Shown piece by piece: positions 1 through 64,000 of a DNA stretch of 64,000 bases. Location of the stretch: NCBI GenBank assembly GCA_038087875.1, contig CM075991.1, positions 3,844,001-3,908,000 on the forward strand. Reading direction: 5' to 3'. The position numbers and the translations under genes are program-made. The notes beneath the pieces are model-generated. The model was not told the origin of the DNA and made no database searches. It was given only the letters and a program-made list of their open reading frames with translations. The DNA is from Malacoraja senta. Taxonomy: Eukaryota. The number at the start of each line of letters is the position of its first letter. The first letter of the stretch is position 1.

Positions 1-965
1 TCTCACCCCCTTCCCAAATTACTACCTATGATGGTGACTTTAGCAATTCAACTCAGCAGCTCAGTGGTAAAGCTGCTGCCTCACAGCACTGGAGACCCAG
101 GTTCGATCATGACCACAACTGCTGCCTGTGTGGAGTTTTCACATTCTCCCTGTGACTGCATGGGTTTTCTCTGGGTGCTCCAGTTTCCTCCTACATCTTA
201 AAGACGTGCAGCTTTGTAGGTCAATTGACCTCTAAATTGCATTTGCTGTTTAGGGAGTGGGTGGAAAAAGTGGGATAACATAGTGTGAATGGTCAACGTG
301 GACTTAGTGGGCCAAAGAGCTTGTTTTCACACTATATCTAACCTCCATCTATGCATTGAGTTGAGAAAACTGAGACACTCTTATTCTTGCAAAATCTTCT
401 AGGAGCTTGCTGGAGTTGATCTGGAGACAATGTGTCAACACCATTCTCGTGCTGTCTTCCTGTAACCTTCAACGCCCTTGCTAATCATTAACCTATCAAT
501 CTCCGCTTTAAAAATATCTTCTGACGTGGCCTCCACCACTGTTAGTAGCAATGAATTCCACAGTTTCTCCACCCTCTGGCAAAATAAATTCCTCTTCATT
601 CTAAAGGTAATTTTAATCTGAGGCTGTGCCCTCTGGTACTAGACTCTACTGGGAATGTGGGCAAAAGTGGTGAAGAAACTCAGCGGGTGCAGCAGCATCT
701 ATGGAGCGAAGGAAATAGGCAACGTTTCGGACCGAAACCCTTCTTCAGACTGATCTTTACTGGAAATATCCTCTCCGTATCCACTCTATCCAGTCCTTTC
801 ATTATTTGGTAATTTTAAATGAGACCCCTCCCCCTCATCCTAAACTCTAGTGAGTACAGGCCCAGAGCCATCAAATGCTCCTAGTGCGTCAATCCAGGTG
901 GGACAGGGTTGATTCTCTTAAACTGAGGATTGTGGAAACAAAGAATGTGTGCTCTTCACCTTCAG

Positions 966-1117
966 GAGGAGGAGGAGCTGATCATTGAGGGTCTCCTGAA
1001 CATCTCGTGGGGACTGAGGAGGCCAATCCGGTTACAGATGCAGGATGACAACGAGCGAATCCGACCGCCACCCTCTTCAACCTCCTGGCACTCTGGGTGC
1101 AGCGTGGAGACACAGAG
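966..1117 (+). CDS. RASSF2: RASSF2 exon ([16 protein letters not shown]...SVETQR)
   Basis: ttcag| acceptor, |gtagg donor, 152 nt. Confidence 0.93.
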
Positions 1118-4100
1118 GTAGGTGTGCAGAACGGTGGAGCAGCAGTAGAGTTGCTGCCCCACAGAGCCAGGGACCTGGGTTCAATCCTGACAGTGGGTGC
1201 TGTCTGTACGCAGTTTGTACATTCTCCCTGTGACCACGTGGGTTTTCTCCGGGTGCTTGGGTTTCCTCCCGCACTCCAGACATACAGGTTTGTACGTTAA
1301 TTGGCTTCTGTAAATTGTCCCTAGTGTTTAGGATGGTGTACAATTCGATCGCTGGTCGGCGTTGAATCGGTGAGCCGAAGGGCCTGTTTCCATGCTGTAT
1401 CTCAAGGGGGGGGGGGGGGGAGAGTCTGTTCCTTTCTGAGCCTGGAAGGGCAGCAACAGAAGAGGGGGGGGGGGGTGGTGGTGGAGATAAGGGGCACATG
1501 TTGGAAGTAAAATCTGTTTCACGCTGTGGGATCAGTTTTGTGGTTTAATTGAACTCCAGATCCTGGCCGACTGTTTGAATCGTTGGTTTCTTTCTCTTTG
1601 CTTTCCTCTCCCTTAGGCCAACTAAGTTGACGTGGGTGCTGCCAGATATCAAGGTGGAGGAGTCGGAGAGCCCACCTGACACCAGTGGTTCTACTGCACC
1701 TGATGATGCTAGTAAGCCTGCTCGCAATGCAGTGGATGTATTGGGTCAACTTACCATTCACACCTGGACACCATGAGTGACCATAAGTGATGGGAGCAGA
1801 AATAGGCCATTCGGCCCATTAAATCGACTCTGCCATTGAACCATGACTGATATATCCCTCCCTCCTAACCCCATTCTCCTGCCTTCTCCCCATAACCTCT
1901 GACACCTGCGATGTCCCTGATATTTTATCTGGTTCCTGCAGTTTAATTTGGTTTAGAGATGCACCATGGAAACAAGGCTTTCAACCCACCAAGTCCACAT
2001 TGACCATTAATCACCCATTTACACTTGTTCTCTGTTATCCCCTATCTGATCCACTCCCGACACACTAGTGGTAATTTAACCTACCAACCCATGCGGGCCA
2101 GTGGAAGGGCCAGTTTCCATGCTGAATATCAATGGTGAGATGGTGGCCAAAACTGAACTCCATACTCCAAATGTGGCCTCACCAATGTCTTGTACTGCAA
2201 CATGACTTCCCGACTTCTCTACTCTGACTGATGAAAACGCTCTGTACACTCTTGAGGCAGTGAAAGCCTACTCTGTTGCTTCACCAGATGCGCAAGACAG
2301 CGGCCCCAGTGACCTGTGCAGCTCGCAGCTAATGCGGACAAAGAGCGATGCTGGCGTCCTCAGGAGGGACAAGTTACGGACGCCGGGCGACCAGCGGAGG
2401 ATCAGACGCCACCGGTTCTCCATCAACGGCCACTTCTACAACCACAAGGTAACGGCGCAGCTCCCTGCAGTGTTACAGCTGTCCCTCATTGCCAGTGTTC
2501 ACTGAGAACGGGGCCATCTGAAACTGAGCTGCCTCCTGGCTTGTGAGGTCTGGTGGAATACGTTCTTGGAGCCTTAACGTTGTCTGCAAATAACATCCTT
2601 CTGAGAAAGTCTTTGACCTGATACATTAACTTTTTTTTCTGCAGATGCTGAGTGTTGCGATGACTTTCTGTTTGTGTTTGCTTTCTTTTTAGAACCTTGT
2701 CTGTTTCATTACACTTTTGGCCCTCGTTGTAGGGTCCTGCAAATTAATCTGCAGATCTTGGAGCACGGTCATACATAGATGAACTCTCCAGCTCAGTTAC
2801 CGGGTCGCCTTGATGGGGAAACATTAGATGTGCCGAATGTGTTGGAAGATTAAGGTGTCTCCACAGATGCTACCTGGCCCACTGAGTTCCTCCAGCACGT
2901 TGATTTGCTCAAGATTCCAACATCTGCGATTCCTTGGGTCTCCAAATTAAAGTTGTGCCTAGGCACTTGCTTATGCTTCTGTTCCATGAAGAAAGTCTAT
3001 CTGGAGTGGTGTTTGGTATTGGAACAGAATGAGGCAATTTGACCCTCCATGCCTCCTCCAGCCAGCTCTACCCCATATCAACTGACAACTTTGGGCTGGT
3101 ATTGATGATAAAACTGCAATGGATTAAGATATTTTAGCTATAGTAGAGGATTCGAGAATCAAAGGCCAAGAATAAAGAACCAGAGGACATAGATGTAAGG
3201 GGAGGGGTGGGAAGAGTTTTAATAGGAACCTGAGGGGTAACATTTTCACACAAGGGTGTTGGGTATATGGAAGAAGATGCCAGACGACGTAGTTGAGGCA
3301 GCTACTATTGCAACGTTTAAAACATTTAGACATGTATTTGGATACCACAGGCTTAGAGGGGTATGGGCCAAACGCAGGAAGGTGGGACTAGTGCAGATGG
3401 GACATGTTGGCTGGTGTGGGCAAATTGGGCATGTTTCCACTCTGTAGACTCTGAGTAGCTGTGTGGAAGAGTTCCACATTTCCACCACCCTCTGTTTCCT
3501 AACAACTTCTGTGAATATTTTGTTCTACCGTGCCGCATTGTTCTGGTGCCAACCAATGGGGAAGTGCTCCAGTCACCATTCATTGGCATCAGTTTATGAA
3601 GGGCATGTGCTTCACCAGAGTGGTTAATCCTGGCAAGTGCTGCCACCCTCTGGAGGAAACGAGTACAATACCTGTGCTTGCACTGATGAAAGGCATTGGA
3701 ACTGGGCGAGAGACTTCACTTCAGACACTTCTTGACCTGGAAGGGGAACCACCGGTGTCTTCTCTCAGGGGCAGAGTCTAGGACTAGGGGGGCGCAGCTT
3801 GACAATGATGGGCTGGATATTTGGGCCTGAGATTATTGATTAGTACGGGTGTCAGGGGTTATGGGGAGAAGGCAGGAGAATGGGGTGAGGAGGGTGAGAT
3901 AGATCGGCCATGATTGAATGGTGGTGGAGACTCAATGGGCTGAATGGCCTAATTCTGCAATAATCACATGAACTTATGACCTGATGAGGAGAAACATCTT
4001 CACTCAAAAGGCAGTGATCCTTTGGCATTATCTTCCCCAATGGGGCTGTGGGTTTGAATTTGTGTTTTCATTCAAAACAGAGGTGGGTTTTTGGGCAATA

Positions 4101-7100
4101 TGAGCATCGAGGGATTGGGCTACAAAAATGTCTTGCAGGTCAATCTATGATTTGGTGAATGGCGGAGCAGGGCTCAATGGGCTGGATGGACAAGTTGTGA
4201 CTACACCTTTTTCCTTTTCTCATATCCCCTGTACCCCCTCCCCTCTCCTGCACTACACTGGTTGAAGGGCCCTGATCCAAAACGTCACCGATCCATGTTC
4301 TCCAGAGAAGCTGCCTGACCCACTGAGTTGATCTAACACTTTTTTTGTAAGTCGGCATCTGTGGTTACTTGTGTCTATAATGTGCTCCTACATCCTGTCT
4401 TCACCCCTAAACTGTCTTGGCATCTAGGCTCGACCCCAAATGAGAAGGAAACTTCTCCAACTGAACACTTCATAGTTAAGGCATGCACTTCCTTTGAGTC
4501 CATCCTTGTCCCAGGCCAACTGAACCTAAGCTAGAGGGGGTTGTTCTCTTATCTGTACCATTAAAAAAAATGAGACTGTTTGCTTTCACCTCTGTAACGT
4601 TGTTGGACTCTCCCTCAGTCCATGTGGAAAATATTACTTGTGACTTTTTTCTAGAGACCCACTCAGTAAAGCTGTGAGCCCATGCTCTCTACCCATGTTC
4701 TGAGATGCATTGCTCACCTCTCAGACTACTTCATGCTAATCAACTTGCAGAACGTCTTTAACATTTAAAAAACTAATTTCTTGCCCTGTTTGCAAATTCT
4801 ATCCACCCTTGCCTTCCTCATTGCTGTAAATTCCTCCAGCTCTACAACTTCCAAGATCTCTGCAATCATTCATATCTGGCATCTTGCCTGTGCTGCAATT
4901 TGATTGCCCTGCCGTTAACCCTTTCGGCTGCTGAAGCTCGAATCCTGGATCACTCCAATCCTCCAAACCCTCCCTCTTTGATCAGGCTCTGCTCTGCAGT
5001 CTTTTGCGGCTGCCCGTCATGTTAGCTGCCACCACTGACTTGCAGCAGCAGTAATCCAGGTTCAACCCCCCTCTGCTCCTGCATGGAGTTTGTGCGTTGT
5101 CCTTGTGAATATATGGGTTTCTCCAGAGCTCTCTGATTTCCTCCCACGTCCTGTAGGTTAGTAGTTTAGAGATACGGTGTGGAAACTGGCCCTTTGGCCC
5201 ATCAAGTCCACTCTGACCAGTGATCACCCATCCACTAGTTCTGTCCTACAACCTAGGGACAATTTACAATTTACAGAAGCCAATTAACCTACAAACCTGC
5301 ATGTCTTTGGAATGTGGGAAGAAACCACAGAGAATATTTAACGGGTCAAACAACATCTAGTGGGAGAAGTCTGAAGAAGGGTCTCTACCCGAAACATCAC
5401 CATTCCTTGTCTCCAGAGATGCTGCCTGTCCTGCTGAGTTACTCCAGCATTTTGTGTCTACCTTCGATTTAAACCAGCATCTGCAGGGTTTTTTTGCCCT
5501 ACACATTTATGGAGAGAAGCTGGGAGAATGTTTGAGTCTGAAAAAGTCATTGAACTGAAATGTTGGCACAAAGTAGAATAATTCAGCGGGTCAGGCTGCA
5601 CCTCTCCCAGAGACTCACTCCAAACTAGCTGAGTTACTCCAGCACCCATTGTAAACCAGGACCTGCAGTTCCTGGTTTCTGACCTGAAATGTTAACTGTT
5701 TGCCTCTTCACAGATGCAGTCTGATCGGCTGAGTATTTTCTGGCAACCTAGATTCCGGCTTCTGCAGTTTTTTGCTTGTCAATATACAGTAAATGCTAGC
5801 TATTGTTTTAGTTTGAGATGTTGAAGGCTCTTCTGCATTGCTCTTGGGCAGACTATCTGACTGCATTCATGATGATTCCAGCAGGCTTGTCTAACTAGGT
5901 GCTTTGTGGGGCAGCACAGCGGTAGAGTTGTTTACTGCACCAGAGGCCTAGGTTGGATCCTGATTTGGTGCTGTTTGATCTAGGTTTGGTGCTGTCCTTG
6001 CAGGAATTTGTACATTCTCTCTGTGACTGTATGGGGTTTTCTCCAGGCGTTCCAGATTCCTCCCACACAAGATGTACAGGTTTGTAGGTTAATTAGCTTT
6101 GGTAAAATTGTAAATTGTCCTAAGTGTGAAAGATAGTGCTAGTGTATGGGGATCGCTGGTTGGCACAGATTCGGTGGGCTGAAGTTTGCGTTGTATGTCT
6201 AAAGTGTGTAAGTGGTAACTGATGCTCAGACAGGGTGGCATAGTGTGATCTGCCAGCTGGGTGTGTGTCTCCTTCACAAAGGCCTCTCATGGAACTTTTC
6301 TTTTGCAGACGTCTGTCTTTACCCCGGCTTTTGGCTCGATCACCAACGTCCGTGTCAACAGCACCATGAGCACTGTTCAGGTGCTCAACCTCCTCCTCAA
6401 CAAGTTTAAGGTAAGCTCGTTCATCAGGCTGCAAGCTGAGACTCTTTGTCTGTATTAGCAAGACCCGCTATTCCTTTTCCCTGACTCCTGAAGCCACTGC
6501 TGGCTGTTTAACATCATCTGCCTCCATTCTCCATAAGCTCTTGTCTATTCTGAACCCCACTGCTTGTATCCAATCCCACTTGTTTTCTTAATCCTAATTT
6601 CCTGAAGAGTGGGGAACAGGAACGTACACTTCCCTTACAATTGTCAATTGATAACACTACAATTGTCCATGCGTAGACTACAGACCAAGTGTTAATAAGT
6701 GGGATCAGCATAAAGTTTATAACCATATAACAATTACAGCACGGAAACAGGCCATCTCGGCCCTTCTAGTCCGTGCCGAACACTTACTCTCACCTAGTCC
6801 CATCTACCTGCACTCAGACCATAACCCTCATTTATGGTGAGCATGGACATAGTGGACAAAGGTGTGCTGTATGACTCCAAGACATGATTATTCAGTTCAG
6901 TTTATTGTCGGGTGTATCGATGTACAGTAAAACGCTTTTTGTTGCATGCTAACCAGCCAGTGGAAAGACAATACATGATTACAATCTATCTATTTACAGT
7001 GTATAGATACATGGTAAGGGAATGACTTTTAGTGGAAGGTAGAGCCAACAAAGTCTGATCAAGGATAGTCTAAGGGTTATCAAAGAAGTAAATAATGGTT

Positions 7101-10100
7101 CAGCACTGCTCTCTGGTTGTGGTAGGATGATTCGCTCCTAAATGGCTACCTTTTTATTTTGAAACTTTTCTTTCTTTGTCCTGGTCCTCAGCCAGGGAAA
7201 CATCTTTACTGCATATGACATATTGATCCTTTGGTTTTGTAACTTGCACTTCAATCTTTCTCATTCTTTTTTAAATCTGGAGAATACAGGCATCTGTTCT
7301 CCTCCATGACAAGCCTACAGGCCAGGAGCCAGTTGGGTGAATCTTCAATGCACTCCCGACACAATACAGTATATCCTTTGAGGAATGTATAAAGATGGCA
7401 AAGTACTTCCACCGTTAAGGGGATCTACAGGAAAGGCAGCCAATATTGTGTAGAACCTACATCACCATGGCCACGCTCTCTTCTCACCACAACCATCAAA
7501 ACTAAGATGGAAGAGTCTGAGAACTGCTACCTCCAGAAGAATAACTTCTTTCATTGAAACCATCAGGTTCCTAAATCACCCTGTGCAACCTTATCTCAAC
7601 ACCAAACCACTACGGACTTTGCACTACTTTAGCTGCTTTACATACTTTGGTTTTTGCACTATCATAGTCTAGATCACTAGAATAACTAATCATTTAATGT
7701 ATTTATTTCGGTGCTGTTGCATCTAATGTGCCTGGGATTAGAACGGGTGTCAAGGGTTATGGGCGAAGGCAGGAAAATGGGATTAGGAGGCAGAGATCAG
7801 CCATGATAGAATGGCAGAGTAGACTCTATGGGCCGAATGGCCTAATAAATTCTACTCCTAGAACTTGTGAAGCTGAAGTCATTATTCTGTTTTATTTCCA
7901 TTGCATATGACCAAAAACATTCTTGCCTCTTTAAGTAAGGAAATAAAAACTGCTCCAGTTAGTCTTGTAGACCCTCTACAAATGCAAATATTTGTGAAGT
8001 TGATGAAGACAATTATTTTGGTTGGAACCAACAGTCTCTCTATTCGTTTCCAGATTGAAAACAGCTCTGATGAGTTTGCACTTTACGTTGTTCATGCCAG
8101 TGGAGGTGAGTTGGTGGCTGATGTTTGTGCAGTCTGAACAAATGTCTTCTAATAGCACAAGTATTTATGCTGGTAAACAAACTACTAGACCATGAAGTGG
8201 TGGTTATTATATAGAATGAGCTTTTAGACGAGAGTGGTACAGCTTGAAGAACCGCTGCCTCTTAGTGCAAGTGTAGGTTAATTGGTCTCTGTAAATAATA
8301 ATAATAATGGATGGGATTTATATAGCGCCTTTCTAATACTCAAGGCGCTTTACATCGCATTATCCATTCACTCCTCAGTCACACTCGGTGGTGGTGAGCT
8401 ACTTCTGTAGCCACAGCTGCCCTGGGGCAGACTGACGGAAGCGTGGCTGCTAATCTGCGCCTACGGCCCCTCCGACCACCACCAATCACTCACACACATT
8501 CACACGCAGGCAAAGGTGGGTGGAGTGTCTTGCCCAAGGACACGATGACAGTATGCACTCCAAGCGGGATTCGAACCGGCTACCTTCCGGTTGCCAGCCG
8601 AACACTTAGCCCATTGCGCCATCTGTCGTCCCGAGTGTAGAGAATGGATAAATAAGTGGGATAACATGGGACTAGCATGAACAGGTGATCAATGGTTGAT
8701 GTTTAATCAATCCACATGTTTAATCAAGGTTTTATTATTAATGCTTAATGTGTCATTCCTAAGTGTCACTCTGTCATTGTCACTTGCGGGCGGAGCACCA
8801 AGGCAAATTCCTTGTATGTGAATACTTGGCCAATAAACTTATTCATTCATTCATGTGAACTTGGTGGGCCAAGAGACCTCTTTCCATGCCATATCTCTAA
8901 ACTAAATAAGGTAGTCGTGGCAGGTACTATAAACCGCATTAAAAGACACTTCGACAGGTACATGGATAGGAAAAGTATCCATGAGGGATATGGGGCTGAC
9001 ATTGGCAAATGGGACCATCTTAGATGGGGCATTTTGGTGGAGTTGGGTTGGAGGGCCTGTTTCCATGTTGGGTGACTCTATAACTCTGTATCAAATACAT
9101 CAAGAAGACAGAAAATAGGAGCCTGCCCCACCATTTAATATGATCACAGCTGGTCTATCCTGGCCTCAATTCCTTTTCTCTGTCAGTTTGTCATATTCCT
9201 CTACCTTTCAAATATTTATCTCTTTCCACCTGAAATGTATAACAATCTGGAACATGTAAGAAGGAACTGCAGATGTTGGTTTACATTGAAGATGGACACA
9301 AAAATGCTGGAGTAGCTCAGTAGGTCAGGCAGCACATCTGGAGAAAAGTCATGGGTGACATTTCAGGTTGAAACTCTTCACCTGGCCCACTGAGTTACTT
9401 CAGGTGGATAACACTCTGAGGATAGCCTGACACTAAGTGGTGCAGCTGGTACAGCCACTGCCTCGCATCTCCAAAGACTGATTCAAATCCAACTTTGAGC
9501 TGTCAGAGTGGACATTCTCCCTCTGCATGGATTTCCATGGGTACTCCAATTTCCCCTTGTATCCCAAAGACCTATGGATAATGATGGCACAGTGACTGAG
9601 CAGTAGAGTTGCTGCCTTACAGCGCCAGAGACCTGGGTTTAATTCTGACTACAAATGCTATCTGTATGGAGTTTGCATGATCTCATTGTGACCCCCTGTG
9701 TTTTCTCTGGGTGCTCTGGTTTCCTCTTGCGTTCCAAAGATGTGCAGGTTTACAGGTCAATTGGCTCCTGTAAATTGTTCCTAGTGTGGAGGATAGGGAC
9801 TAGTGTATGGGCTGGTCGGTGTGGACTTGTGGGGCAAACCGTCTTTTTCCAATCAGTCTCTAAATTAAACTAAATGAAAAGCCTAGATAGTTCATGTGGC
9901 AAGGATACTTCCAGTAATGGGAGATACACACATGCTGGAATAACTCAGCAGGACGGGCAGCATCTCTGGAGAGAAGGAATGGGTGATGTTTCAGGTCGGG
10001 ACCCTTCAGACTGATGATTCCAGTAATGGGACTGTCTAAATCCAGATTGCACCACCTCAGAATTAAAAGATGTACCTATAGAATGAAGATGAGGAAGTAT

Positions 10101-11802
10101 TTCATTAGTCAGAGGGTGGTGAATCTGTTGAATTCATTGCCACAAATGGCTGTGGAGACATTTTTAAAGAGGAGATTGATAAGTTTGTGATTGGAAGGAC
10201 ATCAAAGGTTATGGGGAGAATAAGGTTGATGGGGGAGGGGGGGGGGAAATAGATGGCCATTGATTGAGTTACAGAGCGGACACTGGACTGAATGGCCTAA
10301 TTCTACTCTTGTGTCTTATGGTCTCCTGGGTTACCAGTTAACTAGTGATTGTAAATCACCCCCAAGTGTGGAGATTGGTGGTTAATGGATATGTGGACAA
10401 ATAAAATTGGATTAGTGGGAATGGGTACTAGATGGCTGGAGCGGAAAATGGGGCCGAGTGGTTTGTTTCCATGTAGTATGATTCTAAGCATTGCAAGCAC
10501 CAGGTCTGATGTCTTGCAGTCACTGGGCTCAGGGGGCTGAGTTTTGCGAGACAGCTGCCCATTCATTTCCTGGGTGTATTAAAGCATTGTAAATAGAATA
10601 TTGTTTTGATGGCAGAAGGAATGCCAAAAAATGTATTGATTGACTGGTACTTCCATTTAAATGTTTATGACCAGATTTAATTATTTTTGAGGGGGAAAAA
10701 ATATCTCAAATCCTCAGTCATTTTTTTACCTTGTCTATTCATGAATTTTGCAGAGAGAACAAAATTGAAGGATTCGGACTATCCCCTCATTGCCCGCATT
10801 CTTCAGGGGCCGTGCGAGGCGATATCCAAAATCTTTCTGATGGAGAAGGACCTGGGAGAAGAGGTCACGTATGATGTACGTCCATAACTTCACATTTCTT
10901 CAACAACCTAAACTGTAATTTGAGCTGAAGGGGGGGGGGGGCCTCGAGTTGAACATGTGCATGTACCTCAGCTATCCAATTGTGAAAGCTGGTTAACTGG
11001 ATGAGTGGTATTGCCACTGATGTCTTGGGAATATTGCTAATTACATGGAAAGGGTTTGAAGTTTTTCCTCTTCTCCACTCTTATTCAGGTTGCTCAGTAC
11101 ATCAAGTTTGAAATGCCAGTTCTTCAAAGCTTTATCGTAAAGTTGAAAGAAGAGGAGGACCGCGAAGTAAAAAAGTTAACACGCAAGTGAGTTCCATGCA
11201 ACTTTTCTGGCATTCTAATAATCGAGCGTTGCCTCTGCACCAGGGAATCTTTTTATCGACACTGTCTTTGCATAAGATGAAGGATGAGGGGGCATCTTAT
11301 AGAAACATATAAATGGACTGGACAAGCTAGACTGGACAAGCCAAAAAGGACTGGACAAGCAGAAAAAATGTTCCCAATGTTGGGCGAGTCCAGAACCAGG
11401 GGCCGCAGTCTTAGAATAAAGGGGAGGCCATTGAAGACTGAGGTGAGAAAAATCTTTTTCACCTAGAGAGTTGTGAACTTGTGGAATTCCCTGCCACAGA
11501 GGGCAGTGGAGGCCAAATCACTGGATGGATTTAAGAGAGAGTTAGATAGCCCTCTAGGGGCTAGTGGAATCAAGGGCTATAGGGAGAAGGGAGGCACGGG
11601 TTATTGATTGGGGACGATCAGCCATGATCACATCACAATGAATGGCGGTGCTGGCTCGAAGGGCCGAATGGCCTCCTCCAGCACCTATTTTCTATGTTTC
11701 TAAGATGGAGACTAAGATGTTTTCTTTTACAGATACTCGGTGTTGCGAGCCGTCATCGAGACGCGTGTACAGGAGCTGACTGAGTCCTGGGCACAGATAT
11801 GA
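966..11802 (+). CDS. RASSF2: Ras association domain family member 2, 5'-partial spliced CDS (first coding exons lie upstream of the window)
   Basis: Exons 966-1117, 1617-1711, 2261-2448, 6309-6410, 8054-8105, 10754-10875, 11089-11186 and 11733-11802 all have GT-AG boundaries and consistent phases. Peptides [50 protein letters not shown], the RA domain and SARAH-like [12 protein letters not shown] match recalled human RASSF2. Confidence 0.93.
1131..1403 (+). mobile_element. tRNA-derived V-SINE (HE1-like) with CR1-type tail
   Basis: Pol III B-box ggttcaatcc, V-domain-like cattctccctgtgaccacgtgggttttctccggg, tail gggcctgtttccatgctgtatctc. Further copies near 50-340, 5910-6200, 9587-9870, 15580-15870 (+) and 52120-52420 (-). 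Confidence 0.8.
1617..1711 (+). CDS. RASSF2: RASSF2 exon (variable linker [15 protein letters not shown]...)
   Basis: Polypyrimidine tract + ttag| acceptor, |gtaag donor; its phases bridge the flanking exons. Confidence 0.8.
2261..2448 (+). CDS. RASSF2: RASSF2 exon (...[10 protein letters not shown]...[13 protein letters not shown])
   Basis: gcag| acceptor, |gtaac donor; conserved peptide. Confidence 0.9.
6309..6410 (+). CDS. RASSF2: RASSF2 exon ([10 protein letters not shown]...NKFK)
   Basis: 102 nt, GT-AG, start of the RA domain. Confidence 0.93.
8054..8105 (+). CDS. RASSF2: RASSF2 exon ([17 protein letters not shown])
   Basis: 52 nt, GT-AG. Confidence 0.92.
8295..8633 (-). mobile_element. 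Second tRNA-derived SINE family (CORE-like, L2-type tail)
   Basis: Minus strand A-box tggcgcaatgg, B-box ggttcgaatcc, gtccttgggcaagacact core, gtaaagcgccttgag tail and (att)n. Confidence 0.75.
10754..10875 (+). CDS. RASSF2: RASSF2 exon ([20 protein letters not shown]...EEVTYD)
   Basis: 122 nt, GT-AG. Confidence 0.93.
11089..11186 (+). CDS. RASSF2: RASSF2 exon ([15 protein letters not shown]...)
   Basis: 98 nt, GT-AG, SARAH domain. Confidence 0.92.
11283..11701 (+). mobile_element. CR1 LINE 3' fragment
   Basis: [10 protein letters not shown]...RTRG..LRIKG; same 3'UTR as the 26991-30180 element. Confidence 0.9.
11733..11802 (+). CDS. RASSF2: RASSF2 last coding exon ([22 protein letters not shown])
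   Basis: ttttacag| acceptor, TGA at 11800-11802. Confidence 0.88.
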
Positions 11803-13933
11803 GATTTGCTCTAGCCGATGGAATGACTGCCACAAAGTAGCTTTGGGCCAATGTTCATTGCTGTTGGCACCTGGGTGATCAGGCAGAGACTATGCCTACC
11901 CTCAAACGAGGTATTCATACACCATTCACAGCCTCCCTTGCGGCAATATAATGTGCAAGGGCTCCAGAATAACATTGCTAACCCTCTTGGATTGCCCTGG
12001 AGACTGCAGAAATTGGATGAACAACCTTCAGGACTCTTCTGAGTGAAACTCGGGAGGATAAAAACATTTAAAATATTTTTCCATTTTTCTATTAACACAT
12101 TTTTGTTTATTAGTTGGAGAAATATAGAAGCTGTGGGCAGACAAAAAGACTGAAGACCATTAAACAACCGTTTGTTTCAAATTGAGATGGGAACATAGGG
12201 AGATCTGATGATGGACATATCAAGTAACCAAATGATGGCATGAAGAGGGTGGGATAATTTGGTCTTCAGCCCTCTCTCTCAGTGATGGAACCTCCAAGGA
12301 GATATCTCAATCATTGCTGGCAACTCTAGTTCTGAATCTTCCCAGGATTTTCCTCCAAATTATTAGTTTATTTTTAATAATTAAGGGCAGGTGAGATGCC
12401 TGGGAATCTCTGGAACACGACCATTTGTGAATCCCTGTTACAAAAGCAAAAATGTTTTATTGAAATGGAAGCACAAGTAAGATTGGAGAATTCTTTGCAG
12501 CAACAGCTTGTGGTGACAGAATGCTCTTGGTCTTGCATTTGAAATGTTTAAGTTGGAACTATTGATGAAAGAAATTTAGTTCATCTGTCTGCCCTCCCTG
12601 CTCTTTTCATTCTTTATTGTTAAATATTGTCCAGTGACCTTTGCTTCCTCACCCCTTGGTCACAAGGCCATGGGCCCGTCCCACACCAGACATCGGATGT
12701 TGTCAATAGACAATAGGTGTCGGAGTAGGCCATTTGGCCCTTCGAGCCAGCACCAATTGTCATTTGGATGAGGTCTTGTCTCTCTCTTTCTCTCAGGTAA
12801 ATTCCATGGTTGTGAAGAGCATGGGAGCTCTATTATGTCCTAGGTCAGTCTTTATCTCTCACTCAAGGTCACCAACATTATCTGGTCATTATTGCATTGT
12901 TCCTAGGAGCTAGAGTTCAGTTAGTTGATGTATTTCCACTAAGTCCAATGGTTTTGGGTCTTGTAACGAATCATTAAGTTTGCATATTGTCTCTCTTGGA
13001 CACGAGCATTTGTTTTTCTCATTTGTGGTAATGTAAAATAATTACCCTAGACAGGCTTGCTTCTCCCAATAACTGTTGTACACCTTCTTTACCACTCATT
13101 CGTATTATTATAGGTGCAGGGATGGATTTAATGGATGGCAGCCCTGTTCAGTACCACTGGCTCTCAGTGCCCATGTATAATAGAGAGTAAACAGGTTTTT
13201 GCCAGTGATATGAGTGTTAAGATATCGGCCATTTGCTGTCTTCATGTAAAAAGCACACAATGTTTCATTCGGAATATAATTGCACTTTTGATGTATGTGA
13301 TCCAGTGTTGGACTCGAGATGGAGAAATCTGATTACAAACAAATGTTCTTGAAGTATTTGGGTCTGAACTGATCACAATTAGCCAGAAACTGATTTTCAA
13401 AAACAAAATGGTCGCAAATAGTCAGGTTTATTTCCCCTTTCTTTGGACATGATTTTTTCTTCTTTTTTTTTGCAAGGTATATTCAGGCTCGTGTTTTAGT
13501 TCATTAACGAAGCAGTATGATTCTGCAGAATGTGACTGATAAATTTTTAGTACAGTTGTATTATCAGGGTGCGGATTCGCACGGCAAACACTGAGTCTTG
13601 CCATTGATGATTCCGGAAAGCACAGATGTAAACGGCCAAAGTTGCTCCTGAGGTGAAGGGAGTTTGCACCACTGGTTCGGCAGAAAAAAAGGTGTCGAGC
13701 TAAAGTCCCAGTTGGATGTATAAAGCTTGCAGACTGCTGGCTTTTTTGCTGTTCCCGTTTCAGAAGTTGCTGTAGTTGCACTTCATTGTTGTGTTCCTTC
13801 ATTGTTGCGTTCCTTGTCTTGAAGTGGTGTCATGTTTAATCCTGAGTGAACAAATTAATTGGCCATTTGCCCTAGTCTTGGTGCTGACTCAGTCCCTGGG
13901 CAGTGATTCTACTCGAGTTGAAATGGTGTTTGA

Positions 13934-14029
13934 AATAAATAAAATCTATTTTTCTGTCTTGCTATTCCACACACATTTCAGTAGCTAAAACCTGTGGAGC
14001 TATTTTTTAAAAGAATGCAGCTGAATAAA
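13934..14029 (+). terminator. Candidate RASSF2 polyadenylation signals (AATAAA cluster)
   Basis: AATAAATAAA near 13934 and AATAAA near 14024 end a ~2.2-kb, largely repeat-free 3'UTR-like stretch. Confidence 0.5.
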
Positions 14030-14699
14030 ATCTTCATGAATTAACATTAATTAATGTGACTCTGACTTCTTTGTGGTGGGGTGGGGTTTGGTCATGAACG
14101 CACAATTTTACACAATTTTGCTGCCCTTGTGGCAAGCAACAAGATAAATAGTGAACCAATGGGTTTTGATTGAAATAGCTGAAAATAGAACAGTAAGCAC
14201 AGGAACAGGCCCTTCAGCCCACTTTTTTTTTGCCGAACATTATGATTACTGAACTGATCTCATCTGCCTGCCATGTGATTCATATCCTTCTATCCTGCAC
14301 TTCCATGTGCCTATCTAAAAAATATTTTAAATGCCATTATTGTATCTGCCTCTACCACCCTTTGCTTATAATTTAAAAAAATCTTGCCCTGCATATCTCC
14401 ATTAAACAGTCTCCCCCCCCCCCCCCCCCCCCCTCAACTATTGAACTATGTCCTCTAGTATTGGATATTTCCACTCCGGGGATTTAGGTTCTGACTGTCT
14501 ACCCTATCTATGCTTCTCATCATTTTATATCCTATCAAGTCTCCACTCAACGTCTCCACTGGACGTTCCAGAGAAAACAATCCAAGTACGACCAATGTGG
14601 CTGAATCCCTCAAAACCCAGGCACCATTTGCCATCTTTACCATCCTGGACCAAGATAGAGTGAAAAACTTTGTATGCTATCCAGTGAAATAATACCATA

Positions 14700-14985
14700 C
14701 AATCGGTGAGACCAAGCGTAGGCTTGGCGATCGCTTCACCGAACACCTCAGCTCGGTTCGCAATAACCAACCTGATCTCCTGGTGGCTCAGCACTTTAAC
14801 TCCCCTTCCCATTCTGAACTGACCTTTCTGTCCTGGGCCTCCTCCATGGTCAGAGTGAGGACCATCGGAAATTGGAGGCGCAGCACCTCTTATTCTGCTT
14901 GGGCAGTTTGTACCCCAGCGGTATGAATATTGATTTCTCTAATTTCAGGTAGTCCTTCCTGTCTCCTCCCCTTCTCAGCTCTCCC
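14700..14985 (+). mobile_element. Penelope-like element, GIY-YIG endonuclease C-terminal fragment
   Basis: IGETKRRLGDRFTEHLSSVRNNQPDLLVAQHFNSPSHS. Confidence 0.85.
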
Positions 14986-15917
14986 TGTAGCCCTTTAATT
15001 CTAAGGCTAAGACCTCTAATCCAAGACACTCCCACATTCTTGAAAACCTCCTCTGGACCCTCTCCAGAGCCAGCACATCCTTCCTCAGATATGGTGCCCA
15101 CAATTGCTCACAATATTCCAAATGCGGCCTAATCAGTGCCTTATAGGTATTACATACCTGTTTTTGTATACTAGCCCGCTCGAAATAAATGCTAGCATTG
15201 CATTTGCTTTCTTTACTACCGATTTGACTTGCAGATTTATTCTGCAGAGATGCTGCCTGACCTGCTGAGTTACTCCAGCTTTTTGTGTGTCTTCAGCTAA
15301 AAAACATCTGCAGTTCCTCCCTACACATTCATGCTTTTATTTCCTCTTGATTTTCCCAGTGCCTCCCAGCTTCCATCTTACATGAGCACGTCCAATATGA
15401 CAGGGGCATATCCCAATGCAGGCCAAGCCCAATTCACCCATCACTCTTGGACTTGTTCCCCAGCATCAGTTTATCATTAAGCAATGCCTCAACCTTAATA
15501 TTTACTATGTTAGTTTCAAAACTATTCCAGCTTCCCTTCTTCTCGCTGTTGTAACCTCCAGATTTACAAACTATTATGGGATGGTACAGTGGTGCGGAGT
15601 AGAGCGCTGCCTCACAGCACCAGAGACCTAATTTCAATCCTGACCTCGGGTGCTGTATGTGTGAGGTTTGCACGTTCTCCCTGTGACAGCATGGGTTTCA
15701 TCCGGGTGCTCCGGTTTCCTCCCACATCCTATAGATTTGTAGGTTAATTAGCCTCTAAATTGCACCCAGCGTGTAGGAAATCGATGTGAAAATGGAATAA
15801 AATATAAATGATGTGGATGGGCATTTGATAGTTTGCGTGAAGGTGGGCTGAAGGTCATGTTTTCATGCTGTGCCTTTCAATCAATTAATTTCAAGAGAGA
15901 GTTACACAGTAGCTCTA

Positions 15918-16637
15918 AAGGGGATGCCCCGCTTGGGTGACCTAATCCGCGAGTTCAGAAGAGTGTCTTCGACCTTCAAGCTCGAGGGCACTCGCCTGGA
16001 ACGCCTCTCGCTGGATCGACCGTCCGCATTGAAACCACGAGCTGGATCGACCGACCACACACACACACACACACACACACATTGCAAAGGCGGGGGCCAG
16101 GGAAAGCGCGGGAGCGCTGTCTGAAACTCACACCCGTGATGAAGAAGGTAAAACGGCTGCACAGTCACGGTAAGTCCTTTAGAGAGCGCCGGGGGGGGGG
16201 GGGGTGGAGAGGAGTGGGGAGGAGTGGAGCCACTTTTCAGAAGTATAATAAAGTTTAGTGGGCATTTTACCTGCCAGTAGGTCTTCCTAGGTCCTGAAAA
16301 CTCCAATGAGCCAATCAAAATGGCCGGTCAGCGAAAGAGATTGCCTACGGCTGCCCTCGACTGCCTGTAACTAAATAGCGACCCCACTCCACTGCACTAC
16401 GAGTTAAAAAGACCCATGCCGACCAAATTTTACTCGCGGAAAATTCTTCAACATGCTGAAAATCTCCCCCCGACCTAGATGAGGCCACGAGTATTTGGGA
16501 ACTTCCCTCGAGCATGAAGGAGAGTTCCAGCGACCTCATAGGACCTCATAGGACCACGTGTCGACCATGCTGCGAGTTTCAAGGTCGAAGACTCTTCTAA
16601 ACTCGCAGATTATGTCGCCCAAGTGGGACAGCCCCTT
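15918..16637. mobile_element. MITE with ~60-bp TIRs (AAGGG...CCCTT), flanked by TA
   Basis: Left aagggatgccccgcttgggtgacctaatccgcgagttcagaagag versus right reverse complement aaggggctgtcccacttgggcgacataatctgcgagtttagaagag. Confidence 0.8.
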
Positions 16638-16853
16638 TACGGAATCAAGGGATATGGGGAGAAAGCAGGACTAGCTCGAAGATGCCGAATGGCCTGCTCC
16701 TGTACCTATTAGTGTGTCTATGTTTCTAATTCAATCTTCAGATCTTTGGAGATTATGACGCTGAAGGGTCCCGACCCGAAACCTGATCCATCCTTTTTCT
16801 CCAATGATGCTGCCTGACCCGTTGAGTTGCTCCAGCGCTTTGAGTCTATCTTT

Positions 16854-16907
16854 GGGGCGGAAGATTGCAACCTTCACGTGGCCCGCCCTGTTTCGACTAA
16901 TGCAATC
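16854..16907 (+). ncRNA. Minimal HDV-like self-cleaving ribozyme (predicted), copy 1
   Basis: P1 GGGGCGG/CCGCCCU with G1-U wobble, P2 GAUUGCA/UGCAAUC, P3 ACC/GGC, L3 UUCACGU, P1.1 G, J4/2 CUAA. Confidence 0.75.
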
Positions 16908-16994
16908 AACTCGACGTGCACAAACGGAAGATCAAATAGAACAAGTTGTCCAACAACTTTAGGCTGTGCACGCCACACGAAAGAAGAAGAAGAA
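16854..16994 (+). mobile_element. Short ribozyme-headed retroposon (SINE-like), copy 1
   Basis: (GAA)n tail; TSD gagtctatctttgg (16842-16855 / 16995-17008); homologous to 50504-50648. Confidence 0.85.
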
Positions 16995-17224
16995 GAGTCT
17001 ATCTTTGGCATAAACCAACATTTGCAGTTCTTTGTTTCTGCTGTCAAGCTTGATGGGGGCCAGCAGAGTCTGAAGAAAGGTGAAATATCACCTATCCATG
17101 TTCTGCAGAGATGCTGCCTGGCCCACTGTGTTACTCCAGCACTTTATGTCAAGCAAAGAGCCTAGTATCTATGATGTCAAGCTTGCTATAGGATCTTTGC
17201 TTTATGTCCTTTTGCTGGAAGCCA

Positions 17225-17457
17225 CTCAGCCCCAGCCAGAGGTGGCGATGTAGGGGGAGTCGGTTTCAAGTCCCCGCTTGCAGGTTCCAATGCGTTGGTC
17301 TACCGCGCCGCCGCAGTAGGAGGAGATTGTAACAAGTGGAGCAGCTGTAACAAACCGCAGTGTATCTATTCCCGGGCTGACATTGGGATAGATCCGCACC
17401 TTTCCCTCGTTCACGACGGCAGATCCCAACCCGTGTGGCTGACAGAGAATATCATCA
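17225..17457 (+). promoter_or_regulatory. Putative R3HCC1 promoter and non-coding first exon
   Basis: CpG-enriched non-repeat segment ending in donor ca|gtgagt at 17457/17458, upstream of the CUG-start exon. Confidence 0.45.
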
Positions 17458-19454
17458 GTGAGTTATAAATTACAATCGATTATGTTTCAATATTTACACA
17501 TTCTTGCAAATATCAACGAGGAGGGTTTTGTTATTGGCGCTGAGACACGGGGGTGGTAAGCTGGTCACCTTTGTGGATACGTAGATGTATTCAGTCTGAA
17601 GAAGGGTCCCGATCCTAATTCTCGCCTATCGGTGTTCACCAGAGATGCTGCCAGGCCCACTGAGTTACTGCAGCATTCTGTGTCTTTCTTTTGTAAATCT
17701 CCAGTTCTTTGTTTCTGTATTCAAGGAAGCATTGTTTGTGAAATGTCTTTGCCTCGTGAGATCTGGCCTCTTGTGGCTCAGTCAGTGTTACCTTTTATTC
17801 ATTCCATATGCCCAGAAGCGAGCACATTGCCCATAGTGGTCTTATGGGACTTCTAAGGGAAAAAAGACACAAAGTGCTGGTCGTTCAGCGGGTCCGGCAA
17901 CATCTCTGGAGAACACGGATAAGTGACATTTTGGTTTGGGGCCCTTCTTCAGACTTGTTTCTGTTCTATTGATTTAGGGGAACTGTGTCTTGTCTCCTGG
18001 GGTGGCTTTTCTGATGAGGAGCAATGCAGTCAAGATTCTCTGGAGAAGGGTGCCCAACCCAAAACGTCACCTGTCCATGTTCTCCAGAGATGCTGCCTGA
18101 CCCACTGATTTACTCCAGCACTTTGTGAACTTCTGCGTAAACCACAATCTGCAGTTCCTTGTTTCTAATCTTCCCTGGAGCACTAATCATCGTTGTCTAA
18201 AATGCAGTGGTAGGGTCTTTGTTTGTATGGTTGGTTAATTGCCTATTTAAATTATTGCAAATGGGAATTGATGGGTTTGTTTGAGAATGAATCCCTTGCA
18301 GTGGCTCAGAAAAATAAGGAAGGTACAAGGAACTGCAGATGTTAGAATCTTGAGCAAAATACTGGAGTAACTCAGCATATCAGGCAGTATCTGTGGAGGG
18401 TACACAAAAATGCTGGAGGTAACTCAGCATATCAGGCAGTATCTGTGGAGGGTACACAAAAATGCTGGAGAAACTCAGCGGGTGCAGCAGCATCTATGGA
18501 GCAAGGAAATAGGCAACGTTTCGGGCCGAAACCCTTCTGTGGAGGGAATGGATCTGTGGAGGGAATGGATAGGCAACATTTTGGGTTGGTCCCAACCTGA
18601 AACATCACCTATCCCTTCTCTCCACAGATGCTGAAAAGGGAGCTGCAGATGATGGTTTACAAAAAGTGAGACAAAGTATTGGATTATCTCAGCAAGTCAG
18701 GCAGCATCTCTGTCGAACATGGAGAGGTGACATTTTGGGTCAGGATCCTTCTTCAGGCGAATCCGAGATCCTGAATTGAGACGTCTCCTATCAATTCACT
18801 CCACAGATGCTGCCTGACCTGCTGAGATAATCCAGCATTTTGTGTCTTGCTGAGGCAAATAAGGAAATCATGGGGAAATGAAAATATTTATTTAGGAGCT
18901 GACATAGATCTGATCGTCTGAATGGTCTCCATCTTAGTTGTTAGAAGATATGGCTGGGTACCATCACTTACTTGGAGTTGCTATGACTGATAACCTCAGT
19001 GTGTGGTGTGAGAATGTTCCCAAATAATCATCGGAATAAACCAAGCACTTAGAGCGATGCAGTAATACATGGTAGGATACTCACTGGAGTTTCGAAGGAT
19101 GAGAGGGAAATCTCATTGAAACCTACCAATTAATAAAAGACCAAGATAGAGTGAATGTGGAGGGGATGTTTCCATTAATGGGCGAATCTGTGACCAGAGG
19201 GCACAGCCTTTGAATAAAAAGATGTACCTTGAGAACGGAGATGAGGAGGAATATCTTTAGCCAGAGGGTGGTAAATCTGTGGAATTTATTTCCACAGATG
19301 GTGGTGGAGACCAGGTTATTGGCTATTTTTAAAGCGCAGATTGACAAGTTCTTGATTAGTAAAGGTTACGGGGAGAAGGCAGGGGAACGGGATGAAAGGG
19401 GAAAATAAATCAGCCGTGATCAAGTGGTGGAGCAGACTTGATGGGCCTAATACA

Positions 19455-19868
19455 TAGTTACATAGAAAATAGGTGCAGGAGTAGGCCATTCGGCCCTTCG
19501 AGCCTGGCACCGCCATTCAATATGATCATGGCTGATCATCCAACTCAGTATCCCGTACCTGCCTTCTCTCCATACCCCCTGATCCCTTTAGCCACAAGGG
19601 CCACATCTAACTCCCCTCTTAAATATAGCCAATGAACTGGCCTCAACTACCCTCTGTGGCAGAGAGTTCCAGAGATTCACCACTCTCTGTGTGAAAAAGT
19701 TTTTCCTCATCTCGGTCTTAAAGGATTTCCCCCTTATCCTTAAGCTGTGACCCCTTGTCCTGGACTTCCCCAACATCGGGAACAATCTTCCTGCATCTAG
19801 CCTGTCCAAACCCCATAAGAATTTTGTACGTTTCTATAAGATCCCCTCTCAATCTCCTAAATTCTAGT
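19455..19868 (-). mobile_element. CR1 LINE 3' fragment (young)
   Basis: Near-identical reverse complement of ~29770-30180. Confidence 0.9.
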
Positions 19869-20268
19869 GCTTCTATGTCTTATGATCTTATATTGGAACA
19901 GGATGCTTGGTGTTCCTGGTAAGGTATCCGTAATGAAATTTAGAGTTGTACGTTTATTAAAAGCAAAATTCACTTGAATTAGTCATTTGAAGCAAGCTGA
20001 ATTGGGTCAAGATATGGACAAGTGCAAGAGTAACTCAGCGGGTCAGGCACCATCTGTGGTGAAAACGAATAGGTGACGTTTCAGTTGGAACCCTTCTTCA
20101 GACTGGGTTCAGGCAGGTCTTCTGTTTTTTTCTCACACATTGGATCAAGATATATTTCATCAATAATTAAAATGTTTTCCCTCCTTGTGCAGGGTTTGGA
20201 CTTTGCTCTGTTTCCTGCAGTCTGTCTTTTCAACGTTCTGTGGCCGCCGTGTTAGACATTGGCTCAAA

Positions 20269-20383
20269 CTGGCGCTGTTCCGTCTGGATGGAGTTTACCT
20301 CTCCAAGCAAGAGGCAGAATTTGCAGATAAAATATCCGAAGAGCTGAATGCCTTCTTTCACAAGCCGTTCATGATCCAAAAAA
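20269..20383 (+). CDS. R3HCC1: R3HCC1 first coding exon (CUG start)
   Basis: (L)ALFRLDGVYLSKQEAEFADKISEELNAF; |gtaag donor; likely acceptor at 20255/20256. Confidence 0.85.
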
Positions 20384-23300
20384 GTAAGCAGACCACGTTT
20401 TGCTGTCACATTTCTGTCTTAGCCTGAAAATGTAAAGAGATGAAATTGATGGGGGCGTGTTTTGTATGTGGGGGTTGCTTGTACGGTTCATGTCACACAG
20501 TGTAATGCAGGGTGGCTGTGCAATGCGCCTGCTCCTTGGACCATTGACATTGGGAGGTGCAGCTGTCTTGTTGGGGTACAATATCCAAGGAACAGCTCAC
20601 TTCTACTTGACTTTCAACTGTAGCCCATTGTTCAGTGAGCTAGGCACTTCGTGGTCAGCACGGACACGCTAGAATTTAGAAGATTGAGGGGGGATCTTAT
20701 AGAAACTTACAAAATTCTTAAGGGGTTGGACAGGCTAGATGCCAGGAAGATTATTCCCGATGTTGGGGAAGTCCAGAACAAGGGGTCACAGTTTAAGGAT
20801 AAGGGGGAAGGTCTTTTAGGACCGAGAAAATCATTTTTTACACAGAGAGTGGTGAATCTGTGGAATTCTCTGCCACAGAAGGTAGTTGAGGCCAGTTCAT
20901 TGGCTATATTTAAGAGGGAGTTAGATGTGGCCCTTGTGGCTAAAGGGATCAGGGGTATGGAGAGAAGGCAGGTACAGGATACTGAGTTGGATGATCAGCC
21001 ACGATCATATTGAATGGCGGTGCAGGCTCGAAGGGCCAAATGGCCTACTCTGTACCTATTTTCTATGAATGATGAGTCACCAAGAAACACTGTTCTAGAG
21101 TAACTCAGTAGGTCAGGCAGCATCTCTTGAGAGAATAGATGGGTCAGTGCTGTTTGTGGGAGCTTGCTGTGCATAAATCAGCTACCACTTTTCTTGCATC
21201 TCAAATGATGTCTTATTAGGCGAGGTAGTCAACGATGCTGTAAAAAAATGTACAAACAAGGAGCTGCAGGTGCTGGTTTACAAATAAAAACAGTGCTGGA
21301 CTAACTCAGCGGGTCAGGCAGCATCTCTGGAGAACATGGATAGATGACATTTCAGGTTGGGACCCAAAACGTCACCTATCCATGTTCTCCTGAGATGCTG
21401 CCTGATCCGCTGAGTTACTCCAGCACTTTGGGTCTTTTTTTTATGGACATGTCGGTCTTTCTTTCCAAGTTGTTGTTTGTTAAGTTTTCCCTCTGTCTGC
21501 AGGGTGCTGCTATTCCCACCATTGCCAAGTCGTTTGCGTTACCTGATACATCGGATTGTGGAAAACTTTGGACACTCTGAGTAGCTTCTCAGTTGGGGAA
21601 GGAGATGGGCGGAGGACTGCTGTATGCCTGGTTGAAATGAGGTGAGCCATAGGGACTGAGGGGAATACTTGGGTCACCTCCGTTCAACTGATCTCTTTGT
21701 TCCTCTGTGCCTTGCAGATTCTGATTTGTAACTTCCTGAAGAATGCTGTGAAATGGTTTAGTTTAGTTACAGCATGGATACAGGCCCTTCGGCCCACTGA
21801 GTCCGCACTGGCCAGCGATCCCCGATGGATATATTTCCATCCTGTATCTTTAAACTAAAAAAAAACTTTTAAGGTTACTGATAGGATTTATAGGGTAGTT
21901 GAGGATAATAAGAAATCCCCCAGGGGTGGTGTGATTTGGTACTTGTAGTCTAAAAGAGTGGCTGATGCATGTGTAGGAAGGAACTGCAGATGCTCGTTTA
22001 AACCGAAGATAGACACAAAATGGTGGAGTAACACAGCGGAAAATGTCCTCAAAATGTCTAGAATCTCAACAATGATTGATCTTACTCGGGACATTAATTG
22101 ACTGAGCATCTACAGTCATGTGGGGTCGAGGTTACCAGAGACTCACAAACCCTACAAAACAAATTTCTCCACATCTCAGCCCTATTATGGTTACCACCGT
22201 TCCATTTTACATGTTGATTAACCTGACTTCTCAGCTACATCAAAAGGTTTAACGTGTAGCCTGGGGAGATTGTCCATTCTGTCTAGATTTTTGGCTCAAA
22301 TAACATACAAGCCGTCTATAAATGTTGCTTGAAACATGAGATGATTTGCTCGTGAAGTGCTCCTGTCGCACAAGGGAACTATTGGCAGTATAAGCATGCA
22401 CCCATCGCATCACATATTCTCCATCCTGCCATCTGGGAAGAGGTACCGGAGCATTAGGTGCAAAACCAGCAGGATGCTCCTCAGCTTCTTCCCGCAGGTT
22501 ATAAGACTGATAAACGGACTTTGTCCCCTGCCAAAGTATCGTGCACCAACCACCAACCTGGACACACTGCAGCAGAGCCACTGTCGTGCCGCTGCCGATC
22601 GGAACGCCTGTTGATGTTTAGTAGAGTAGAGTGTTAATTTGTTCATGATATATGTATTTTTACTTCTATTTATTTTTTACTGCACACTGAAATGGACACT
22701 GGTTGTGGAACGTTTTTTTGTTTCCTCTGGGTATGCGAATACTCAGGAAATGACAATAAAGATATACAATACAATACAATACAATACTGATGATACAAGT
22801 GGGGTCAGCCACAGAGGGAAGTTCAGATGGGAGTATTTAATTTTCCAGATGCATATATATATATATTAACAGATTGTTGTTTTTCAAATCCCTACACTTG
22901 TCAGGGCACAGGCTCTGGATGAGAACGAGAGCAGTGTGAGTAAACAATGGAAAAACAAAGATGAGTTGACAGAGACGTGCGGACCTCTTCATGATGGGGC
23001 TTCAAGGAACCCAAACCTTGCTCCTGGCAACGACACATCTTGGAACAAGCCTGACAAAGCCAACCATGCGCATTGCCACAACAGGGGGGAGATGAGAAGA
23101 GATGCCAGGTTCAATTACAAAAGGGATGGAAGGTACAGGCAACCCAAAAGCAGCTGGAGCAAGGATGGAAGAGAGCCAAGAAGGGCTAAAGAGGAGAGGG
23201 ACCAAACGTCTGGACATGCTTTTGAAGATGAACAGCTCTGCTCGCTCACCGGTGGTAATGTGGTTCATGCAGAGGAGGGGAGGAAATACAAGGTCTCAGA

Positions 23301-26300
23301 CCTGCAGCATGAAGACAACGGCCAAACAAACACACCCACTGAAGACTTGGAAGTTGGTACAACAGTGAATGAAAATCTTGATGAATCAAAAGAAAAGCAA
23401 GGTCCAAGTTCAGATGCTGAGATGAATCACTCGCCTAGTGAGAAAAGAGCAGAGAATAGTCAACCAAAATTGCTGGAAGATGCCAATCCCTTGGTGAAGG
23501 ATGATGATACACCTCACGCATCAGTGCACATGTTAAAGATATCGGAAGCTGTAGGGTCCAGCCCAAAGGCAGAGATTAATCTTCAGTGTGAAGATCAAGC
23601 TGTGAATTGTGACCAGTCTCAGATAAGTAGCATTGTCGACCAGGCTTCTACAGAGAGCGAGCACATCCCGAGCAACATTCCAAGTAACCCGGAGAAGAGT
23701 AACAACGTTGACAATGAGATGGACTTGTTGAAGACTGGCGATTCCAAGGCAGAGGAAGAGGTTGGAGTGAAGACTGAGGATATTGGTGAACATCCTCAAA
23801 ATCCCAATGGAGATCTGCTCAAAGAGGTAACATATTTCTGCGGGGAATATTTCAGAATCTAAATGTGCAGTAGGAAAACTTGGAGCCGTAACCAATTGGT
23901 ATAATCCTCAACTCTTAAATTTATTGTAAATTTGATTCACACAAAGGGTTGTGGGTGCATGGAACAAGCTGCCAGAGGAGGTAGTAAGAAGCAGTTAGAC
24001 AGGTACATGGATAGGACAGGTTTGGAGGGATATGTACCAAATGCTGGGGGTAGGACAAGTGCAGCTGGGACATGTTGGCGGGTGTGAGCATTTTGGGCAG
24101 AAGGGCCGGTTTCCACACTGTATCACTCTATGACTCTATTCCAAGTTTGAAAACAGTTCCATTTTGTTGAATTTATAATTTTTTTGGAAGGTTTAAATGG
24201 AATCAATTGCACGTTGAAGGAGAAAATTGTGGATACCTGTTGCGAGAGGATATTGGGTGGGACGGGAATTAGAGGTTTTCATTACTATTAATGTGGACAT
24301 GAAATAATGAAAGTGAATATACCTTATTGCTTAATTATTCAATGGCTGAGGTTTATCCATTATAATTATAGTATTCCTTGGGGAAATGTAAACTTGAACG
24401 TTATTGCAGTAATCTAATTCAGTTTGGTCTTTATTTGTCCATTCTTCACTCTTGTATCTATCTTTCCACTTACTAAACGTAGCAATCCAATTTTTCCATA
24501 ATTACCTATTTTCTTTGTTCCTACTTCTACTTTGCCAAGCTAATTCCTCACTCGTTTTTAGTGCAGGGATTAATTGCAGGAATTGTTTTGTGGTGCCCTA
24601 TCTCCCCCTAGGCAACGATACCTGGAACAAGGACTGGGCTTCAATACTTGGAATGGAAAACTGCTTTGTCCTCTGAGCATCCCATCAGTAATACTGCCAG
24701 TTCCATGGGATTGCTTCACTATTGTTGCTTTGGATAAAGCACCATTCACAGTACAGGAGCATTAATGTCCTCCCCAAAATGCTCTCCGAAAGACGGTTCC
24801 TGGTAGACTCTGTGAAGCTTTACAAACCATGTGGTGAAAGTATTGCCTTGGCAATGTGGGCTAGAGACTTTCAAGATTTTAATCTAATCAGGATGGTTGC
24901 GATTTGGTGGTGGTAGTGTTCTTTTGCACCAGCTGCCCTTATTTCAAGTGGGAAGCGGTTTGATATCTTGTCAGGTAGTTTATCAACAAAAAGTCATAGA
25001 AAGGATGTTAAAGCCTTAGAGGAGCTCCAGAAACTATTTATGAGAATTGTTCTTAGAATGATGAAGTATTATGAAACGGTGAATCAGAAAGGCTGGGATT
25101 ATCTTCTTTAGACAAGCGTTGGGGGGAGACTAATGAGGAATATTGACAGAGTGAACAGGGGGAAATGTTATCTTTGAATGTGTTGAAGACTGGAGATCCA
25201 AGTTATAACATAAAGGGGGAAAATAATTTAGAGCAAGGTGAGGAGAGTCTCGCATGTGGTTGGAATTTGAAATGCACTGCCAAATAGGTGGGGGGTGCAT
25301 TTTTTACTGTAACATTCAAGAGGTACATGGAATGCTACAAGAAAAGACCAGCGGTGGAACTAGTGAGTTTCCCTGGCTGGAACACAGTGGGTCAAATGAC
25401 CACCTACTGGACTGTAACCTGGATCCTGTGATTTTGATATTAGGTATAAATAAAGTTGAGGTGAAGATCAGCAGTGGATCATGGAAAATGCTTGAATAGT
25501 TAGAAAATATTGTTCCCAATCAGTGCAGATTAAATGCAGGTTCTTCTGGTTGGATGCGAACTATATTTCTGTGTTCTTAAGTCAAATTTTTGATTGATTC
25601 AGCTTTCGTCCTGCGTCTGGGAGAGCAACATCAGCATTGAATACCCTCAGTCTGACTATTCCACTTACCTCTTGGGGGAACCACAGACATATGATGTGGA
25701 TTTTGGACACATCATTGAAATTTATGACTTCCCACCACACGTGAAAACCGAAGACATTCAAGAGGCATTTGCCAGCTTTCGGTAAGTACTGAGATCCACT
25801 CTTGACGTTTCTTCACTGAGTCCAGGCAGGAGTATCGTCGTGGAAGTAAAGAAATTGGTCAACAATTGAGATTAAATGAGCACAATCACAGCTGCCAACA
25901 TGTCCCATTCCTGCCGCAGTACAACGTTCCACCACCAACTAATCATACCTCCAAAGCAGACACGTGCCGTGAGTAATTAGTCAGGGTAGGCAGTGGCTTT
26001 AAAAAATCTTGAAAACCGCGCATGCGCAGGTTGTTCTCTCGACTTTTATCAAGTAATTTCTCTTCAATCGGTCCTATCTCTTACTAAAGTATTTAAAAAC
26101 ATATAGCTCAAAGAAATTTACTTACCATATTATTTGTACACGAAATCCATTCTTCTCTCTTTGTTTCCTGTTGTACCAAGCTGTTTTAAATGTTCTAATT
26201 ATTTTTGTTCCTTTGCGCTGTTGAAGTTCTTTAAGGTCCGGCGTTGGTCTGCCATTTTCAATTATTTTGGTCTTTTCCTCGTAAGTTTGCTTCGAGAAAC

Positions 26301-29300
26301 TCTTCAGGTAATCACTATCCATCTTTGAAAAACCCGCCAAGAAACGTGTGCATGCGCAGTAGGCTGGTGCGCATGAGCAGTGCGCAGTGCAGCACATGCA
26401 CGCAGTCCACGGTGTAAAGGCAGAATTTCTTTGGCTGATGGCTTGAAGCAGCGTCGATGGCACGTTAGTAGCACATGCTTCCGCGTTTTAAATGTACTGC
26501 AGATGAAAGGCACGGGAGAATTATGCCTCCCTAAGAGATCGATCTCTTAGCGAAGCATAATTCTCCCGTGCCTTTACTATTTATGACCAGTTTATATATG
26601 TTTTATATATGTTTCATATATGTTTTATATATATTTTATATATATATATAAAATAATGACCATTTTATAATTTTAGTCAAGGTAATAATAATAATAATAG
26701 ATTTTATTTATATAGCGCTTTTCAGGTAGGCACTGTCCACCTTGCCTACCCTGACGGCACGTGCCTGCTCCAAAGAGACAAGAGGGACATCAATGCCCGC
26801 CTTGCTCAAAGTTACCAAACTGGGTTAATTTTCTGTGCGCATGTTTATGGGCATTGGTGTAACCTTCAACACCAGAAAAGCTGTTGTTACAAACACATGG
26901 TATTTATGTGTGTACCAGGGATTCAAATCTAACGCAATGGAAAAATACATGGGCTTATCTGTGAAAATACACTTCTTTAAATTCTTTAAACTAGAATGGT
27001 TGGGGGGAGGGACTCAAATAGAGAAAGCTATTAGACAGTGTGTGAGGCAGGAGGCAGAGAAGGAAAGCACTCAGACCCAACATGTAGGGGGGGGAAGAAG
27101 AAAACAATAATAAACAGAGAATAAGAGGTGGTGGGGTTCTTAAATGGGTGAGCAGAGAAACAGAAGGGTGTAAAATGCGGGCGGAAGCAATAGGTAGCAA
27201 GGTGAAAAGTAAAAGTGGCAGGCAGACAAATCCAGGGCAAAAATCAAAAAGGGCCACTTTTCAACATAATTGTATAAGGGGTAAGAGCGTTGTAAAAACA
27301 AGCCTGAAGGCTTTGTGTCTCAATGCAAGGAGCATTCGTAATAAGGTGGATGAGTTGAACGTGCAGATAGCTATTAATGATTATGATATAGTCGGGACAT
27401 GGCTCCAGGGTGACCAAGGCTGGGAGCTGAACATCCAGGGATATTCAATACTCAGGAGGGATAGAGAGAAAGGAAAAGGAGGTGGGGTAGCGTTGCTGGT
27501 TAGAGAGGAGATTAACGCAGTGGAAAGGAAGGACATTAGCTTGGAGGATGTGGAATCGGTATGGGTAGAGCCGCGAAACACTAAGGGGCAGAAAATGCTG
27601 GTGGGTGTTGTGTACAGGCCACCTAGCAGTAGTAGTGAAGTTGGGGATGGCATCAAACAGGAAATTAGAAATGCGTGCAACAAAGGCAAAACAGTTATAA
27701 TGGGTGACTTCAATCTACATATAGATTGGGTGAATCAAATTGGCAGGGGTGCTGAGGAAGAGGATTTCTTGGAATGTATGCGGGATAGTTATCTAAACCA
27801 ACATGTAGAGGAACCAACGAGAGAGCAGGCTATTCTAGACTGGGTATTGAGTAATGAGGAAGGGTTAGTTAGCAGTCTTGTTGTGCATGCCCCCTTGGGC
27901 AAGAGTGACCATAATATGGTTGAGTTCTTCATTAGGATGGAGAGTGACATTGTTAATTCAGAAACAACGGTTCTGAACTTAAAGAAAGGTAACTTTGAGG
28001 GTATGTGACGTGAATTGGCCAAGATTGACTGGGAATTAGTTCTAAAAGGGTTGACGGTGGATATGCAATGGAAGGCATTTAAAGACTGCATGGATGAACT
28101 ACAAAAATTGTTCATCCCAGTTTGGCAAAAGAATAAATCAGGGAAGGTAGTGCATCCGTGGATAACAAGGGAAATCAGGGATAGTATCAAAGCAAAAGAT
28201 GATGCGTACAAATTAGCCAGAAAAAGCAGCATACCAGAGGACTGGGAGAAATTCAGAGACCAGCAGAGGAGGACAAAGGGCTTAATTAGGAAAGGGAAAA
28301 TAGATTATGAAAGAAAACTGGCAGGGAGCATAAAAACTGACTGCAAAAGTATTTATAGATATGTGAAGAGAAAGAGATTAGTTAAAACAAATGTAGGTCC
28401 CTTGCAGTCAGAAACAGGTGAGTTGATCATGGGGAACAAGGATATGGCGGACCAATTGAATAACTACTTTGGTTCCGTCTTCACTAAGGAAGACATAAAT
28501 AATCTGCCGGAAATAGCATGGGACCGCGGGTCAAAGGAGATGGAGGAACTGAGTGAAATCCAGGTTTGTCGGGAAGTGGTGTTGGGTAAATTGAATGGAT
28601 TAAAGGCCGATAAATCACCAGGGCCAGATAGGCTGCATCCCAGAGTACTTAAGGAAGTAGCTCCAGAAATAGTGGATGCATTAGTGATAATTTTTCAAAA
28701 CTCTTTAGATTCTGGAGTAGTTCCTGAGGATTGGAAGGTAGCAAACGTATCCCCACTTTTTAAGAAGGGAGGGAGAGAGAAAACGGGGAATTACAGACCA
28801 GTTAGTCTAACATTGGTAGTGGGGAAACTGCTAGAGTCAGTTATTAAAGATGGAATAGCAGCACATTTGGAAAGTGGTGAAATCATTGGACAAAGTCAGC
28901 ATGGATTTACGAAAGGTAAATCATGTCTGACGAATCTTATAGAATTTTTCGAGGATGTAACTAGTAGAGTGGATAGGGGAGAACCAGTGGATGTGTTGTA
29001 TCTGGACTTTCAGAAGGCTTTCGACAAGGTCCCACATAAGAGATTAGTATACAAACTTAAATCACACGGTATTGGGGGTTCAGTATTGATGTGGATAGAG
29101 AACTGGCTGGCAAACAGGAAGCAAAGAGTAGGAGTAAACGGGTCCTTTTCACAATGGCAGGCAGTGACTAGTGGGGTACCGCAAGGCTCAGTGCTGGGAC
29201 CCCAGCTATTTACAATTTATATTAATGAGCTGGATGAGGGAATTGAAGGCAACATCTCCAAGTTTGCGGATGACACTAAGCTGGGGGGCAGTGTTAGCTG

Positions 29301-32300
29301 TGAGGAGGATGCTAGGAGACTGCAAGGTGACTTGGATAGGCTGGGTGAGTGGGCAAATGTTTGGCAGATGCAGTATAATGTGGATAAATGTGAGGTTATC
29401 CACTTTGGTGGCAAAAACAGGAAATCTAAATGGTGGCTGATTAGGAAAAGGGGAGATGCAGCGAGACCTGGGTGTCATGGTACACCAGTCATTGAAAGTA
29501 GGCATGCAGGTGCAGCAGGCAGTGAAGAAAGCGAATGGTATGTTAGCTTTCATAGCAAAAGGATTTGAGTATAGGAGCAGGGAGGTTCTACTGCAGTTGT
29601 ACAGGGTCTTGGTGAGACCACACCTGGAGTATTGCGTACAGTTTTGGTCTCCAAATCTGAGGAAGGACATTATAGCCATAGAGGGAGTGCAGAGAAGGTT
29701 CACCAGACTGATTCCTGGGATGTCAGGACTTTCATATGAAGAAAGACTGGATAGACTTGGCTTATACTCGCTGGAAGATAGGAGATTGAGAGGGGATCTT
29801 ATAGAAACGTACAAAATTCTTATGGGGTTGGACAGGCTAGATGCAGGAAGATTGTTCCCGATGTTGGGGAAGTCCAGGACAAGGGGTCACAGCTTAAGGA
29901 TAAGGGGGAAATCCTTTAAGACCGAGATGAGAAAAAATGTTTTCACACAGAGAGTGGTGAGTCTCTGGAACTCTCTGCCACAGAGGGTAGTTGAGGCCAG
30001 TTCATTGGCTGTATTTAAGAGGGAGTTAGATGTGGCCCTTGTGGCTAAAGGGATCAGGGGGTATGGAGAGAAGGCAGGTACGGGATACTGAGTTGGATGA
30101 TCAGCCATGATCATATTGAATGGCGGTGCAGGCTCGAAGGGCCGAATGGCCTACTCCTGCACCTATTTTCTATGTATCTAAAATAAGCCTTTTTGACATT
30201 GAAGTGTGACTTCGCTCACTATGAACATTGAGGTATGAACATAGGCTAAGACTAGATCAGTTTGCAATGATTGGCAACACTGCTGCACAGTTGGTGGCGG
30301 GGTGATGGTGGACATCCTTTGGAATCGGAATCTGCCTGGTTCTAGGGATGGTGATGATCTGATGCCATTATTTCACAAAGAGCTCTCTCCATGTGAAAGC
30401 CAATATTGCACCCTTCATCATGCCAACCAGTAAGTTGATTTGTCATTGACCTTGATGCAGGTGTCAAATGGTGATGCCTACAACATGGCTGCCAGTTTTA
30501 CCAAGATCATCCATCTATTTTTAAACCGATTCAAAGTGTGAAAGTGTGAACAAGGTGGTGGTGTATTTCCAAAATGCACTCTTTTCTGATACTTGTTTTC
30601 ACATTTTCCAGTGATAAAGGCTTCAGAATAAAATGGGTGGATAATTCTCACGCTTTGGGAATATTTTCAAGTCCAGATGCAGGTAAGTGTCTACGATAGA
30701 TACGGTCTTCTCCCCTATAACCCAGATAGTTGCCTAATATCATTACAGAGAGTTGTTTGAGTTTTGTTTCATCCATACTACTACATGAGGACTGGGGTTC
30801 AAAGGAATCTCATGCTGCACTTCTAAGTTTCCTTTCAAATTTGAAATCTGGTTCTATCAAAATTATCTGGTTATTATTGTTACGACAAATGCCTTAACCA
30901 CGTTGCAATTGTGTGTATCTATACCACCCTCTCCAGTTCTTACCTCATAAATACCCAAGGATGGACTATTATCTCAAGGTAACACACAGTCCCAGCATGC
31001 CAACCCAGATTTAGAGTCATACAGCACAGAAACAGGACCTTCAACCATCAAACCCATGCTGCCCAAAATGCCCAATCTATGCAAGACCAACCTGCCTGCG
31101 TTTGGCCCATATCCCTCTAAACCTTTCATATCCATGTACCTATCCCAATATACTTTAAATGTTGTTATAGTACCTGCCTCAACCATCTCCTCTGGCAGCT
31201 CGTTCCATATACCCAACCACCACCATATGTGTGGAAAAAAATTGCACTTCCAGTTCATATTAAATCTTTCCCCTCTCACCTTAACTAGCAAGACCTGAAG
31301 CCTTGAATTGCTCTTGTGCAAGCTAACCATCCCATATTAAGACCCCTCTTAAACCTAGCTCTTTGATTTGTGTCCTAGCCTCTAATGTCGATTGTTACCA
31401 TATATTATTTGACAACAGTCCAACGAAAGACCTTGAGACGTTCTATCAAATAAAAAACGTTATAATTTTTCATGTTAGTCTCTGCACACTGGCAGCCATT
31501 CTCATGCTTGCTGTTTCGAGATTCTTAACCATCTTGTTATTGAATTCCATCACTGATGTGCATGTTTGGAGTGCCTGTTAAATGTGAAGCTTGCTCTGTA
31601 GAACGGTCGATGTGAATGGCAGTGTTTGAATTACGGATTTCACAGGCAACTCAGGAAGCCGCAAGGCAAGAAGCAATGCTTTTCCTTGTACGGCACTGTA
31701 AGTAAATGTTTTTTCATTTCTCTCAGCCTCTGAGGCTCTGACCATCAGCCACGAACTGTTCAAAACACAGCCTTTGTCTCAAGCAACAAAACAGTCAAAA
31801 CTGAAGGTTTCCAGATGCTCAGGTAAAGGAACTGTTTTTTTTTTGTGTCTTCAAAGACATGCAATTGTTACAGTATGGAAAGAGACCAGTAAACCATCTT
31901 CATGTTGAATGGCCTTCTCCAAAACCATTTTCTTCTCATCAATATACGTTTTGCGTTTAAAAACCATCTTTCAACTAACATGTCAGACCAAGATACTTGG
32001 TTTAGTTTCAAGATACAGCGTGGAACTAGAACCTTCAACCCACCAAGTCCACACCAACCATCGATCACTCATTCACACTAGAGATGCAAAGTAGACAAAA
32101 GTGTCTTGACCCGAAACATCACCACCTATCCATGTGATGCAGCCTGACCCGCCGAGTTTTCTCTGAGAAATTTGGTTTCCTCTCACACTCCAAAGTCCGA
32201 ATTTAGCCTCATCTGTGGCAGCCAAACTCGCTTCTTCTCATCCTTATTGCCAATACGTTATATAATGCCAGCTGCGAATTCTTGCTCGAGTTCCTAGTGG

Positions 32301-34639
32301 GATCTGAACCCTTCTCACAGATGAGAGGGCCACCAACTAATCCACTGCTGACACATTTCGGGATGTCTTGAGAGTGTGACCGAAGGTTAACACAAGGTTC
32401 ATTTATTTCTCTGGAGAACGTGGATAGGTGATGTTTTGGGTCGGAACTCTTCTTCAGATTGGTTGTACTGGGGGAGAGTGAGTTGGTAAAAAGGTGGGAG
32501 TGGGACAAAGCCTTGGAAGTTTTATGTGGATACAGGGATGGGGAATTTTTTGATTGGCATGAGGGTGGTGTGAGGCTAGAGATGAAAAGTAGACAAAAAT
32601 GTCTTGACCCAAAACATCACCAGCTATCCATGTGGTGCTGCCTGACCCGCCGAGTTACTCCAGCATTGTGTGTCTTTCTTTGGTAAACCAGCATCTGCAG
32701 TTCTTTGTTACTACTTTCTTTGTTTCCCTGTGTTTGGTCACTCCGGCTTGGGAGAATTTGGAAAACACCACTTTGATTCATTGCTTGTAGAGTTCCTGCA
32801 GCCAGTGAAAGAGAGGGCACAGGTCAACACTGCCATTGCCAAGCGTTTGGTCAGCAGGGCACTCGGGTTCCAAACCACTGAACGCAAAGTGCGGCCTGAT
32901 CCCAGGCCCAGAGATCTGAAGGAAAATAAAGGTGCGTATCAATTTGTCCAGGAATGTTGTTCTCAATTCATCACTGTTCCCCAGATGCACAGGGTTTAGA
33001 GAAGAATTCTTAAGAAGTTGGTTACATACAGACTAGTAATGGGATTTGAGGCTCTAGATCAAAGATACTAGGGGAGCTCCTCTAGTATCTTTGCTCTAGA
33101 TTGAGTACTAAGTTGTATGTTTCTGACTGTGCTTGCTGAATAGGTTGTACTATCTGTGAAACTTGTCTTCGGTAATGACATGGACATAAATGACTTCACA
33201 AAATGCTGGGGTAACTCAGCAGGTCAGGCAGCATTTCTGGAGAAAAATAAAAGGTCACCTTTTATTTTTCTCCAGAGAGGCTGCCTGACCTGCTGAGTCT
33301 CGGGTCTGAAGAAGAGATCCGGCCTAAACCTTCACCTATTCTTTTCTCCAGAGATGCTGACTGACCTGCTGTTACTCCAGCAAGTTGTGTCTATCTTCAG
33401 TATGAACCAGCATCTGTAGTTCCTTCCTACACTAAATGACTTCACAGCACCAATAGGATCAGGGAAGTTATTTCTGTTCTCTGGTGCAATATGTATTTCC
33501 AAATTATTATTACTTAAAGATAATCCAGTTGCATTGGCATTTGTCGGAGGACGTTGCACACTTTTTATAACAGTGGCATAACTTCACAGGCACTTCATTG
33601 TCTGTAGAGTGATGTGAGATAGCCTGACGCAAATTGGCACAAGAGACCATTTAACCCTATGTGCCCGCTCTGCTGGACATGTAAGATACTGGAGGAACAG
33701 TGGCTCAAGCGGGGGTGTTAAATAAATGTACATTTATTAAGGCTGCTGGCCAGCTGGGAATGCATATGGAAGATCAATAATCACTATGGGAATTTGCTTG
33801 ACCGCTTGTGAACTTTGTAGGAATTTTTAGTCTCCTAGCCTATGGAGGTAATGAGGAGGAATTTTGTTTGGGGAGGATTGGCTTAATCAGTTGGTTCAAC
33901 CCTGCCTCATCCCATGTTTGGTTCTGTTCTTCTAGCGCCACCGTACAAGACCGAAGAAGATGCAGACAACATACTGGTACGTATCGATGCCCAGCCCGAA
34001 ATCTGATGGGAACCATTGTTATGATCTGTGCTTGACCAAACACTTTGCTGTTTCTTTGCTTGGTGCTGGGTCCCAATAAGCTACTGTATTCATAGAAATG
34101 TGTGATGGTCTAGTCATTTGATTCATTGAGTCTGTGCAGGTTTGTAAACGTAGGGAAGAACAAGGTGCAAGTCTCATTGTTCTTTCAAAATAGTTCCTCG
34201 GATGGGGTCACAAGAGACTGTAGATGCAGGAATCGTGAGCAAAACCTAAAAAGTGCTGCAGGAATTCAGGGGTCAGGTAGCATCTGGGGAGGGAATGGGC
34301 AGGCAATGTTTTGGACTGAGAGTCCGAAGAAGGGACCTGACCTATAATATGCCCATCACTTTCCTTCCCAGATGTTTCTGACCCACTGAGTTTTTCCAGT
34401 ACTTTATGTACTCCTCAGATTGGGCTTTGGTTAATGACCTTCCTGATGGATAACTCTGGAAAGTGCCCCCCTCAGTACCACACTCTCATTGCTAGCCTGG
34501 ATTTCTGAATATATGAACTGAACCTAAAACCTAGTTTTTGAGGCCGACTGATAGCATAAAGCTAATCATCAATATAACATTCTGCTTTATCCCCTTTTTG
34601 TTTTTGCTGCTGCAGAATTCTGGCTCTGATCAAATTTGA
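20269..34639 (+). CDS. R3HCC1: R3H and coiled-coil domain-containing protein 1 (CUG start; apparent frameshifts in first two coding exons; last two exons tentative)
   Basis: Exons 20269-20383, 21503-21641, 22905-23826, 25603-25781, 30612-30682, 31727-31822, 32791-32931, and tentatively 33936-33976 and 34616-34639. Peptides LALFRLDGVYLS, VLLFPPLPSRLRYLIHR, HIIEIYDFP..KTED, KGFRIKWVDNSHALGIF and KERAQVNTAIAKRLVSRALG match recalled human R3HCC1. Linkage to ENTPD4 favours R3HCC1 over R3HCC1L. Confidence 0.85.
20669..21067 (+). mobile_element. CR1 LINE 3' fragment (young)
   Basis: EFRRLRGDLIETYKI...; CR1 3' end. Confidence 0.9.
21503..21641 (+). CDS. R3HCC1: R3HCC1 R3H-domain exon (one extra G at about 21570)
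   Basis: VLLFPPLPSRLRYLIHRIVENF / DTLSSFSVGEGDGRRTAVC; GT-AG. Confidence 0.85.
22350..22787 (+). mobile_element. Rex1/Babar-like LINE 3' fragment, (caata)n tail
   Basis: HPSHHIFSILPSGKRYRSIRCKTSR..SFFP. Confidence 0.75.
22905..23826 (+). CDS. R3HCC1: R3HCC1 large acidic, low-complexity exon
   Basis: 922-nt open exon (ORF 22936-23862); its phases match the neighbouring exons. Confidence 0.85.
25603..25781 (+). CDS. R3HCC1: R3HCC1 exon (...HIIEIYDFPPHVKTEDIQEAFASF)
   Basis: GT-AG, RRM-like C-terminal region. Confidence 0.9.
25957..26767 (-). mobile_element. hAT (Tip100-like) non-autonomous DNA transposon
   Basis: TIRs cagRcacgtgccg; 8-bp TSD ctccaaag (25949-25956 / 26768-26775); transposase N-terminal remnant FSKQTYEEKTKIIENGRPTPDL...RTFKTAWY on the minus strand. 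Confidence 0.85.
26991..30180 (+). mobile_element. CR1-clade LINE, near-complete ORF2 (APE endonuclease + reverse transcriptase), disrupted
   Basis: ORFs 27148-28008 (LNARSIRNK, GDFN, SDHN), 28015-~29420 (YLDFQKAFDKV, FADD) and 29456-30091 (CR1 C-terminus). Stop at 28006 and a small deletion/frameshift near 29425. 3' end ttctatgtatcta. Confidence 0.95.
30612..30682 (+). CDS. R3HCC1: R3HCC1 exon (DKGFRIKWVDNSHALGIFSSPDA)
   Basis: 71 nt, GT-AG. Confidence 0.9.
31727..31822 (+). CDS. R3HCC1: R3HCC1 exon (SEALT...PLSQATKQSKLK)
   Basis: 96 nt, GT-AG. Confidence 0.88.
32791..32931 (+). CDS. R3HCC1: R3HCC1 exon (FLQPVKERAQVNTAIAKRLVSRALG...)
   Basis: 141 nt, GT-AG; could instead read through to the stop at 32999. 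Confidence 0.88.
33936..34639 (+). CDS. R3HCC1: Tentative R3HCC1 terminal exons 33936-33976 and 34616-34639
   Basis: Good acceptors and donor, phase-consistent (PPYKTEEDADNIL/NSGSDQI*), AATAAA at 34918; no homology support. Confidence 0.4.
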
Positions 34640-35904
34640 AACACAAGGTCTGGACAAAGTCTGCGGTGATGAAGATGCCGTGTGGATAGTTCACATTGAA
34701 GAACTGTTGTGTCTTTTGTAACAATAGACTGTGTACTTGGAAGCTGGATTAAAAGTTACTTTGGGCTGGAGGATGCTGTGGCACGAGTTTTATGTTCAGG
34801 CTGAATGTCTTTCTTCACAAAGAACTACTCACATATATTTTCACTATCAGCGATCTGCAATTGGCTGGTATGAGGTGGAATGTGGGCTTTGCCAATTATA
34901 GTTGCTGGTTTTAGTAAAATAAATACTGGGGGTGGCTGCGGGGGATTGGGGAGGAGTAAGTAGGGAAAGAGTTTAAAAAAAAATGCTGGAGTAACTCAGC
35001 GGGTCAGGCAGCATCTCTGGAGAATATGGATAAGTGACATTTCAGGTTGGGACCCTTTTTCAGACTGACTTACCTAGAATATGCTGGATGAGTTTGAAGC
35101 CTCCTTTTCTGAGCTGCTAGATGTGACTCCAGATTAGTCTCTGTCTGAAATAGTTCTATGTTCATAAGTCATTGGGTCTTAAGTGGTAGGAGTAGAATTA
35201 GGCCATTTGGCCCATCGTCTATTCCGCCGTTCAATCATGGCTGATCTATCTCTCCCTACTATCCCCATTCTCCTGCCTTCTCCCCATAACGTCGGGGACC
35301 TGTACTGATCAAGAATCTATCTCTGCCTTAAAAATACCCACTGACTTGGCCTCCACAGCCTTCTGTGGCCAAGAATTCCACAGATTCACCACCCTCTGAC
35401 TAAAAAAAATGTCTTAAAAGAACTTCCTTTAATTCTGAGGCTATAACCTCTAGTCCTAGACTCTCCCACTAGTCTCCACATCTACTCTATTCAAGCCTTT
35501 CACTATTCTGTATGTTTCAATGAGGTTCCCCCCCTCATTCTTCTAAACTCCAGCGAGTACAAGCCGACAAACACTCATCATAGGTTAAGCAACTCATTCC
35601 TGGAATAATTCTTGTAAACCTCCTCTGGGCCCTCTCCAGAGCCAGCACACCATTCCTCAAATATGGTGCCCGAAATTACGATATGATACGATAAAACTAT
35701 TTATCCCCGGAGGGAAATTGGTCTGCCAACAGTCACAACACACAAGGTACATGAAAATCTTGAAATTAAAAGTGAAAAGAAAAAGACAAGCGACTGTTGG
35801 CTGGCTGCAGTGTGCACAGTGCCTTCACCGGAACAAATGAACAAACAAACAAACAAACACAGAATTATCCCCTGGGCAGAGTATTCTAAACTAGAGTTCT
35901 AAAC

Positions 35905-36565
35905 TATAAGGTGGAGTTGCAGGTAGATAGGGTGGTCAAAATGGCATTTGGCACATTGACTTTCATCAGTCAGAGTATTGAGTATAGAAGTTGGGAAGTC
36001 ATGTTGCAAACAACTTATACAAATAAGGCGTTGGTGAGGCTGCATTTAGAGTATTGTGTTCAGTTCTGGGCACCATGTTAAAGGAAAAATGTCAAGCTGG
36101 AAAGGGTACAGGGAAAATTTACAAGGATGTTGCCTGGGCTAGAGGGTCTGAGATGCAGCAAAAGGTTGAGTAGGCTGGGACTCTATTCCTTGGAGTGCAG
36201 GATAATGAGGTGTGATCTTATAGAGGTGTATAAAATCATGAGAGGAATAGATTGGGTAGATGCACAGAATCTTGCCCAGTGTAGGTGAATCGAGGACCAG
36301 AGGACATAGGTTTAAGGTGGAGGGGTAAAAATTTAATAGGAATCTGAGATGTAATTTTTTCACACAAAAGGTGATGGGTGTATGGAACAAGCTGGCAGGG
36401 ACTATCGCAACATTTAAGAAAAAGTTAGACAGGTACATGGATAGGACGGGTTTGGAGGGATATGGACCAAACGCAGGCAGGTAGGACTATTGCAGCTGGG
36501 ATATGTTGGCGTGTATGGGCAAGTTGGGCCGAAGGGCCTGTTTCTACACTATATCACTATGACTC
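35905..36565 (+). mobile_element. Older CR1 LINE 3' fragment
   Basis: Degenerate [13 protein letters not shown] region through the gggcctgtttc tail. Confidence 0.8.
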
Positions 36566-37087
36566 CAAAATAAAGTATCATTCATTCATTCATACCACAG
36601 ATATGAGGATCTGCTCTCCCTATCTCTGCAGCTTAAAACTCACTTGCTTTACTCACTTTTCCAGTTCTTATGACGCTCCTTGATATCAAGCATCAATTGT
36701 TATTGTACAATTATTTAAGTAAGTTTATTGGCCAAGTATTCACATACAAGGAATTTGCCTTGGTGCTCCGCCCACAAGTAACAACATGACATACAGTGAC
36801 AGTTATGAATGACTCAGAAAACACTAAACATTAATAATAATAAAACATTAATGATAAAACACCATTGATCAAGCATGTGAACCAACCAGATCAAAGGGAG
36901 GCTACAGATTTTTGGCGGTTGAGTAGACCAACTACTCGTGGATAAAAACTTTTTATTTATTGTCATTTGAACCTCAATGAAGTTCAAACAAAATTTGCTA
37001 CACGACCTGCTGATGAGATTTCCAAGATTGTGTGTTTTGTATTTCAGTTGTTTTGGCCCCACTGTGTTTCCCAAGTTGACACATGCT

Positions 37088-38348
37088 CCCTGTGCGATTC
37101 CGTATACATTTCAAGATCCTCCTCTATGTCTACAAAGCCCTCAATGGGCTTGCCCCCACCTACATTAAAAGTCTTCTCACCCACCACTCCACCTCCAGGT
37201 CCCTCAGATCGGCCGACTTGGGGTTGCTGAATATCCCATGTCTAGGCATAAGCTCAGGGGCGACCGCGCCTTTGCGGTTGCAGCTCCTAGACTGTGGAAC
37301 AGTATCCCCCTTCCCATCAGAACTGCCCCCTCCATCGACTCCTTTAAGTCAAGACTAAAAATGTATCTATACTCCCAAGCCTTTCTTGACGTCCTCTGAG
37401 CGAGGGCTATATGTATATATGTGTGTAGTTTAAGAAGGAAGTGCAGATGCTGGAAAATCGAAGGTACACAAAAATGCTGGAGAAACTCAGCGGGTGCAGC
37501 AGCATCTATGGAGCGAAGGAAATAGGCAACGTTTCGGGACGAAACCCTTCCGGGTTTCGGCCCGAAACGTTGCCTATTTCCTTCAGGGTTTCGTCCCGAA
37601 ACGTTGCCTATTTCCTTCAGGGTTTCGGCCCGAAACGTTGCCTATTTCCTTCCGGGTTTCGTCCCGAAACGTTGCCTATTTCCTTCAGGGTTTCGGCCCG
37701 AAACGTTGCCTATTTCCTTCAGGGTTTCGTCCCGAAACGTTGCCTATTTCCTTCCGGGTTTCGGCCCGAAACGTTGCCTATTTCCTTCCGGGTTTCGGCC
37801 TGAAACGTTGCCTATTTCCTTCAGGGTTTCGGCCCGAAACGTTGCCTATTTCCTTCCGGGTTTCGGCCCGAAACGTTGCCTATTTCCTTCCGGGTTTCGT
37901 CCCGAAACGTTGCCTATTTCCTTCAGGGTTTCGGCCTGAAACGTTGCCTATTTCCTTCCGGGTTTCGGCCTGAAACGTTGCCTATTTCCTTCCGGGTTTC
38001 GGCCCGAAACGTTGCCTATTTCCTTCCGGGTTTCGTCCCGAAACGTTGCCTATTTCCTTCAGGGTTTCGGCCTGAAACGTTGCCTATTTCCTTCAGGGTT
38101 TCGTCCCGAAACGTTGCCTATTTCCTTCAGGGTTTCGTCCCGAAACGTTGCCTATTTCCTTGGCTCCATAGATGCTGCTGCACCCGCTGAGTTCCTCCAG
38201 CATTTTTGTGTACCTCCTATGTATGTAGTTTGTTTGTTTGTTTATATTATTCTTATAACAAATGTAAAGCACTTTGGCCAACGAGAGTTGTTTTTTTAAA
38301 TGTGCTATATAGATAAATGTGACTTGACTTGACAAGACTTGACTTGAC
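37088..38348 (+). mobile_element. L2-clade LINE 3' end, interrupted by a fold-back element and minisatellite
   Basis: LPVRFRIHFKILLYVYKALNGLAPTY...; 3'UTR resumes at ~38220 with gtaaagcactttg and a (gactt)n tail. Confidence 0.8.
37552..38162. repeat. Minisatellite, ~18 x 34 bp (gggtttcgKccYgaaacgttgcctatttccttcM)
   Basis: Head-to-tail units without spacers inside a fold-back element (37430-38215). Confidence 0.95.
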
Positions 38349-38369
38349 ATGGGGCAGTTGGACTACAAG

Positions 38370-38890
38370 TCCCGGAATGCACAGCGGGTGCCGTGCGTGC
38401 GTGTAATGCAGCGTCAGCAGCCTGTTGGCGACACTGTCGCGAAGAGCGGTGAGAGGCAAACCTTCCTGCAGTCGCCGGTGAGGGAGACGAGGGCGAGATG
38501 GGCGCCACCTTCCCCAGCGCGCTCGCGGTTATATTCGCATGTTTTCATACTGCCCTGAAATGACAGGACCGTCGGCAGTCGACCATGAACGGGTAAGTCA
38601 AGTGTTCGCCCTCGCGTCGACCGTGCCAAGGCGGACGATGGCGCGGGTTTTATTTCGTGAAATACGACTGTTATTCGCGGGCCGCGTCGGGTCCCAGCGA
38701 CGACGTAAATGCGTGCCTCTGACGTCAGCCCGGCCTGACGTCAAGGGACGGGCGCGATCGACAGCCAGGTTAGCCAATCAACTGCGGGGGGGCGGGGCGG
38801 GTGAGTCAAGGCGGCAGCCAATGACGGCGGCGAGGAGGCGGGTCGCTGATGGTTCAGGTGGGCAGCCACGTAGTGAGAAATCTGTCACAG
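38370..38890 (+). promoter_or_regulatory. ENTPD4 CpG-island promoter and non-coding exon 1
   Basis: Dense CpG. Two full CRE palindromes TGACGTCA (38720, 38736), CCAAT boxes (38774, 38818), GC boxes (~38786-38800), TGAGTCA (38802), and donor cag|gtgag at 38890. Confidence 0.75.
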
Positions 38891-39217
38891 GTGAGAGCAG
38901 TGGAGTGTGGGGGGGGGGGGGGGGGTCAGTGGATCTACTGTAGTGAGTGCAGGCTGAGGAGAAACGTTGTGCCAACACACCACCAGGAAAAACCACACCA
39001 CCAGGAAAAACAACACCACTTGGGAATAAAGCCTCACTTATCCATCTGTGAAATAAAGAAAGTGAGCCTAACCTTTGATATCCAGACAACAGATGGAGAG
39101 GGGAAACGTCTAATAGAGGTAACTTTCCTGTTTTAGAATGCCTTTTATTGTCATTCAAACAAACAAAAGTTTGAACGAAATTTTAAGTTGTAATCAGTAT
39201 TTCCATGAGCTGCACTG

Positions 39218-40610
39218 ATCATCGGCGGTCACTCGAAACGAGTATGACTGTCCTCTCCTCTCCATAGGGTCGTCTACTTGTGGGTCTGCAGATGTCTGTA
39301 GAGGCCGATCCGCGAGCCACACACCTTGGTGCAACGTGGCCAGTGGAGACGGGCGGTGGTTGGTAGTCATCGAGCCCTCTTCTCTTTCTCCTTACGGTGC
39401 TGTCGCTTTGTCTCTGTGACACGGCGTAGTTCCATTTTGTGACGTGCAGCTCCTTCCTGCACGGATTTCCTCCAGGCGTGCCTGTCCAGTGCAATGAGCT
39501 CCCAGTTGCTCGATGTGATGTGGAATTTCTTCAGACTGTTCTTAATGTTGTCCTTGAAGCGTTTCTTTGGCCCACCGGGGGCTTTCCTTCAATTGAGAGT
39601 ACAGGAATTGTTTAGGGAGACGTGTGTTGGACATGCAGATGACATGGCCAGTCCATCGAAGTTAGTGCTGCATTATTGTGGTGGTGATGTTGGTCATGTT
39701 GACTTCCTCCAAAACGCTGATGTTGGTGCGTTTGTCCTCCCAGCTGATCCTCAGAATCTTTTGTAAGGATCTTTGATGGTATTGTTCCAGGGCTCTCAGG
39801 TGCATGCTGTGAATGGTCCATGACTCGGCTCCATACAACAGGGTGGAGAGGACAACGGCTCTGTAGACCAGCAGTTTTGTTTGAGCCTTTTGGTCTCGGT
39901 CTTCAAAGACTCTTTTCCTAAGTCTGGCGTAGGCTCCACTGGCACAACTCAGGCGATGGTTGACCTCGGAGTCGATGTCAGCTTTTGAGGAAAGAATGCT
40001 GCCAAGGTAGGGGACAGCTGGTTGGGTGGAGGTTGATGTGGGACCTGGGTCTTCTTGATATTTAAGGCTAGGCCCATGGCTCTGTATGCCTTGGCAAAGG
40101 CATTCAGGATGCCCTGGAGGTCTTCTGCAGAGTGTGCTGCAATGGTGCAGTCGTCTGCGTACTGAAGCTCCATGATGGTGGTGTTACTGACTTTGCTCTT
40201 GGCCTTCAACCTATTAAGGTTGAAGAGCCCACCGTCAGTTCTGTAGAGGATTGGGATCCCCTGTGGCAGCTCTTCACCAACGAGGTGAAGTATGGCAGCA
40301 ATGAAGACGACAAACAGGGTGGGTGCGATGATGCATCCCTGTTTGACCCCGTTTCCACAGTGAAGGGCTCGGACTCAGAGGCGCAGTTGCTGAGCACTGT
40401 ACCCGACAAGCCATCAAGTAGAAGCCTCAATATTCTGATGTACTTGTCGTGACAACCGTACCTTGATAGTATGCTCCCAAGAGCCTGGCGGTCTACCGAG
40501 TTAAAAGCCTTTGTCAGGTCTATGAAGGCCATGTACAAAGGCTGCCTTTGTTCACGGCATTTTTCCCGGAGTTGGCGTGCTGTGAATATCATGTTTGCTG
40601 TATCTCTAGA
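39218..40610 (-). mobile_element. RTE-clade LINE fragment (reverse transcriptase, frameshifted)
   Basis: MIFTARQLREKCREQRQPLYMAFIDLTKAF and ELQYADD on the minus strand. Confidence 0.9.
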
Positions 40611-40949
40611 TTAACTGAAATTAAATTCTGTAACTGCTGTGGTGAAATTTGGATTTCTATTTCCATGTTATTATTCCAGTCTGCAAACAACCAGTTGATC
40701 GTTGGAATTGCTGTCATATCATTCTGATCAACATGCCGGTGAGGTATGATCATGCAAATGGATCATAAAATAAGAAAATGTGAAATTGTTAATTTTGACA
40801 GGAATAATTAAATAAATAACCATTTAGTGATGGGAGATTGGAGTTCTGAAATGCAGCGATGTCCAGGTGTAGCAAGAGGCAAGTATGGGGTGGAGCAAAT
40901 AATCATGCCGTTATTATTAATTGCAAGAAAATTGACGACAAAGGTATCA

Positions 40950-41320
40950 AGGTTACGATACAATAGAACTTTATTTATCCCGTGAGGGAAATTGGTCTGC
41001 CAACAGTCATTAAACACAACAAGATACATGAAACATGAAATTAAAAATGACTAGTGGAAAGTCCAGGATTGTGGATGTGCAAAGATTGGGGTGGGGGAAT
41101 GGGAGTCAGTCTACCCCACGACAGAAGGGGGAGGAGATGTACAGTTTGATAGCCACAGGGGAAAAAGGATCTTCTGTGGCGTTCTGTGCTGCATCTTGTT
41201 GGAACCAGTCTGTTGCTGGAGGTGCTCCTCAGGTTGTCCAGTGTGTCATGGAGGGGGAGAGCTGTATTGTCCAAGATGCTCCACAGTTTGAGGAGCATCC
41301 TCCCCTCCAAGATGTCAGGT
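40950..41320 (-). mobile_element. Rex1/Babar-like LINE 3' fragment
   Basis: ILDNTALPLHDTL...TERHRRSFFP. Confidence 0.65.
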
Positions 41321-42739
41321 GTATTAGTGCTGGAGCAGAAGAGATTCACTCGGGTAATTCTTGTGATCAGTGGCTTGTCCTATTAGGAGCGGCTAAAAAG
41401 TTGGATCATTTTCTTTTATTTGGATTTTTGAAAAATGAGGGATCACCTTATTGAAACACACAAGATCCTGGCAGATATTTTCAAGATAAGAGTGTGGTCA
41501 TTTAAAGGTCAGGTACATAGAATTTATCCCGTCAGCAAGAATGTGGATCATACTATCCACATGGTTGTGGAGTTGAGATCATCAAAGGTATTTAAGTGGA
41601 AGTTGATCAGTTTTTGAAAGACCAGAAAATTGAGGGCCAGAAGATGTGTTGAGGCCCACTTGAGAGGCCAGATAATCTACTTGTGCTCCTATTTTCTGGT
41701 GTTCCATTTAATCATAATCATACTTTATTAGCCAAGTATGTTTTGCAACATACGAGGAATTTCATTTACCATACAGTCATACCAATAAAAGCAACAAACC
41801 ACATTTTGACATAAACATCCACCACACTAACTCCTCCACATTCCTCACTGTGATGGAAGGTGAAAAAAAAGTTAAATCGCTTCCCTTCTTTGTTCTCCCG
41901 TGGTCGGGGGCCTCGAGCCTTCTGTTGACGCGGCGATCTTGGCTCCCGTTGCCGGCGGCGTTCGGGCCCTCGATTCGGGGAGATCAAGTTCCTGCATCGG
42001 GGGTAATCTCAGCTCCCTCGCACCGGGTGATCTGACCCCAGGTTACAGCTGGTTGAAACCTTCTGCATCGTTTGGAGCTTCCCGACATCGGTCTCTACCC
42101 GAGACTGCGAGCTCCTCGATGGTGAAATCCGCAGGTTGGTTGGTTGGAGCGTCAATCCCAGGCAAGGGATCAGCTCCGATGGTAAGTCCATGGTGGGGCT
42201 CAAAGTCAGTCCCGAGCAAGGCCTCCAGCTCCATGATGTTAGGTCGCAGAGCGACCGGAGATATGATCTGGAAAACAATCGCATCTCCGGCAAGGTAACT
42301 GATTGAAAAAAAAGTTTCCCCTGACCCCCTCCCCCATAAAATAAACCAGAGAACATTAACTTTTAAAACACACTAAAAATAACATAAAAAGACAAAAAGA
42401 CAGACTGTTGGCGAGGTTGCCATCTGTGCGGTGCCCCCTGGTGGTAATCTGTTTAACTTATTGGACATGGGAACATCCTGTTTTAATATTCATAGTTCTA
42501 GCAGCAGAATTAGGCCATTTGGCCTATCCAGTTTGCTCTGCCATTGCTGATATATCTTTCCCTCTCAACCCCATTCTCTTGCCTTTGCCCTATAACCCCC
42601 GACACCCTTACTAATCAAGAATCTGTCAAACTCCACTTTAAAAATATCCATTGACCTGGCACCCAGAGCCATCTGTGGCAATGAATTCCACAGTCACCAC
42701 TCTCTGACCAAAGAAATTACTCACTCCAGGTCCAAATTA

Positions 42740-43595
42740 ATCAAGTCAAGTCAAGTCAAGTCAAGTCAAGTGAGTTTATTGTCATGTATCCCTGGTAGGA
42801 CAATGAAATTCTTGCTTTGCTTGAGCACAACAGAACATAGTAGGCATTTACTACAAGGCATTCTATAAATATATACACAATGGTCAATATACTGATAAAG
42901 TGCAAATAACAGTATTGGCTAGTAAAGTTCAGTGTTATGTCCGAGCCAGGTTTAATAGCCTGATGGCTGTGGGGAAGTAGCTGTTCCTGAACCTGGTCGT
43001 TGCAGTCTTCAGGCTCCTGTACCTTCTACCTGAAGGTAGTAGGGAGATGAGTGTGTGGCCAGGATGGTGTGGGTCCTTGATGATGCTGCCAGCCTTTTTG
43101 AGGCAGCGACTGTGGTAGATCCCCTCGATGGAAGGGAGGTCAGAGCCGATGATGGACTGGGCAGTGTTTACTACTTTTTGTAGTCTTTTCCTCTCCAGGG
43201 CACTCAAGTTGCCGAACCAAGCCACGATGCAACCGGTCAGCATGCTCTCTACTGTGCACCTGTAGAAGTTAGAGAGAGTCCTCCTTGACAAACCGACTCT
43301 CCGTAATCTTCTCAGGAAGTAGAGGCGCTGACGTGCTTTCTTAATAATGGCATCATTGTTCTCGGACCAGGAAAGATCTTCAGAGATGTGCACGCCCAGG
43401 AATTTGAAGCTCTTGACCCTTTCAACCATCGACCCGTTGATATAAACGGGACTGTGGGTCCCCATCCTACTCCTTCCAAAGTCCACAATCAGTTCCTTGG
43501 TTTTGCTGGTGTTGAGGGCCAGGTTGTTGTGCTGGCACCATATGGACAGTTGCTCGATCTCTCTTCTATACTCTGACTCATCCCCATCAGTGATA
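42740..43595 (-). mobile_element. Rex1/Babar-like LINE 3' fragment with (cttga)n tail
   Basis: DESEYRREIEQLSIWCQHNNLALNTSKTKELIVDF...LLPSGRRYRS...TTRFRNSYFP. Confidence 0.85.
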
Positions 43596-44297
43596 CTGAT
43601 GGGGATGAGTCTGGGTACTCTGAATCCATTAACATTCCAATCCACCGCACAAAATTTGAATATCCCTTTGGTTCATTCTCTGTCTCGTCAGGGAATGTTT
43701 CTTGCATCCCGTCTGTCCCCTCCCGCACCTGGTCACTGTAGAAGTTGTTATGATGCTGTATAACATCGTAAAACTAGTTGATTGTTTGGGAATTGATGTC
43801 ACTGGCATCCAGTGGTCCTGAAAATCGCCCAGTCTGGCATCGTCAGAGTCCCGTGTGCTGGATTATTGGAGTTTTACTGTATTTGCAAAGGTTTCTGTGA
43901 AAGGTCGAATGTAACATTATTTATATCACAAGGACACTTACTGGAAAAAAAAGTTGCACCAATGACCTGAGGATATGGTCCAATCTCATCACAGCTGTGG
44001 TATTAAAATCAAGTTAAGCTCTGTGTGTGCGGTAAGAAAAACATTGTTTGAGTTTGTCAGGCACTATGCGGCATTTGTAAAGATGGTATTTATAACAGAA
44101 GTATCTTTTGAACATGTGTGAACAACATGTAATATTTTATTAGTAACTGCGTCCAAAGCGCTGATTCCTTTTTTTATTGGAACAGGATAAAAATGTCTAC
44201 ATGGCAGAGCTGTGAACAGCGCTCAACCAATCTTCGATACATTGACGGCACATAGTCGCTTCTTCTCGTCGTTGCATGCTTAGAGCAAATATTTGCC

Positions 44298-44305
44298 ATG
44301 GGAAG
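44298..44305 (+). CDS. ENTPD4: ENTPD4 start exon (MGR), exon begins ~44186
   Basis: gccATGGGAAG|gtaag with strong Kozak context. Confidence 0.88.
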
Positions 44306-47300
44306 GTAAGGATTCTAATACCCTACATTGCATGAATGTGCAACATGTACCCTATGTTGATCAATTATGTATTTCTCTGGCAAATTGCTTTGCACGCAAG
44401 TTGACCAGTTAGCATTGCTTAAAACTAGAACTTTCCTCCATTTTTCCCATTAGTAGACCTGACTTAAAATTGAATTATTCACATTTTTCGCTGTCTCCAA
44501 GACAATGTACTCTAATTTGTCTGATTTTCTGGTGAAAGGATTTTGAATTAAGTTTATTCCTTTTTTTTTAATCCAACGCCTGCATCCACCTATAACTTGC
44601 CAGACTTTGTCCTGCCTGTAATTCTCTTCCAGCTTTCTTTCCTTCACCACCCCATCCCCCACAACAATCAGTCTGAAGAAGTGTCCTGACCCAAAACCTC
44701 ATCTGTCCATGTTCTCCAAAGATGCTGCCTGACCCACTGCATTACTCTGGCACTTTCAGCACTTTGTCTTTTTCTGAAGTGCTATTACTGTTCCAATGTA
44801 GCAAACGTTACAGTCAATTTGCACTGGGCCATCTTTCATCTCACACACAACAATGTGATTAATCTGATGTTTTTTTTATTGCAAGAAGTCAAGGAATAAA
44901 ACGATAGCACTCCTGTGTCTGTGGAGATTTTCTACTGTCACTTGGATCTGCAATCATCAGACTCATTGCAATGTGGTTAATTTTCAACAACCCTCTTAAA
45001 TGACGTGGCAAGCATGTTTTCAGTGCAGCACTTCGCAAGAGCAATTAGTAATGGCTGATAAAACTGGACTCTTCCTGCGAATGAGCCTTTAATATTCATG
45101 ACCTTGTATCTTGCAAAGATACACATGGGTTAATCTGGTCAGTTGAATTGGTGATTCTGTAATTTAGTGCATGGCTTGCATGTACAAATATATTCTTGCA
45201 CTAATTAACCTTAGTGTTTGCCCTTCAGATTGCCTTTTTTTTTTGCTGTTGAGAAGTGTAACTTTTGCACGATTGAGCAAGAATCTGTTATTTTGATCTG
45301 TATTAAAATGTTGCAGCGCTTTTTGTTGCAGATAACAACTTTACTATTTTATAGGTTCTGCATCTCCTGCTTATTTCCTGCTTCGTGGCATTTCAGTTTA
45401 TCGCCTTCAGCGTGCCCTCGGCCTTTAAACACGACCTATCGTCAGTTGACAGCTGTTGCATTGCTCACCATTTTAGTCTCACTGCTCTACATTTTGCTGG
45501 TCTTGGACAGGAATCGATGGGGACGTTTTTACCAGGATAATGGAAATAGGTATTGTATTATGTGCTGGGGTTTTTTAAACCACTATCACCGCTAGGGTTC
45601 AAATACTGTTCATCCTTCTTGCATCCTTGGTGTTGAAATTGACACTGAACCCTTCCCCTGAATCGAACCCCCATTGAAATTCCCCAATTGTACCAACCCT
45701 CACGGTCCCTCAGATCCACATCAGCTGGTCTCCTCTCCACTCCGAAATCAAACCTCTGCACTTTTGGAGGCAGAGCCTTCTCCAGGGCAGCTCCCAGGCT
45801 CTGGAATTCCCTCCTACAACTGGTCCGAAATTCTGAGTCCCTCGCCATTTTCCAGTCCCGCCTCAAGACCCATCTCTTCACCTCTGCATACCCTTAGTCC
45901 CATGTTCCCATCCCCTTTGCATCTCTGTCTTACTGCTCTATTGTGTTTTGTTTATTCTTGACTCTCAATGTAAAGCGACTTTGAGTCCTGAAAAGCGCTA
46001 TATAAATAAAATCTATTATTATTATTATCCAAGAGTCTCCAATCAATCTCTAAAAGTGAAAGAAGGTCCTGTGTTTATGGAACAATGCTCAATCATGGTT
46101 CAATGGTTCTTTATTATCACGGTACCAAGGTCCAGTGAAATTCTTTTTTTTTTCGCGTATAGATCAGTAAAATTATTGCTAAACATAATTTTACTGATGA
46201 AGTTGTTGAAGTACAAAACGCATAGAGCCAGCCCACTGAGTCCATATGCAAGAGTGGTTTTGGTGCCTTTTTCATAGTCCCAGCTGTAACTGGCCATAAA
46301 GGCCCATTGCAGATGTGCAGTATTGGCTTCTCAAGGATATTTGACAGTGTCAGTAGGTGTGGTCTGAACATATATACACACTTGTAAAGAACTCTTCATG
46401 CTCGTCCACAAATTACAACATTTATTGACCATTTTCAGTATGGGGAAACCAGATCTGGTGTGAATTTCGATGTGGACAGAAGAGTTTGACAGGTTGTGAA
46501 GTTCAAGTCCAGCTAGTGAAGCATTGCAATAATTAAGAATGGAGGTGGCAAATATTGTGATTTTTGAACATGGTCCAGAATGGCTGTGCATTCCCAGAAC
46601 CACATTTCTATTCAATTTTACTGCTTCTTTATCACTGGTTACAGAATAAAAGAGAAGTGACGGAAATCTGAAATTAAAACAGAAAATCCGTAGAAGTGTT
46701 TGTCGAGGACCTGAAAATAAAAATGATGTGATTCTTATTTTGAATAATAGTGTCTGATCAAGACTGGATTCTTGATGATCCAGAGTGAGATACTGAAAGG
46801 AAAATTCTTGAACTGTCAGAAAGTCGGTTTTGGGCAACATCTGAACAGTGAGGAGCTGAGCTATTGTTTTAAGTCACTGACCTTTTCACCAGAATTGTTT
46901 CAGAAACAGAAACATAGAAAATAGGTGCAGGAATGGGTCATTCGGACCTTCGAGCCAACACAGCCATTCAATATGATCATGGCTGATCATCCATGAATCA
47001 GTACCCCTTCCTGCTTTCTTCCCATATTCCTTGATTCCGTTAGCCCTAAGAGCTATATCCAACTCTCTTAAATATATCCAGTGAATTGGCCTCTACTGCC
47101 CTCTGTGGCAGAAAATTCAACAGATTCACAACTCTCTGGGTGAAAGGGTTTTCCTTATATCAGTCCTAAATGGCCTACCCCTTATTCTTAAAGTATGACC
47201 CCTGGTTCTGGACTCCCCCAACATCGGGAACTTTTTTCCTGCATTTAGCCTGCTCAATCCCTTAAAATTTTTATATGTTTCTATAAGATCCCTCTCATCC

Positions 47301-50300
47301 TTCTAAATTCCAGTGAATACAAGCCCAGTCGATCCATTCTTTCATCATATATCAGTCCCGCCATCCCTGGTGAACCTACGCTGCGCTCCGTCAATAGCAA
47401 GAATTTTGGAGGGTTTTTTGGCCTAATTCCTCTATGTCTTATGATCATATGGTAAAAAATGGAGCTTGTTGTGGCTCCGAGAGATTGGTATGCGATAGAA
47501 GAAGGTTTGAGGCCATGACAATGATGATGTGGCATGTTGAAGGTTCTGTTCACTTGAAATGGATCCCACATCTAATTGGGCAACCTCCTTTAAACTTCAC
47601 CCATTTTCTCTGCCTTTGTTATCTCCGGTGTTTTTTCCAGTTACCCACTTATGTTTGCACCCTCAGTTCGTTCAAGGTCAACTAAAAGTCTGTTGTCCAC
47701 ATCCTAACTTGCACGAAGACCTGTTTGCCCATCTCACAGTGCCACCTGGCCTTCCTGACTCCCGATCTGACAATGGCATGATTTTAAATCCCCATATGGC
47801 CCTTGCTCTTAACTCGGGATAATCCATACCCTTTGTAACCATTGCCAGACTCTTTGTCCATTTCGAAACGCACACCAGATCTCCGTCTTGTGTGCATCAT
47901 CAGTTTTAATGACCCACTCAATTGCATTGTGATTCCATCTGGTAAAGCCCCATTCCTTAAAACCACTGCCCAACATTTGGTCATTTTTGCCCTAAAAACC
48001 TCTTGTAGATCAGTATTAACTTTTGACAACTTTTAAACCGTGTAGTATCTTGGGCTTCGTACCATTTATTAACATTCTGTTTTGCAGATACTTAACCAAA
48101 TTGATAGACATGGAGGCCACTGATATAAAGAATCCTTACTTGAACTATGGCATAGTAATAGACTGTGGGAGTAGTGGCTCAAGACTCTTTGTGTACTGCT
48201 GGCCAAGACACAACGGGAACCCACACGATCTCCTCGACATCAAACAGATGAGGGGCAAGAACAGTCTACCTGTGGTGATGAAGATTAAGCCAGGTAGGAT
48301 TTGCCCGTCAAAATCAGCTGAAAGAATTGCTTTTGATCTTTGAATTTGCACTGTTTTGTAAAAATGCTGAGGATTAGATTTTTTTCTTTTAAGGTCATTA
48401 AAATCCGCGTGTAAATATGTTTTGATAGTAGATGGAAAAATATTCTTTCAATTTTTTTTTATTGCGTACAACTGATAATTAAAAATGTGCATTATTCATA
48501 AGCGACAGATACTGTACGAAGTTTTTTTGTTTTATTTAACACTGGTCTCTTTTTCTGCAGGTATTTCCGACCTGGCATCTACACCAGAAAAAGCTAGTGA
48601 TTACCTCGCACCTCTTTTGAATTTTGCTGCAGACCATATTCCTCATTCTAAACATCAAGAGACTCCTTTATACATCCTATGCACGGCAGGCATGAGGATT
48701 GTGCCTGAAAAGTAATTGTTTACTTACGATTTTTTTTGAATAAAAAAGATTTATTCCATTCAGGTGGTGAGGCAAAGTGTCTGAAGTTAAATAGCAGAAG
48801 CCATACATTAATTGTTTCACGGTATTTGTACCATGAGTTGACCTGTTAATGGTTTTTATTCTTCCTTCGCACATACACTGCTGTAAGAAACCGATTGATG
48901 CCGAGTTTGCAATCTCCCCATTTTGTAATACAACACCACGGGCAGTGAAAAAAATCAAGTTCTATCACATTTCCAACCATTGACCTCCTTTGGGGTCAGA
49001 CATGTAGAGCTGTGTAGTTGGGCCAGTTGCTCACCGCACAGTGACACCATTAAGAGGTGTGGTTGTGTTTCACTGGAACTATAATGTTTCAGGACTGGAG
49101 CAACAATTAAAATGCAGAATAAATTTCATAGAAATTTGCAGCTCTGAAAGAAACCATCCTTATACGTGGCAGCTGAAAAATAAAGTACTCTGTGGTTTGG
49201 GCAACGAAATTGTGAAGTAAATGTCTGGTAAATGTTACCTAGTTTAAGAGGGTTTGTGAGCCTTAGATTGTGAGTCTGGACCTTGAGTCCGAAATAAAGT
49301 TTATTATTATTATTAAGCATGGCGTGTTTCCTGCTGACATAAAATCTGGGTGTAATATGGGGTAGATTGGAACACCTGAGAGAATCTAACACTTGTCTGT
49401 CTTTGCTTTGAGAAATGAAGCCAATGCAAATCAGGAATTAGAAAAATTTGTGCCGTATTTGATCTGGTGGGTGTGAAGGATTTGAGTTTGGATATAAATA
49501 TTAAGTAGAAGTAGCAGTGTGCCTGAGAATACAAGAAGGCAGAGCAGGAGACAGCAGATGTTGAAGTGTGGAGCAAAAAATAAACTGCTGTAAGAAATCA
49601 GCAGGTCATACAGAATCCATGGAGACAAAAGGGTGGTTAACGTTTAGGGTTGCTCAAAATGTATGAGCGAATAACTTTTGCATTTGACCAAAATGGCCGA
49701 TCCCATGCCCTGAGGGGCCCATTGCTTTGAGATCTCCAGTCAGAACTCAATGGGATCACCTATACATCAGTGAAAGTAGGCCCATCCTGCTCAATTGTCT
49801 TGTTTTCATCCTTAAGCTGGAACCCCTTCATACAGAACAGAACGGTCCCTAATTTCATATTGTAGTAGCATGAATAAGTAGTAGTATTGTATTGGGTAGA
49901 CTGATGTCAATTTGGGCAACAATGGAGATGGTCAGAGGGTCTCCTTAACTGTTTTCAGTTACTGGGGAATAAATTTGGCTTCGGGTTGGAAAGCATTCCA
50001 TCCATTTCCGGCGCAACTCAGTATGGGTTTGACTGTGATGTCTCCACTGTCAAATCTGCTAATAGTCCATATTACATTGAGAAGTCAATTTTGATGGGGG
50101 GTTAGCAGTTGACAGATTGCCCTGGCTTGAAACATACAAATTAGGGAACACAAAGCCACTTATTTTGCCTCTACCCAGTGTGAACTACTTTATTAAAACT
50201 GTTGACCATTGACTTTTCTTGCTTGGCAGCCAGCAAAATGCCATACTTGAAGATCTCCGTACAGATATCCCACTTCACTATGATTTCCTGTTTGCAGACT

Positions 50301-53300
50301 CACATGCCGAGGTAATTTCAGGCAAACAGGAAGGTATGTATTCTGTGCTCACTGTAAAATTAAATCAGTCATCACTCACTTGAGAAGTGTATTTTGCGAT
50401 TATTGTATATAGATATTAACGAGTGACTGTAATATTGATGCGCAGTTTGATGTATGTTAAGTGCACTGTCACTATCATGACAGTCATTGAGTTAGAGGTT
50501 GGGGGGGTGGAAGATTGCAACCATTACGTGGTCCGCCCTGTTTAGACTAATGCAATCAACCTGGCGTGCACAATCAAATAAGATCAAATAGAACAAGTTG
50601 TCCTACAACTTTAGGCTGTGCATGCCATACGCAAGAAGAAGAAGAAGAAGAGGTTGGGCAGCACTTCAACAAGGAAAAACTGTTTACATGCAAATACAAC
50701 ATGTTTAAATATTCTTCACAAAACATAGAACAGTACAGCACAGGCCAACAATGTGCCGAATCTGATGTCGTCAAACTGATCTCATCTGCCTGTAAAGATC
50801 CATATCCCTCTATTCCCTGCACTTTCGTGTGCCTATCTAAAAGCCTCTTGAACGCCAGCATTGTATCTGCCTCTGCCACCATCCTTGGAAATGCTTTCCA
50901 GGCCCTCACTACTCACTGTGTGTGTGTGTGTGTGTGTGTGGGGAGGGGGTGGGGGTGGGGGTAAATGTCCTGCACATCTCCATTAATCTTTCCCCCTCTC
51001 ACCTTAAAACTATGCCCTCCAGTGTCGGACATTTCCACCCTCGGAAAGTTTCTGGCTATATACCATATATACGTATGCCTCATAATTTTATATCCTTCTA
51101 TCAAGGTTACCCTCAACCTCCAATGTTCCAGAGATAACAATCCAAGTCTATTCAACCTCTCCCTGCAGTTGAAATTCTTTAATCCAGGCAGCATTTTGGT
51201 AAACCTCCTCTACTGTCTCGAAAGGCTCCATCTTTCCTGTGATGTCATGACCAGAACTACATGCAATACTCGAAATATGGCCGAACCTACAGTTGCATCA
51301 TGAATTTCTAACTCTTATACTCAGTGCCCCTAGCAATGAATGCATACGCCTTCTTTACCACCCTAGCGACGTGCTGCCACCTTCCGTGAGCTGCGAAACG
51401 CAATAGCAAATACGACTTGTTCTCATCTCCAATTTTCTTTTGATCCTAAATAATTAATATTCAACACTTTTGCATGTGTGTGTTTTTGAAATGTTTTATG
51501 AATTGTTTTAGGTGTATATGCCTGGATTGGAATTAACTTTGTCCTGGGAAGATTTAACCACATCAGTGCAGGTAAAGATTCATCTATACATTTGGAGGGT
51601 GGGACTAAACATCTATTGGGTGTATTTTGCAACATGTTATTTATAGCTAATTTTATACTAAGATGAAGATGTATTTAATATAATCGTCTGCCAGTCCTTA
51701 AGATAAATACATTTATCACATTAGAATGGCACAGTTAGTGGAGCTGCCATATTATAGCTTGTGACTTGGGTCAATTCCTGATGTGCTGGTTGGTAAACTA
51801 ACTGGTAACTCTAAATTGTACCTAGAATGGGTGAGTTGTAGAATCTAGAGAAGTTTGAGAATGTGGGAGAATTTAAAAGAAGAGTCTAGAGCAAATATTA
51901 TCAGTGTGGGCTTAGTGGGTGGAAGTTCATGTGTCCTTGCGGTGATTCTGAATATTTGGCATGTTCTGTTCAAAGAATTTAAGTTTTCACCATTGCTTCA
52001 GCCTCATCAGTTTTGTTTTACAATCTGGATTAATTTATATATATATATATATATATATATTTGAAGCATGGTTTCGGGGATCCGAACCCAAAAATATTTT
52101 CCCGTTGTTTTGGCTTAGTTTGGAGATACAACGTTAAGACAGGACCTTCAGCCCACCGAGTCCATGCGAGCATTGATCACCCTTTCGCACTAGTTCTATC
52201 TTATCCCACTCTCTCCTCCACTCTCTATACAATAAGGGAATTTTGCAGAGGCATATTAACCTACAAAACCTGCACGTCTTTGGGATGTGAGAGAAAACCG
52301 AGGCATCCGAAGGAAACCCACGTGGTCAAGGGGAGAACGTGGAAATTCCACATAGACAGCAGCTGAGGTCTGGACTAAACCTGGGTCTCTAGTGCTGTGA
52401 GGCAGCAGCTCTACTGCTCTACCACCTCCTATTGGTTATAGGAGGAATAAAATGCAGCCTACAACTTGGGAATTGTGTACTGTGTGTAAACTTTGTTTGA
52501 TGGCTTTCAAAATGAAATGGGCATCTAACTACTTGTCCTTTTCTGATTTCATGCAGGTGAAGATTCTGTGGTGGAAGTCAATGTTCCTGGCACTGAAACC
52601 CAGGCGGCCGTTGTCCGCAAGAGGACAACTGGTGTACTGGACATGGGTGGGGTTTCCACTCAGATAGCCTATGAAGTCCCCAAAACTGTAAGCTTTGCCT
52701 CTTCACAACAGGTTATTATCTGTCCAACCTTCTTTTATTTTGCAATTTTCCTTTTAGTCTGTGTTCCCTAACATTTTGATCATTTACTTGCTTGCGTTCA
52801 ATCCCTTGCCCGTTGGTTACTGCAGTTCTTACTAACACCCAAATGCATGCTCTGAAATCTAATGGTCATTATTTTATTGGTCTTGTATATTGTGTACTCT
52901 CATTTAATTGAAATGTCCATTTTATTTTTAAATCAACCTTGTGAATTAAACTAGATGTGGTACTAATTCGAAATCACCTTTGTAACAAATGTCCTGCACA
53001 TATGTTCAACTTAGTTTTTCAGTTGGAGCTTAGACTAGTTCTGAGAGGAGTGGAGGCAGAACTAGCAGGCTTTGGACATGGGGAGGAAGGATGGGGCTGA
53101 CTGGGTAAATATATTTAAGAAGAAATGCAGGGGGAAGTGGTTGAAAGAGTTTAATGTCACTAGGATGAACATAAATCTCAAAGTGAGGATTTTAAAATCA
53201 GTTTCTATAGGGTCCTTGGAGCTTAGAGTGCTTGGAAATTGTTGGAATTATTGGAGTGCAGAAATTAATAAGAAATGCAGATGCTTGAAATCTAAAATAA

Positions 53301-56300
53301 AATAAAATGCTAGAAATACTCTGCAGGTCATGTCACACGTGGGAAAAGAAGTAGAATGAGTGTTTCAGGCTGAAGTCCTTTCATGAAAACACTATGGTTC
53401 ACACGCTTTCAAGCTTCTGCATCTTATGCCCGATGGGGATGAGAAGAGAGAATGACTGGGCTGTGGTTCTCCATTATGTTGCCTGCTTCTCCGAGGCACA
53501 TGGATTGTAGATGGAGTTGTTTGTAGTGGTGGGGAGACATTTTTGCTTGTTACACTGGCCAGCGTTTATATCGCTTTGATCTTGGGCAGAATAGTTGCCA
53601 TGCCAAGCTGAGATGCTTGTGGCTTGTACGGCACCTCTGTTGAAATTGGTGGGAAGCATAGGAGACAGTATGGACAGTAAATGGAGAATGGACATAAAAA
53701 TGGTTTAAACTGTGGGTTCAGCCAAGACACTGAATTTTTGGAGTGGACTGAAAGTCCTCCCCTGCTACTTATGTGAGCAGCCTCAGTGAATTTATATTTT
53801 GTTTCTTGTGGGAAGCTTCCTTGGGGTTTGATTATTTGCATGGAATCGTGCGAAAATTCACTTTTCCTGCTCCTAACCGTGAGAAGAAAAATATGATCTT
53901 TCCTGTTGGCATGTTGAAACCTCAAAGTGTTTTTTTCTTTTTGACCCATACTTTTTCACTTAATTCCATCTTTGTCTTTTTTTTACTCCTAATTTGACTA
54001 ATTTCCATCCTTCCCTGCCACTTTTTGCCAGTCCTCGAATCTCTTTGGTTGTTGAGGTACCCAGTTTGTGCCATCTCACATAAGGTCACAATGGTCTTTC
54101 ACCCGCTCCCTGCCATTATCATCTTGTGGTCTAACAAAGTCAGTTGTCTTGTGCTGCTGAATGCAGTGAGTCACCATTTAACTCTTGTGCATTCATTTCC
54201 ATTTCACCTCAGACAAATTTCTCCTCACTGCTCTGTTGAATTGCCGCTGTACTCATTCAATGCTGTCTGTTAATTATGCTTAGTGGTTGCATTCTGAAAG
54301 GTTTGAATATGAAATAAAGTTGACAACTTATGTGTGATTGCCCACCCTTTGAGCAGGAGGAGGTGGCCAAGAACCTGCTGGCAGAGTTCAACCTGGGCTG
54401 TGATGCCCATCACACGGACCATGTATATCGAGTCTACGTCACCACGTTTCTGGGTTTCGGCGGGAATGCTGCCAGAAAGCGATACGAGGAACAGATTGTC
54501 TACAAGACCACGCTGACAAACAGGTACTTGGACCATCTGAGAAGAGGTTCTCGCAAGTGAGCTGGGTTAAAACGTTATTATTTGGCCCAGCTGATGAATT
54601 TCAATGGTTTGCTCCATTTGTTCCGCTTCCCACCCTACGGCACCTTGTCCTTTTTAAAGAGATAAGGTATTGTATCAAAATCTACAAATTGGATGACTTC
54701 AATTTGTCAGCCACAGCACAAATAGCAGCAAAGATCACTGAGGCACTGGGGATCACTGGGGGAGTCCAGAACCAGGGCCCACAGTTTAAGAATAAGGAGT
54801 AAGCCATTTAGAACCGAGACGAGGAAACACTTTTTCTCACAGAGAGTGGTGAGTCTGTGGAATTCTCTGCCTCAGAGGGCGGTGGAGGCAGGTTCTCTGG
54901 ATGCTTTCAAGAGAGAGCTAGATAGGGCTCTTAAAAATAGCAGAGTCAGGGGATATGGGGAGAAGGCAGGAACGGGGTACTGGTTGGGGATGATCAGCCA
55001 TGATCACATTGAATGGCTGGCTCGAAGGGCCGAATGACCTACTCCTGCACCTATTGTCTATTGTCTATTGGCTCTTCAAATTACTTCTCATGTGCTAAGA
55101 ATTCTAATAACGTTCAGTCTTATTTTGTCTGGCACTTGATGATCAAGTGTTAAAACCAAAACAAATGTTCATTGAACTGCTCAACCTTGGAGGGGAAAAG
55201 GCAACCATGCACAACAACTGGGGTTGTACCACTGGCCTGACATTAGATGTTATGCCATGGTCAAGACCCAAGGAATCTTGTATGATAACAAATCTAATAT
55301 GATTGCTCCTTGTTCAGGACCTGGGAGAAAATGTTGGTGAATGGCCAAGGTGGAAGAGTTAGTGGTGGGGTGGAAGGCATTATGTGGATGACACAGAAAG
55401 GACCAGGGGATAGTTGATTGGGGGGGGGGGGAGTGAAGTTTAGAACATCAGTGGGCGAGAGATGGGGTTTCCTGAGAGCCATAGGGGAAGAATAAGGGCA
55501 ACTGATACTGGGGCAAGTTCCAATTCAGCAGTGTTTAAAGTGTGTGCCATTTGCCAGCCCTGTGCATTCTACACTATTTGCTAACAATTGTAAATTGTCC
55601 CTAGAATTTAGGATAGAACTAGTGTACTGGTGATCGCTGGTCAGCATGAACATGGGGCGGTCAAAGGGCCTGTTTCAACTCTATCCTCAAACTAACCACT
55701 GGAAATGCGTAGCAGCCTCTACGTACAGCAGCATCATGTAGCAGGGTAGACAAAAGTGCTGGAGAAACTCAGCGGGTACAGCAGCATCTATGGAGCGAAG
55801 GAAATAGGCAACGTTTCGGGCCGAAACGTTGCCTATTTCCTTCGCTCCATAGATGCTGCTGCACCCGCTGAGTTTCTCTAGCACTTTTGTCTACCTTCGA
55901 TTTTCCAGCATCTGCAGTTCCTTCTTAAACATCATGTAGCAGGGTTCCAGAACTGGTGCTCTGAGAACAAAAAATGTGGATAGGCCCATTATGGCGAATT
56001 TATTTGACTAGAACGACATAGTAAATGTCGCAACTTCAGGAGCGGAGAAATGAAATTCAAACATTATAAACAAGAAAAGAAAAAAAAAAACACTTCCTTC
56101 ATTTCTTGCACAGGTTACTGGGGCAGAAGACGGGCACATCTGAGGAAATCCCATACTTGGACCCTTGTTTGCCGGTCGACATCAAGGATGAAATTCATCA
56201 GGATGGGCAAACTGTGTACTTGCGTGGACTGGGAGACTTTGATTGGTGTCGGGAAGTGATTTTCCCCTTGTTAAACAAGACTAATGAGACTTCGACGTCC

Positions 56301-59300
56301 ATCAGTGGGATCTACCAGCCCCCGCTGGACTACAGAAACAGTGAATTCTATGGTTTTTCTGAATTCTTTTACTGCACTGAAGATGTCTTGCGCATGGGTG
56401 GTGGCTACAACGTCGCTAAATTCACAAAGGCCGCTAAGGTATTGAGTTGAATTTCAAGTATCTCATGACATATGCATCCGGATTGACACACCTGAGTGGC
56501 TAGCACTTGTTTCAGTTTCTGGGTTGCAGTGGCACTGTGGGGGAGGGGCTGGAGAATCATGCAGGAAGATTATTCCCGATGTTGGGGAAGTCCAGAACAA
56601 GGGGTCACAGTTTAAGGATAAGGGGGAAGTCTTTTAGGACCAAGATGAAAAAAACATTTTTTACACAGAGAGTGGTGAATCTGTCGAATTCTCTGCCACA
56701 GAAGGTAGTTGAGGCCAGTTCATTGGCTATATTTAAGAGGGAGTTAGATGTGGCCCTTGTGGCTAAAGGGATCAGGGGGTATGGAGAGAAGGCAGGTACA
56801 GGATACTGAGTTGGATGATCAGCCATGATCATATTGAATGGCGGTGCAGGCTTGAAGGGCCGAATGGCCTACTCCTGTGCCTATTTTCTATGTTTCTATG
56901 TAGTCTGATGCCCAGAAGAGGGTTGCAAGTGAAAGTGACCACCAGGAGGCAGGGTGGTGACAAAGTCTTGTGGCAAACTTGCCTTCATTGATCAGGGCAC
57001 AAGGTATAGGTATTGAGACAAGTTACAGCTGTACAAGGTAGAGGGAAGACCACATTTGGAGTACAATGTACAGTTTTGACCATCCTGCTGTAGGACAAAT
57101 GTTTTTAAACTAGAAAGGGTGCAGGAAAAGACTTGCGTTACGTGCTCTGAAAGGTTTGAGTTACAAAGAGAGGCTGGTTCAGCTGATTTTTTTTTTTCTA
57201 TTCCCCCTTGGAATGCAAAGGCTTGAGCGGTGAGGGGTTTATAAAATCGTGAAGGGCAGAGATAAGGTGAATAACCAGTCTTTTCTCCAGTGAAGGGGAG
57301 GCTAAAACTAGAAAGCATAGCTTTACAGTAAGGGGAAAACTTTCAATGACCTGACGGGCAAGCTTTTCACACAGGGTGCTGCATATATGGAACTAGCTGC
57401 CAGAAGAAGAGGTAGAGGCAAGTACAATTGATATTTCAAAGGCACTTGGACAAGTAAACGGTTAAGAAACGTGCTGGCAAGTGAGACTAGCTCAGTTTGC
57501 CACTTGGTCAGCATGGGCAAGTTGAACTGAAGGCCTATTTCCATCCTGATTGACTCTAAGATGTTAAACTAAGGCAACGTATATCAGCTGGTGTTTCAGA
57601 TTCCATGTCGTGATTTTGAAGAACATAATCAGTCGTGAACCAGTCCCTGAATTAACATCTTGGGGGGGGGAAAAAAAAAACAGGTTATAATCTCAAAACC
57701 GACAGTGTTGGAGTAACTGAGTTGGTTAGGCAGCATCCCTGGGAAGCATTGATCGGTGACCTTTCACGTCAGGACTCTTCTTCAGTCTGATTGTGGAGAG
57801 GGGAAGGGAAGTCTTCTACAGATTAATTGTTGGGGGGGGCGGGGAGGGAAGGAATGAAAACTAGACGAGAGGAGGGGCAAGACTGTGGCTGGTAATAGGT
57901 GAATACAGGCAAGGGGGGTTTTGATAGGCAGATTGGTTGTCAAGGGCCACAGATGGATAAAATATGAGATAGAAAGAATTGAAGTTACAAACTCCAGATC
58001 AAGGAATGGTGGGTGGAGGGGAGAAATAGGTCTGAGTCTAGTTGGGGGATAGGAGGGTGTAGGGGAAATGGGGCTGTTAGCAGTTACTTCAGAATTGGAG
58101 AATCCAACGTTGATATCATTGAGTCGTAAGTTACCCAAGTGGAATATGAGGTGCTGTTCCTCCAGTTTGCACGTGTCCTCACTCTAACAATGGAGGAGGC
58201 CCAGGACAGAAAGATTAAAGGGCCTGTCCCACTTTCCCGAGTTACTCACCAATTCTCCCGAGTTTTCCCCTTGCTTCAAACTCGGAGAATGTCCGTAGGA
58301 GGCCGTAGGCATCCATAGATATTTCGTAGCGGCTCGTAATGCCAGCCGTAGGTACTCGGGGCATCAGGTAAGTCGGGATGTTTTTTCAGCATGATGAAAA
58401 ATGTCCACGAGGAAAATAATAGCCCCGAGTACCTACAGCTGGATATTACCGTAATTCTCTGAGTTTGAATCAAGGGGAAAACTCGGGAGAATTCATGAGT
58501 AACTCGGGAAAGTGGGACAGGGACTTTACATGGGAATGGAAGGGAATTAAAATGGTCAGCAACTGGGAGATCCAGTCGGCCTTGGTGGACCAAGCTCAAG
58601 TTTTTGACAGAAAAGCTAAAAGCTATATGCACTGCTATTGATGGATACAAGTGGCTGGAGTAACTCAGCGTGACAGGCAGCATCTCTGAAGAGAAGGAAC
58701 GGGTGACATTTCGGGTCATGATCCTTCTTCAGACTGGTTAGGGATCAGGGAAACGAGTGATATAGACAAAGATGTAGAGAGATAAAGAACAATGAATGAA
58801 CGATATACAAAAAAGTAACGATAATAAAGGAAACAAGCCATTGTTGGTTGTTTGTTGGGTGAAAACAAGAATGGGGGGGGAAGGAGGGATAGAGAGAGAG
58901 GGAATGCCGGGGCTACCTGAAATTAGAGAAATCATTATACCACTGGGCTGTAAGCTGCCCAAGCGAAATTTGCATTTAGCCTCACTCTGACAATGGAGGA
59001 GATCTAGAACAGAAAGGTCTGTGTGGGAATGGGAAGGAGAATTCAAGTGTTTAGCGACCGGGAGATCGACTAGGTTCAGACGGACTGAGCGAAGGTGTTC
59101 AGCCAAACGATCGCCCAGTCTACAACTACTATTGTATGTTTTTGTAGGATTATTGTGCAACAAAGTGGACAGTCCTGAAGGAACGCTTTGACCGTGGCTT
59201 GTACTCCTCTCATGCGGACCTGCACAGACTGAAGTAAGCTTCTATTGGTGATGGCATTGATCTCATCCAACAGGGAAACGGTGGGATTTCATTCCTATAA

Positions 59301-62300
59301 AACATTTTCTCCCTTGTATAAATGTCGTGGCACAGTGTGGATTAAACTGGACATGTCCTACCAGCTCTCCTGTCGACTGTCAAAGCCACCATTCCTATGA
59401 AGTATGCTGGAGCAAGCACGCTTGTTCACTACTTTAGTCAGATGGTGGTGAATCTGTGCAGTTCTTTGCCACAGAAGGTTGTGGAGGCAAAGTCAGTGGA
59501 TTTAATTAAGGCAGAGCTAGATAGATTCTTGGTTAATACGGGTGTCAGAGGTTATGGGGAGAAGACAGGAGAATGGGGTTAGGAGGTTGCATTAGATCAA
59601 CCATGATTGAATGGTGGAGTAGAATGGGCTGAATGGCTTAATTCTACTATCTCTTCTGATCTTATGGCTACCTGATGAGCATACCATGCTCAGCTTTGAT
59701 AACCTGCTATGAGACAAGTTTCCAGAAGGATTGTTGTTGTGTGTTTCAGTAGGTATGGGTGGCTGGAACCAGAACGCCTTTCCTTTCCTTATTTATTACA
59801 CTGCAGGAATGTCGCTTGAAATCACACATAAAGAAATAATTTTAATCAAGACTGGAGATTGTCGCATATCTGCAGTTGGCAGCAACTGCTAACACTGAGA
59901 TGAGCACAAAGTCATTGTGGCAGGCAACAGTTGTCTCCTTTTGGCTCATTGGGATTGAGTCCTATGTAATTGTACAATGCTCTCTTAAGATACTAATACC
60001 AAGAGAGGACCAGAATAGCCAATTTACTTGACTCTTGAAATTAGACAGCAACTCTGAAATGTTCTATCTCTGTTTGCAGTGCTGGAAACATTGCATATAA
60101 TGTAAATTCAGCTGTGAGTCTTCCATTCTTTTCTAAGTGTGTTCATTCCATGAATATGAACCTCACTAGCAAGGCTGGCATTTTATACCCTTTCCCAGAA
60201 TATCTTTGAGAGGGTGGTGGTGATGTATCTTATTTATCTCTGCAGTCCTTCAGTTTGTTCCTATGCAGGCTCCCCAGTGTTACATTATGGTAAAACCAAT
60301 AATCTGGACATTGACACTGGACTAGCAGATTTTCCAGACTATTGGACATTAGACTTTACTTTAGAGATACAGCACAGAAACAATCTCTTCGGCCAACCGA
60401 GTCCGTGCCAACCAGTGATCACCCTGTATACTAACTAGCACTATCCTACATACTAGGGACAATTTACAATTTTTACTGAAGCCAATTAATCTACAAACTT
60501 GTGCGTCTTTGGAGTGTGGAAGGAGACGGAGCACCTGGAGAAAACCCACGCGGTCACATGGAGAATGTACAAACTCCTTACAGACAGTATCCGTAGTCGG
60601 GATCGGACCCGGGTCTCCAGTGCTGTAAGGGAGCAGCTCTACTGCTGCACCACCGTGCCGTCCCTTCTTAATTCCTCAAATTACTCTTGTTAATTCCTGA
60701 GCATACTTATTTCACTTGTTACACAGTTGCATAATAAATTTTCCACTGACCTTAAAGGGAGCAGGAAATATACAAGCGCTCTGGCCACAAACCTCACCCA
60801 TGTTTCCGAATCCCAGCTGTGGCTGCATAATAAACCCATCGTCCATTCGTGCCCTGGCTCAGGCAACATTACCTGCCTGAACTCTGAGCCCCCTGCTCAC
60901 ATTGCAGATTAATGAATGAGACAGGAATCGCACCGTCTGGTTTCCCATTAATTGGACATTGCGTTATTGGAGTTTAATTGGAGTTTGCTTTTTTCAACCC
61001 GTGTCTGTGAGGAAGAAATATTTTTATTTTGCCTACTGTTGTAAGGCAACAGGAAAGCTTGGAATGCAAAATAGTTCTGAAAGTACTGGCAGAATTCAGT
61101 GGGTGAAGTAACACCTGTGGAGGGGATGAGCAGGTGATGTTTCAGGTCAGGACCCTTCAGTCTCGACCCGAAACTTTGTGGTTATTCCTTCCACAGATGG
61201 AGCCTGACCAAGGTGACTTCTTCCAGTGCTTTGTTTTGCTCAAGATTCCTACATCTGCACTTCCTTGTGTCTCTAGATCTGTGACATTGTATGTGTGTGT
61301 GTTGATTTCAGGTATCAGTGTTTCAAATCGGCGTGGATGCATGAGGTTCTTCATCGTGGCTTCTCCTTCCCTGTGACCTACACCAACTTGAAAACGGCTC
61401 AGCTGGTCTATGATAAAGAGGTTCAGTGGACACTTGGGGCAATTCTCTACCGTACTCGTTACTTACCCTTGAGGTGAGACTCATTGGAGGTTTGCTCATC
61501 AATTTTCTCTGCGAAGAACACTAAAGTTTTGGATATGAAATGTTTGTCCATTAATCATTGCAACTGATTTCCCCTTGTGCTCTGGATGCAAATGGAAAAA
61601 CTTTTATTTCTACAATGCTACCTGACCTGCTGTGTGTTCCCAGTATTTTCTGTTTTTATTTCGCATTTAAGAAATGTTGTTTGAGGGTTAAATGTTGGTC
61701 ATGTCACAGTGACAAACTCTCGTATGTACTACCGAATAAGGCTATGGGAGTTTTGGGGTCACCTGTGGGCAGCTTTGGGCTCCTTATCCAAGAAATCTCA
61801 TTGATAACACCTTTCCACAGACCCTAGCAAGTACCCTACCATGGATATTAGACCAGTTATTCTGCTTTCTTTTCCTGCCTTTTTTTAAATAGTGAGTTTA
61901 CATTTGTCACCTTCCAATTTGCAGGAATCATTCTAGATTCTCTTGAAGTTTACAGGTACCCACGACATCCTACTTTTCGTTCTCTGGGATATAGAATATC
62001 AGATCTAGGAAGTTGATTTTTGCTTGCATTAATTCTTCCAGCACTATGTCTCTTTTGCTAATTCTAATTTCCTTTTTGTTTAACGTTTCCTTTTCATACT
62101 AACGTGTTACCTGACAAAGGAACCACGTTTTGTATAATTATACTGCTCTTTCTTTGCTCCCATTTCTGATTATAAGATTCCGACATTTCTCTTCAGTAAA
62201 TCTTTTTTTATGCTTCTGTTTGTTCATTCATTTATTCCATGCTATTTTACCTCTGTGCCCTGTTTTGCTCTCTAATTCAATGTATGTTTTCTTGCTAAAT

Positions 62301-62680
62301 TCTAAACTGCTCCTGGTATACATGTAGCAGTAGACTATTCTTTGAACCATTCTAACAAGACCCATCAGCTTCCAGTGCACTGTGATCGCTGACTCCATGA
62401 AATTACATGGGCCATTGTTTCCTCTCATTCTGATTTCCTTGATGCCGACAGGGACATTCAGCAAGACGCCTTCAAGGGGAACCACACACACTGGAGGGGC
62501 TTCTCCTTCGTCTACAACCATTATTTATTCTTTGTCTGTTTCCTGGTGGTTCTCTTGTCCATCTTCCTCTACCTGCTGCGACTGCGACGGATCCACCGCA
62601 GGATGCTGCACAACACCTTGCCTGCTGCTGCCCTGTGGATGGCCGAAGGTGGGCTACCTCAGATATCGGAAGTTTCCTGA
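44298..62680 (+). CDS. ENTPD4: Ectonucleoside triphosphate diphosphohydrolase 4 (lysosomal/Golgi apyrase, LALP70), complete, 615 aa
   Basis: Exons 44298-44305, 45355-45549, 48088-48293, 48561-48711, 50230-50333, 51512-51571, 52557-52711, 54357-54523, 56114-56438, 59148-59233, 61312-61473 and 62452-62680 total 1848 nt in an open frame. Apyrase motifs DCGSSGSR, CTAGMR, EGVYAW, DMGGVSTQ and WTLG; two transmembrane segments; VSFASSQQ insert typical of ENTPD4. Confidence 0.95.
45355..45549 (+). CDS. ENTPD4: ENTPD4 exon (FCISCLFPASWHFS...TM1)
   Basis: 195 nt, GT-AG. Confidence 0.92.
45690..46028 (+). mobile_element. L2-clade LINE 3' fragment
   Basis: YQPSRSLRS...GGRAFSRAAPRLWNSL...SRLKTHLF; (tat)n tail. 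Confidence 0.8.
46905..47400 (-). mobile_element. CR1 LINE 3' fragment
   Basis: Reverse strand DRLGLYSLEFRRMRG; CR1 3' tail. Confidence 0.85.
48088..48293 (+). CDS. ENTPD4: ENTPD4 exon (ACR1 DCGSSGSR)
   Basis: 206 nt, GT-AG. Confidence 0.95.
48561..48711 (+). CDS. ENTPD4: ENTPD4 exon (ACR2 CTAGMR)
   Basis: 151 nt, GT-AG. Confidence 0.95.
50230..50333 (+). CDS. ENTPD4: ENTPD4 exon (QQNAILEDL...VISGKQE)
   Basis: 104 nt, GT-AG. Confidence 0.94.
50504..50557 (+). ncRNA. Minimal HDV-like ribozyme (predicted, L3 decayed), copy 2
   Basis: P1 GGGGUGG/CCGCCCU, P2 GAUUGCA/UGCAAUC, P3 ACC/GGU, L3 AUUACGU, J4/2 CUAA. Confidence 0.65.
50504..50648 (+). mobile_element. Short ribozyme-headed retroposon (SINE-like), copy 2
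   Basis: (GAA)n tail; TSD agaggttggg (50494-50503 / 50649-50658). Confidence 0.85.
50720..51390 (-). mobile_element. Older CR1 LINE fragment with (TG)n insertion
   Basis: RERLNRLGLLSLE on the minus strand. Confidence 0.75.
51512..51571 (+). CDS. ENTPD4: ENTPD4 exon (GVYAWIGINFVLGRF)
   Basis: 60 nt, GT-AG. Confidence 0.94.
52557..52711 (+). CDS. ENTPD4: ENTPD4 exon (ACR4 DMGGVSTQ; alternative donor at 52687)
   Basis: 155 nt or 131 nt, GT-AG. Confidence 0.94.
54357..54523 (+). CDS. ENTPD4: ENTPD4 exon (EEVAKNLLAEFNLGCD...)
   Basis: 167 nt, GT-AG. Confidence 0.95.
54758..55070 (+). mobile_element. CR1 LINE 3' fragment with (ctattgt)n tail
   Basis: [14 protein letters not shown]. Confidence 0.85.
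55748..55929. mobile_element. Penelope-derived fold-back (hairpin) element
   Basis: Near-perfect ~75-bp inverted arms centred on tttcgggccgaaa; 16-bp direct repeat catcatgtagcagggt at 55732-55747 and 55930-55945. Confidence 0.85.
56114..56438 (+). CDS. ENTPD4: ENTPD4 exon (YLDPCLP...FYGFSEFFYC)
   Basis: 325 nt, GT-AG. Confidence 0.95.
56559..56901 (+). mobile_element. CR1 LINE 3' fragment (young)
   Basis: AGRLFPMLGKSRTRGHSLRIRG, near-identical to 29840-30180. Confidence 0.9.
57700..58595 (-). mobile_element. Penelope-like element 3' fragment with terminal repeat, interrupted by a MITE
   Basis: DLPVADHFNS remnant, purine-rich tail and cttcttcag/ctgaagaag terminal module. Confidence 0.7.
58218..58526. 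mobile_element. MITE of related TIR family (AAGGGCCTGTCCCACT), flanked by TA, nested in Penelope fragment
   Basis: Long inverted arms tcccgagttactc...gagtaactcggga; TA at 58216-58217 and 58527-58528. Confidence 0.8.
58645..59123 (-). mobile_element. Penelope-like element 3' fragment with terminal repeat
   Basis: RLGDRLAEHLRSVRLNLVDLPVAKHLNSPSHS...RLGSLQPSG followed by the CTGAAGA...GAAA terminal module. Confidence 0.85.
59148..59233 (+). CDS. ENTPD4: ENTPD4 exon (DYCATKW...HADLHRL)
   Basis: 86 nt, GT-AG. Confidence 0.94.
60360..60660 (-). mobile_element. tRNA-derived V-SINE (HE1-like)
   Basis: Full reverse-complement copy of the 1131-1403 family. Confidence 0.8.
61312..61473 (+). CDS. ENTPD4: ENTPD4 exon (YQCFKSAW...WTLGAILYRTR)
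   Basis: 162 nt, GT-AG. Confidence 0.95.
62452..62680 (+). CDS. ENTPD4: ENTPD4 last coding exon (TM2, stop)
   Basis: DIQQDAF...YNHYLF...LRLRRIHRR; TGA 62678-62680. Confidence 0.93.
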
Positions 62681-63244
62681 AGACCAGTGGCTGAGGAGCG
62701 GGGCTGCTGGATGGCAGATGTGACTGTCTTGCTTTTCAGGGTGGGATTTGACCACTGCCATGACTGTCAGTGAGGAACACTGGCATTGTGCAAAACTCTG
62801 AAATTGAAGCAGCTAGGCTGCCATCTGGTTTCGAGTTTCCTTCTGAACATTCTTCAGATCGTTTTTTTTTTGTTTTTTTTGGATAGCCACGATTGATCCA
62901 TTTGTTTCCTTCTGTTGGTTTGTCAAGTGGCAGGCTGCAAAAACATGACCTTCAAAATATGTGTAAAAGAGTTTATGAAGGCGAGCCAGAATATCCTAAA
63001 GTTGTTAAATGCCTCAACAAAAGAACAGCAATCAACCAAGCTTGAGACTCTGAGTACCAATGTTTTCCATGTTGCCGTTTTAAAAACAATGTGGTATCGA
63101 AAACCTTGTTACTTTGGCAGTGTGTGGAGTATCCTAAGCCAAGCCTGGATGTCTGCTGTCAACAGAAGAGGCGCTGGGCCAGTACGTGCTTGTAATATGG
63201 AAAATTAATGACAATCGAACATCTTTATGTTTATTTATAATTGC

Positions 63245-63250
63245 AATAAA
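63245..63250 (+). terminator. Candidate ENTPD4 polyadenylation signal
   Basis: AATAAA about 570 nt after the stop codon, in AU-rich context. Confidence 0.5.
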
Positions 63251-64000
63251 TGGAAATGAATGAGATGCATTTGTTACTTAGCAACCAATGACCTGTCGTA
63301 ATAAATGTCTTTATAAAATGTTATTTGTCTTCATTGTTCAGTTACCTGTAATGCAATGTTCTGACCTGTGTAACATGGCCACTAGGCTGGATGTTCCATC
63401 TTCCATCATGGAGTTCCATCATTGTGTCTGTCCAATTTTACCTTCTTAAAGTGTCCATCCCCAACCCTTGAATCAGCTCAACTATTGTTGATTATCTTAT
63501 TCAGGCCTTTCTCGCCACCAACCCAAATTTTCTGATGATCACCTTGCTAATCTCCCACTTTGCAACTCTATCGGTTTCTCCATGCCTATTATTATAAACC
63601 ACACCAAGTTCCACTCACTGATGTGTGTTGGCTTCTAGCCTGGCAAAGTCCCAGTTTTGATTTTTTTTTTAATCTTCCAAACTTTTTTGTGGCCTTGTTT
63701 CCCAGATTACCTTTTGCAGCCTTATAACCTTCCTGAACGCTGAACAAATCTTGTGCCCCAATGTTTGTGATCCAATGTCATTTTTTTTAATTTAATGGCT
63801 CTTCTATGAAAGATTTTGGGATTTGGGAATTTTGAAATTTGAAGATACAATTTGGGAACAGGAGTGGTCTGATATTGGTGATCTGATTATAACCTCAACT
63901 CTGATCCCACCTACCCTGGTAACCTTTCACCCTTTGCTTATCCAAACTCCATCTTAAAAATAGTCAAAGGTACTGCTTCAATCCAAGAGAGAGAATTTTC

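Follow-up and report, generated by a model that had tools for sequence, protein, structure and literature searches.

The focal copy and its insertion site

The window, the whole stretch of 64,000 nt of Malacoraja senta contig CM075991.1 that was analysed, contains ENTPD4, whose coding exons all lie on the + strand from 45353 to about 62677. The exon checked is 100% identical to skate ENTPD4 proteins; ENTPD7 was considered as the host gene and ruled out by the named homologues, which are ENTPD4. One intron holds a 145-nt retroposon, the focal copy, whose first base (G1) lies 170 nt past the donor and 1,008 nt ahead of the next exon. Element and coding exons are all on the + strand, confirming the sense orientation asserted in an earlier, sequence-only reading of this DNA. 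The features are as follows.

50334-51511, + strand: ENTPD4 intron carrying the focal copy (1,178 nt; GT at 50334, AG at 51510-51511)
50494-50503, + strand: left TSD AGAGGTTGGG, 10 bp (sequence inspection; empty site in a related organism)
50504-50648, + strand: retroposon element, 145 nt, ending in a (GAA)n tail
50504-50557, + strand: predicted P4-less HDV/CPEB3-type ribozyme head (helix parse, covariation)
50558-50584, + strand: rest of the LINE 5' UTR segment, one arm of a stem of about 10 bp with the 3' end
50585-50597, + strand: junction filler, a short local duplication linking the two ends of the LINE (approximate limits; LINE ends compared with copies)
50598-50634, + strand: LINE 3' end, with the final codons and stop of the ORF and a short 3' UTR (LINE 3'-end comparison)
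50635-50648, + strand: (GAA)n tail (sequence inspection)
50649-50658, + strand: right TSD, duplicate of the left 10 bp
16854-16996, + strand: second window copy, 88% identical to the focal copy and of another subfamily

The 10-bp TSD running to 50503, followed by the element from G1 at 50504, can be seen directly in the sequence, as can the slight ambiguity that the earlier reading attributed to a run of G's. The last three G's of the left TSD abut the G-run of the element, and its first three bases may alternatively be tail. Formally, the start can be placed anywhere in 50501-50504 (a 7-9-bp TSD plus extra G's), never within P1, and the 10-bp reading agrees with the modal TSD of the family (10-13 bp). 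In one contig of a related organism (X3), 50503 is joined directly to the sequence past the right TSD; this empty site has three G's and a single target copy. The match in a second contig (X7 record 25) also ends at 50503. The focal copy is a lineage-restricted, decayed insertion, ordinary in itself.

The second window copy lies 28 kb upstream of the first ENTPD4 coding exon. Its L3 is intact and its P3 has an A-C mismatch; the maximal TSD of 14 bp overlaps G1-G2, giving a start that is G1-compatible and not uniquely fixed. Elsewhere in the window, a 34-bp tandem array (37410-38287) and a near-perfect palindrome (55762-55878), both from an abundant repeat family, yield spurious miRNA matches.

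Family size and 5' boundary

The 3' part of the element supplied a 27-nt pattern with 3,529 exact matches in the genome against none for the reversed control, so the family is not a product of chance. The figure is a lower bound on copy number. The 5' boundary was read in the first 100 listed matches, chosen on the 3' pattern alone, from which four duplicated loci were dropped (n=96). TSDs of 7-18 bp, mostly 10-13 bp, flank 83 of these 96 copies. Among the TSD-bearing copies, 65/83 start at G1 exactly (41) or compatibly with it through G microhomology (24); the other 18 comprise 12 with extra 5' bases, four that start at +2 and two that are truncated. Eight of the 13 copies with no TSD call are full length by alignment. 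An earlier DNA search for copies, made with the 3' part only, gave the same boundary picture.

The sequence-only reading had argued from the two window copies that a shared start at G1 speaks against random 5' truncation. Two copies alone are weak evidence, because copying of so short a template (145 nt) usually runs to completion; the shared boundary now extends across the family, and the starts of other copies are mostly not scattered away from G1. The weight of the boundary claim comes from its match to the predicted G1 and from covariation across element families. In 4/4 sequencing runs from four organisms (86, 228, 223 and 217 contigs), the best-supported rows of a listing that leaves out 1,367 others include loose contig ends before 50504, so family and boundary extend beyond the M. 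senta genome.

TSDs start with a purine in 75/83 copies. Target preferences ahead of the TSD include T at -2 (50/83), a pyrimidine at -1 and T 12 nt upstream (46/83), and the last TSD base is T in 24 of the 41 unambiguous copies. At L061-L073, about 11/14 matches are mini-copies whose 5' truncation falls at the base of the 3' hairpin, a place that the search pattern itself favours.

The parent LINE

The element is non-autonomous and bipartite: it consists of about the first 80 and the last 45 nt of a 3.1-kb LINE, putatively of Vingi type, from the same genome. Its 5' part is 88-93% identical to the LINE copies L143, L150 and L153 across about 70-82 nt, and its last 38-46 nt are matched in 19 of the 22 LINE loci fetched. 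L143 (3.1 kb) and L150 (2.8 kb) are near full length with the same head at the start, while L153 is a longer internal-deletion copy of the LINE that starts at G1. A first search pattern gave only truncated or indel-bearing mini-copies; the LINE was found with a shorter one that keeps the last 17 nt and excludes the mini-element upstream, and has 614 first-look candidates in the genome. At the LINE 3' ends the ORF closes with a Cys/His motif, which we take to be Vingi-like, and the stop codon falls inside the 3' part of the mini-element.

Pfam identifies APE and RT in the LINE. RNase H was not matched at E<=0.1 in six proteins (five LINE ORF pieces and P0001) and is not listed for the best 120 homologues. 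P0001 is an intact 1019-aa ORF that is 72% identical to the LINE, other homologues being 35-50% identical, and is a candidate for a close relative or a horizontal transfer. Most homologues are single ORFs of about 1,000 aa on 3.1-3.7-kb contigs, and none of the listed ones is a named Vingi protein; among the LINE copies read there is no intact ORF, all being broken. The Vingi-type assignment is provisional and follows architecture (a compact single ORF with APE and RT and without an RNase H match) rather than a tree with named Vingi references. Vingi LINEs as described in the available text of PMC5786205 and PMC13708176 are also about 3.1 kb long, with a single APE and RT ORF, without RNase H and with bipartite non-autonomous derivatives. 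The accessible part of PMC5786205 lists six clades with a 5' ribozyme, and Vingi is not among them.

Two other origins were rejected. Thirty DUF6451-bearing loci of the RTE family abundant in this genome have a different 3' end and share only the (AAG)n tail, which excludes RTE as the parent. A tRNA-, 7SL- or 5S-headed SINE is excluded by a head that is LINE-derived, with no tRNA and no Rfam 7SL or 5S match at the element.

L113, L120 and L122 (and L153) are other, independent internal-deletion derivatives of the LINE with different junctions. The LINE copies L139, L145 and L151 carry their ribozyme-bearing 5' piece in the opposite orientation to the ORF, an arrangement like that of twin-priming inversions. 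In the mini-element, a stem of about 10 bp (50561-50571/50615-50625) joins linker and 3' end, and the commonest subfamily carries one change that perfects this stem relative to the LINE.

Predicted fold of the head

The head is likely an HDV-like self-cutting RNA with its cut site 5' of G1. Its parts in the focal copy, taken from the helix parse unless stated otherwise, are listed below.

50504-50510/50533-50539, + strand: P1, 7 bp, with a G1-U pair
50513-50519/50551-50557, + strand: P2, 7 bp
50520-50522/50530-50532, + strand: P3, 3 bp, ACC/GGU
50523-50529, + strand: L3, 7 nt
50523-50525, + strand: near-private L3 changes U20A and C22U (majority comparison, fold prediction)
50540-50541, + strand: J1.1 (in the family, P1.1 is 1 bp)
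50542-50546, + strand: 5-nt stub replacing P4
50547-50550, + strand: J4/2 (C-N-A-A), predicted catalytic C at 50547

The nested double pseudoknot of P1, P2, P3 and P1.1 is present; the focal copy keeps P1-P3, and its P1.1 becomes U-G. The family majority has the catalytic C in J4/2, the U20-G25 wobble and the G1-U pair. HDV ribozymes place no constraint on the base that follows the catalytic C. For counts over heads, six more copies that were 5'-truncated or unalignable were dropped from the boundary sample (n=90). The catalytic C is conserved in 87/90 heads; all tested pairs and core bases are intact in 42/90, G1 being unscored in this count, and 48/90 have some break. Common variants of non-CpG type fall at the fold-neutral sites 8, 32 and 45. 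Deletions of at least 3 nt occur at head positions 11-53 in 10/90 copies, against two in the linker (the same deletions running on), possibly through RT skipping across the pseudoknot.

Covariation was assessed in eight related rows from four element families. The 11 pairs of P1, P3 and P1.1 are 94% paired in these eight heads against 41-50% when slid, and 5 of the 11 are compensatory, with both sides changed. The number of pairs changed on both sides is no better than in shuffles (313/500), and the other four of the five shuffle measures were exceeded. A 7-bp P2 of differing sequence occurs in 7/7 heads parsed. P1, P2 and P3 covary across the four element families. Single-sequence folding of the head, with a program that cannot fold pseudoknots, is unexceptional (z -1.5 to +0.3). 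This family (window, L009, L150 and L153) has no match to the Rfam CPEB3_ribozyme model RF00622 at its threshold of 35 bits, and the Rfam scan of the window gives no HDV-family ribozyme match at the focal head.

Compared with the mammalian CPEB3 ribozyme (RF00622), the family majority has the same spacing, L3 (UUCACGU), 1-bp P1.1 and C-N-A-A junction; the focal family differs in the sequence of P1-P3 and stays below the RF00622 threshold. Among minimal and theta HDV-like ribozymes, the minimal ones also do without P4, as does the skate head. In the available text of PMC10879173 the minimal ribozymes are reported from metagenomes and phages, and not from the few eukaryotic genomes searched there.

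A probable ribozyme as the source of the G1 start

The best explanation, and in our judgement a probable one, is that the focal copy is a two-ended derivative of a Vingi-type LINE, that its start at G1 reflects a P4-less HDV-like fold likely cutting the RNA from host transcripts, and that neutral decay has probably inactivated its core since insertion. Source copies would be transcribed within host or read-through transcripts, and the head would self-cleave 5' of G1 to leave a 5'-OH RNA; cleavage is argued by analogy with R2 SIDEs and L1Tc/NARTc as described in the consulted parts of PMC3414825, PMC3383444, PMC4035085 and PMC6765202. The LINE protein would bind the shared 3' end and prime reverse transcription in the (GAA)n tail, a priming site suggested by the purine bias at TSD starts. 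Second-strand joining may often proceed via G microhomology, seen in 24 of the 65 G1-compatible copies.

Ribozyme-headed, internally deleted retroposons of R2 and L1Tc/Ingi are already known. The R2 SIDEs of Drosophila, in the text available from PMC3414825, are likewise short and internally deleted, join a 5' HDV-like ribozyme to the 3' end of the parent and spread by TPRT. They belong to an RLE clade, target 28S rDNA and are rare, whereas the skate family is APE-type and dispersed, with at least 3,529 copies and a 54-nt P4-less head. NARTc, RIME and SIDER of the trypanosomatid L1Tc/Ingi group represent a sister clade in which the head is common to the LINE and its short derivatives and copies decay (PMC4035085 and PMC3383444, in part). 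The L1Tc/Ingi ribozyme is described in the same excerpts as cutting 5' of element +1, the skate counterpart of which is the predicted cut 5' of G1.

Alternatively, an internal promoter could set the G1 start, either alone or jointly with a ribozyme as in L1Tc Pr77; the P4-less fold would then serve mainly to bind protein or to protect the 5' end. Pr77 of the sister Ingi clade is indeed both promoter and ribozyme, according to the part of PMC3383444 consulted; in addition, P4 of the skate head is cut down to 5 nt, and a short template would give uniform 5' ends regardless of cause. We nevertheless consider this reading unlikely. Four families with differing helices all keep the catalytic C, L3 and the G1-U geometry, the element head is not tRNA-like, and P4-less HDV ribozymes are active elsewhere (PMC10879173, available text). 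Pr77 as described in the excerpts differs from the skate head: it is 77 nt long, has P4 and is a proven promoter, whereas the skate head is 54 nt long, comes from a vertebrate element whose parent has no RNase H match, and has predicted cleavage.

Changes and probable decay of the focal head

The P3 pairing (ACC/GGU) and the altered L3 (AUUACGU in place of the majority UUCACGU) had both been correctly noted in the focal copy. Relative to the family majority it has U20A, C22U, a C to A change in the stub (mini-loop) and J4/2 CUAA, the last being the LINE (parental) state, though unusual in the subfamily of the focal copy. The catalytic C and the G1-U pair are kept, but position 20 is A. In the predicted fold U20A lets A20 pair with U26, which extends P3 and removes the U20-G25 wobble. 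L3 would thus be closed by A20-U26 with loss of the metal-positioning wobble, and C22U would weaken P1.1. The wobble positions the catalytic Mg2+ in CPEB3 and HDV (PMC4836649, in the section available), and short paired regions are highly mutation-sensitive (PMC9901934, likewise in part). Because U20A removes this wobble and such short helices tolerate change poorly, the ribozyme core of the focal copy is probably inactive.

U20A occurs in 51 copies on varied subfamily backgrounds, with the AUU loop in 2 of the 51. This recurrence on mixed backgrounds identifies it as a recurrent mutation, not a lineage, and rules it out as a subfamily mark.

The sequence-only reading had proposed that decay of L3 is what makes the copy tolerable in its intron. 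In its general form, sense-intronic copies would persist only with a disabled ribozyme, and the focal L3 changes would have been selected or the copy filtered for them; we find this improbable. The changes of the focal copy are concentrated in its head, with four private-looking changes in 53 head sites against none in the remaining 78 (p about 0.03, post hoc), and fast intronic ribozymes reduce splicing (Fong 2009, cited in the accessible text of PMC10919898). Both other assigned sense-intronic copies have a core change (L163, G1U; L236, G25A), but 2/3 antisense genic copies are broken as well. The L3 changes are near-private, comparable decay (three or more head substitutions) is found in 13/90 copies, and some break affects more than half of all heads, as given above.

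The orientation tests gave either a null result or too few copies. A strand-skew proxy, unvalidated and of low power, gave no orientation bias: of 64 loci of 10 kb (95 loci in total), 21 were sense-like and 16 antisense-like. Broken heads were not in excess at sense-like loci by the same weak proxy (intact/broken 13/9 against 10/12 at antisense-like loci, p = 0.55). Searching the sequence around 96 copies for exons gave five host-gene matches (two sense, three antisense) and one RT, too few to speak to bias. The search covered 280 of 315 candidates, with nested duplicates dropped, and of about 11 known ENTPD4 exons its filter caught only 4. The proposed check on orientation bias and core decay of intronic copies gave a null proxy and five assigned genic copies, and tolerance through L3 decay is not supported. 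Neutral decay after insertion is probably the simpler reading of the focal L3 changes.

Even with its core intact, the head might have little effect in this intron, the next exon being only about 1 kb away. The available text of PMC10919898 gives a half-life of 2-3 min for mouse CPEB3 and Pol II speeds of 3.5-4.1 kb/min, both mammalian values, and describes slow intronic ribozymes as leaving splicing undisturbed. Pol II moving at this speed would need about 15-17 s to arrive at the next exon, compared with the 2-3-min half-life. The copies that adjoin exons (L157, L163, L230, L236 and L245) lie beside Derlin, topoisomerase I, 7tm_1 (weak), DUF676 and 2Fe-2S thioredoxin-like domains.

Sister heads and the CPEB3 ribozyme

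A sister-head pattern that excludes the P3 of the focal family gave 53 matches against 3 in the control. It turned up a second mini-retroposon family, a second Vingi-like LINE and a third head. In the second LINE (L289, L291, L302, L314, L315 and L316 at about 1499, oriented) a full-P4 5' head is followed by an APE/RT ORF, which is 30-37% identical to P0001. Eight of the ten sister-family loci scanned pass the RF00622 threshold, in a range of 35-61 bits with LINE heads at 47-61. The best sister LINE head shares 33 of its first 40 positions with the Rfam CPEB3 consensus and has compensatory changes in P1. The scores of the LINE heads suggest a retrotransposon origin of the CPEB3 ribozyme.

One crocodilian element, Vingi-2_Gav, has its 5' end reproduced in the supplement of PMC5786205, where it is not called a ribozyme in the part available. 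Compared by eye, this end contains the mouse Cpeb3 ribozyme primer printed in the accessible text of PMC10919898, with one difference. Vingi traces are reported in the human genome (PMC5753468, available part). We lean slightly towards the view that Vingi elements carry HDV-like heads, including active P4-less 54-nt ones in thousands of vertebrate copies, and that the mammalian intronic CPEB3 ribozyme is a domesticated Vingi 5' end. A literature search, with patents and Repbase notes outside its scope, returned no statement of a Vingi ribozyme or of CPEB3 descending from Vingi, though earlier coverage may exist. Transposons are not mentioned in the available text of PMC8233481, which was searched by term.

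The interest of these observations rests on the family and the CPEB3 connection, not on the focal copy. They would add a vertebrate, Vingi-type element with a head close to minimal size to the known cases of this design. Thousands of natural head variants form a ready mutational series and a population test of intron tolerance to self-cleaving RNA, and the sister heads suggest where the CPEB3 ribozyme may have come from, in a form concrete enough to test. Vingi-1 serves as a gene-writing platform (PMC13708176, as far as its text was available), and a cleaving 5' UTR would matter to the design of its templates.

The second mini-retroposon family (L287, L292-L297, L300, L301, L305-L307 and L309-L313) is about 175 nt long, with a GAA tail and another P4-less head. 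Its position 1 is mostly T, often TSD-compatible too, which would mean either U1-U pairing or a P1 in a shifted register.
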